Source: Tubulanus polymorphus
Lineage: Eukaryota; Animalia; Nemertea
Direction: 5' to 3'
Assembly (NCBI RefSeq): GCF_964204645.1
Contig: NC_134025.1
Coordinates: 22,672,299 to 22,736,298 of the forward strand
DNA: 64,000 bases
The notes under the pieces were generated by a model that ran no database searches, was not told the origin of the DNA, and saw only the letters and a program-made list of their open reading frames with translations. Numbering within the stretch: the stretch's first letter is position 1; the number at the start of each line of letters is the position of its first letter. Positions 1 to 64,000 of this stretch are shown in pieces. A program made the translations under genes and the position numbers.

Positions 1-877
1 TAGTCGCGTCCGGTCGCTACGATACGAAGGATGATTTCACGGTGGTTCTGCAACCATTTTTCCGCGACACGAAACCGCCGCTGAATTCCAGAGTAAGAAT
101 TTGTCAGTCTACCAACAAGATTCGTGCCGTTGCAATTTTCGACGCTTCTTCCTGCATTTTATACGCATTTTCTCCATTTCAGGGCAAACCAGATTTGTCG
201 TATTTTGCGCCCGACTGCTTCCATTTCAGCGATTTAGGACACGCCGCTGCTGCCGAGGCTTTGTGGAATAACATGGTATACTCGCTTGAAAAAATGCTGA
301 AAAGGTTTTTTTCCATATATAGATTATTCATATATCCCCCTTCCATTTCTTGATAGGTTGAACCGGAGGGTGAAAAAAGAACTGACTGGAAACTCGGAGA
401 ACCATTGGAATGCCCGGAATCGGTAAAGTTCGTTCTAACCAGAAATACGCAAATGATTCCTCATAATCCTAAGCTTACAATCACTTGGAAAAACTTAGCA
501 ATTTTCTGCACTAGAAAAGTCGATATATTCATTTGAAATGTTTGTCCGTGTTTCAGAGTTTTCCGTATTTTTCCACATCGAAAAACAACGATCAGGTGAA
601 GGCTGCCCGAGCGGCTACTGTCGCCGCTGGGAAATTCGGCGTTTCTCGTAACGCCAGACCTTCGCTATTGCGCGCACAACAGGAATCGTCCGAATCCACC
701 GATCACTCTTCGTCAAGCTTTACCGGAGGCGTAATAGGCGGGGTAGTTCTTCTCGTCTGTCTGGCCGGAATCATTTTCGGGGTAGTTTTGTACCGCCGTC
801 GAACGAACCGCGCGAGGTCGTCGTCGATCTTAAAAGATTCGGCGGCGAATACCGTTACATATTCTAATTTCATGTGA
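1..877 (+). CDS. PLB1: Phospholipase B1, membrane-associated (3' exons; gene starts upstream of window)
   Basis: Exons <1-92, 183-275, 357-422 and 557-877 with GT-AG introns. They give [53 protein letters not shown], the end of an SGNH/GDSL repeat with the catalytic DxxH. A C-terminal TM helix ([23 protein letters not shown]) and a basic stop-transfer follow. Confidence 0.9.
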
Positions 878-2067
878 ATATAATAAATATTGTTGTGATA
901 TATATAATCCGTGTAAAATCCTGTTATGTTGATCTACATTTCATATGGTGCTAGGAAATTTAGCATTTATTATTTCAATGTCATGTTAACTTTGTGTTTA
1001 TAGATCTAAATTTTGTATAAATTTCATTTCGAAGATCGGTTTGCGATATCATATCATTTCAACGTGTCCGACTAGAAGACACTTGTATTTGAAACCATTC
1101 GATTATTTAATAAATACTAAAAATCTACGAACACTGTGCCGTGAAGCTTATTTTTTCGGAATTTCATTATCAAAGTGGAGTTTGTGTTCATCAGTCTTAC
1201 GGTCAGTCGCACCTGACAACGACCCGCTGCATTTATTTGTTTCTTTTTAAAAAATGTCACTACTCTCTGATCTAGTGTTATGTAAAACAAACAAACCAAA
1301 AATATTTTGTGAAACTAAAAAAGCATTCTTGTTATATAACACTATATATTCAAGTGTTCTTTTACTTACGTATCTCTAGTTTTTTCAAAAAAAGTGTATT
1401 GCTTTTCGAAACCATTTATCCGAGATACGGATGTTTATTTTCTCGAATTCCCGTCGTGACAATAAATTCATATCTGTCACGACACGGGGCGATTTATAGG
1501 TCGGAATTTGAACACATCGAGACAAGTGTTTCTCAACAAAAAGGACGAAATAAAACCTGTCGGATGTAGGAAATGTATTAGTCGAAGGATTAACGCAAAA
1601 CAGAAAACTGTCGCGCGCGCAGCCATGGTGACATGTATCTATTCTACTTTGCCGACGAAAAGTAAACGTGTTTTCACCGAGTCTATACACAACGACTCGT
1701 TACTAATCGACTTAAGCGGCTCTTGTCGCGTAAATATGACAACAGCTGTATCACGTTAAAGAATGGCACCGAGAAAGAAACATATCTTTTTACATTGTGA
1801 CCGTAATAACGGGAATTAATTTCACACTGCGTCGCTCATATTCATGTATTTTGACGTATTCGCTTAAGTAGCGGTGACGAATGCACATTAAATGTCTACA
1901 GGACTGGTACTGGCGTGTAGTTTCGGCGCGCGATCGCGTAGCCATGTGTGAAATCAAACATATCTAAACACGGTACAAGTCCGCGCACAAGCTGCCGGTA
2001 GAGGAGGTAAAAAGAGAGGGTGCTTCTTAGGTGATTAACGGAGTGAAAAGGTGATCACTGATTTACG

Positions 2068-4002
2068 ATGTTTATAACGGTGAAATTCGGAAAAAATGAA
2101 TCGCTTTTGTGTAATCCGAGTTGTTCGGTTATAAACTTGTTAACGAACATCAAACAGCGAGCCGGATTTTCGGAAACGGGTGTCACTTTGGATCTATCGG
2201 ACGAAAAAGGTAATAAAACAATTTGGACAATAAACAATGACAATCTAAATCTATATCGATAAAATCTATGAATAAATATTTAAAAATGTCTTGCGCGTGT
2301 TAGTATAGATTGCGGAATGTATGTTTCGCTGTCTATAGGATAAAACCTCGGGTGACATAAATGTCATTTTTGTGTCAAAAGTTTACAAAATTATCTGTTT
2401 CGATTAGATATAAACCGTGAAACACTGGTGTCGATAATACATTCGTCCGTATTATAGGCAACGATCTACGTGAATTGTGTCGTTACATAGATGGAATGTA
2501 TTGACGCGTAATAATAATCTAATATATCATTAATGCAAATAGTTTTCATTCAGCGACCACTCTGTTTCATATACTATTAGGTAATTGATTTTATTTGCGT
2601 GTCTACCGCATTATTGAAAATGCCGGGCAGCCGAAATCAAACAACCGTTGCTCGGCATGCGTTTAGGAAAGATTTGATAAAAGCAATGAAAAAAGTGGCC
2701 CATATTTTCACGCGTGGTGCAGGTTGTATATATGTGATTTTTTAATAACGAATGCCATATATATATACGTATTTAGGAAATATATATTCAATCAAAGCAA
2801 TGACGACATTAGAACAGATAAACTCTAATGGGTACGAATTAGAAAAAAAGTGGCCCATTTTTTCACGCGGGTTGCGGGTTGTCTATGTAGAATTTGTGAA
2901 TGACATACATACGCATTCAAAACACTGAATTAAAAGCTCCAAAAAGAAAGTGGTTTTCAAACACTGTAATCGAACGTTTTTAAAACAGGTATATTCAGCT
3001 TTTCATATCAATTTCATTTCAAACAAAGACTTTGAAGATATTTGCCCGTTACGCTTAAGCAATCATAATTGATGACTTAAGGTAGGCTATGCACGATTCC
3101 TGGACTAGAATACACACCTTAATTGAATTTTACTGTGTCAAATTAACTCAAAATATTTGGCGTGCGATCACCGGTCCTTGTTATCTATTTCGGTTTCTTT
3201 TTTTGTCACCAAGGCATAAAGCAAACATTTTCTTCAATAGAAACCATGATAGGTGTATTTCAAAAGACTCATTGTTAGCTTTAAATCGAAATATACAAAA
3301 CACTCGGTAAAGTAAGAATTTCTAAACGTTTTTAATGTAAAAATCCACGAAACATCAGGATCCAGTTCCACAGTTGTGAGTTAAAGTTAACTATGATTAA
3401 AATCTTAACTCGGAACTGTGGAACTGGACCCCTCTGTTTTACGTACAAATACAGTCAAGGTCCGTTAACGCCATCTTTTTAATGCAAATTTGCTCAATGT
3501 AACTCAAATCCAATGAAAATACCATACTTTATAACGCCAAATTCGTTTTGGTGCCGCTTTTTTCACTGGTCCCACAAGTGGCATTATTAAAGACTTAGCT
3601 GTATATATATTTCAGCTAATATTTCAAATGTTTTGAATGAAGAAAATTATCAAACGTGATAGTAATGTTGATTTTGGTCGTTTTGCAGGGTTAATTAAAG
3701 AACTGGACCTACATAAATATGATAACGCGAACAATTTTCTACAGTCACACAGTACCTACATTCTGGTCGAAAAACAATTGATAGACAATCACCACGACCC
3801 AGACGCGGGTCGCACTTCGCCGATACCTCCTCAATATCAGTACGTGCCGCTGCTGAAAGGATACGAAGAGCTATTTCCCGAGTATAAACTTCAAATTCCG
3901 CAACTAGAAAACAAAATACAACGAAAGCCACGTCTAAGCGCGAGAAAATCGCCGAGTCCGGCTGGCAAAAAGGTGAAGAAGAAATTGAGCCGGAAAAGAT
4001 GA
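2068..4002 (+). CDS. CXorf65/C22orf15-family uncharacterised protein
   Basis: Two exons, 2068-2209 and 3689-4002 (phase-1 GT-AG intron). MFITVKFG..LCNPSCSVINLLTNIK..LDLSDEKG-LIKEL..ANNFL..TYILVEK..YVPLL, then a basic tail, resembles the CXorf65/C22orf15 family. Confidence 0.7.
3359..3431. mobile_element. Short palindromic MITE (Harbinger-like ends)
   Basis: GATCCAGTTCCACAGTT...AACTGTGGAACTGGACCC inverted ends. Same end motif as the element at 38644-38841; a fragment lies near 9627. Confidence 0.6.
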
Positions 4003-4369
4003 ATAGTTTTTTTGTAGCGACCGTTATATTTCAATGAAGTGTAGGCTGACGATTGATGAGTAGTATTATTGAATTGCGGTGACGTTTATGTTTCTTATCG
4101 TGCCATATTGACAGAACGACGGTTTCAATTTTATGCGTATTTGAGGGTTTCTTAGCGTGACTGAAGTGAAGTAGCATCATTAGCAACCTTATAGATAGCA
4201 TAACGACGCATACAACGAAGAGGTTTACGTGATGCTGGATTGATAGGTGTGATGATAGTCCGACGATACTAAATCAAATTCGTCAGAAATCACTCCTCTA
4301 TGTGAACAAGTCTTATGTTGAATAAATATGTATATATTTACCTATTGTTTGCTCCTATCTTATATGAAC

Positions 4370-4860
4370 GATGTCTCCATGGCAAAGGATACTTTTCTTC
4401 AGCAGAGGTTGAACACAATTTGCTATCGATTTACTGTCCCATACCTTCAAAGGACGCTGCGGTCCAGGGACACCGTGCCCACTTTGTGAAATGCTTGGAA
4501 ATCTAGCGATTTCAATTCAACACCTCGGGAAGGAATACAGAATCTTTGCAATTGATCTCCGCTATTAGGAAATGCCATACCATTTCACTATCCAACGCCC
4601 CCTGTTGAACATACATGAACCAATCAAGGCAATATGCTGGGGCGTCGTGAAAGCTTTCCAAATTATCTAAATTCTGTCTACTGAAGCGAACGCAATAGCC
4701 CGTTGGGACTTGAAATACAAGCTGGCTGCGTTCAGAACACCGCAACGGACAAGGAAGGCTTTTTCTGGGGGGATAGAAGCGTCTTTAGACATAATCCACC
4801 GAAGACGTCCATCACGTATCACTGTTTAATTCATCGAAAGAGTAAATTAAAAAAACAAAT
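4370..4860 (+). mobile_element. Possible decayed 3' end of an L1/Tx1-like LINE
   Basis: Stop-interrupted frame reads GTPCPLCEMLGNLAISIQHL..KAICWGVVKAFQII*..ANAIARW, resembling the C-terminal CCHC region of LINE ORF2. An A-rich tract follows. Confidence 0.3.
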
Positions 4861-5964
4861 TATACTTTCATAAACAAATTTGAATTCTTTATTTCCTCAG
4901 CTACTAAATATGCTACACACTACAGAAAACAGATCTGTATCGAGGTCGTAAAAACATCGCGGTCATAAACAATGTGAGCTGAATCGAAGTATTATTACCG
5001 AACAGGTCTCTTTTATTTTTCCTAGTAAATCATGTGTCGTATGGATTTATGTTTTATCAATAATGAACACGAACTGTAGAATTGCGACTGCTTTGATAAT
5101 ATCCAATACGATTATAAACCTGTCTCGGCCGAGAATACTCTGTCTAACGAGAAAACAGCTAATGAAAGTTGAATCGACACACAAATGCGGAGACACAACT
5201 GACGTATCCACTGTTTTTAATTATAAATTTTTGAATAATAAAATTTGCGTTTTGAATCCGTATAGAGTGAGTGTTTATCACATAACTCAGGAAAGGTCGG
5301 ATACACAATGTAATATATACACTGAAACGAGTCGAAGACCGCTACAAATTCAAGCTTAAATGTTTGCATCGGCAGAACAACCTTGCTTCATTTTAAGCTT
5401 CCATATTTGTCTCTCAAAGTCATCTTACACGTGAAGGATATTTCTTTGGGAACTATTTTTAATCATCGATAAACAATTCCTATGCAACGGTGTGTAAATA
5501 AGACGTCAAAATGCAGCTTACATCATTCACAAAAGACAATTATTTACCTTCATTTCAAGTCGATAGACTATAACTCATCAAATATTTTTTTTTAGTTGTG
5601 CAAACGAAATAAAGCTTGTCCATATCGTAGATCAACTGTGAGATGGAAATGAATCGTAAAAAATATCTATGTAGCGATTCATCTGTCTGTTTATCTTTCA
5701 TCATCGTTTGATTATGTAGTAACCGTTTGAGAGATATTCATTTTATTCACGTGATTACAGCCATCAAAACTGAATAATCCACCAATAGCTATCACGAGCA
5801 ATGGTGCCGTGGTACATATGTATACTATTACGAATGTCAAAAGGTCAGCTGAATTATCCGAATTTTTATCTGAGATTATTCAAAACAGGCCCCCGCAGAA
5901 CTTTTTTCTTCCGTCATTCTAAAGCATATCACCAAGTGGACTTAACATTAATAGGTAGTATTGT

Positions 5965-7836
5965 TCAGGTGACCTCAAGCTGTGAAGGATTCATTTTTGT
6001 TATGCTCTCCGGAAAATTGTCTTTCAATAAAATGCCTTTATCTCTGTTAGAGTCCAATTCATCTATGAATCCAAACCAATAGATAACCATACCAGGTCCG
6101 AATCTGTTAAAAATATAAATATAAAAATATAAGTCATACCACTTACTGATTCCATCTATGAACAATAAAGATATTGCTCTTTGCACTGATCAAATATTCA
6201 TATCACTATGGATAGAAATTTACCCACCGATTCCAGTAACTCCAGAATTGATCTTTCAGGTAACCCTGATGACTGTATTCATCACCAAACGACGCCTTGC
6301 TCTCAATCCAATTCACTACATGGCCATCCACAGCTAGAATATTATTGATATATCATTAGAAAATATTCAAATTGTCCCTGCCCAAGAATTTTTATTTCAC
6401 AAAAATTCTTGAAAGCGATGTTATGTGTACTTACCAATGGGAACTTCTAATTTGATATCCGGTGTTTTATCATATCCTTTCAGACGCATTTGATGTTCAT
6501 CTAATATGAGATAGGATACATGGATGTTAATAATGGCAGACAATTCTCGGGTTGCGTTTCAACTCAACAATCCATATATTAATTACCTTGATAAGACAAA
6601 TTATGTTTTTCGACAGCTTTCTTTAGGATAACCTCATATTGCTCTCCAATAGAGCTGAACATTTAGCTAAGGATTTTAAGCGCCTAAAATTATCTGAAGA
6701 TCTGACCGGGGCTTACAACATCATAAAGGTTACTATAAACTTATATCAGCAATTCTTTCTAGTTATTTTCAAAACAACACGAAAATACCCATAATATCAA
6801 TCATTTAACACTTGTAGTAGAAATATTACCAAATTTGACGATACAAGCAAGGATACTGTTTTATACAATCTGCCACAGGACCGCAGTACTCATCATTTAG
6901 AATACACTGAAATTCAAAATAATGTAGTCCAATTAGAATACTTTCGATTGAGAAGATATACTACTAATTAACGAAACTCCTAGTTCATTGAAAAACTTGG
7001 ATACCATGTCGATCTGATAGGCTAGCACCGGATCTGGAATTGTTGTAGTATCTTTCAGCATTTTACTAATAACCGTTCTTGGATTGTTGCCTGAAACAGC
7101 AAAAAATGTTAAAATATTTCAGGCAGCCAAATACTGGGCAGACAGAGCAAAATCTCAACATACTCATTTCACTCTCAAAGTTTAAATGATGAAGGTGTCG
7201 TTCTAAGACAATCCGAGCGAACGGCATCGGGCTCAAATCAACCTAGAACAAAAGGAAAATTGACACAAATGCTAGAACAATGTATGAAAAAAAGAAGGAC
7301 GATACCATTTGTTTTGCAGGCCTGACCTCATCCGCCAATTTTATTAAGACATCGTTGCCATCATTTCTTTTATCCAGATATCTTAAAGTACACAGTAACA
7401 AAATTATAGAGTAATGAACATTATCATAGATGTTCGCAATGAATTGGAATTTACCTCTGATAGTAATCTTCCATCACTTCGAGCGAGTTGTGCTTGTGAA
7501 ATACACGCCTTGATTTTTTCTGCAAAATGCGATTTCCACTACAATGTATATTTGAATTTAGTTTGTGCGTACCGGTATTTATTTTGTGTATCGTAATTCA
7601 ATTACCTGATATTCCAGAGAACAAATACTACCCAATGTATCTTTCGGTATGCTACAAATAAGAAACATGTTCCATTCTTAAAAGATGAAAAAAATTTATA
7701 AATTAATGTAGTTAGCAAAGATCTGATCTTAGTGAAACCCTTACTCTTTGAATTTCTGTACAACTGTATCGAAGTTGGGACGGCATTTGTGGCTTTTTAT
7801 GAAGTCAACAATTTCCCTGTACAAACCTAAATGCAT
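5965..7836 (-). CDS. CDIN1: CDAN1-interacting nuclease 1 (C15orf41), PD-(D/E)XK nuclease
   Basis: Multi-exon minus-strand gene: [14 protein letters not shown]..; [16 protein letters not shown]; [22 protein letters not shown]; [27 protein letters not shown]; [31 protein letters not shown]. These closely match human C15orf41 motifs. Confidence 0.93.
6655..6856 (-). other. U12-type (minor spliceosome) GT-AG intron in CDIN1
   Basis: 5' splice site GTATCCTTG. Branch-like TCCTTAGC lies about 10 nt before the AG, with no long polypyrimidine tract. Splicing restores DCIKH|SIGEQY. Confidence 0.8.
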
Positions 7837-7869
7837 GGTTTTAACAAAATTCGCCGTATTATGACCTGA

Positions 7870-8286
7870 AAAGTAAAAATGGCAAAATTAAGAAAAAATC
7901 GTTTTTGTTCATTAATTAGTGCGACCTCAAATATGGCTTCGGAGGACTCGGGCGGAAGAAAGCTAATTTAAACAATTCTAAAGCAATCGAGTGAATGACA
8001 GCGTTACACATGTTCTCCGTCGGGTTCGAATCTAAATAGGGAATCTTTATCTCGACCACAAAAAGGTTAATTCCAACGTGAAACATACTTTAAAAGCGAT
8101 TTTAATGGGATAATTTTTAGATTAGCTCGACGACCTTGACTGCGATCGATTATCTCGGAGCAGCGGGTAATTCAAAACAAAGATGGCTGCCATTCTGTTA
8201 ACCACGTCCAAAAAACGACACGAAATCGTTTTGAAAATGCATTTCTAGTTCACGAAAGCTGCTCAGATCACGATGACTATGTGGGC
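7870..8286. promoter_or_regulatory. Bidirectional promoter CDIN1/ETAA1
   Basis: Head-to-head start codons about 450 bp apart. Contains a YY1-type AAGATGGCTGCC (~8179) and an ETS-like GCGGAAG (~7952). Confidence 0.55.
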
Positions 8287-11200
8287 ATGAACATGAGTAA
8301 ACGGCACCGCGATCTGTCTTATCGACTGAAGCTTTCAAATAAGCGTCAACAAACGTCAACAACTTCCATCAGTCAACAAACTCCTGTCAGTGTCACCTCG
8401 CCCTCGCCGACCACGACGACAGCAGCGCCATCATCAACCGGTGCGTATGATGGCACCATGAAAAAAGCTGAGCATCATCGCCGAGACATTAGAATGAGCG
8501 GCCTAGGGAAGAAGGATTCAGATAAGAGTGAATTTGGTAAATTAAAGAGAGCCTTGCTTGCTGCTGTGGCGTTAGTCAGTACCTAGCCGACAACACTGTG
8601 GCGTGGCGCCGTGGGACTTGTCACAATTGATGCCATGATGGATAGTGAATGCATGAAAAACCAGAAGACCGTAACAACGACTGGTATTCAGACTACAGTA
8701 GGCCCCTATCAGAGTCAATGACCAATCCCAGTATCTCTGTATCTCTGTATAATGAAGATATTCAGGGGTACTGGGGTCATTGATAGGCCTACTGCTTTTA
8801 CCCATTCTCTATCAATTGTGACAAGTCCCTGTGATTGAATACATTACACTATTGGCCAAAGGGTCCGATTTAGGTTTTATGTGGGACAACATATTCCAGC
8901 ACTCCATAAAAACCTTACTTGGACCCTTATATTGTAAGAATGTATTTGTTCTATTGTATGGCTTGAAAAAATAGCTTTTACTGTGTTTAATGTTGTATTG
9001 GTGATCTATTTCCTTGAATTTAGATAAAATGCAAATTTGAATTTGTTTACAGAGAAACTGTCAGGCTTCGATATGATGTCACCAATTGGCAGACGAAAAA
9101 TGTGTATCCAACGAACTCCGGTTCAAGCGGTCATGTTGGATGACTTTAATTTTCAAGGCTCACAAATATCCGATTCACAAGCTGATGTTAAGTGGGATTG
9201 TACTTCACCTGAGGCTATCAAAAATGTCCAATTAGGTAGGTAGCTTGTTAGGTGCCTAATCGGTGATGGTAAGAATCAGATGGCCTTTGTGAAAATATCC
9301 GATCGTGAAACTAAACTACATACAGGTTACTCACCAGTAGAGGTAGCCTACTTACATATACTCAATGCCCAAAGAGAAAAAGAGGCCCAAAAATGATAAG
9401 AGCTATGCTTAATGTTATGCCTAATACTAATGAAATCATCAAAAGAAGGTCTATGAAAATTTTTGATACTGAATTTCTATCTATTTGCAGTTAATGGAGA
9501 AAGTAAAAGCCTGAATGATATGCTCAAGATAGTGTCCTCACAGGTAGCAATCACTGGAAGAATTATTTTAACAACTTTCAATCATCTCTTATCAAAAACT
9601 AATTAAGATATTTTTGAATCCCTTGTTCCAGTTCCACAGATTTTGGTTTAATTCAACTAATTAGATTCACTGTCATAGAATTGTCAGAATGTGGAGCGTT
9701 TCAAACCACCTCCCGTGTGGGCATGGTGTCCCTGAAACCCTAATCTCTATTTTTCAGCAAGCTCCAGTTCCATCGTCTACCCCGCCGTTACTCGGAATTT
9801 GGATGCAGAAAAACGATCACGAGTCGTCGTCGCCAAAACGAGCTATTCAAAAAACAAGGATGTAAGTAGTTCAGAGAAATTAATTTCGAGCTTAGAGGAA
9901 AATATTATTGAATTTTATACTGGTGATTTCCATCTCTGTTTTTGTCCTATCATATCATACCATATCATTATATACCATCAAAAAAGCCCATAGGCCTATG
10001 TAGATAGCCTCATTAGTTTAGATTCTTAGTGTCCTTTCTGATATAAGTACTTAAAGTACCTCTCTTAAACTGTTCTTTATGAGGGTGTCGCTATATAAAA
10101 TAAGTCCTACGTAACGTCTCAAAGATTTGTCTTAAAATTTTCTATAAAATATAGTTTTCTCTTGTTGCTGTTGAAAATACTAGTGCTCTCTGTATCTATT
10201 TCTACGTGCTTTTAAGTTTCCCTGATTGTACTGTGGTGTGGGATGGCAAAGATATGGCTGTAGATTCAGACTCCTCGGCCGAGGAGCCGCTCGTTGTTTC
10301 ACTTGGCGTTAATGTCAATCCATTCATCACTGGACAATTTGGATATTGTCAAACTCGCTTATGTCATCTTTAGTGAGACCATTTACAATATGAATTGGAA
10401 CTCAAAAATAGTCAACGTATGTAATGTAATGACTCATGTGATGATTGCAAAGCGAGTTTGATTGTATTTCAATTTATGAGATAGAATGTACAATACAGTG
10501 TAAGCCAGAGTATACAGAATCTCATATGTTGCCCATGTAGAATTTATTTTGCCATGTCGAATATATTTTGTTAATTTTCATGTAATATTTAGGGGTATTC
10601 GGAAGGCAGGTGTTGAACGCCGCAGAAAAGATATATTATCGACGTCGTCTCTGGAATTATTGCAGCGATTAGCGGCTGTCGTCGAAAAACAAAAAGAGTA
10701 AGTAATTCAATCATAATTTCACTTTGAATATTCCATATAGATGAATAATTAATCTAGGTTATAGTACACAGAAGGTAAGTAAGCTGATTTGAACTTAAGT
10801 TGTCAGAGTTGAGGTACTATGATTAAGTCGCGACTTATCCAAATGACGACTTGCAGTAAAGTAAATGGAAGCGGGATTCACAAATAGAGTTGCGATGAAT
10901 TGTCTGATGACTTTTTAGTGAGTTTTACTATATTTTTACAATTGTTTCTATCGCTGAATGTTATCGCTACTGATCATAGCAGTTTTCTGTTTTGATATCG
11001 AGGCAAAACATTTGAATTATGTTTCTTCTGAGGATGTGCAATGTTGCTTTTCTTTTCTATTTCTATTCGTGTTTCAGATACAGTGTTCATGAAACTATTT
11101 GTACATCAGGTTAGATGACAGTCTGACTTGTGCATCTGATGTTTGAGAATTAACTATTTTGTGATAATTTTTGTAGGCCGAAGCGAGTCGATTATCAACT

Positions 11201-13465
11201 CAGAACCGATCAGGATATGACTAGTACCGATTTATTCGATTCCGATGATGTGCCGGGATTTCCGACTCGATCTCAATTCGAACCTAGTCCGATTCTACAT
11301 CCGACCGTCAGAATACAGTCGCAAAACTCAGCGGAGATTACTCACCGCTCGAGTAACTCACCCGCCGCAGCCGGTAACAATAGTAGTAAGGACATGTTTA
11401 CCGACGAAAGTTGGGAGAATATTCCGTTGGACGTTGCGATAGTTGAGAATAAAGCAGTTGCCGATCGATCGAAAGCAAATCCCGATGTGGGCAATAAAAG
11501 CTGGGATGACGACGACTTGTTCAACTCGTCGTTTCTGATGAAAGCGACGCAAACGATGACTGACGAATTGTACGACGCGAATACGCAGAGGTTTCGCACT
11601 CCGCAACCGAAATCGACGGATGCTACAGACGTTTCACGTTTGCCCGGAAATTCGCGTTTTCCTCAGAATGTTTCGAACCAACGGAGACGATCACCGTCTG
11701 AAACGACGACGCCAGTAATCAGGCAAAAATTATTCGGACCCGCGCGAAATTCGAGTAAAAATCCAGCGAATTTTAAGGCGAAAAGTAACGTTTACAGGAA
11801 TTCGAGTAAAAATTCCGATTCAAAAACCTCGAACACTACTTGCGTTAAAAAAGCTGTCGGCGATACGAACGTTTCGAAAATGAAAAATGCGTTCGCGAAT
11901 AAGAAATCCCCGCCGTTGAAATTTTCTAGTCCGAAAGTGAACGCGCATTCGACGGTTCCCAGTTGGAAAGACACCAGTATAACGGACGATTTGCTGATGG
12001 AATTAGCGGAACCGGATGAAATTCTCGATAGTCAAGTGAGCCAGTTGAAGGCGAGAACTTATCAGAACCACGATGGCATCATCGCTCCAACGCCCGTAAA
12101 TAACTTAAATAAGACTGCTTGTAGTAGAGGTAATTCCAAAGTCAATGATACGCCGAGCATTGCAGGGAGTTCTAGTAGTTCTATAGCGAAAAGTAACTGT
12201 GTTTCTTCGAGTCAGGCATCAACTGTTATCTTAGCAGTGTCCGACTGTCAGGATATTGCACCGAGAAGTCAAACGAAAGGCGAAAGTTTAGGTAAATTCC
12301 CTTTGACAAAAAGATATGACAGAGTTTTTGATCGAAATTATCTACCGGTAACTACCGGGAATTATCTACCGGGAAATTTCGGAGTGGTATGGCCGAGTGG
12401 TTAGAGCGCTTGCCTCTGGGAAGCCAGGTTCGAACCCCGTACATTGCCATAGTGTCCTCACAAGTGGCAAGACACTTATCCTCATTATTGCCTCTCTCCA
12501 CTCAGGAGTAAATGAGTACCTGGCCTGAAAGATGACTCCTGAGCACTTGTTAGCCGCTCAGTGTTACTTCTCCCCAGGGAGAGATGACTGATACATGTTA
12601 AGAGTATCAAATGGCTGGGGTAATAATACGGAAAAATAGCTATATAAGACACATATTATTATTATTATTGAATTTGGATTTCATTTCTGGTTGTTCAATT
12701 TTTCTCCATGAGGGTTTCATTGTATCTGGGTTTGTTAAAATGTGGTTCCACTGTAATCCCAACTTTTTCTGCATAGTCGAGATTACTATTTCAGGATTTG
12801 ATTTCTGTGATGATGAGATGTTGTCGGAGCCTGCTATTCTTGCAATGTTGGACGAGGTAGAATGTAAGTAAGGATGATAAAAAACCTTGTCTACACGTAA
12901 AAAGCATGAATCCAGAGGCGTTTTTATTGAAGCAACTCGAATCAACACGGATCGAATCGCCCATTTATTTAAGCAACGCGCCTACAACGATTTGCCTACA
13001 ACGTCCATTTATTTAACCAAATCGCCAACGCGAGTACCCAATGCGACCAAATCGCTCATCGGAGCACTTTGATTCGATTTGCTACGACAGTGGAGCGTTC
13101 AGTGATAGATCAAAAACAAAATTGCGGCTTTTTTAATCGCAGAAAATTCGGGTTCCAGTTATGGAGAGTAGGGTCATTTATTTAAGGCGATTCGATTTGT
13201 ACCCATGACAGTAATCGACGGAGCAAAGCGATTTTATACGAGTTGCTTAAATAAAAACGCCTCAGCATTAACAGAATTGTTTTATGCTTTCATTTTGCCT
13301 GCCTTTTCAGCTCAAGCCACTCAGAGCAGTCAAAGAAGCACGGGTAGCAGCTCCTTGAGTAGCAGTCAACCAAAATATTCCGCCGATGACATTGAGAAAA
13401 AGAAATTGGCTGCGATCAAAAGACGCCAGGAAAAAATAACTTCATCGCAAATAAGATACGCTTAA
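8287..13465 (+). CDS. ETAA1: ETAA1-like RPA-binding ATR activator
   Basis: Multi-exon gene. ATR-activation-domain-like DVKWDCTSP..LLGIW; central SWDDDDLFNSSFLMKATQ; acidic motif DDLLMELAE; C-terminal KYSADDIEKKKLAAIKRRQ resembling the ETAA1/TIPIN/SMARCAL1 RPA32C-binding motif. The large low-complexity exon starts at ~11178. Confidence 0.78.
8611..8833. mobile_element. MITE (GGGACTTGTCACAATTGAT ends), same family as 24805-26093
   Basis: GGGACTTGTCACAATTGAT...ATCAATTGTGACAAGTCCCTGTG inverted ends in ETAA1 intron 1. Confidence 0.7.
10355..10466. mobile_element. Tc1/mariner-like MITE remnant
   Basis: GTCAAACTCGCT...AGCGAGTTTGATTGTA inverted ends. Coordinates approximate. Confidence 0.4.
12381..12628 (+). 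mobile_element. tRNA-derived SINE
   Basis: Box A TGGCCGAGTGG and box B GGTTCGAACCC, then a CORE-like body (GCAAGACACTT..TGCCTCTCTCCACTCAGGAGTAAATGAGTACC) and a TAATAAT tail. Two further copies lie on the minus strand in this window. Confidence 0.8.
12916..13262. mobile_element. PIF/Harbinger-like MITE
   Basis: 24-bp TIRs AGGCGTTTTTATTGAAGCAACTCG / CGAGTTGCTTAAATAAAAACGCCT (1 mismatch) flanked by a CAG TSD. Confidence 0.75.
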
Positions 13466-14166
13466 TAACGATATCAGCATGTAAAGTGTTGAAGTTGGTT
13501 AAGAGGGCTTTGATTTAAGTTATGCTTGAAGATTTTGCAATTTATACCTCCATTAAGTGGTCATTTTCTTTTTGGTATAAAAATATGGTATAAACATACT
13601 TGATCAAGGTTACATTTTTAATTCAGAAAATAAATCAAGGTTTTTTGAATATATGACATGAAAATAAATTGAAATTTTGATAAGTTTAACAATCTTTTTT
13701 TCCGGTAGATTCAGTCATTATGATATTTGATTTATGAGTATTTGATTTAAAGAAAATCATGCCGAACAATTTATACGTGTAATTTGTGCATTTTAAATTC
13801 ATTGAAATTTATTTTTACATATACTGGGTATCTATTGTGAGAATAACAACAGCTCATCATAAAATGTACACATGTAAATTATGAATAAAAATTGTATAGC
13901 TATCTTCTGAAATGGCGAGGTTTTGTTTAAATGTTAATTTAAAGGGATTTTGTAAGAGGATAGTATTTGAGATTGCTAGATGACCAGTGTTGAAAACTAC
14001 ATGTATAATAGTCTGAAAACCAGATGATGTACAGGTCCCCTGGGGAACAACGGCTAGATACTAGTCTACGTGTACAACTATTCATCAATCTTACAACAAT
14101 TTTATTTAAAAAAAGAAAAAACAATCTATAAAACTTGATTTGCAGATGATGTAAATGCTGTTCATT

Positions 14167-14590
14167 CTACTCCGAATCAATTCCCCAACATCTCTTGTCG
14201 TAAAGCCTCACTGAATTCTTGCTGTCTAAGTATTCTCCGACTTTGTAGTAACCTGTAACAAAAAACCAATCCGTTGAAAATAAGGAGATAAATCATGGTG
14301 CCATTACATGAGGATTTCTATTTAGTTTGACATTCTGGCAAAATATTTACCTGCCAATATATTCGGATGTTCTTTGGAGAGTTGATATCTGTACGCTGTA
14401 ATTAGAAAGAGATGATAGATTGAGTTTGTGACCGAAGTTGCTGTTGTCTCGCACTCTGGGATTTCTTACCTTGTGAATGGTTCATTTTTCGCCAGTAATA
14501 ATAAGCAACGCATAATGCAGCAAATTCGACGACCAGGACTCCTTTTCCGATGTTCACCAACAAATTCGATTTCCTCGGTTGTTTTCTCAT
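14167..14590 (-). CDS. CEBPZOS: CEBPZOS-like small single-TM mitochondrial protein
   Basis: Three exons give MRKQPRKSNLLVNIGKGVLVVEFAALCVAYYYWRKMNHSQ-AYRYQLSKEHPNILA-GYYKVGEYLDSKNSVRLYDKRCWGIDSE*. This matches the human CEBPZOS pattern KGVLVAE..M..SQ..P.IL..YYK..R..D...W. Confidence 0.82.
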
Positions 14591-14909
14591 GATGATGGTA
14601 CGAAGCCAGCTATGGTAGGTGAGGTAAAAACCCGGAAGTGATAAGCGAAACTACGGAAAAATACGAATAGTTTACGATTTCTTCGCGTAACTAGTGAAAC
14701 AACACGCTTGAAACAAGTGTCTTAGAAATGCTTATGATATGCTGAGTGATTTACTACCTTCGCTAGCCCAAAATAAACTATTTGCGCGAATAAACACAGG
14801 AAAATTGAACGCTTCCTAACCCGGAAGTAGATATGTCCGGGTCGTAGTCCGTGAAACGTCAACACGTTTGTCAATCATCATCAGCACCATTAAACTCTAA
14901 TTAGATGAT
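14591..14909. promoter_or_regulatory. Bidirectional promoter CEBPZOS/SLC30A6
   Basis: Start codons are 320 bp apart, head-to-head. Two CCGGAAGT ETS/GABP motifs (14632, 14821). Confidence 0.65.
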
Positions 14910-17900
14910 ATGAACCATTATTCAGACCCTAACGGTTTGATGTCCAAACCGTCTAGAATGGAACCGAATGGGAACATTGGTGTCGGGCGTCCTAACCATC
15001 ACAGCCATAATCACAGTGGAGCTGGTGGTAAGGACTCTGCCGTGTTATCAGTTTTCAATTCAATTAATTAAATTGATCATATGTTATGAAAAATTAAAAC
15101 ATAATTGATAAATTGGGCTTATTGTTTAGCCTTTGTGAAAGTACACAATGGTTACACTATACAGGCAAAAATCACAATGTAGGCAGAATTTTTACACTGT
15201 TGTCGTCCCTGTCCACCCCCAATTTTTAATGCCCTTGAGTACACAGGCGATAGTAATGGAAAACATGTTAGAAACACGAGAACCATACTTAACTTACTAC
15301 TAAATTTGACACTGAAAATTCCCATTTAGTTAATTTCTAATCGTATGTCTTCAATTTCATTCCTTTTTCCAGATGTGCGAATGAGAATATCATCGTCTGT
15401 TGACAGTCAGCCTTCACAGGTAAAGTTATTCTTGCTCCAGATTGAAGGAATTTTATGATTCAAATGCGGGAAAATGCATCAACGAGCATCTACCAGTACT
15501 TTGATAAAGAGTTTTTGGGGGGAAGGCCCTGCACCAGTCTTGGCTTATGACACCTTTTGAAAAAACTTCCACTAATCCTCTGGTCTTGCTAATTCCAAAT
15601 TGCTTCCACCAGTCCAGTTACCAACCCATTATTGTAGAACTGGGCCTTCAAAATGATGATTGTTCTCTTTTAAAGATTTGACCTTTTTTCCAGGGTGTGA
15701 TATATCCATTTCCAAATACATCGAGATCAATGGTTAAAAGATTTCAAAATGAGCTGTCGCAAGTCCTTCGTGAGAGACAGGTTGGTTAGACCCAAGTTTG
15801 AACATTTTATTCAGTACAACAAAATGGAGCAGGTTTTTATTGAACTAGGGCTAAAGTGAAATGATGCCTTGTTTCTCCTAATCGGCCGGGTCACTTTGGT
15901 GAACTGCATTAAAATTTTTAATCAGTTCATTTCTATAACTGCCGGGTCTGTTATTGTTAGCTTGATCATGATTTTTCAGGTCAGCGGAAATGAGAAAAAA
16001 GGTATCACTTTCACTGAGTTCACTTATTCTCATTTCCTGGAAATCTGTCTCATATTTTGCATTAATTATGAATCATGTGTATTTTATTTCAGGGAAAATT
16101 TATTTTCATGCTTCTGATTTTTAATGCCATCGTTACATCTACGCTTCTGGTTTGGAGTCATTCTACGGAAAGTATGGGTAAGAACATAAAATCACTGTAT
16201 TCTTCTCTTTTTAACCTTTGATTATTTTTTCGATGACTACTCCAAGATTTATCATAACACAATGCATTTCAATATTTCAGGTTTAGCTGCGTATACGTAT
16301 ATAACTATTTTTGATATATTTGCGTAAGTATGTCTCATATTTCGAATGAAACAAACGCAAAAAATTGCATTGTCGAATAGTGATGAATTTGTGATGCAGT
16401 ATGATTTTGATTTTAGATTACTCACTAGCCTTCTGACAATCTGGGTACAACAAAAATCCATGATGAAAAATACAGTATTTTCGTTTGGGTAAGAGAATTT
16501 GATCGCAATTGTTTTACTAATTGTGTACATTTTATTTCAACTTCGTTATCGTAATTTTCAGGTATGAAAGATTCGAGGTGTTAGCCGTATTTTCTTCCAC
16601 TATGCTCGCGCAACTGGGAGCCTTATTCGTTGTAAAAGAATGGTAAGGACGATTGATATGGCTATTTCAATTTTCAACATGATGTTTTCAAAACATCCTC
16701 GAAAATTAACTCGCTCTTGGTTCTTTCTTTCAACAGCGTTGAACGAATAATACAGCAGCCAGATATTCACACGTGAGTATTCAACCCTCCGTTCAATTTA
16801 TCCTGGATTTTAGGAATAGATATGAAAATAAATGATGTATTCAAAATTTGTTCTATAGTCGATGATTAGATTGCTTTCACAATAATGCCATGGAATTAGA
16901 ACAGTTACATTTAACCCTTTAGTGCCTAAGGATGGATATATCAGTCTCATAGTAAATCCACATAATTGCCTGGAGACTGGTAAATCTGTCTTGCTCAAGC
17001 TAGCTGGTGCTGCTATCGTCTGGTTTTGAGTCTTATTAATTCCAAATCAGGCAGTCCAGAATCTTTTGACCTGTTTCACAGAAGAAACAGACTAATATTC
17101 CTTCTGAGTAACGCTTAGGCAATGAAGCACTTCCGATGGAAAAAATGCTAGGCACCATAAGGCTAGAAAAATTTGATTTTGTACATTATGCGTTTGTTTT
17201 GTAGAGGCCGACTACTGCCTGGTACTTGTCTCGCGTTTGTAGCACATTTGATCATTACGTATAGCATAAAAAATCGTGCATTTAATCACGTCATTGATGC
17301 TTCGAGTTCGAGTTGGCTTCAGGAACACGTCGCTGATATGAGCGAAAGGTAAAGGAGAGAACGATTTTATTTTAAAAAAATGGGAAATCTTCCTAATTAA
17401 GACAACACTGGTAGTATTTAACTTTAATGCTAACATTACGATCTTCTATTCTTTCCACAGTTTATGTCATTACATTCCTGGACTGAGTAAATTACTGTTA
17501 CCCCGAATCAATCCATTTGCACTGGTAGGATTCTCAGCCGGTCTGGCCTTGGTTTTAGCACATTTTGTCATCGATGTTTAGTGAGTACATTTTGTGATTA
17601 TAGATTACTGAAATCACTTATAAATGTCTAGTGCTATTGTTTTGACTAATGTATAATAATATATTTCAGTAACTATCATTTGGCTGATAGTGTAGCTGCT
17701 CTGTCGATCGCTATAATGACTTGTGGTACTATGTTCCCGATGGCTTCTTACAGTGGTAAAATACTTCTACAGGTAAGTTCAATGTGTACCTTGAAATGGA
17801 TATTGAATGGTTGATTCAACTTGAAATATGCTCTATTTATGGCCATTTCTAGCTGCAGTGCTAATTTTATGTAAATATTAAAAACGGTAAGTTTCATTTG

Positions 17901-18794
17901 CTCTACATATTGCTGGGCTAGAAATGTATTCGATCCTTTGGGCCCTAGTCTTAAGTTTGAAAACCTCTAATTTCGACTCTTTCCCATTACTGTAGACAAC
18001 TCCTTCACACATGATTGGACAGCTGGATAAATGTCTGAGAGAAGCCTCAACTTTAGACGGTGTCTTAGAATTCAGACACGAACATTTTTGGACGCTGTCT
18101 TTCGGCAAATTGGTACGATTCGTCGATTTACGTATTCATCTTAGAAAATATCTGATTATTGAAAGCTCACATTCAAAATAAAAAACATCATGAATCGTTT
18201 CTTACTACTTTTTAGGCTGGTTCGCTTCACGTAAGGATACGCAGAGATGCGAATGAACAAATGGTGCTCGCTCACGTAACGAATCGCCTTTCGACGCTCG
18301 TTTCGAATTTGACGATACAGATATTCAAAGACGACTGGGCGACGCGAGCTTCGGTTTATCAGTTACTGGGCAACGCTCCGAAATATGGAACCGGCATCGG
18401 CACGTCGTCTCCGCCGCGGAAGCTTCCATCACCGTCTAGTTTCAACGACAATATACCGCTGTCCGCGTATCGAGCAGCGCCCGTTATTCCTAGTTTAACA
18501 CCATTTAGTAGCCCCGTTAGCGGAACTTCTAATACGCATGGTCAAACGACCAATGCTTTTACTTCGCCATCGTTTAACGCGAGGACAGTACCGAACAGCT
18601 CTACGAATCTTGGAGCATCGAATTTTAGCTCGTCGTTTTCCAGTCCATCTCCACGCCCGTTACAACAACAAAAACCGGTTATTTCGTACGCTTTGCCGCC
18701 GCTGACGAATTCAACGGCTCCGCGAACTGCCATTCCGTATAACAGTCATATATCGCTAGGACTAAAAAACCAACACACGCATCATCAACACTGA
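14910..18794 (+). CDS. SLC30A6: Zinc transporter 6 (ZnT6)
   Basis: Multi-exon gene: YITIFD; YERFEVLAVFSSTMLAQLGALF; SSSWLQEHVADM; MTCGTMFPMASYSGKILLQTTPSHMIGQLDK; EHFWTLSFG; HVRIRRDANEQMVLAHVTNRL..QIFKDDW. These are nearly identical to human ZnT6. The first exons are less certain. Confidence 0.93.
16915..17163. mobile_element. Degenerate piggyBac-like MITE
   Basis: TTAA-CCCTTTAGTGCCTA...TAGGCACCATAAGG imperfect inverted ends. Confidence 0.4.
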
Positions 18795-19786
18795 ACAAGG
18801 TTTGTTATTTGGATTTATAGATAATCGGAATTCGTTTTGTGTAAAAATGATCGCACGCTTGAATGGTGCAAGATAAGAGGAGTACAGGCAGCATCACGAA
18901 TAGTGCAATGAATTTTGGAATTTGCTAAGAATTATCCAACGGGTACCAGTTCTTACCGCTGCCATTTTACTATCGATTCTCTTCTTTCGTTCAAAATGAT
19001 CACTTGAATTGTTTTGGTGCAGTTTCGAATTTTGCACTTGTAATGAAGATGGTATTTCTGTTTGTATTTTGTAAATCATGTTAACCAATAAAAAATTAAA
19101 AATCCAGATTTCACTTTTTGATTTTTGGCATTTTGGTCTTGCTTAGATGTAGTCACAAAATTAATGAAATCATTTCAAGTTTTTGAAGAAAAAATATTTA
19201 AGTCTGGATGAAACGTCAATCAATTTTTATCGTTACCAGAAGTAAATTCCTTTTCGAATCCGAAGTCCGGAACCGTGAAATAATTCTTTCTACTCCGAGT
19301 CCAATTACGCGTTTTATTCTCGCTGTAGCTATGGCTGCCGTGTAAACAATTTTCAGAAATATTTGCACTTAAATAATCGTCCTTTCTACAAAATTCCACC
19401 ACTGCGACTTAAAGGTTGTTCAAACGTATATAGGAATGTATATTTCATAATGTGACTTTTTGTAATAGGCCTACGTTTTCGATAATGATCTCCAGGGTCC
19501 AGTTTTAAGTTTCATAAAACAGTTTTTACCTTCTTTTTTCTTTCTTCTTCCATTCCACAAGTTCAACCCTTTCATTGCTAATAAATTGACACCCGAAAGT
19601 GTTAGAGATAATAAGATAATAAGAAATATTTTGACAAATACTGCCCCAATGTTTCGAATGATGGGTATACCGTTACTTAGTTATAGTGTGTCTACACCGC
19701 TATCCTACGGCAACCATAAATGATGCGCATCAAGCTTTACTAACAACTGTAAATCTCTTTTCTCTAGGTGTGAGATAATTTGAAAG

Positions 19787-20959
19787 ATGGCTGAAGTACA
19801 TGTAATTGGTCAGATTGAAGGAGCTAGTGGCTTCCCTGATCATAGCTTGTTCTGCAAATGGGGAATACACACTGGTATGTTTTATGTCATAGTAGGTCTA
19901 AAGCTGAAAGGCTACATACTCTGTAAAAAAATAAAGCCTGATGAGTGGGCGGCTATGACTGGTTGCCTTGTTTCACTAGTCTTTATTGCTAGGTACCATT
20001 TAACATTAGTTCTAGGGGGATTTGATAATGAATCATTCTAAAGGAGTTGAGTTGGAAATTGTAAAGGCTATAGGCTATTCACATGAAGATCATAATGAGT
20101 GACCTGGAACAAATAGGTCAAGTTTAAGGATTTAAGAATTTTTTTTTCAAAAATCACATTCTATTTGTAGGTGGTGCCTGGAAAGTGTTGTCTGGTCTAA
20201 ATGAGGGCCAAACTCAGGTTGACAATCCACAGTCTGAAGAACGAGCCCACTGGTGTCATCCCATTGATTTACATTTTGCTACAAAAGGTCTTCAAGGTGG
20301 GTTATTTGGTCCTGAAAGGACACAGAAAGAATTTGCCAGCATTATTCTATCAACACTTCCAAAAATGAACCGGGGAACTCTACAGAAAATCTGCTTAAAA
20401 TAGACAAATGAATTTAGAATTTTATATTAGGCCTATGTGTTATCTTAAGTTATCTTAATTCATCTTATCTTTTATCTTTATATTTAATTTTTATTAGGCC
20501 TATTATCTAGAAATTATAATAATAGCTAGGTTAACTGGGTTTACTCTTTATTTATACTTGTTTTTTCTTTTAATCTAATTCGATATGACTAGAGCTGTTC
20601 CCTGCTATTGGGCCTATTTGAGTAAATGAATTTCTTTTATTCTAGGCTGGCCAAAAATACACTTTCAAGTGTGGCATCAGGATAAATTCGGACGGAATGA
20701 ATTGTACGGATACGGCTTTTGTCACTTACCCTCATCGCCGGGAACTCATCTTATAGACTGTCCCACGTGGCGTCCGGTCGGTACATTTCGTGAACAGGTG
20801 TCTCAACAGTTTCTCGGCGGCGGACCTCAGTTACGCAATCCGGATTTGATATACAGCGGCGCGTATCGTTACAAACTGCATACATTAGCTATGGGACACG
20901 TACATTTACACGTGAATATCATATTGAGGAACTTCGAGAAGTTCGGAATCGAATGCTAG
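19787..20959 (+). CDS. B9D2: B9 domain-containing protein 2 (ciliary transition zone)
   Basis: Exons 19787-19874, 20171-20296 and 20646-20959. [24 protein letters not shown]; EGQTQVD; [19 protein letters not shown]; [19 protein letters not shown]. Confidence 0.95.
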
Positions 20960-21798
20960 TTGATATCGCTCGGCGAATGAGAGTTCAGTATTTTATACAG
21001 AAAGATTCGTATGTGGGATGTAGCACTGAATGATAGTACTCGTTTGTGTCTGCAACAATCTCAAATTGAACAGTGCCTGTCCTCCCATGTTGAGTGGATG
21101 AGTTGCCTGAATTTGTTTTCATGCCAAAAGGAAAACAATTGTTTCGAAATATTTTAAAGTTTTATATTATTAGTAATATACGTGTACCGTGAAATATTGA
21201 AGTTAGTAATGGTAGGGTTATATGAAAATGTATGAATGTGAATCTAATTTGTTCATCTTTCTTGTACCTGGTTTATATGGTAATACATTTATACCTAAAT
21301 TTTCATCTGCCAATTTATATATCATTCTTATTGATCTTAGTTGAGAATCCTGGCTTCGCATCATCATTAGTTTGCTCAACTTCTCATCTTGAAGAGTCCA
21401 TTCAGACTTGATGCAGTTTATCACGCTGCCATCGCTTCTTAGCACTAGCTCATCAGCTTTCAAGATTTGTTGACCAAGCAAGCGGAACAGAATAGGCATC
21501 TGACCCAAGGATTCTATCAAATTCTCCATGAATGATAAAATGTCCAGGCAGTGAATAAGACATATTGGTAATAATTACATTAAATCCGGGATGTTCAAAG
21601 CAAAGATATCAGTTATTATCTTTCAGACCTACAGCATAAAAAGACACAATAACAACCTCGTTTATTATTGAAGATTTTTTTAATCTGAAAATGAAAATTT
21701 AACTTAATCGTACTTAATTGGCACATATACATACACGCATCGAAAAACATAACATGAAGAATACTGAAAGAAAATGCTTGAAACTATACACAACTCGG

Positions 21799-24700
21799 CT
21801 ATACGTGATTTAAATGGTCGGGATGGGTGAATTTCACAGTCACGATATAAAAGAACGATGGAACGACTACGAAACAAACTAGCCACATATTTTGCAGTTC
21901 CGTAATGGCGTAAATTCCATAAGCATGTAAAATCCAGTGTCCGAACACGATTACGCATTGTCTCGGCTTCGTGAATGCTTCCTTTATTAAGTCTTTGGTG
22001 TTCTGAAAAAAAAGAAAGAAATGATTTCTTATTTCGTTTTCAAAATGATAGTCTCAAGAGTAGACACACATTGAAATCGATGATATATCTAGCAAAGTTA
22101 AACGTACGTACCTGCTTTTGAAAATCCATGTATGCAAAGTGAAGGGCACATGTAGCGACAGACACCACTATTGTTATATGTGGAAATGCGTAATCTGAAA
22201 AATAATGAGTAACAATTTAATTATCATCATCAACTTCAGCAGCAAACTCATAAATAAGTATCGATTATACTTACAAAGTAATCCTCCAAATATCGCTTGA
22301 ACAACTGTCAAAATTGGAAAGAAATACATGGCTGCGTATATAGACTTAGTTCCCAGGTTATTAGCTACTTTCCAGGATAATACAGGTCTCACTATCAACA
22401 TTAAAACCAGGCAAATAGCGTAGTATATCATCACCATTGTATATCTGAAAAGCGCACAGAATCAGAACATGAATTTGTTGCAAACAATCATTAACACGAA
22501 AAATTAGTTCCAAGAAGCTGTTCGAACCCAGGTGTAGTCAGACAGGAACGAGCTTTTGGCTCTCCAGTGAGTGAGTAATGGTGTTCTGTATCTCACAAAA
22601 TCTTCTTGATTAATTAACATTACCCAGTTTGTCAGGTTACAGTATGTAATATGTGCATTGTATCAAAATGTTCTACAGATGTGGGGGAGATAGAGAATAC
22701 GGCACTTATGATTGATAAATTATAGTGGAACCTCGTTATTACGAATCTTGTGTGCAAAAGTGAAATGGTTGTATTAAATGGATTTCGTATTATCCAAATC
22801 TTGATTGATATACCAGTAAATATCTAATAGCTCGGACATGGTGGAAACCATCGTACTAAACAGGTTTCATCTTAAACAGAATCGTATGAACAAGGTCCAA
22901 CTGCATATTTTTATGCATACATTTTTTCCTGTCCGACGTAGGTTCTTGGGAATAAAGTTAACCGCGGGGCTACAGCGATCGTACTACGCGTACTTACAAG
23001 GGGTAAACAATCTCTTGCGTGCAGTGTATAGTATGAATATAATCCGGGCTAGGATTATACAGCATCGTGTACCAATCGGAGAGTTTCTGCACTCCGCAGC
23101 TGTTGATTCTCCATTCGCCGATCGGTTCGACGATCAACACCGTGATGACGCAACTGAATAAACTTTCAACGGCAGCCGACGCGTGTAGAATTATCAACTT
23201 TTTGCTGTAAATAAAAAAATGAAAATCCCTTCGGTAATCATGCACGCTTAATCCAGATCAGTTTTATCAGGATATCACCCCATTAATGCTTCACTGGATA
23301 GGTCGGTGCTATTATATGAAAAATAATTATTCGAATTAATCCAGTAAAGATTAATAGGCCTATCACCTACAGTAGAAGTCATTAAATTCGGAACTGCCAA
23401 GATTCCTCCGAATCTATTACGGTAAGTAAAATGCGAACTACGAATAATAGTTTACATGGTTCCAGGTTAAATGGACCAAATATTTCATCCGAATTTAGTG
23501 AAAATCCAAATTAAGCGAGTTCTATTGTATTTCAAAGACAATTTCAGGGTTAAACAAGGAAGACAATGTGTCCAATCTACAACTGTCTTCAATCGTGAAC
23601 TAGATCTATGATGATATCTGATGGGAATGACTGACTTTACTGATTGGTCTGCAAAAGTAACTTACTCTTTCTTCTTGTTGGTAAAATCTATGAAAAACCA
23701 GTGCAACACCATTGCAGCGATGACGTGGAAGCCCAAATATAGCCAGTCGTAAAAACTAGGTTCTCCATCGCAAGGCTTGCAAATACTGAACTCATTCGGT
23801 CTTGATCCTCGAGCGCAGGCCTGTGTAAATAATCATTTTATTAATTAATACGCTACATTAGTGGTGGGAATCACCAAGTTAAAAAGAACAGATTTGAGTT
23901 AAAAAGAACAGATTTGATTTCAGGTCAGTCTCTGCAACTGTAACTTGACCAGATGGACAAATTCTGCTCGTCTTCCACAAACCTCATGAATCCATAAATT
24001 ATGATATTAGAATGACTTTTATATCTGGTGTTTCATATATTTTTCATTAATAATTGATTTTAAAATCTTCAGTTAATGCTCTACTGCTCTACTCTTACCC
24101 CGCAATCGCTAGTATTTCCATCTTGCAATACTGTGCGTCCGCAATACAATCCGGGACAGATAGAATCTATTGAACCTAAAACAAACCAAATCTATAAATC
24201 AAAAACTGACAAATGGAAAATGTAAGATTGGGAATGAATTAGGTTTCTGCATAGAACTATAAGCAAATGGGAAGGCCGACTCCTCAAAAATCCGCTAGGC
24301 ACCGCTAGTAATCTTGTGTTTTATTCAGCGCCCTCACCGGTGGCGATAAACAATAGATTTTGTAGACTGGTTGATGGTCTCTATTCTTAATTTAGCATTT
24401 TTCATTGATTTGTTTAATTCTTAATACCAAATCTTGAAAAACGGTAATGTTCAATGCTCGCAGTGATTAATATACTTGAAAATATTTCCAAGAACCGATT
24501 GTTTATCGCGTGAGGGTGCTGATCAATTTCGAAGATAGCAAAGGCAAATGTATAGTGACGTCACGGAGTTGGCCTTCCCTTTCGATTATATAGTTCTATG
24601 GTTTCGGTAATGCAGCAATGGAATGGTGTCCTTTGTTGACGGAAATGCATTCCATTTGTGGATAGTTATACAAAGATAGACTAATGTCAATTACAACTTG

Positions 24701-26299
24701 ACTTGAGAGGACATCAACCTGAACATATAACGTGTACTGACCAAATACAGGGTAGAGATTCGATGTGAACTGTCAATTTATATTATAGGGTTTCTTTCTG
24801 CAATCACAGGGACTTGTCACAATTGATAGTGAATGAATAAAACCAATATCAATGACCAGGTCCACTATCCCTGTATAATATAAAAAACAAGGGCGGCAAC
24901 AAATTGTCAATCTGACAATGACTTCTCCACTTCAATCGACTGTAATTCCAAAAATTCTCAACCGATTCACATGAAATAAGCTTTAATACAACCTAGAAGA
25001 CTTTCTGCTTCCAACGAGCCTTTAACCACCACTCTAGGACAATTATCTCACAACGAAATCACCGACGAGAGATAGCTCAAATTGGAGGTGTACCGATTCT
25101 ATGGTGGACAGCAAAATGGTCGTATTTTTCACTTCAAACGATGATTTCTATGTGAAATCTTAGAGATAACCCCAACAAACCATACATTTTTTTAAACTAC
25201 GCGGTCATACCTGTACGCTTATCTCATTTATTTGTATAATCCACGCGATGGGTGAGCTCACAAGCTCAAAATCGAACAAATATACGAAAAAGTCACCTCG
25301 CACTATCGCGCTGACGGCCATTAATCACGTGACGTGCATAGGTTCGGGCTATGTTAATAGAACCGCGACAAGTCTACGTCTGTAGACTTGAAAAAAGGAA
25401 ATATTTACTAATAATACCACCCCTCAGACGAATGTTGCACTATATTTTCATAATACGGATATTTTACTAATTAATAGAACTTTTAATAAGTTTTGTAATG
25501 TTTTCGAAATCTCTAAGCCAATCAGTGCGCGTGAAATATTTAGCCCGTTACTACGATATCACGTGATTAATGGCCGCCCAGTTGATGACAAGTTGAACGC
25601 GGTGTTCGTCCTCATTTTCGATTTTGAGCTTGTGAGCTCACCCATCGCGTGGATTATACAAATAAATGAAATAAGCGTACAGGTATGACCACGTAGTTTT
25701 AAAAAATGTATGGTTTGTTGGGGTTTTCTCTAAGATTTCACATAGAAATCATCGTTTGAAGTGAAAAAAAACGACAATTTTGCTGTCCACCATAGAATCG
25801 GTAGACCTCCATTTTGAGCTATCTCTCGTCAAAAAAAGGTGATTTCGTTGGGAGATAATTGTCCTAGAGTGGTGGTTGAAGGCTCGTTCGAAGCAGAAAG
25901 TCTTCTAGGTTGTATTAAAGCTTATTTCATGTGAATCGGTTGAGAATTTTTGGAATTACAGTCGATTGAAGTGGAGAAGTCATTGTCAGATTGAAAATTT
26001 GTTGCCACCCTTGTTATTTTATTATACAGTAGCAGGGATACTGGTACCCCCATCATTGGTCTCATCCATTATCAATCGTGACAAGTCCCTGTGTCTGCAA
26101 TTAGCACGATTGTTTTGGGGGAAAGGCCTGAGATTTAATTTGGTCTAAAAACTTTAGCTCTGCTCGTATTGCTTATCCTACCGTTTATTTGTTGTGATGG
26201 CCAGTCTGCATTTACTGCCGACAAAGCTATAAACACTACAGACATGAAAATAAGTCCATTTCCCATTCTGAAAGTAATTTTTGGTATTCGGATTGACAT
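21799..26299 (-). CDS. JKAMP: JNK1/MAPK8-associated membrane protein
   Basis: Exons give a signal-like N-terminus, CPGLYCGR..CG-ACARG, YDWLYLGF, LSDWYTMLYNPSPDY..HCTQEIVYPLY, KSIYAAMYFFPILTV, YYAFPYI and HWILHAYGI. The start codon could be 26299 or 26266. Confidence 0.93.
22723..22905. mobile_element. Tc1/mariner-like MITE (related copies ~46180-46348 and ~52258-52426)
   Basis: TA(C/T)AGTGGAACCTC...AACTG(C/T)A ends. Shared internal AAAGTGAAATGGT.GTATTAA..TTTCGTATTATCC. Confidence 0.55.
24250..24600. mobile_element. P-element-like MITE
   Basis: CATAGAACTATA..GGGAAGGCCGACTCC / GGAGTTGGCCTTCCC..TATAGTTCTATG inverted ends, with a near-TSD GTTTCTG/GTTTCGG. Confidence 0.65.
24805..26093. mobile_element. 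P/hAT-type MITE with 8-bp TSD, carrying a nested foldback element
   Basis: TIR CACAGGGACTTGTCAC, with the perfect TSD TCTGCAAT at 24797-24804 and 26094-26101. Confidence 0.85.
24888..26013. mobile_element. Long-TIR (foldback) non-autonomous element
   Basis: Arms of about 390-445 bp (24888-~25332 and ~25559-26013) are reverse complements with scattered mismatches. Non-coding spacer. Confidence 0.85.
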
Positions 26300-27488
26300 T
26301 TCCGAGGTTATGGTTAAATCGTTTAGTCGAAAGAACGGTTCGGTGCAGTATAAAACATGGACATCGGACTCAGGAAAAAAACTCGGACACAGATATTGGA
26401 CTTTGATCGGGATCACCGGATCGGATCCGCATTATATCGATCGATTTCGTAATTGACGTAATTGAAATATGACTATGGGCATAATTGAAACATACAGTGT
26501 AAAAAATGGAATTACAGTGTAACTTGGGTGAGCCATCTATCAAATCCGCTGGTCCTTCCCGGTGCGGGCCCTCGGGACGAGGTCGTTTTCCATAGTGTAC
26601 CGATCATTCGAATGCGTTTACGGATTACGAAACCATTAACGAATCTGCATACAGACTCATTCGATTGAACCAAAACAGTGTTGATATTTTACGGCTGGGC
26701 GCTGTTTGGTGAATAAAACGTTGTGAGTATCTACCCGCTTACAATAAAAATCCTGGCTATAAGAAAATCCATATTCAAAATGACCGTACGACCAACACTA
26801 TCGAAAACTATATAAAATGTCCATAAACCTATACAAATCAAATAGAAACCCGTAAGAAAAAAAAGAATGTTAAAATGGGGGGCGAAGGCTAGTTACTACT
26901 ACGCACTACTACTGAACGTTAGCACATGGTCCGCTGCGCTAACCGGGGTCTGTTCAGTTGGTGACTCGAAGAGCTAATACCTGATATAATTCATTGTAGC
27001 TTAAATATTAGGGTAACGCCTAAGTACATTCTTGGTCGCTCTTCTGACCTGGTAAAATTGTTTTACGCGATATCAGTTCATAATAAATTACTATACGCAA
27101 ATTCGAAATGATCAGACGCTGAGTTATATTTCTCTCTGAATTGACGTTTATAAGCTGTTAGTAGTCGAATCTGAGAGGAGATACATTTTATGAAAAAGAT
27201 CTGTCTGGAAAGTGGAAAAGAAATAATCACGAGAATTACAACACGGTTTCTGCGTAGCAGCAGAAACCCTAAAAATGATGCATTATTCATTATCATTTTC
27301 ATTTTCGTCTCTCATCTATCCAGTTGACACCTTGAAACGTTAGAATATACTTGTAAATAATCAACTCTTATCAACTTTGAAACTGAACGTTGAGTTCCAA
27401 GCTGTCCCGATCACCGACGGCCTAGTACTTGACAGCTGTCACTGCCAGACAACGTAACATAAAACTGTCTGGCACTACACCGCTCGTT

Positions 27489-28906
27489 ATGGAGATAACC
27501 ACATCGGAAATGCATACCGGGGGCGAAGCCCTTCGAATAATCGAGACTGGGTTTCCGAAGATCGTTGGAAAGAGTATTTTAGAAAAGAGGCGTTACGCGA
27601 AAGAAAACCTGGAACATTTACGAAAATTCTTGATGTACGAGCCACGTGGACATAAGGATATGTACGGAGCGGTATTGGTCGAGCCAGATCTAAAAGAAGC
27701 TGATGTAGGCGTGTTGTTCATGCACAACGAGGGTTATAGCACCATGTGTGGCCACGCGATCATCGCATTAGGCAGATACGTGGTAGATAAAGGAATCGTC
27801 AAACCAATTGTCGGTCAATCCGAAACGCAAGTAAATATACAATGTCCTTGTGGACTCGTCAGAGCTCATGTCGAGATGATTGACGGTGACAAAACTGGTC
27901 GGGTTCGATTCCACAGTATTCCAGCATTCACATTCGCAACTGGTAAGACTTGACTATTTCGGAAACGGTATCCATGCAACAAATATATATTTTGTATAAA
28001 TGCGTTTTCAACATTTCAGATGTAAAAATTAATGTTCCCCGTTACGGTGAAGTTGCGGTAGATATCGCGTACGGAGGCGCGTTTTATGCTTTCATCGACG
28101 CGCAAAAACTCGATTTGGACGTGAGAACGTCGAATTGCCAAGATTTGACCAACGCTGCTAGTGCGGTGACAGGTATTTACGAAATCGTAGAACTCATATG
28201 AAATTGATTTGGACGAAATAAAGAGGTTTGAATGTGAAATGTATATCTATGAAAAAAATGTATTTATTTTGATTTTATAGAAGCCGCGAAGACCCAAGTG
28301 AAACTTCTCCATCCAGATGATCAGGATTTGGCATTTTTGTACGGCACGATTTTGACTGACGGAAAAGACGAGTTTACGGACGAACCTACCGCCAACGTTT
28401 GCATTTTTGCTGATAGGGAGGTATTTGTATTATTCTATACAGTTCCGATTAATCATGAAGAAATGATGGTTTGGTACAACGATACTTGACCCTAAACTAA
28501 CGGTTCACTCATTTCTCATAAATCGCAATTAAGTCAAGAATTATTATTCCGTTCAAAGATTAAATGAGCTGAGTGACCAAGAAATATTGCATATTCTTCT
28601 TCTTCTCTAATGACTCCATCGTCTATCATCTCGATCTTCCAGGTTGACCGAAGTCCGACCGGATCGGGAGTGACTGCCCGAATTGCTCTGCAATATCAAA
28701 AGAAACTGATACCCGTAGGCAAGACGCGCAGATTTATCAACGGCCTAACTGGCTCAGAGTTTACTGGTAAAGTTGTCAATGAGACATCATGCGGGAGCTT
28801 TCCTGCTGTGGTCGTCGAAGTTGCCGGTAATGCGTTCTATAGCGGAAAGAGCGCGTTTATAAAAGAAGATAACGATGAGTTTGGAAATGGTTTTTTGATC
28901 CGTTGA
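27489..28906 (+). CDS. L3HYPDH: trans-3-hydroxy-L-proline dehydratase
   Basis: Exons 27489-27942, 28020-28172, 28281-28420 and 28643-28906. MHTGGE, EPRGH.DMYG, MHNEGYSTMCGH, DIAYGGAFY and VDRSPTGSG. The Cys/Thr active-site pair marks a dehydratase rather than a racemase. Confidence 0.95.
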
Positions 28907-29450
28907 TTGGATGCTTTTATTCTTGTGGTTGAGTTAGCTATCCTTTTGGACGAGTTCATCTTAAAATTATAGTAAATATGAGATAAATTAAATTCTATAA
29001 CTAATGGAAAAAATATGGAGAAAAGAATGGATTATAACCTAAAATCAGAGTCGAAGGAAACTGAGAATCTGAATTAGAATTGTGACGTTTCAATCATGTA
29101 ATCATATAAAAAGGAAAGTAATGTTTTATATATTCCAGAATAAAGTTCTATATATTCCAGTATAAAATTCATAGGCAAATTCTGTGTTTTTCTTTATTTA
29201 CTTTTTTCTAAGTCTAATGATATTTGATGAGAAGGTAAACAATTTCTTATCTGATAAGATATACACCGACGTGTTAGCTTATTGAGATTGAGAGTGATTT
29301 TTCAAAAGATTGAACAAGATTGCAAATTTCCTTGGAAAATCCTGGGTTCGCGCCGCGCCTGAAAGGGCAGTGACCACATCCAGTTGTGTGCTCACGAACG
29401 GCTCAAGGCTAAGGCCATGCCTGGGGCCGGCTCAATAAGTCCTTTCCTTG

Positions 29451-29975
29451 TGTTGTGGGGTTGCTTTCGGTTCTCCAACAATGTTGTGGGGGCCACGTTG
29501 CGTTCTCCCCTCGTGTTGTCGTTGTTGGTTCCGATTAATCCGATAAGTGATATCCCTCTGACTCCGGAATAATAACTCTTCTCGTGGGTCTACGTTCTTT
29601 CTTTATTTTCCCGCACAATTCTTATTCCTTCCTACAGCTCGTATTTTTAGGCTTCTCCGCCACTCTAGCATCTCTCTCCCCCTTACTGTGCTGACCCTCC
29701 CCTTTTATCTTATTTCATGTTACTCGTGACGTATACTTCTACATATGTTATACGTCACGAGTTTATTACTTGTTTACTTCCTAGCCATACCAGAGCTCAA
29801 GGCTGCCACTATAACCAGCAACCTTACGCAGATACTCACGTCACTTTCACCTATCTTCTATTCAGTGTCTTGTGTGCGACGTAAGCATCTACGTAGGTTG
29901 TTTACTAACTTCAGCCACTGCCCTGAACTCTGGCTTCCCTCCCTCTATGCAGACTACTAATTTATCACCCCAATA
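29451..29975 (-). repeat. 3' LTR
   Basis: Minus-strand termini TATTGGGG...CCCCACAACA, preceded by the PPT. Confidence 0.88.
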
Positions 29976-32904
29976 CTATCCTCCTCCCCAGACGATTGGT
30001 CCCCAATCGCCAAAAATTCACAAGACCCTTTTGTAGTTTCCCAAAAAAAAAATCTTTTCAAAAGTGAACATCATTTATAAGCAACATCTCTTACAACTTA
30101 AAGCCAGCCGCAGGGTAATGAAAATTACACAAAACCTTCAGAACATCAAGACTAATGATACACAACCACCATTCCGTACATCAATTTACAACACCTGTAA
30201 AGTAGCCATAAATCACAATTTCTGACCCTTTCCCCTATTATCCCATCCCGCATAACTTCTACCTAAACTAAGCAACACACCCCACTCATCATCAGTTTAT
30301 CTTATTCATCAACGAGACCTACCTGGACTCCATAGAATTTTACGGTAAGCCAAAAAAATTCCTAAATACTTATAAACTTAACACACGAACTTTATCTAAG
30401 GGAAAGCAATCATCTACAAATATCAAATATGAGACTCTTTTCATCAGTAATATATAACAATTATGAGGCATGTACATCTGTATATTGATCTTACATTTAA
30501 TGAGAACAAGCCCATACAATTGTAGTCATGCAAAAAAAACATATCAAACACAACTTCCCAAATAGCTTTCATAGACAATCACCCATTTCTCTATATCCAC
30601 ATTTATGTAGTCTAATAATTTAACAATATATGACCAACCACTTCAACTTTCTGACTCTTCTCGTTCTCGTTGTCTTTACCAAAAAAAAAAAAAATAATCA
30701 GTGTGTGCAGCCTAATTTGTCTTTAAAATTACCATTGCAAACATGTCAATTTCCCACTGTCCAAACTATCAGCCGTTACCTTAACCGATATCAGATGATT
30801 TGTCAAACCTGTCCCGACCCCAATCAACGACGTAAATTAATACAGATGCCAGATACATCATTTAGTTGATTATTATGTGCCCAGCACACGTTGGCAACAT
30901 ACATGCTCAACAATGAATTCACAAACAATTTCATAATAATTCTTCTATGTGTACGTAACATAAAGGTAAGCCAAAACATACCAAAAATGAATATACCGCA
31001 TGCGTACATTCGCATTATTGAGATGTCAGCTGCTAATCCCCACCCATTTCCTCAGAAAGCACATTTATCCGTAGTCTAGGCAGGGATAACATGAACTGCT
31101 ATTTGCGGCTTGGAACCGTTGAAATAGACAGGCAGGCCGCCATATATTTATGGAAGGATGTCATAAAGTGACCACAAAACTCATTAAGATGCATCACCCA
31201 AAAGTTAGGGAAAATTCCTCTGGACACTACTCATTCAGTGCCATTCAAACAGCCGATTCTCAAAAATTAACTTTAACTCCTGGGCCTATGGTCTTCCAAA
31301 CCACCCACATCTGATATTCGAATTGTTCTAATTCCTTCCCACAAATCAGGGGATATAACCCCACATGTAAAACGGCCGACGCATCATCCTGTATATAAAC
31401 CGGTCAAGACGGACTGAAAGTTCGGAAAAAAACATAGCGCTCACACATCCCTGCAATCTACGACCATTCAGTTAAGATACCCAATCTACCGAATAATACT
31501 TATCATACTTATTGTATTACGCAATGAGCAACCCTTTACTTCTAAAAAACCAATCCCCTGAATGGCCATTTCAGCATACCTAACAAATAGCTGTATCGTG
31601 ACATTTCTCATTTCCGTATCATCCCCCATGTCACGCCTTACCGGAGTAAATAAAATCTATGGATAAATAGGGAACCGGCCGACGAATCACCCATTTGGTA
31701 TTTCTTGATATTCGACCCTAATAATGTCCAACATATATATCCAATCTTTCCCAGAGGCTAGCCACTAAACATTATACTGTTTCAAAGGATCTTCAGAATT
31801 AATCCTTCGGGCTATAATCCCCCGTTTTATTCCGGACCATCCCTAGAGCATCCCTTACTCTTCATCCAGGTCCCTGGTCCACCTTAATTCATCTCATATA
31901 AACTACTCTATTCAAACCCCCTCCGGTAAGATTCACCACTGAGCGCCCAATCTAACCTTTGCACAATAAACATATTCTATACTAACTCGCGATACTCATT
32001 ATATTTCTTAAAACCACATAAACACCACAGTTATTTGTTAGGTATATACAGGCAGTGAGCGCTTTCGACTATCGTTACACTGATAACCGAGTGGCTCACC
32101 TAGACTAATAAATCATTCTTTCGCGAAATACCATCCAGCAAATTTAGCAAACTATAAAAGATTTACGTAGTGCATATTTATATCTACGTAGATACAATAA
32201 CCCAGCACACAAGCAACTTAAAAACGCTGAGTATCATTCTACAAAAGCAATCAAAACATGCGGAAATACATATCATATTATTTACAATTACTATAAGCCG
32301 CAATCGTAGTCCGTTGAACGTCTCCAAGGTCGATTTCCCGTAGCAGATCTATGAACTGTCCGATGATGAAATGCGTTTGTATAATGCCTCTAATACCCCA
32401 CTGTATTTCATTTATCGCGTTACGATCGCAGAATCGCTTCGTTTACGAACGCCATTATGTCCGTTAATTCACACGAATCTAAATTCGGAGTCGTAAATTC
32501 AATTTGCTGCCATGTAAAACGTAGTGTCCAAAACACGATCTTACGAAAACGCCACACCAAATCGGATAATTCAATTAATTTAAATATGGAAAGAAACAAC
32601 TACTTTCCGCACTGGAAGCTCTATAATTCATTTCAACTGAATCTGACGATATGAAGATTACATATTTCTCGAATAAGACAAACAATCAGCTATTAAATCC
32701 AGACGGGAATGATTTTTTATACACAGATCGAGTTATCCGCAATATTTCAACTTAACCCGCGGTAGCGGCCCGTATTTCATGTAATTATAACGGTTACGGA
32801 ATGTAACGTTCATCTTACACTTTTATTTCACCCCTGTTCACTCACCAAATATACACGATCGCTTGGCAGCGAGAGGTGCAGGATACACCACTGTTCTCCA
32901 CCAA

Positions 32905-33429
32905 TGTTGTGGAGTTGCCTTCGGTTCTCCAACAATGTTGTGGGGGCCACGTTGCGTTCTCCCCTCGTGTTGTCGTTGTTGGTTCCGATTAATCCGATAA
33001 GTGATATCCCTCTGACTCCGGAATAATAACTCTTCTCGTGGGTCTACGTTCTTTCTTTATTTTCCCGCACAATTCTTATTCCTTCCTACAGCTCGTATTT
33101 TTAGGCTTCTCCGCCACTCTAGCATCTCTCTCCCCCTTACTGTGCTGACCCTCCCCTTTTATCTTATTTCATGTTACTCGTGACGTATACTTCTACATAT
33201 GTTATACGTCACGAGTTTATTACTTGTTTACTTCCTAGCCATACCAGAGCTCAAGGCTGCCACTATAACCAGCAACCTTACGCAGATACTCACGTCACTT
33301 TCACCTATCTTCTATTCAGTGTCTTGTGTGCGACGTAAGCATCTACGTAGGTTGTTTACTAACTTCAGCCACTGCCCTGAACTCTGGCTTCCCTCCCTCT
33401 ATGCAGACTACTAATTTATCACCCCAATA
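32905..33429 (-). repeat. 5' LTR
   Basis: Near-identical to 29451-29975, followed by a tRNA-Ala PBS. Confidence 0.88.
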
Positions 33430-34128
33430 CTTGCATCAAAATATTCTGAGGCTCCGTTTCCTTAGCGGCGCGACCAACCTCGATGAAAATCGGCGCAACA
33501 AAATTTTTGGTGGAGAAGTTATAACATAACTGTTAGAGACAGCCCCGGGACACCGGGCTGAGCCGTCACGCACCGTCATCTGATGATGTAAAGCAATTCG
33601 GAAGAGGAGGCCATTGAATTTATCACTGCGAAGGTTCGCATATTATGTGTGTGAAGATATTCTCCCCCGGCGGGCTTTTACATTTTTTTGGATATATTTT
33701 TGAAATAAGAACAGCATCGGAGGCTTGGCCCTACTAAGTAAATCTAGAAGAATTATGGGTAGAATTAATGTAGTAAGCTGATTTAGAAAAAAAGATAAAA
33801 ACATGTTCCCTCCCTTATTTTACATTTTAAAACAGGAATGGTATTCACTTGAACCTGGGGGGTCAGCGGCAGTAACTTGGCATCGGACGTACCTTGCGGT
33901 ACGACTCATCGCTGGATCTAAAGCCTTAAATCGGATTTTAACTACTGTTTAAAGGCCTTAACGAGTTAACGTTAACTTACGATTGTTTTTAATTAGAACC
34001 AAGCCGGCCAGTAGCGGCGGGAAAATCTAGGATATTCAGGATTCGAACCTAGTCAAACTTTCTAGCATCCGAACGAGTTCTATGCGCACATCCACATTCA
34101 TTCACCGGCAGTGGGCTTTGTTTGCAAA

Positions 34129-37100
34129 ATGGCCGCTGATAATGGTGATCTGAGTCCTTCCATGGAAAACTTGGAAAATCCAGGTATTATTTCGTTTTCG
34201 TTGCCCATCTGTTCAGTTTATATGCAAAAATACAGTGTGAACTATACGTTCGCGTAATTTTCGGTCGCAGTTTTACTGATAGTCGTATTGAAAATCGTAA
34301 ACATCTGGTCCATCTTGGGCCAGGATAATTTCTTTTTTCGCAGTGGATATTTTACCGTATACGGCTGAGTATTTATTTCCACTATTTTACCGCATATCGT
34401 CGCTGATTAGCTGATTTACGCCGCCCATGCGCACAGATGTGCGCAACGGAAAATTCAAGGAAAGCGTGGAGAACAGAGTTAGAGAAAATAGAGCGGATAG
34501 AACAAGACACGAACCCGGGCCAGTAAATTACTAGCGCAGCGTCATACCACCGAGCTCGCTGAAAACCAACCGAATGTTTTACCTATCTATAGGCCTAGTA
34601 CCTCACCTTACCCTAATCCTATCCCTAGAGATAAAACGGGACCCTCTGGACCCTTTTCTCACCCTCTCGACACTAACCATATCGAAAACCTAAACCTAAA
34701 CCCAATATAATGATTTTATTGTTAATTTTATGAGTTGATACTATATATATAGTAATAACGTACAGTGAAATAGCGGAAGTAAATACTTTTGCCGTATACG
34801 GTTAAATATCCACTTCGTTCTTTTTTGCCCCGATTTGTAAACATCCGCTGCATATAATATTCCTAAAACGAAATGTGCCATTTTGATAAGGCCGCTCTGT
34901 TTGGTTTAGATGATGTTGCAGATTGGGCCGTCAATTACTTGGTTGTGGAAGTGGATTGAAGGATGATGATTATAATAATGAAAAATGTCTTAATTTAAAA
35001 ATATAATTATATGGCAAATATGCCAAAAAATGCATGGAATGCCCAAAATCAAATAGCAATAAATGCAATGGGCGATAGAAATGCCATTTATTTTCTTTTG
35101 TTTTTGTGTAATGTAAACACTTCGGCAAGTTGTGGATGGCTCATCTGCGCTTAATTAACCTCTTTCATCATAACCCTAAAACAAAAGAAAGCTCTTGGAT
35201 ATTTTGCCAATGCAGTATTAGTTCAGCACATGTGGCTTTCCCGACATCTGTGTACATAGCATAATTATTTAATTAGGTTTAGAGTTTGGATTAGGTTTCT
35301 AGTGCTATATGTAGTTAAAAATAGTCTTAATTGATACCTGGGTTTAAATACCATTTTTACGTTCCTTTTTTGACAGCGGACGCATTGCTTACCTCATCTG
35401 CAATGGGAGAAATTGATTACGCGAAACTGACCGTACCTATCCTACGGAAGGAATGCGACAAACAAGGACTAAATTCGTCGGGACGCAAATTGGAATTAAT
35501 CTCCAGATTAGAGGAACATCACAGGGATATAATGAACGAATCATCCAATAGTGGTAAGAAACTTGTTAACGACAACAATAATTTCTCTATGTCGTATGAA
35601 GTAATGAGTTGATGTGCAGTGTTCCCCCACAAGGGGTTTTAGAGGGGCGGCCACCGCTTTCATTTTTACATCCACCCCTTTGTCAAAATCAGTCACCCCT
35701 GATAGAATATCTGTTGTCCCTACTAGAGTGGATGTCAATATTCAATCAATGCTGATAATTGCTTTGAAACATATTGAGTATGAATCGAAAGCCCTGCCAC
35801 TTTCCCAGCCACAATGTCATAAACTTACAGATGTAGTTTTTGCATTTGGCAATTTCAAACTGTTAATTTGTATTGACAATTTTTCGAAAAATAGGCTTTC
35901 TTAAACAGAACTTATAATCAGCAATTTATTCTTTTATGATTATTTTTTAGCAACTCCAGAAATGTTGACCGCAGCTGCCGAAGTCTCCGATGAAGCTATG
36001 GATGGAGTTCAAGAACAGGTTCGTTAAAAAATTCCTCGTTCTTTCTATTAATTATGCAGTAAACGTGATACATGTTTAAAAGAAGAATTACCCAGTTTTG
36101 AAAAACATATTTTATAGTTATTTTCGACTCGCTCGCAGGGGAGTCTGGATTTTGTTGTCAACTGACCTCTATATTCTGCCACCATAATAATGTACGCTGC
36201 CATCGCGTCACAAATCGATGAATGTAACTATGTCGCATTTCTCTTGAAAGTTTCGTCACCGATACATACGATTTTCGAGTAATTAAGGCTTTTGGGGCCG
36301 TCCGTAAAGTATGTACGCATTTTTGGTAGGTCGGGTTCTAAATCGACCACTTCCCCCTCTCTATGTACATACACTGGATCCTCGTTACAACTTACTTCAC
36401 GGGATCAGAAAATATATTCGTTATAACCTATAGTTAGTTATATCTGGTAAGAAACTTATTAAATTTTCGTACTTGGGATGAAACTCTATATTTGTTATAT
36501 CTGATGAATCGTATCCGAGTTTGTTGTTACGAGGTTCTCCACTGTAATATTTAACACTGCGCGTACAGCGGAAAGGAATACTATGGCCATTTTGAGTGCG
36601 CTTACTTTATGGACGTCCCCCTTAGCAAACTTGGTAAAAATAGTGAAGTAATGATCATGATATACAGCATATACTTATGCCTCTTTCAGGAAGCACAACC
36701 TGTCGAACCAGTCGCGCCTGTCGAGAATAACGCTGTTGAAGCTGTGTCAATGACGGTACCGCCTCCCCCACCACCAGAACCCGAGGTTGGAGAACCAGCG
36801 ACTGAACAACCGGCGACTGTCGAACCTGTTATCGCGGCTAGTTTGGAAACTCAAGTCACTGAAATGCAACAAGGTGAAGAAACTCCGCAGCAACCAGAAC
36901 CGCCAAAAGAAGTTCCGATCGATCAGACTGCTTCGGGCGAAGCAGCGTTTAGTGAAGCAGCTTATAGTGCTGAGAGTGTTCCTACAGAGCAGGCAATGGC
37001 AGTGCAAGAAACGAAACCAGTGGAGGTAGATTAGATTGTGTTTTTATACTCGATCATAAAAAAGGAAAAATAACTTATTTCTCACTATCAACTCGGCCAG

Positions 37101-40100
37101 CCTAATGTACTCGCGCTGTTATTGTTGTAGGTCATATCTGCACCACCGGTAATTGAAAGAAAAGTCCCGCCTCGTTCACCGGAATTAGAAAAATACTGGA
37201 AAGCTGTCAACAACAATTCATCAGATTTTACTGGCTGGACATACTTGCTTCAATACGTGGAACAAGAGGTAAAAATGACTGATTCTGTTGATGAAACCAG
37301 TTTCTACATGGGTAGTTATAGTTTCTCATCAATGCTATCCGGTTGGCGTAATATCAAGCAAGCCTGGGCATGTTCATTGTTTGCAGTTCTGGTATAATAG
37401 ATAGATATAGCTTAAAAACTCCAGTTAATATCGTTGGTTCCCCTGAAATTACCCATACCCATTTTAGAATTTAGCATTCTTTTAATTTTACTGCTACATT
37501 TGCTGAAAAATCAATCACCTTTTCTTTCGAGACGAGAATTAAGACGAATTCTTATCTTATATTCAGAATATTATGGAACACGCTTGCGAAGCATTCGACG
37601 CGTTCTTCAATCGTTATCCGTACTGCTACGGTTACTGGAAAAAATACGCCGATCTACATCGCAAAAACAACAAAAGCATCCAGCTCGCGCAAGAGGTAAG
37701 AAAAACTTCGCCGGCGTCGACGTGTGACGAAATTACGATTATCAGCCGTTCGAACTTGAGCGTTGTTTTTCCTTTTCACGTTCGGATTTTTTCAGTTTCT
37801 TTGTGGCTTCCGTTGTTCGTGCGCACTTTTTCGCGGCGGGAAATCCCCGAAAAAGAGACGCACGCGCGAAACGAAACAAAAAAAAAGAGATAGCGAGGTC
37901 ATTTTCGAGCGGGACGAAGAAACACTGCATCAAACATTGTGCTGTTGTTCTTCGAAATCGTCGATTGCGATCTCTCTCCGAGTCGTTAACTGCTAACTTT
38001 TTTCTTTCAACCAGGATCTAGGAATCGCTACAGCCTTTTGGCGGGAGACAAAAGAGAACAACGTCATTATATCCCACCACTCCTCCATTTTAAAAAATCG
38101 ATTTCTCATTTTCTATGATATACTATACATATATATTAGAACCGTATTATATATTCGAGTCTTTTACGATTTATGTACTTGCAATTTCTGTTATGCGTGT
38201 GTGTGTGTGTAAGAAAAAAAATATTCAAAAAATATCAATAAATCAAAAACAGAAAAGCTGCCAGTGAAAGACTTCCCGATTCGAGAACCAATAGATGTGT
38301 GGGTATGTAAACTTTGAATATGCAGCGCATAATTATTAAAGGTCGACACACCAATGTACGAAACGAGCTATTTGAATCAGCGGTTAATCGGCGAACGTTA
38401 ATCGGTTATTATTTCAGACATACGAACGAGGCGTGACGAGTAACCCGCTGAGCGTCGACCTGTGGATTCACTACATCAACTTCGCGGCAACTCATTTGAA
38501 ATTCGGAACCGAAGAGGAAAAAGAGGAAACACTACGAGCGTAAGTACTCATCGTATATATCATCATTCCTGGCCGGCGCGTGCATCCTTTTCTAAACTAG
38601 CGTTTGAACCCGTCGACACCTGCCTTCACCTCTAGAAGATCAGGGGCCGGTTCCATAGTTAGGGCTTAGACTTTTAGATTAGATAGCTTTAGTTTTCTGA
38701 AAAATCGTAACATAACATATAAAAATCATTCATCATAATGAGATCGTTCTAACTTAGTTCTATAGCCAATCTAACAACTTAAGACCAGTTTTAAGATTTA
38801 AGACTACTTTTGGTCTTTAGTCTTGACTATGGAACCGGCCCCAGGGGCTAATGGCGTAGTCATGGCATGAGTGCATAAATGTTAGAGCGACTACCTTCTA
38901 TGACCAATCAAACAATTTAGGATTTACTTTTGGAATTGGCTCATGACTCTGCAGCTGGGCCCAGAACTATCATGGTGATGTTGCCTACCTTGGGCTGGTT
39001 GTATAAATTGGTTTTCAGATACGGTTAACTCAATTGACTTAGAATAACAGTTAAGGTTACTCTTGTGGCCTTAAGTTGACCAATCTATATAACTGCTCTA
39101 GCTACTCCCTTGCAAGATATATATATCATTGCTATTGTCAATCAAAATTATTGATTGATTTCATCGGTAAAACAGGTATCAGGTAGGTAGACGGGTAATC
39201 TAATCAGTTCTGCACTTAAAGTGGCAATGCTGGGCTCCAACATCCCTATATAAGCACAAAAACCGCTAGTGTTCGCTCGACACACTATTTACTTCAGATA
39301 TCACAAAATATCTCACTCTGTGGGGTCATTAATTTGTCCATGGATTAATTTAAGTTCAACCAGAAATTCAAACCACACATTGCAGAAATTTGTTTAACCC
39401 AGAATTGTAGTAAAAATTTTAAAAGAAATTTAGGGAATACCTTATTTGAAAATTAAATTAGGGAGCAATTTCTTGTGATATCATGAGTAAATAGTAATTT
39501 TGAACATCGCTGTCTTACTAACTCATGCAATCGGAGAAGACTTTCTACAATCCATCAGTTGCAGGTTTTGCGGTTGCCAGGAATGCGAACCAAGTGGGGA
39601 AAATAAGCTTCAAGCTTTTGCTTTAGTTATAAATGGCAGTTAGAGCTGTGTGTTGCTTGGTGACGGTTAAAATTTGCTTCTTAGCCTTTAAGAGGATAAT
39701 TGAGAAATCTTTGTTTTTGAAATGAATCGAAATATCAAAGCCTTTTTATTGGTGTAAACAGAGGAGGAAAATTGGCTTCACGCTTTCGCTTTAGCCGCTA
39801 TTAATGGGAGTACAGGGCTGTTTCGACTGGTGATTGAAGAGATTAACATAATTGAAATGTTTATATGACAATCTCAAATTTATTGAGATGATAGTGGAGG
39901 GTACCAGCTGTACTTGAGTGTTACAGTTGATCTTTTCGGTTCTTGCCGTTTTGTCCTCGTTCGTTTCGAAAACAGATATTTAATGTTTGTGACACAACTA
40001 TTGAACAGGTTGTACAGTCGAGCTGTGAGGTCGTGTGGTATGGAATTTCGTTCCGACAAATTGTGGGATCAGTACATCAACTGGGAAAAGGATTTGAAGA

Positions 40101-43100
40101 AATATATGCACGTCTACAAATTGTACGAATGCCTTCTGCAAATTCCGACGCTGTCGTACAGCCATCACTTTGAAAGGTAAAATAACGATATCGCTGGAAC
40201 ATTAGAAAATCAATGGGAAAGTGGTTTATTTCATTCAGTTTCGTTGAGTCCAATGCTGGCGTTTGCGTTTCAGTTTTAAAACATTCGTCCAGGAACGCAG
40301 CCCGAAGGAACTGTTGTCGTTGGACGAGTTCCTAGTTCTACGCGAAGAGGTCGTCAAAGAGCAACAGGCCAAACAAGAAGACGCTCTTCCTGGTACCGGT
40401 GAAGATGAAGGACCACCGGGAATGGAAGTTCCCCCTGGCGAAGAGGCTCCACCCGGTGAAGGAGTGCAGCTTAGTCCGAAGGTATGATATGTAATGTAGA
40501 AAATTGCCGCTTGTTTTATTCTACTGGTATCTTACTGGTAACTTGCTATTAGTTTTGAATGAATAGAAATTTGTGAGTATAGAGTATATGTATTTGTATC
40601 GGGCTTGTTCAGAAGTGCTCTCCAAAAATGTTTTACACACTGAAAGCCTCCATAAGTTTATAAGTAAATCTCGCGGTCTTTTTGTGTAGATGGATGCGAA
40701 GGAATCTAAAGCTATTCAAGAGAAAATTGTCGAAAAACAACAAGCCGTACATATACGCAACGAAGAAGAAGTGAGCAAACGGTGGTCCTTCGAGGAAGGG
40801 GTAAGTGAATTCATTCCTTTTAATTCTCTGTTGATCATTCAAATCATGTACCTAGTATTGTAGATAGTATTTTCGAATATCTGTTGAATAATGCTTACGC
40901 TTATGCTTAGCAGTTATCTGTTCTTTTGCTTGTAATATAGAAATTTATCTGAAAAAGCACTGATAATGATGAAAATTACAATTTGAATATCAAATCAGAT
41001 ACAAAGCGGATCACTCCTAATTCTGATATTGACCTGTCTAGACCAACAAAATCTGATGTTTTTATAAACCTGTCTATTGATATATTTTCACATTCAGATA
41101 CGGCGACCATATTTCCACGTCAAGCCGCTCGAACGCGCTCAACTGAAAAACTGGAAAGAATACCTCGATTTCGAGATCGAAAACGGAACCTACGAACGGA
41201 CGATTGTCTTATTCGAACGATGTATGATAGCTTGTGCTTTGTACGAAGAATTCTGGCTGAAGGTAAGTCTCGCGATTATCGATATTTTCACAGCATGACC
41301 GCATTCTTCAAGTATTCGAATTTGAATTTTCCGAAAGGCGCCACGTGTTTTTTTTTTCGAATTAAGAGACGAACGATCATTTTATTTTCAGTACGCCAAA
41401 TACTTGGAATCTAACAACAAACTGAACGAAGCCGAAGCGATTTATCGACGTGCTTGTATTACGCATTTACCGAAAAAACCAAGCATCCACATCGCCTGGT
41501 CGGCGTTCGCTGAAAAACAAGGTAATCCGCGATTATAGTAGTAGAATACGCACACCCTGACATGGAAAATAGATTATATAAGAAATGAAAATGAAAGATA
41601 CGTTTTCAACATTTCTGATTCTCTGCAGGCTCTCTTTCAAAGTATATTTTTTCATACCTCATAATTGCCCTCCTACTCAGCAATTTATTCTGTTGTATCC
41701 TGTTGTATATACCAGTTATAGTCATTCACATCCGACAATGGTCTCTTAGAGAGAGTCCAAAATGTTGTGTCTTTTATTTCTAATTCATGAGTAAAAAACT
41801 TAATTTGTGTAGTGGGTTTTAAACTTAGCTGTTAATTGTTATTTAATCAATTGAATCGTTGCTGTTCAATAGGTTAATTTGTAAATTTGTTACATCATTT
41901 AGAAAATTCCCAACGCGCCATCGAAATTCTGGAGAACCTCGAGATACTTCTGCCCGGCTTAGCTCAGTTGATCATGAGGAGAGTCGGCCTGTACCGGCGA
42001 CTCGGAAATTTCGAAATGGTCGAGAAAATATTCAACGAAAACATCGAGAAAGCGTCTTCGGTGACCTTGTCGTCGTTTTTCGCGAAGAAATACGCGCGAT
42101 TTTTATTCACAGTAAGTTTTGCGATTTCGATGCCCGGTTCATGCTCCTGGACACAATTTCAACGCCTTAGCTTCTTACAAAACATCTTCATTGGATTAAA
42201 TTAAACTTGATTAGATCAACTAGATTAAAGTTTCAGGTTGTTATTGCTAAAAGGAATATAATTCTACAGTTCCAAGCTTTGCGATGATTTAAGTCAATTG
42301 CATGCATAGTTTCTAGTAGGTCAATTAAACCTTCCTAGTGACCAGGAACTTGAAATTTTATGAATATTTTACCTAAAATGGTCCAGAAAAAGCCCTTCTC
42401 AAGATTCCCAAAGATTAAGACCATTTAAGAACAATTAAGCAATTTCAAGGATTCAGAAATGCTTGTTATCATTAACAACCTTTATACGGTGGTAAGTATG
42501 ACATATAGTGCCGCTTGTTTTAATTCTGACCCCCCTTTTTAAAAAATCCTAGTGACCCCTTGGCGACTTGCGGGCAAATTTACAAAACATGATGCTATGA
42601 ACTCTTGATTTGATAATTTCCCACTTTTAGATGATGAAAAAGAAAGCCCAAGCTATGGAAGTTTTGTTAGCGGCTGTTCAAAAAGACAAACTAAACCACA
42701 ACCTGCATTTACTGCTACTCGACATCGAATACCACAGTGAAGATCGCACTGACCACGCGATGATGGAAATATTCGATATGGTCTTACAAAACGAGGAGTT
42801 CCCGCTCGAATTCCGGCTTCAGTTTTCGCGGCGGAAATTGGAATACCTCGAAGACTTCGGATCCGACGTGAACGCGTGAGTACATCTCGAATTTAGAAAT
42901 CATTGGATTTTCTTTTACGATCAATAATCAGAACTTTTTCGAATCATCGTTATTTTACAGGTTGTTGCGCACTTATGACGAACATCAGAAAATCGTCAAG
43001 GATTACAAATTGGAAGAGAAGAAAAAACTCACGGAGCAAGGGGAAAAACATGGGTAAGAAGATGACTAAGAGGGACTTAGTTTTAGAAAGGGTTGGGGCT

Positions 43101-43896
43101 TCTCCACTTATTGGAAATATATCTTGCAGTTTTCTACAAGCACAGCAAATGTTACCTTAACTCCCGGTTAACGAGAGTACACAAGCTTTATAAACTAGTG
43201 ATTCTAAATCTTGATCTTATGTTCTGTAATGTATGAATGAATATATTTCAGTGCCATTGATCAGTTAGGAGGTGTTGCGAAGAAAGCGAGATACGATGAA
43301 ACTCAACAGCAACAACAGCAACAGCAGTATAACTACGGTTGGGAAGGTTATTCTGTAAGTATCACAACTTCTCTTCGAAAACTGATCAAGTAAAAATTAC
43401 GTAGTATTTTTGAAACATGTGGAAAATCTACACAACTACCGGTACATGGGGCTAGAAAAAGTCTGTATTACCTATATCCAGTGTGAAATAATTAATATCC
43501 TTTATGGATGAAATTCTAGGTTTGTAATAAGCAAAAAATCATTATGTCTGAGGTCGTTAAGAGAGATTCTACTATATATGTATGTGGTCCTAATCTCAAT
43601 GCATTCGGGTCATTGCTTTCGATCATAAGTTCTCGTGGGAAGGTTGAATATTGAAAATGCCTTGATTGTGAAACATTTCTCTGATTCAAAAGTTTTCAAG
43701 TTATGAGAAAACTTCATTGTCTTCACTGTCTTTATTTTAGATGTATTTCTTACCGACTGTATTATAGTACTCAGGATTACTAGGAGAATTATCTTTTGTT
43801 GATATATATCTAACCGGGATGATCTTTTTGTTTCAGGGCTATAACAACAACTATAACAACTACTACAACTCACAGTACTATCAGCAATCTACTTAA
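34129..43896 (+). CDS. PRPF39: Pre-mRNA-processing factor 39 (HAT repeats) with N-terminal SAP domain
   Basis: [21 protein letters not shown]; [13 protein letters not shown]; [10 protein letters not shown]; [10 protein letters not shown]; [26 protein letters not shown]; [24 protein letters not shown]; [12 protein letters not shown]; Q/Y/N-rich tail ending at TAA 43896. Exon ~35377-35553 encodes a SAP motif. Confidence 0.93.
34339..34817. mobile_element. MITE with ~55-bp TIRs and an internal degenerate CCCTAA-like tract
   Basis: CGCAGTGGATATTTTACCGTATACGG.. / ..CCGTATACGGTTAAATATCCACTTCG, in PRPF39 intron 1. Confidence 0.65.
36294..36621. mobile_element. Harbinger-like MITE with a nested Tc1/mariner-like MITE (~36372-36546)
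   Basis: Outer ends GGGGCCGTCCGTAAAGTA / TACTTTATGGACGTCCCC. Inner ends GGATCCTCGTTACAAC / GTTGTTACGAGGTTCTCC. Confidence 0.55.
38644..38841. mobile_element. PIF/Harbinger-like MITE
   Basis: GGGCCGGTTCCATAGT / ACTATGGAACCGGCCC TIRs with a CAG TSD. Confidence 0.75.
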
Positions 43897-45513
43897 AATG
43901 ACAAGATCAAGAAAGCGATGCGACCTTCTAAGTGGATCGGTTAAAAAAACTAATAATATCAGATGCTGTGGACTATTATGGATCAAAAACTTTTTACCGC
44001 GGTTCATAGGAATAAATGGCAAACTTCATTCGTATGGACTCGACTCTCTCTCCTGAGCATGGATTTGGAATATACAGATCGTAATAAGCGTTTGTTTTCT
44101 GCGGCGCGTTGTTTATAATATAATGTTACTTAAGTGTGTATTTATGTAATCCGCATATGTCTAGATAGCTTGACCATTCCAGTAAGTCCATAGCTAACTC
44201 ATAAAGAATAGAAAAAAATCAAAAAATGGTTGTGGGACTTTGTTGAAAATCTAAGTAGTAGCCGATTCATGTTTAAAAAAATTGATAGAAGTTCATTATG
44301 TCCATTTGTTCAATATTGAATATTGGATAAATACATTTTGGTTTTTGGTTGAGGCTTCATCTCTGTGTGCAGGGTGTTCTTTCTCGATATGCTTAGGAAG
44401 TCTAGAATTTGTCCAAGGCAAAAATATGTTGAGTCTAATGATTTTGACAATATATATGCGAAGAAGTCGCGAGTCTGAAAGTGTCCCAAGATTTAACACT
44501 TGCGTTTTAAAGCCTATGCCGTTATAATTCATTCCATTTGTGAACCTTCAGTGTCGCTAAGTGTAGCAAAACACTACATTTTGAAGAAAGGTCATAAAAA
44601 GTGGCACGTTGTCTCTAAAGTAGGCAGTCAGGCTATGAATCTTTGTATTTAAAATCGTTGTTACATATACCAACAGATCGATCGCGTCTACCAAGATTTC
44701 TCAGTGCAGCATCTGTCATTTATACGGTAAATACTGTACCGGTAATTAAAAATCTAAAATGGAATACATGTCGCACATGTACCGATTCCGGGTCTCTGTA
44801 AATTCATCAGAACCATCCATTTGTATATCCTTAGTGTATTATATTTTTCATTTAATGAGCACATGATTCACGTAGAAATATATTGTGCACTCCGTATTAT
44901 TGACATTTTAAGTGTTTACAGGAAAATGCGATGAGAAAAACTGTTTAGGTCATAAAAATTAGTGTAAATAACGCTGCTGGGAATAAATGAACATTTTCTT
45001 ATTCAAAAAGTCATCACTTTTAGTAGTTGTTTTACTTGTTTGGTGGTTGATATGAATTCCAAGTTTATTGCCTTTTAGCACATTTTGGGGCTATTGCATT
45101 TCGTTTTTAAGATGCTTTGATGGATTGTCATGATATTCAATGTATCTACCCTCTACATATTTGGAGCAAAAAACTAGCTAAACTAAAGGGTGGCTGTTGT
45201 TCATTGAAATCACTATACAAGATGCTTCTTTCAAACTTGATACCTAGAGCCCAACATCATGAAAAGTTGGGCCATTCTGACATACGCCATGCCTGCAACT
45301 AATCCTTTGATTGAAAATGCATCTATTCAATTTCATCTATTTCTCTGTGGGCTTCTGTTTTGTGATCTCCAGCCCTTCCATGGTACTACTGGGGCAAGCG
45401 GCACGAGTATTTCATTAAGCTGATTCCTGGAGACGCCTCCATCTTTGAACGGCAACTTCGTCCCTAGCGATCGTTCTTAACGACAATAGATTTTGATAGA
45501 GGTGTAAATTTAT

Positions 45514-48493
45514 TCATTGAAAAATTTCCCTTTTAGGGAATACAGACTTGAGAATCTTTGTAGACAACGAGGTATTTGAAGGCAGAAACCTTGCCCAGCG
45601 TTGCAATCGATCTAACGCTGGTACGTGCTTTTTAATAAACGCCTTTTGTATTTCATTCCATTGATTTTCTGTTAATGCACTGTCTTCCGAGTCCACGGTT
45701 TGATCGTTATAGTCCACTCCGGTTATATAACAATTCGGTAATAGTTCCTCCAACAATAAACAGATCATAGCTTTATTCTGAACACCTGGTAGATTCGCAA
45801 CATTCAACTGTCTTAAATGTCTGAAATGGTAATCGGAGAGCGAAATGAGAAAACGGCTGAGAGCATGATTTTTCTCTTATTTTCATTTGGGGCGATTCTA
45901 CACTACTGATTCTTTAAGAACTTCCAGCTTTCAGTAAATGAATTTGATTTAAAACTTGAATTTCGTAAACCGTTGCCGGTCAATTACCGTATTTTACTTA
46001 AGGTGGCACCCATAAAAACATGCCTTACGATGTACGGTTTGAAATACATTAAAAAATCTATCAAAATACTAGACCCGGCCTTGCTCACTGGTCAACTTTG
46101 AATATACATGGACGGTCTTTCAATTTAAACAAAAGAGTTTGAATTGAAAAGAATTTCAATTTCTCTGATTCTCAAAAGGTACAATGGAACCTCATTAATT
46201 CAAATCTTGAAGGCGAAAGTGAAATGGTCGTATTAAGTTGGTTTCGTATTATCCCAAGCTTGATTGATATACCCGTAGATATTTTAGCTGGAAATCACGG
46301 GTTTTGTCTTTGACAGAATTGTACTACCGGTAATGAAGTTCAACTGTATTTGGTCAACCGAGCCCTAAATGTAACAGAGTCTTAATTCATAAACTACTGT
46401 AGATATTTTTTAAACATACCTGAGCCGATGTAAACAAGATAGTCCTCGATCAGTTATATGAGGACAGCCACTTAGATCCAGCGATACTAATGTATCCTTA
46501 CACATAGCTGTTATTTTATCTATACACCAGTCATCTATGTGCCAGCATTCACTGATGTTCAAGTATTTCAAATGATTTAGGTTACCTGAAATGAATAGAC
46601 TCATATTTTTCACATCTTAAAAACCTTCAATGTAGTTATTATTTAGAGGGAGAGCTTAGAGTAGAACTGCTGATCAAGAAACTCGGCCTATGAATTGATG
46701 AGAACAGTTTGCCTAAAACCAATGACCTCGGAATGTTTTTTTTCTAAATATGAGATATTAGAGGGTGACTATTACGGTAAGCAGATGAACACTTTTTCAA
46801 TAAGACACAAGTACGACACAAGAATTCTCTGTAAGATCTGGATAATTAGGGGTTCAGGGACACCTATCCCCTCCGGAAAGTGGTCCAAAATCCTCGAAAG
46901 TGTGACGATTTCGATATTCAACGCCCCTTGGTGAACATATAAACAAATGAATACTGGTAACTTAATAACCTTGCTATAATCATAGAAACATCGAATATAC
47001 AAATTTTTCGGAAATATTCTATGAATCTACCAGTACTGTAGTAGTGAAACATCGCCGGCAGACTGTCTGTCAATCAAAATTACACAGGCAAGCAATTCTG
47101 AGTGAGAGTTGGATTCAACTTCCGATATGCGGCTAGGTCGATGGTTTTCTGCCATATTTGAGTCAATATGGGCCACTTTCTGATGTTTTATTGACACTAT
47201 CGTACTGATTGATAGCTCTGGTAGCTGTTGGTGAATTGATATGTAATTTACGATGATGCATTCCAAATTATGATCCAAGTTAGTAAGAAAATGCACTATG
47301 TTTTCTCAAATGGACGTATGAAATCTGACTTAATCGTAGATTTTGTACTGGCACTATCTTATACCCAAATTTACCAAGACGACCGACATCCGAGTTAGCT
47401 ACTGCAAAATAATCGTGATATAAATTTGGGTTCTGGTCCAACAAAGCTTCAGGAGTATCACGAGCAAAAACGAAATATGTTGAACTTACTTAAATTATCG
47501 ATTCCAATATTCATAAGCACAGTGCGAGAAGCGTCGATAGCTTCTAGTTTCATACTGTCCACTTTGTGCGTCGGTAAAAATGATTCATCATTCGTTTGTT
47601 GAAAATACCACCTCGCGCTGCCTTCAAACGCAACTCGACCCCCTCGAAAACAGATAAAATGCGCGCACGCCAAATCAGGGCCGAGCATTTCATGACGCTC
47701 CGGGCGAAATCTTCAAATGAAAATGCAAGAAATTCACATAAGACATAATCACATTCATCTCTATTCATCTATATTTTTTAACTTGAATCCCTCAGTCAAT
47801 CCCCTACATTTAACTAGAATGAATTAATGTAACTTGCATATTTACCCTAGCTCACAGTCATAGTAATTCAATTTCTATAGTCCTCTTTTCATGGTGATAA
47901 AATGTTCAACAGTGCTTTCCATTGATATTATTACCCCCAGCCTATAGGCCTAACTCCAACCATTTATCAGTCATCTCTCCCTAGGGAGAAGTAATATCTG
48001 AGCAGCTGCTGGGTGCTCAGGAGTCATCAATCAGGCCAGCAGGTACCCATTTACTCCTGGGTGAAGAGAGGCAATAAGGATAAGTGTCGTCTTGACCAGG
48101 GACACAATGAACAGGGTTTGGACCACGACCTGGCATCACAAGAGTCGAACGTTCTAACCACACGCCCACACTGCTCACTCAAGAATGAATGCTGATTCAT
48201 CCAATTCTATCAAAGGCCTAGACTTACATTTGATCGCCCATCAACATTTGTTCTTGTCGTTTATTCAGAGTTCTTCTCAGCGTATCGGGTTCAAGATCAA
48301 TTTGTTTCTGCATCATAGTCACTAGATCTCTCGGTACTCCGGTGGGTTCATTGCTAGGAGGATTTTCTCGATCGAAACCGCTGAGTTGTTGACGAATGCG
48401 CGATGTCGTGGAGAAACTACTCGAGGAATCTTGCCAAATGATTCTCCTCGCGAAACTGTGTTTGCAAGAATCCGTCAATACACGACGCATCAT
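45514..48493 (-). CDS. DMAC2: Distal membrane-arm assembly component 2 (ATP5SL), copy 1
   Basis: Exons 48493-48228, 47710-47490, 46585-46420 and 45820-45514. Mitochondrial presequence, GPDLACAHFI..GGRV.F, LEAIDAS, ECWHIDDWC, LDLSGCPHITDRGLSCLH and LLEELLPNC.ITGVDY. Confidence 0.88.
47926..48176 (-). mobile_element. tRNA-derived SINE (family of 12381-12628)
   Basis: Reverse complement aligns with the 12381 copy (GACACTTATCC..TGCCTCTC..AGGAGTAAATG.GTACC..GATGACTCCTGAGCAC..GGGAGAGATGACTGATA). Confidence 0.75.
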
Positions 48494-48796
48494 TATGACC
48501 TGGGGAAAAATACAGAGAATTTCACACTTGATAGTTATTTCGAATAATAAGACGTTTAGGGTTTTTAAGGCATTCGTAGTGCTCAGAGCTCAGAGCTGGG
48601 GGGCCTTACAACTGCTCAGTTGCTCTGGCCGTATAAAGGTCATTTCTGAAACTCTTCCGAAATTTGATGGAGTTAACCAATATAGACAACATCAATATGC
48701 TGATATATGGTTAATGACCAAAATTATTAGTCTACTAATTTAGACCAATCCAAGACCGGCTTCTTGTACAACAGCATTAAGATAGGCTAACTGTGG

Positions 48797-49205
<409 letters not shown>

Positions 49206-51591
49206 TCGTGTTTAATAAGTTAGTATTTTATAATAGTAGGTAGAAGTTCTAAATGTCGAGTAGTCACACAGCAGGTAACTGTAAGGCATCAAACTGCATA
49301 TTTCTTGCGCGCAAAATACTTAAAAGTACATCTTTAATTGATACATACATATACATACATACACTTCCTTATTAGTTAACTCAACAGCAACAACAGCAAC
49401 AGCAGTATAACTACGGTTGGGAAGGTTATTCTGTAAGTATCACAACTTCTCTTCGAAAACTGATCAAGTAAAAATTACGTAGTATTTTTGAAACATGTGG
49501 AAAATCTACACAACTACCGGTACATGGGGCTAGAAAAAGTCTGTATTACCTATATCCAGTGTGAAATAATTAATATCCTTTATGGATGAAATTCTAGGTT
49601 TGTAATAAGCAAAAAATCATTATGTCTGAGGTCGTTAAGAGAGATTCTACTATATATGTATGTGGTCCTAATCTCAATGCATTCGGGTCATTGCTTTCGA
49701 TCATAAGTTCTCGTGGGAAGGTTGAATATTGAAAATGCCTTGATTGTGAAACATTTCTCTGATTCAAAAGTTTTCAAGTTATGAGAAAACTTCATTGTCT
49801 TCACTGTCTTTATTTTAGATGTATTTCTTACCCACTGTATTATAGTACTCAGGATTACTAGGAGAATTATCTTTTGTTGATATATATCTAACCGGGATGA
49901 TCTTTTTGTTTCAGGGCTATAACAACAACTATAACAACTACTACAACTCACAGTACTATCAGCAATCTACTTAAAATGACAAGATCAAGAAAGCGATGCG
50001 ACCTTCTAAGTGGATCGGTTAAAAAAACTAATAATATCAGATGCTGTGGACTATTATGGATCAAAAACTTTTTACCGCGGTTCATAGGAATAAATGGCAA
50101 ACTTCATTCGTATGGACTCGACTCTCTCTCCTGAGCATGGATTTGGAATATACAGATCGTAATAAGCGTTTGTTTTCTGCGGCGCGTTGTTTATAATATA
50201 ATGTTACTTAAGTGTGTATTTATGTAATCCGCATATGTCTAGATAGCTTGACCATTCCAGTAAGTCCATAGCTAACTCATAAAGAATAGAAAAAAATCAA
50301 AAAATGGTTGTGGGACTTTGTTGAAAATCTAAGTAGTAGCCGATTCATGTTTAAAAAAATTGATAGAAGTTCATTATGTCCATTTGTTCAATATTGAATA
50401 TTGGATAAATACATTTTGGTTTTTGGTTGAGGCTTCATCTCTGTGTGCAGGGTGTTCTTTCTCGATATGCTTAGGAAGTCTAGAATTTGTCCAAGGCAAA
50501 AATATGTTGAGTCTAATGATTTTGACAATATATATGCGAAGAAGTCGCGAGTCTGAAAGTGTCCCAAGATTTAACACTTGCGTTTTAAAGCCTATGCCGT
50601 TATAATTCATTCCATTTGTGAACCTTCAGTGTCGCTAAGTGTAGCAAAACACTACATTCTGAAGAAAGGTCATAAAAAGTGGTACGTTGTCTCTAAAGTA
50701 GGCAGTCAGGCTATGAATCTTTGTATTTAAAATCGTTGTTACATATACCAACAGATCGATCGCGTCTACCAAGATTTCTCAGTGCAGCATCTGTCATTTA
50801 TACGGTAAATACTGTACCGGTAATTAAAAATCTAAAATGGAATACATGTCGCACATGTACCGATTCCGGGTCTCTGTAAATTCATCAGAACCATCCATTT
50901 GTATATCCTTAGTGTATTATATTTTTCATTTAATGAGCACATGATTCACGTAGAAATATATTGTGCACTCTGTATTATTGACATTTTAAGTGTTTACAGG
51001 AAAATGCGATGAGAAAAACTGTTTAGGTCATAAAAATTAGTGTAAATAACGCTGCTGGGAATAAATGAACATTTTCTTATTCAAAAAGTCATCACTTTTA
51101 GTAGTTGTTTTACTTGTTTGGTGGTTGATATGAATTCCAAGTTTATTGCCTTTTAGCACATTTTGGGGCTATTGCATTTCGTTTTTAAGATGCTTTGATG
51201 GATTGTCATGATATTCAATGTATCTACCCTCTACATATTTGGAGCAAAAAACTAGCTAAACTAAAGGGTGGCTGTTGTTCATTGAAATCACTATACAAGA
51301 TGCTTCTTTCAAACTTGATACCTAGAGCCCAACATCATGAAAAGTTGGGCCATTCTGACATACGCCATGCCTGCAACTAATCCTTTGATTGAAAATGCAT
51401 CTATTCAATTTCATCTATTTCTCTGTGGGCTTCTGTTTTGTGATCTCCAGCCCTTCCATGGTACTACTGGGGCAAGCGGCACGAGTATTTCATTAAGCTG
51501 ATTCCTGGAGACGCCTCCATCTTTGAACGGCAACTTCGTCCCTAGCGATCGTTCTTAACAACAATACATTTTGATAGAGGTGTAAATTTAT

Positions 51592-54571
51592 TCATTGAAA
51601 AATTTCCCTTTTAGGGAATACAGACTTGAGAATCTTTGTAGACAACGAGGTATTTGAAGGCAGAAACCTTGCCCAGCGTTGCAATCGATCTAACGCTGGT
51701 ACGTGCTTTTTAATAAACGCCTTTTGTATTTCATTCCATTGATTTTCTGTTAATGCACTGTCTTCCGAGTCCACGGTTTGATCGTTATAGTCCACTCCGG
51801 TTATATAACAATTCGGTAATAGTTCCTCCAACAATAAACAGATCATAGCTTTATTCTGAACACCTGGTAGATTCGCAACATTCAACTGTCTTAAATGTCT
51901 GAAATGGTAATCGGAGAGCGAAATGAGAAAACGGCTGAGAGCATGATTTTTCTCTTATTTTCATTTGGGGCGATTCTACACTACTGATTCTTTAAGAACT
52001 TCCAGCTTTCAGTAAATGAATTTGATTTAAAACTTGAATTTCGTAAACCGTTGCCGGTCAATTACCGTATTTTACTTAAGGTGGCACCCATAAAAACATG
52101 CCTTACGATGTACGGTTTGAAATACATTAAAAAATCTATCAAAATACTAGACCCGGCCTTGCTCACTGGTCAACTTTGAATATACATGGACGGTCTTTCA
52201 ATTTAAACAAAAGAGTTTGAATTGAAAAGAATTTCAATTTCTCTGATTCTCAAAAGGTACAATGGAACCTCATTAATTCAAATCTTGAAGGCGAAAGTGA
52301 AATGGTCGTATTAAGTTGGTTTCGTATTATCCCAAGCTTGATTGATATACCCGTAGATATTTTAGCTGGAAATCACGGGTTTTGTCTTTGACAGAATTGT
52401 ACTACCGGTAATGAAGTTCAACTGTATTTGGTCAACCGAGCCCTAAATGTAACAGAGTCTTAATTCATAAACTACTGTAGATATTTTTTAAACATACCTG
52501 AGCCGATGTAAACAAGATAGTCCTCGATCAGTTATATGAGGACAGCCACTTAGATCCAGCGATACTAATGTATCCTTACACATAGCTGTTATTTTATCTA
52601 TACACCAGTCATCTATGTGCCAGCATTCACTGATGTTCAAGTATTTCAAATGATTTAGGTTACCTGAAATGAATAGACTCATATTTTTCACATCTTAAAA
52701 ACCTTCAATGTAGTTATTATTTAGAGGGAGAGCTTAGAGTAGAACTGCTGATCAAGAAACTCGGCCTATGAATTGATGAGAACAGTTTGCCTAAAACCAA
52801 TGACCTCGGAATGTTTTTTTTCTAAATATGAGATATTAGAGGGTGACTATTACGGTAAGCAGATGAACACTTTTTCAATAAGACACAAGTACGACACAAG
52901 AATTCTCTGTAAGATCTGGATAATTAGGGGTTCAGGGACACCTATCCCCTCCGGAAAGTGGTCCAAAATCCTCGAAAGTGTGACGATTTCGATATTCAAC
53001 GCCCCTTGGTGAACATATAAACAAATGAATACTGGTAACTTAATAACCTTGCTATAATCATAGAAACATCGAATATACAAATTTTTCGGAAATATTCTAT
53101 GAATCTACCAGTACTGTAGTAGTGAAACATCGCCGGCAGACTGTCTGTCAATCAAAATTACACAGGCAAGCAATTCTGAGTGAGAGTTGGATTCAACTTC
53201 CGATATGCGGCTAGGTCGATGGTTTTCTGCCATATTTGAGTCAATATGGGCCACTTTCTGATGTTTTATTGACACTATCGTACTGATTGATAGCTCTGGT
53301 AGCTGTTGGTGAATTGATATGTAATTTACGATGATGCATTCCAAATTATGATCCAAGTTAGTAAGAAAATGCACTATGTTTTCTCAAATGGACGTATGAA
53401 ATCTGACTTAATCGTAGATTTTGTACTGGCACTATCTTATACCCAAATTTACCAAGACGACCGACATCCGAGTTAGCTACTGCAAAATAATCGTGATATA
53501 AATTTGGGTTCTGGTCCAACAAAGCTTCAGGAGTATCACGAGCAAAAACGAAATATGTTGAACTTACTTAAATTATCGATTCCAATATTCATAAGCACAG
53601 TGCGAGAAGCGTCGATAGCTTCTAGTTTCATACTGTCCACTTTGTGCGTCGGTAAAAATGATTCATCATTCGTTTGTTGAAAATACCACCTCGCGCTGCC
53701 TTCAAACGCAACTCGACCCCCTCGAAAACAGATAAAATGCGCGCACGCCAAATCAGGGCCGAGCATTTCATGACGCTCCGGGCGAAATCTTCAAATGAAA
53801 ATGCAAGAAATTCACATAAGACATAATCACATTCATCTCTATTCATCTATATTTTTTAACTTGAATCCCTCAGTCAATCCCCTACATTTAACTAGAATGA
53901 ATTAATGTAACTTGCATATTTACCCTAGCTCACAGTCATAGTAATTCAATTTCTATAGTCCTCTTTTCATGGTGATAAAATGTTCAACAGTGCTTTCCAT
54001 TGATATTATTACCCCCAGCCTATAGGCCTAACTCCAACCATTTATCAGTCATCTCTCCCTAGGGAGAAGTAATATCTGAGCAGCTGCTGGGTGCTCAGGA
54101 GTCATCAATCAGGCCAGCAGGTACCCATTTACTCCTGGGTGAAGAGAGGCAATAAGGATAAGTGTCGTCTTGACCAGGGACACAATGAACAGGGTTTGGA
54201 CCACGACCTGGCATCACAAGAGTCGAACGTTCTAACCACACGCCCACACTGCTCACTCAAGAATGAATGCTGATTCATCCAATTCTATCAAAGGCCTAGA
54301 CTTACATTTGATCGCCCATCAACATTTGTTCTTGTCGTTTATTCAGAGTTCTTCTCAGCGTATCGGGTTCAAGATCAATTTGTTTCTGCATCATAGTCAC
54401 TAGATCTCTCGGTACTCCGGTGGGTTCATTGCTAGGAGGATTTTCTCGATCGAAACCGCTGAGTTGTTGACGAATGCGCGATGTCGTGGAGAAACTACTC
54501 GAGGAATCTTGCCAAATGATTCTCCTCGCGAAACTGTGTTTGCAAGAATCCGTCAATACACGACGCATCAT
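51592..54571 (-). CDS. DMAC2: Distal membrane-arm assembly component 2 (ATP5SL), copy 2
   Basis: Same exons as copy 1 shifted by 6078 bp; translations identical in the ORF track. Confidence 0.88.
54004..54254 (-). mobile_element. tRNA-derived SINE (duplicated copy)
   Basis: Copy of 47926-48176 inside the duplication. Confidence 0.75.
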
Positions 54572-54922
54572 TATGACCTGGGGAAAAATACAGAGAATTT
54601 CACACTTGATAGTTATTTCGAATAATAAGACGTTTAGGGTTTTTAAGGCATTCGTAGTGCTCAGAGCTCAGAGCTGGGGGGCCTTAAAACTGCTCAGTTG
54701 CTCTGGCCGTATAAAGGTCATTTCTGAAACTCTTCCGAAATTTGATGGAGTTAACCAATATAGACAACATCAATATGCTGATATATGGTTAATGACCAAA
54801 ATTATTAGTCTACTAATTTAGACCAATCCAAGACCGGCTTCTTGTACAACAGCATTAAGATAGGCTAACTGTGGCACAGGGGCTCGTCACGATAGCTGGG
54901 GGTCCAAAATCAAAGATTTGAC

Positions 54923-54924
<2 letters not shown>

Positions 54925-55010
<86 letters not shown>
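54925..55010. repeat. (AT)n microsatellite
   Basis: About 86 bp; shorter counterpart of 48847-49030. Confidence 0.98.
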
Positions 55011-55016
<6 letters not shown>

Positions 55017-55444
55017 ATATGTGGTAGGCTACCTAGCTCCTAATCAGTAACCTGACTGTGGTTTAGTTTCACAATCGGATATTTTCAAGCCCATCCGATT
55101 ATAAAAAGCTTACCACCAACGATCGGATTAGATCATTGATTTTGGACCCCCACCAGCTACTACTGTGAGTCGACGAGCCCCTGCGTCGTGTTTAATAAGT
55201 TAGTATTTTATAATAGTAGGTAGAAGTTCTAAATGTCGAGTAGTCACACAGCAGGTAACTGTAAGGCATCAAACTGCATATTTCTTGCGCGCAAAATACT
55301 TAAAAGTACATCTTTAATTGATACATACATATACATACATACACTTCCTTATTAGTTTAAGTCACCGCCGCTTACTGTGTGGCAGCACCTGCCGTGCCCA
55401 TTTTTGGATTCTCAAGGTCGTTGATGTTATATTTTTGCATTTAG

Positions 55445-58400
55445 GTCTGTCTGCAGAGTTTCCAGAACCTGTCATGTCAGGGCCCAAGACCTGACATGAC
55501 AGGTGGGACCTCAGGTGACAGGTCGATTCGCTAAAATGAAAATTGTTATGACTGAACCGATGATAGGCGATTAGAAGATATGATAGGCGCGGATTTACAA
55601 CAAATCATAGCCGATAAGAACACAAAGAACATATCGTAGTGCTTTCTGAATATATTATTCAAAAATAAAAAACAAACTATGATGTGTTATAAATTCATTT
55701 AAGAATTTATGTTTGTCCGTTTATAAAAAGTTGTTGAACTATATCGCCTTATAATAATAAAGATGGAATGATTGTGAATTATTGGAGAACATTGAACGAA
55801 TTGTTTACAACTAATTTATTTTTTTGTAACACGAAACATAAAAATATCAAGATCAGGCAAAATGATACCAGTAGTGCCTTATGTAATCATAATCAGTATT
55901 AATAACAATCATTATACTCATTAAGATTAGGCCCTATATTATTATATATTATTATTAATTACTCGCAATATAATTAATTAACCAAGTGTACATACAATTT
56001 AAAAACATTTCGGTCCAAGCTTATAAGTTGACATAGATAAATTAGACATAACACTGATTAATTAGTGAGGCCTCACACGGCAACGCGCGCCATTTTGCAG
56101 AGCTTCGGGACCTGAGGTGACAGGTCTGCATTAAAACTGATGAAATGAAGGAAAACTTTAATTTTTATGGTCTCTTTATAGCAATGAATATAATATAAAT
56201 TGCTAACCATGGATATAGTTAATCTTAAGTTACTATAAAACAATAATTTTGAAGCGAGACCTCACACGGCAGCTCGCGCCATTTTGCAGAGCTTCTCGGG
56301 ACCTGTGGTGACAGGTCTGCACTAAAACTGATGAAATGGAAAAAACTTTACTTTTTATAACCTTTATATAGTAATAAGTATAATAAATTGCTAACCATTG
56401 ATAGAGTTAATCTTAAGTTACCATAAAACAATAATTTTGAAGCGAGACCTCACACGGCAACGCGCGCCATTTTGCAGAGGTTCTCGAGACCTGTGGTGAC
56501 AGGTCTGCATTTAAACTGATGAAATGGGAAAAACTTCTCTTTTTATGGTATCTTTATAGTAATAAATATAATATAGATTGCTAACCATGGATATAGTTAA
56601 TCTTAAGTTATTATAAAACAATAATTTTGAAGCGAGACCTCACACGGCAGCTCGCGCCATTTTGCAGAGCTTCTCGGGACCTGAGGTGACAGGTCTGCAT
56701 TAAAACTGATGAAATGAAGGAAAACTTTAATTTTTATGGTCTCTTTATAGTAAAGAGTATAATATAAATTGGTAACCATGGATAGAATTAATCTTAGGTT
56801 ACTATAAAAGAATAATTTTGAAGCGAGACCTCACACGGCAGCTCGTGCCATTTTGCAGAGCTTCTCGAGACCTGTGGTGACAGGTCTGCGTTAAAACTGA
56901 TGAAATGTAAAAAACTTCACTTTTTATGGTATCTTTATAGTAATGAATATAATATAAATTGCTAACCATGGATATAGGTAATCTTAAGTTACTATAAAAC
57001 AATAATTATGAAGCGAGACCTCACACGGCAGCTCGCGCCATTTTGCAGAGTCGTCGGGACCTGTGGTGACAGGTCTGCATTAAAACTGATGAAATGGAAA
57101 AAACTTCACTTTTTATGGTATCTTTATAGTAATGAATATAATATAAATTGCTAACCATGGATATAGGTAATCTTAAGTTACTATAAAACAATAATTTTGA
57201 AGCGAGACCTCACACGGCAGCTCGCGCCATTTTGCAGAGCTTCAAGGGACCTGTGGTGACAGGTCTGCGTTAAAACTGATGAAATGAAGGAAAACTTTAA
57301 TTTTTATGGTCTCTTTATAGTAAAGAGTATAATATAGATTGCTAAACATGGATAGAATTAATCTTAAGTTACTATAAAACAATAATTATGAAGCGAGACC
57401 TCACACGGCAGCTCGCGCCATTTTGCAGAGCTTCTCGGGACCTGTGGTGACAGGTCTGCGTTAAAACTGATGAAATGAAGGAAAACTTTAATTTTTATGG
57501 TCTCTTTATAGCAATGAATATAATATAAATTGCTAACCATGGATATAGGTAATCTTAAGTTACTATAAAACAATAATTATGAAGCGAGACCTCACACGGC
57601 AGCTCGCGCCATTTTGCAGAGCTTCTCGGGACCTGTGGTGACAGGTCTGCATTAAAACTGATGAAATGAAGGAAAACTTTAATTTTTATGGTCTCTATTA
57701 TAGTAAAGAGTATAATATAGATTGCTAAACATGGACATAGTTAATCTTAAGTTACTATAAAACAATAATTTTGAAGCGAGACCTCACACGGCAGCTCGCG
57801 CCATTTTGCAGAGTCTTCGGGACCTGTGGTGACAGGTCTGCATTAAAACTGATGAAATGAAGGAAAACTTTAATTTTCATGGTCTCTTTATAGTAAAGAG
57901 TATAATATAGATTGCTAAACATGGATATAGTTAATCTTAAGTTACTATAAAACAATAATTATGAAGCGAGACCTCACACGGCAGCTCGCGCCATTTTGCA
58001 GAGCTTCTCGGGGCCTGTGGTGACAGGTCTGCATTAAAACTGATGAAATGGAAAAAACTTCACTTTTTATGGTATCTTTATAGTAATGAATATAATATAA
58101 ATTGCTAACCATGGATATAGGTAATCTTAAGTTACTATAAAACAATAATTTTGAAGCGAGACCTCACACGGCAGCTCGCGCCATTTTGCAGAGCTTCTCG
58201 GGACCTGTGGTGACAGGTCTGCATTAAAACTGATGAAATGAAGGAAAACTTTATTTTTTATGGTCTCTTTATAGTAAAGAGTATAATATAAATTGCTAAC
58301 CATGGATATAGGTAATCTTAAGTTACTATAAAACAATAATTATGAAGTGAGACCTCACACGGCAGCTCGCGCCATTTTGCAGAGCTTCTCGGGACCTGAG

Positions 58401-59053
58401 GTGACAGGTCTGCATTAAAACTGGTATAAATTGAAAAACAACTTCATGCTTTAAATTGATGAGTAGATTTAAAATCAGTCTCAATAAAATCAGTTTCTAT
58501 ATTGCATTCGGCTCTTTTACATGTACATCATAAAGACAATGAATATAAATAGTGAGACTTCATGACTGATGACAGTGAGGAGTGTTGCCGAACTGTGATA
58601 TAGTGAGCAGATAATTTTCAGTGTCTTATTGCGGAAACGAAATATCAAGACCTCGATTCATCTGGCGAAAATATTCTCTTATAATGTGCTCTTACTTCTA
58701 CATTAATTAATTCATCTACTAAATTAAAACTTATTTTTTTCCCTTAAATACAGAAATAAGTCATAGTTTACACATAAATATTTTCTTCTTATAAATCAAC
58801 CTTTCAAATGAATTATTTGTCAGAACATTTTCCTTATCGTTATTGTTGAATCATTTTCGATATTAACGACGGGTCAGAATATTCATTCAACTCAAAATGT
58901 TCTTCCATTCGTCTAGCACGTCTAGATATTTCGCTGTTTCGTCAAATATTGTCATGAGTTTGGGTTTTTTCGGGACCTGACATGACAGGTCAGACCTGTC
59001 ATGTCAGGTCTTAAGACCTGACATGACAGGTTCTGGAAACTCTGCAGACAGAC
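55445..59053. mobile_element. Non-autonomous TIR element containing a satellite array
   Basis: TIR GTCTGTCTGCAGAGTTTCCAGAACCTGTCATGTCAGG at 55445 and its reverse complement ending at 59053. No transposase ORF and no clear TSD. Confidence 0.85.
56066..58422. repeat. Tandem satellite, ~190-bp unit, about 12.4 copies
   Basis: GAGACCTCACACGGCAGCTCGCGCCATTTTGCAGAG recurs 13 times at about 190-bp spacing. Confidence 0.97.
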
Positions 59054-59262
59054 ATCAATCGATTTTTGACGTCTCTAACCACGGTACATTGTTGTAAGTA
59101 AGTAAGCGCTGTTTCTATCGGTCAATACCATTTCTGAAGCATCATTAAAAGCGAATTGAATACGTATTTATATCATCCTCTCGAAACAACTGAAATTACG
59201 CGAGATTGAAAAACTCGAGAGGCCTTTTCAAAACACGCTGGTACTCGCTTGTCAAAATCAAA

Positions 59263-61491
59263 ATGGCGTCGAGACTTCTTGCTCGACGTAGCTGCTGCTG
59301 CTGGTGGAAAGTTGTTCGTTCTTCAAATATTCTCAGTTTCTCTTCGTTTGTTACGTGTTCGGGCAGTGGCAGAAAAGTCCTTGAACGAACACGTCATGCT
59401 GCCAGCGTTGACAAATTCAACCGCAGACCATTGTGGGGATGGTTAAACTCGATTTTCAATAAGTTAGTGTTCTGAAAATGCTAGATTTTTTAATTGGCCA
59501 TGTGTAAAAAGTCTTAAAGCTTGCCTAGCCGTAGTTCCCAAACAACGTTGTAGGGGAACCCGTACATCTTCTGGAGTTCACACTTAGTTATAGCCCCTCC
59601 ACCAAAACCTTCATGTCCATGATGATAATTGAGAATTATTTGAAATGACCAATCAATACTTGTTGGTACCTATACTTTCTGGCGCATTCTCTCCAGCTGA
59701 AATTGTTTCGAATGTCCCTAGATTATTAGAATGATATTAACTAAACTTATAGTTATGTTTCTTAGATACAGGCCTACGTCTAATCTAACCTTGAACCATA
59801 CCTAAATACTACCCTAATATGGAATTGGACCAGATCTGAAGACTTTTGATTATATCATTTCCAGATTTGACAAAGATCGCATGAAAGAAGTAGGACCTGA
59901 TAGAGCTTGTGCTGAATGGTTATTACGGTGTGGCGCGCATGTGCGAAGGTTAAATTCAGAACGATTTCAAACCGATTACAACAGCTTACCGGCCGGAAAC
60001 GTTGCGAGTTATAAAATCGAGGAAATAAATGCTGACAATGCGGCGGTTATGAGCGTTGGTTTCCCATATTTAGGTAAGTAATGATCCTACGCCCAGAATT
60101 GATGAAAGTCTATGAAGATGGCAAGGTGATTCTGATATGAAGCAAAATTTGGCGTATGATGTTGGGTTCAAAGTGTGCTTGCTGGAGAATTGAACTTCAC
60201 TAACAGGATGGCCACTGACTGGAAAACTCAGGGAATCAGAAAAATCAGGGATAACTCAGGGGATTTGACACATTTTACCGAACACCTGGAAAACTCAGGG
60301 AATTTGGACAATGCTATTGAATGACAATTTATTTCATTATCAGTACATGATGCAGTGAAAAATGAATGGATTGTTAGATTTCAAACCTAGAAATTTTGTG
60401 TTGTCACTTGGGAAAATCAGGGAAAACAAGGATTTGTAAATGAGTGGAAAGTGGAACTGACTAATGAACTAAGATTGCAATTCAGATTATTAGAATTCTA
60501 AGCCAGTTTTAGGTAGTATGTTCATGACTTAAACAAGTGTTGTCTGTTTGCTTGAAAATGTTTTGTGACTATATATTTGCAGAAGGATTGAATCATTTGA
60601 AAAAGATCAGATTCTATAACTGCGTCTATTTAGACGACGAAGCTTTGATTGAGCTTTCACGAGTGAAGCATACTTTGGAAGAGTTAGAGGTCGGTTCTTG
60701 CGGAGTAATAACCGATAAGGGCATAGCTAGCATTGCCGAATTAGAGTAAGTATGTTTGCCTTTTGAAAATTGAAACTCCTTTCCCCACACTGAAATCACT
60801 TCATGATGATCTACTCCGATATCAAATTTTGGTTTGTTAGAGAAACGACTCCTTGATTCCTTAAAAATGCTTTCAAAACCGAAAATACGTTTCAAGGTGC
60901 TTGAATCACCGAATTAGAAACTGAGTTTAGTAGTGTATAAGGTAAATATTTGCTCACAAAACCACTAAATTAATGTATTGGTTAGGTTTTCGTCATGAAA
61001 AATTGCCCTCAAACTTGGCGCCATACCCTCAAAAACCCCTCAAATTTCATATTGATGGTCCTGTAGGAACCCTGTTAATGGTATGTTGAGATAAACAGTA
61101 CCAATTTAGGAGTCTACGGTAATTGGAAACCGGTATGACATTTTCTATAGAAATTTGAAATTTTCTCCTTTGAATAGAACTCCTTGAAAACTCCTTATAT
61201 CCAAAGAATGACTGATCTGGAGGGACCCTGAGTAATTAACATTTAATGATTTCTCCCTCCAAATGGTTTTAACCTTTCGACCTCTTTTGTAGCTTTGATG
61301 CCAGGTTAAGCAAGCTCTATGAATAACCGGCAGTATTTTTTGCTTCTTTCAGGCTGTTAAAGGTTTTGAAGCTGTACGACCTTCCAGCTGTAAGAGACAA
61401 ACGTGGCTGTTTTGAAATTCTAAAGAAAGCTCTTCCGCAGTGTGACATTCAATTTCCCGACGCTGTTCCTTCAACTACGAAATCAACTTAA
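59263..61491 (+). CDS. DMAC2L: ATP synthase subunit s / factor B (ATP5S)
   Basis: Exons 59263-59462, 59865-60073, 60583-60745 and 61353-61491. Presequence, then LWGWLNSIFNK..VGPDRACAEWLLRCGA..DYNSLP..YKIEEI.A; SCG.ITDKGI; LYDLPAV..ALPQC. Confidence 0.93.
60204..60459. mobile_element. Degenerate hAT-like MITE with repeated AAACTCAGGG motifs
   Basis: CAGGATGGCCACT start and several (GG)AAAA(C/A)TCAGGG subterminal repeats in DMAC2L intron 2. Confidence 0.4.
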
Positions 61492-61497
61492 TCGTTC

Positions 61498-62277
61498 ATG
61501 ATGATTATAGAACGAGTCAACGACATACAAGACAATCTAAACCAGAAATTCACGGGCTCGGGGTTCGAATTTCACCCATTTCTAATCGGCTGGTACCACG
61601 AGAAAGTTAGCAAATCTTTTCGCGTAAACTACCCGGAAGATACCGTCGCGTTCGTGGTCGTCAGCACTCCGGACATGTTCGAAAAATCGTTTCTACCGTT
61701 CATCACGCGTAAGGATTGTAATACGGATATACGCGATCCGCTCGATCAGTGCATCGCGGCGACGTTCAACGACATCAAAGACGATTTTCCCGACTACACG
61801 ATCGAGACGATTCACGACTTCGAACGACATCACAGCAATCGGCCGAAATTTTTGATGCAAACGGCGAGCCACATCAGCGGCGCCGCCTACTACTACCAAC
61901 AAAAAGATATCGGAAATACCGATCTATTAACGGGGAAAAAACGATTATGCGGGGTATGCATACATCCGAAGTACGGCGGATGGTTCGCGTTGCGAGGGGT
62001 GATAATATTCGGTAATTTACAATGCGAAGATTTACCCCGGCGTGAAGCAGTCGATGTCGTCGTAGGCGACGAATTGAGATTGGAATTACTTGAACGTTTC
62101 AATTATCGCTGGCAGGATTGGACGTTCAGGGATATCATATCGGTGAAATCGAGGTATTCCGAGGCTCAAAAGCTTTATTTCGCCACTAAGCCGAAAGATC
62201 GCAAAGAGCTTATCGCCACAAACCATTTATTCGATAGCTTTAATGACTGTAAAGAGGAAAAAGAAATAGACGGTTGA
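61498..62277 (+). CDS. MMACHC: Cyanocobalamin reductase / alkylcobalamin dealkylase (CblC), intronless
   Basis: Single 259-aa ORF with HPF.IGWY, STPDMFE, DPLDQC, RPKFLMQTASHISGAAYYYQ, GVCIHPKYGGWFALRGV, FNY.WQDW.FRD and YSEAQK.YF.T.P. Confidence 0.95.
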   Translation: MMIIERVNDIQDNLNQKFTGSGFEFHPFLIGWYHEKVSKSFRVNYPEDTVAFVVVSTPDMFEKSFLPFITRKDCNTDIRDPLDQCIAATFNDIKDDFPDYTIETIHDFERHHSNRPKFLMQTASHISGAAYYYQQKDIGNTDLLTGKKRLCGVCIHPKYGGWFALRGVIIFGNLQCEDLPRREAVDVVVGDELRLELLERFNYRWQDWTFRDIISVKSRYSEAQKLYFATKPKDRKELIATNHLFDSFNDCKEEKEIDG

Positions 62278-64000
62278 TCTGTGCTCTTCAAATCGTATTA
62301 TCATAGATCTCTTATCAGTACGGAATATGTGCTATAATTACACCATTCATTTTACCTTTCTACCTTGGTATCTGGTTATTGACTCACTATATGCTGTTAA
62401 TTTAGTTGAAAATAAAATAGCTTCATCTGACCGATAGCTAATAAATTTCATCTTTGTACATGTAGTCTGTTATCGATCCGCAAATGGTTGACAGTCTTGA
62501 CATTGAAGGATAAAGGCTAGCCTCTAGGTTGACTTGCAATGTCGTGGTGTGATCGGTTCTGATCTGATATCTTGAGAGGAAAGCAATTTTCATTATTTGG
62601 AGTTGTAAGAAAGCCAAGCCCATTGGCTTACACTTCATGTAATTCATACATTTACTTTTGCAAACTATGGAAATTATATTTCCACGATGTGCAGTAACAG
62701 AAGAGAATTATAGAAGATCCGAGTGCCCTAGAAACGGAAAACAGTTGTCAAACATCAAACATGAAATGCAAGTCAAACGGGTTTGGCTCCGATATTATGG
62801 GTATTCATTCAATCATTCACATACTTAAAGCTAAACTTGCGCTTACTTAAGGGCAGACCTATATATAATGCTTCTTGTCATTTGTGTAAAGCGTCTGGAG
62901 GGGTTTAGTAGTCAATCAAGTTGTAAATTGGTTTATCTTATAGATCAGACTCGCATACTTCTTTATACTTGGCCTGACATTACCCGCAGAATCGAAGTGT
63001 TGAACAAGGAGAAAGTCGACATGTAACATTCAAATAATATCTGTTTTTATTTTTCTTTTACTATAATTTACATGAACCATTTTAATAATTGTTATGTCTA
63101 CCTCTGGGAGACAGCAGTGTCTAAAGAAAGGAAGAAAATGAAATATGTACATGGGGTGGTGCATAAAAAAGATGAACCTCTGCAGTTAAATATCTGTGGT
63201 TCTGCTGAGGTATGTCACATCAAAATTACGAATTACGGTTACTTGTAATAATGACTATATCAATAACGGAATCTATCGTCTATCTAGCCAGGAGTATGTA
63301 TTAAGAAATGCTCGTAAATGAAATATTGAAGGTATGATACCGATTGGTTAAATCGAAAACAGGCACCGCTAATGGAGCTATAGATGTAAAAGCAGAAAAT
63401 CCTAATTACAATCTATTCAAAATATAATCACATGAATTTAAAGCACAAAAATTACATATCTATATGAAGCGAATTGTTTGATTAATGCAAGAACCGGTAA
63501 AATTCAATGATTCCCCTTTAAAACGGTTAGCGATTTTAACTGATTGCAAATGTTCTTGATGATGCAATGTGGATGAATGTATTATGCTCTTAAAATACAG
63601 CGCCAAACTTTAAGGCCACCGAAACAATAACAATGTACAGCAGTTTTGATTAAACATTTCGCAAACTCAAAAACTAAACACCCATACCTTCTCTAACTTA
63701 ATCTTTACCATGTACCGTACATGGTAGACTGGAGTTTATGATCTTATCAACATTATGTGGAATTTGTACCCATATTGTTACAACCTTGAGCTCCATGAGT
63801 TAATCTTTAGTGTCATATTTCACTTCAAGGTGTAACATTTAAAAAAAAATAAGTCTCAATGGACGAGACCTAATTGCCCCTACCATATGAAATTAGATTG
63901 TTAACCAGGATTTCTTTGACGATATAGTTTTAACATCTCTTATCATGTGCCATCTAGTCTTATAAATACAAATAATACGCAAGTGGAGGTCACAACAAGT

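What the first reader, a model, noticed from the sequence alone, without database searches (positions are those of the whole stretch)
61353..62277. MMACHC starts in frame 6 nt after the DMAC2L stop: candidate animal bicistronic / shared-exon unit
Seen: the last DMAC2L exon (acceptor 61352) ends ..ACT TAA (61489-61491) TCG TTC ATG ATG, so the complete, intact MMACHC ORF begins 6 nt later in the same frame. There is no room for a poly(A) site or promoter between the two ORFs; AATAAA signals appear after MMACHC (~62411, ~62440). The 145 nt from the acceptor to the MMACHC ATG contain no AUG, while upstream DMAC2L exons do, which argues against simple leaky scanning. Established: vertebrate MMACHC is a separate multi-exon gene for a cytosolic B12-processing enzyme; DMAC2L is a mitochondrial LRR protein. 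Inference: MMACHC is expressed by (a) termination-reinitiation on one mRNA, (b) use of the DMAC2L last exon as a 5' UTR through an internal promoter or SL trans-splicing at 61353, or (c) readthrough giving a mitochondrially targeted DMAC2L-CblC fusion. Option (c) is less likely because UAA-U is a poor readthrough context.
Basis: partly seen in the sequence, partly recalled or inferred. Interest (0 to 1): 0.88.

Follow-up and report, generated by a model that had tools for sequence, protein, structure and literature searches.

The report
Ribbon-worm mRNA carrying two unrelated genes
In a ribbon worm, the intron-less gene for the vitamin-B12 enzyme MMACHC begins six bases after the stop codon of the unrelated mitochondrial gene DMAC2L and spliced transcript contigs run through both; it is likely a copied-in (retroposed) gene that ribosomes likely translate by restarting on the shared message, a new case of a known kind of two-gene mRNA.

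Summary
A four-exon DMAC2L/ATP5S gene (236 aa) ends at TAA 61489-61491; an intact single-exon MMACHC (259 aa) starts at 61498. Spliced contigs from two studies run from DMAC2L exons across an unchanged TAA-spacer into MMACHC, so this is neither misassembly nor base error. The genome is a ribbon worm's (exon identical to a Tubulanus polymorphus record). MMACHC lacks three introns seen in many relatives, which points to a retrocopy captured in DMAC2L's last exon. DMAC2L was not found beside MMACHC in 79 loci or fused to it in 233 proteins; no other nemertean could be tested. Animal dicistronic mRNAs with unrelated partners, 5-9 nt spacers and intron-less second ORFs are known from fly and human, so this is a new member of a known kind. 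The unusual part is the long first ORF with a strong start and eight further AUGs. How MMACHC is translated was not shown: low-level reinitiation on the shared mRNA is my best guess, a shorter transcript starting inside DMAC2L exons the main rival; readthrough and trans-splicing are unlikely. Two additions: the AUG-free run is 330 nt, and the mRNA may end near 62290.

The parts
59258..59462 (+). DMAC2L exon 1 (ATG 59263, context A at -3, G at +4; Arg-rich N-terminus with no acidic residue before position 41, by inspection like a mitochondrial presequence); the spliced contig begins at 59258
59865..60073 (+). DMAC2L exon 2; holds 6 of the 8 AUGs that lie between the two start codons, including in-frame M73 and the family-conserved M127
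60583..60745 (+). DMAC2L exon 3 (LRR), no AUG in any frame
61353..61491 (+). Coding part of the shared last exon; ends in TAA 61489-61491
61492..61497 (+). 6-nt spacer between stop and first AUG
   Evidence: unchanged in X1, X2, X3
61498..62277 (+). Intron-less, full-length MMACHC/CblC ORF (259 aa); second AUG at 61501 has the better context (A at -3)
60052..61497 (+). Genomic span of the 330-nt AUG-free run of the spliced mRNA (last 22 nt of exon 2, exon 3, exon 4 to the MMACHC start)
62265..62290 (+). Candidate 3' end: AATAGA at 62265 (a variant poly(A) signal, recalled) and the end of contig X3 at 62289, just before a genomic AAA; inferred, weak
62411..62445 (+). Two canonical AATAAA hexamers (62411, 62440); not reached by either spliced contig

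Best explanation
A spliced mRNA contig carries the complete DMAC2L ORF and, six bases after its stop in the same last exon, an intact intron-less MMACHC ORF that likely arrived as a retrocopy and is likely translated, at low level, by ribosomes that reinitiate on this shared mRNA. Shown: the layout, the splicing, the unchanged stop, the intactness of both ORFs, the missing introns. Inferred: (1) a processed MMACHC cDNA landed just behind the DMAC2L stop and borrowed its promoter; having no introns, it leaves the DMAC2L stop in the last exon, so the message would escape junction-dependent decay (rule recalled); (2) plain leaky scanning is poor because the DMAC2L start is strong and eight AUGs follow; (3) some 40S subunits stay on after terminating, most simply at the DMAC2L TAA and possibly also at the short out-of-frame ORFs that all end by 60052, and start again at the AUG-AUG pair 6-9 nt past the stop, with no competing AUG for 330 nt upstream; (4) the products are two separate proteins, mitochondrial factor B and cytosolic CblC.
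For: X2 contig 59258-61934 with three GT..AG joints and 0 other letters; X3 contig 59959-62289 with two joints, spanning the whole MMACHC ORF. Only loose end at 61353 in either run is exon 3; X2 and X3 show no cover of 61240-61352. No AATAAA/ATTAAA between 60030 and 62410. Both ORFs end and start where free-standing homologues do. 56 of 79 MMACHC loci show a break at one or more of three recurring intron sites and 22 of 79 at all three; the window's copy has none. X1 depth is flat over MMACHC, so no second copy at 90% identity or more; cluster of one member. Variants in X3: 3 of 5 synonymous, 2 missense (I to V, T to A), none disruptive. Ordinary branch length in a quick tree (0.83, median 0.64). 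AUG-free run 330 nt, P 0.01-0.02. Precedent: intron-less downstream ORFs in 50% of 14 human bicistronic transcripts and a retroposition model (PMC13303939); stop-start within 20 nt in viral long-ORF reinitiation (PMC10275272).
Against: Contigs are assembled from short words and do not show single molecules; the runs are not on record as RNA (inferred from splicing). No translation data at all. Reinitiation after a long ORF usually needs a helper element; the recalled TURBS core motif is absent and the junction is not unusually structured. A 330-nt AUG-free run is longer than local reinitiation should need and fits a shorter transcript as well. In fly, in-frame AUGs in ORF1 are reported to attenuate ORF2 (PMC3372440 citing Wall 2005), and only 45 of 159 dicistronic loci are exclusively dicistronic. 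Intron loss in place plus later rearrangement cannot be told from retroposition: 18 of 79 loci also lack all three introns (many probably transcripts), and no genome was held to look for a parent copy. No conservation of the pairing was found.
Confidence: 0.45

Rival explanations
1. Shared exons, separate messages: DMAC2L mRNA merely carries MMACHC in its 3' UTR, while the enzyme is made from a shorter or differently spliced transcript (start site inside exons 2-4, or an isoform that drops the AUG-rich exon 2) whose leader is the AUG-free exons 3-4.
For: The AUG-free run covers almost exactly exons 3-4; 6 of 8 intervening AUGs lie in exon 2. In fly, alternative promoters or splice variants commonly give a monocistronic 3' member, also at 5-8 nt spacers. 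A start site inside an exon is invisible to contigs.
Against: No spliced-run contig covers the end of intron 3 and only exon 3 joins exon 4; intron 2 next to exon 3 has under 1% of exon depth in X2; introns 2 and 3 are CpG-poor (o/e 0.20, 0.57) unlike the DMAC2L upstream region (1.18). No exon-skipping joint among those shown (32 rows of that table were not shown).
Confidence: 0.33
2. Stop-codon readthrough makes a mitochondrially targeted DMAC2L-CblC fusion of about 498 aa that is the functional product.
For: Same frame, no stop in the spacer; a small hairpin starts right after the stop (-5.6 kcal/mol).
Against: Frame match is 1 in 3 by chance; TAA followed by T, whereas insect readthrough stops are mostly TGA (PMC5100048); hairpin z -1.86 and no signal in longer windows; 0 of 233 MMACHC proteins carry DMAC2L sequence; MMACHC keeps its own AUG pair at the usual N-terminus.
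Confidence: 0.06
3. MMACHC is an untranslated or barely translated passenger in the DMAC2L 3' UTR, with the enzyme supplied by another gene or not needed.
For: No easy route for ribosomes; no translation data; the rest of the genome could not be searched.
Against: Full-length intact ORF about 50-57% identical to other invertebrates with no near-identical parent, ordinary branch length, variants mostly synonymous (3 of 5).
Confidence: 0.06
4. Operon-like resolution: a spliced leader is trans-spliced at 61353, giving a capped MMACHC mRNA with exon 4 as leader.
For: Strong acceptor at 61353 (10 of 11 pyrimidines) and AUG-free exon 4.
Against: Only exon 3 is seen joined there in 2 of 2 spliced runs (weak, since short tips can be lost in assembly). 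One search found no paper reporting spliced leaders in nemerteans. It would not explain the AUG-free exon 3.
Confidence: 0.05

Closest known systems
Drosophila dicistronic loci (FlyBase, PMC4528330): e.g. Gint3/CG42306 5 nt, mRpL53/CG33155 8 nt, Lasp/CG43954 9 nt, Snapin 18 nt
   Same: Two unrelated protein ORFs on one processed mRNA with a very short stop-to-start spacer.
   Different: Different phylum and genes; here ORF1 is 236 codons with two internal in-frame AUGs, which fly work links to poor ORF2 output. I did not compare ORF1 lengths across the fly list.
Human 'gene symbiosis' bicistrons (STREMI-SLC35A4, MIURF-MIEF1, PYURF-PIGY; PMC13303939)
   Same: Independently evolved genes, upstream partner mitochondrial, intron-less downstream ORF, retroposition as proposed origin.
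   Different: There the upstream ORF is a microprotein (STREMI 103 aa) acting as a uORF; here it is a full multi-exon gene, and long-read, footprint and conservation evidence is lacking.
Viral termination-reinitiation (calicivirus and influenza B TURBS; PMC10275272)
   Same: Long ORF1 with stop and restart within 20 nt.
   Different: Here in frame and non-overlapping, cellular, and without the recalled TURBS core motif.
Green-algal bicistrons by leaky scanning (PMC11892635)
   Same: Short spacer; fewer AUGs ahead of ORF2.
   Different: Algal ORF1s have weak starts and are short; here the start is strong and eight AUGs follow.

Membership tests
Animal dicistronic mRNA | Two non-overlapping, full-length conserved ORFs | tested here: met
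Animal dicistronic mRNA | A processed (spliced) transcript spans both ORFs | tested here: met
   Spliced contigs in 2 studies cross the junction; contig-level, not single molecules
Animal dicistronic mRNA | Both proteins are translated from that same mRNA | not testable with these tools
   No Ribo-seq, proteomics or reporters
Retroposition-derived bicistron (gene symbiosis) | Downstream ORF intron-less while relatives have introns | tested here: met
   22 of 79 loci broken at all three sites, 56 of 79 at one or more; window none
Retroposition-derived bicistron (gene symbiosis) | Partners are separate genes in other lineages | tested here: met
   0 of 79 loci with DMAC2L, 33 with 200 nt or more upstream; Priapulus genes on scaffolds of different length
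Retroposition-derived bicistron (gene symbiosis) | Predominantly polycistronic in long reads; pairing conserved across species | not testable with these tools
   No long reads; no second nemertean MMACHC locus found
TURBS-type termination-reinitiation | Stop and start within about 20 nt | tested here: met
   6 and 9 nt
TURBS-type termination-reinitiation | 18S-complementary core motif upstream of the stop (motif recalled) | tested here: not met
   No match in the spliced mRNA up to the junction
Programmed stop-codon readthrough | Leaky stop context or 3' stimulator structure | tested here: not met
   TAA-T; folding not beyond shuffles
SL trans-spliced operon | Leader joined at an acceptor ahead of the downstream ORF | tested here: inconclusive
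   None seen at 61353, but contigs can drop short tips; no acceptor in the 6-nt spacer
MMACHC/CblC (PF16690) | Full-length domain above the curated cut-off | tested here: met
   299.7 bits vs 27, positions 1-216 of 216
DMAC2L/ATP5S (factor B) | Whole-length likeness to ATP synthase subunit s | tested here: met
   E 1.2e-39 to 3dze; top named hits are subunit s

The most novel reading that the evidence does not exclude
The worm's only CblC enzyme is made solely by ribosomes reinitiating after a 236-codon, multi-exon cellular ORF with no TURBS element: a natural cellular case of long-ORF termination-reinitiation that ties B12 processing to a mitochondrial gene. A bolder extension: MMACHC has repeatedly been parked behind mitochondrial-protein genes in invertebrates (DnaJ in L012, LYR in L013/L014).
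Probability: 0.25. Interest if true: 0.8.

Novelty: new member of a known kind. Interest (0 to 1): 0.5.

Why it matters
A review states that the spacing rules for reinitiation after long ORFs in eukaryotic mRNAs are unknown (PMC10275272). This locus is a compact natural test: a 1.5-kb message, two conserved housekeeping proteins, a 6-nt spacer, a strong first start. It would also extend retroposition-born bicistrons from vertebrates and flies to a spiralian, and it shows how such units mislead annotation: the public DMAC2L model starts at M73 and lacks exon 1, which a spliced contig includes. If MMACHC comes from its own shorter transcript, it is an ordinary overlapping-gene curiosity.

Tried and rejected
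No whole genome was held, so a parent MMACHC copy and the genome-wide frequency of such pairs were not examined. No run is on record as RNA; X6 laid nothing and X4/X5 do not cover the junction (their pieces end near GATC sites): no evidence either way. Contig depth as a test for extra MMACHC-only transcripts: X2 is higher over MMACHC (allele pairs about 480-535 vs contig mean 353), X3 is higher in exon 2 (16.2 vs 10.9); opposite directions and not a valid measure, so not used. Fusion search: the one longer hit is MMACHC plus PF00248; P0113 and other N-extended hits have no DMAC2L. The LRR hit upstream in L071 is an F-box/LRR gene (SKP2-like by my reading), not DMAC2L. A Lineus MMACHC record for a neighbour test was not found among the 20 proteins looked up. 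Out-of-frame AUGs over the whole DMAC2L ORF are not depleted (6 vs 8.0 expected, P 0.22). High CpG in MMACHC (o/e 1.89) is not distinctive: other window ORFs reach 1.7-1.8. In-frame splice routes skipping the stop exist on paper but have weak acceptors and no contig support. Rfam: nothing at the junction; five sub-threshold miRNA-model hits on a short repeat at 58968-59046. The tree is the quick version, the careful search did not finish. Earlier findings of the scan: four look-ups, none returned. No structure or complex prediction was run.

Full report
Observation. The ORF is a full MMACHC (human CblC chains E about 1e-65) and starts where homologues start (35 sequences). The upstream gene has four exons giving 236 aa and is ATP synthase subunit s / DMAC2L. 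Exon 2 is identical to XP_074662219.1 of Tubulanus polymorphus, on a contig of the same length as that holding the window's MMACHC, so this is a ribbon worm.

Is the junction real and transcribed? Six runs were laid. X2 gives one contig from 59258 to 61934 with three GT..AG joints and no other letters; X3, from another study and sample, gives one from 59959 to 62289 with two joints. X1 is unspliced and crosses the junction in one piece but may be the assembly's own sample. X4 and X5 do not cover the junction, X6 laid nothing. None lists a difference at the stop or spacer. None is on record as RNA; I infer RNA for X2 and X3 from splicing. Contigs do not prove single molecules, but DMAC2L's stop lies in this exon and no canonical poly(A) signal occurs before 62411, so its mRNA must run into MMACHC. 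The only loose end at 61353 is exon 3, and neither spliced run covers 61240-61352. Both contigs stop short of the AATAAA pair; X3 ends 19 nt after an AATAGA and just before a genomic AAA, a weak hint that the message ends near 62290.

Origin. Among 79 MMACHC loci from metagenomes, 56 show a break at one or more of three recurring sites (profile positions near 27, 94, 144), 22 at all three, 18 at none, and 5 could not be scored fully; many loci are redundant and many intron-less ones are probably transcripts. The window's copy has none. A DMAC2L profile built without the Tubulanus protein finds the window's exon 4 at E 3.5e-11 but no DMAC2L in any of the 79 loci, 33 of which have 200 nt or more upstream of the MMACHC start. 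None of 233 MMACHC proteins carries DMAC2L sequence. The Priapulus genes lie on scaffolds of different length. The pairing therefore looks lineage-restricted; no other nemertean could be tested. The simplest origin is a processed copy inserted behind the DMAC2L stop (inference). The copy looks functional: intact, no second copy at 90% identity in X1, ordinary branch length (quick tree), 3 of 5 variants synonymous.

Mechanism. The DMAC2L start has A at -3 and G at +4, and eight AUGs lie between the two starts: two in frame (M73, M127) and six opening out-of-frame ORFs of 4-32 codons that all end by 60052. Plain leaky scanning is thus unlikely. After M127, which is present in all 18 DMAC2L proteins checked, there is no AUG for 330 nt (P 0.010-0.018 in five randomisation schemes; measured after seeing it), and 15 of the 17 homologues checked have a later Met. 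There is no recalled TURBS core motif and no unusual structure. I commit to low-level reinitiation on the shared mRNA (0.45), mainly at the TAA and possibly after the short ORFs. The main rival (0.33) is a shorter or differently spliced transcript using exons 3-4 as an AUG-free leader, which contigs cannot exclude. Readthrough (0.06), untranslated passenger (0.06) and trans-splicing (0.05) are poorly supported. No step of translation was shown here.

Comparison with what is known. FlyBase lists 159 dicistronic pairs, 45 exclusively dicistronic with spacers of -34 to 319 nt (PMC4528330, passages); search hits in its File S1 show unrelated pairs at 5, 8, 9 and 18 nt (I saw matching rows only, and one supplementary file was not searched). 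PMC13303939 (abstract and two results sections) reports 14 human bicistronic transcripts, half with intron-less downstream ORFs, and proposes retroposition. PMC10275272 (passages and one section) says long-ORF reinitiation usually needs extra elements and that spacing rules in cellular mRNAs are unknown. PMC11892635, PMC3372440, PMC5100048 and PMC2481426 were seen as passages; Wall 2005 only as cited. Three searches for this gene pair listed only papers that look unrelated by title and abstract start; one for spliced leaders in nemerteans gave one paper, where the name occurs only in a reference title. The library lacks most subscription papers. Recalled, from no call: the junction-dependent decay rule, AATAGA as a variant signal, the TURBS motif, tip loss in assemblies, and the names DMAC2 and SKP2 used for side observations.

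Verdict. A real, transcribed two-gene unit; a new member of a known kind, apparently undescribed for this pair. It is more interesting than most because the first ORF is long and AUG-rich, but the mechanism is open and conservation was not shown. Interest 0.5.

Noticed in passing
window 59263-59462 vs record XP_074662219.1: The public DMAC2L model is 164 aa and starts at M73, omitting exon 1 with the presequence-like N-terminus; contig X2 splices exon 1 to exon 2. Likely an annotation error.
   Followed up: partly
L012:29-2054: Intron-less contig with a complete DnaJ ORF (mitochondrial-type N-terminus by inspection) ending 55 nt before MMACHC; spacer has a tiny uORF and an acceptor-like site; MMACHC groups with a copepod protein in a quick tree. 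Possible operon or dicistron.
   Followed up: partly
L014:5-420 and L013:1-260: LYR-family ORF ends about 160 nt before MMACHC on the same strand in two near-identical contigs.
   Followed up: partly
L025:3-639: Unidentified ORF ends 84 nt before MMACHC, with an acceptor-like pyrimidine run in the spacer.
   Followed up: partly
L022:4170-7472: MTHFR ORF ends 285 nt before an intron-less MMACHC on the same strand: a folate/B12 gene pair.
   Followed up: no
window 43300-48933 and 49378-55011 (minus strand): A 5.6-kb tandem duplication at 99.9% identity holding a DMAC2L-family paralogue (likely DMAC2/ATP5SL, name recalled), head-to-head with DMAC2L; recent duplication or assembly artefact.
   Followed up: partly
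window 56067-58446: 191-bp tandem array, about 12 copies, 91% matches, between the paralogue and the DMAC2L start.
   Followed up: no
window 63031-63400: Contigs of both spliced runs begin at 63031-63041, with AATAAA on the minus strand at 63046-63051: probably the 3' end of a convergent neighbour.
   Followed up: partly
window 59699-59880: Low-depth X2 contig (10.8 vs 353) from intron 1 into exon 2: retained intron or a minor alternative start.
   Followed up: no
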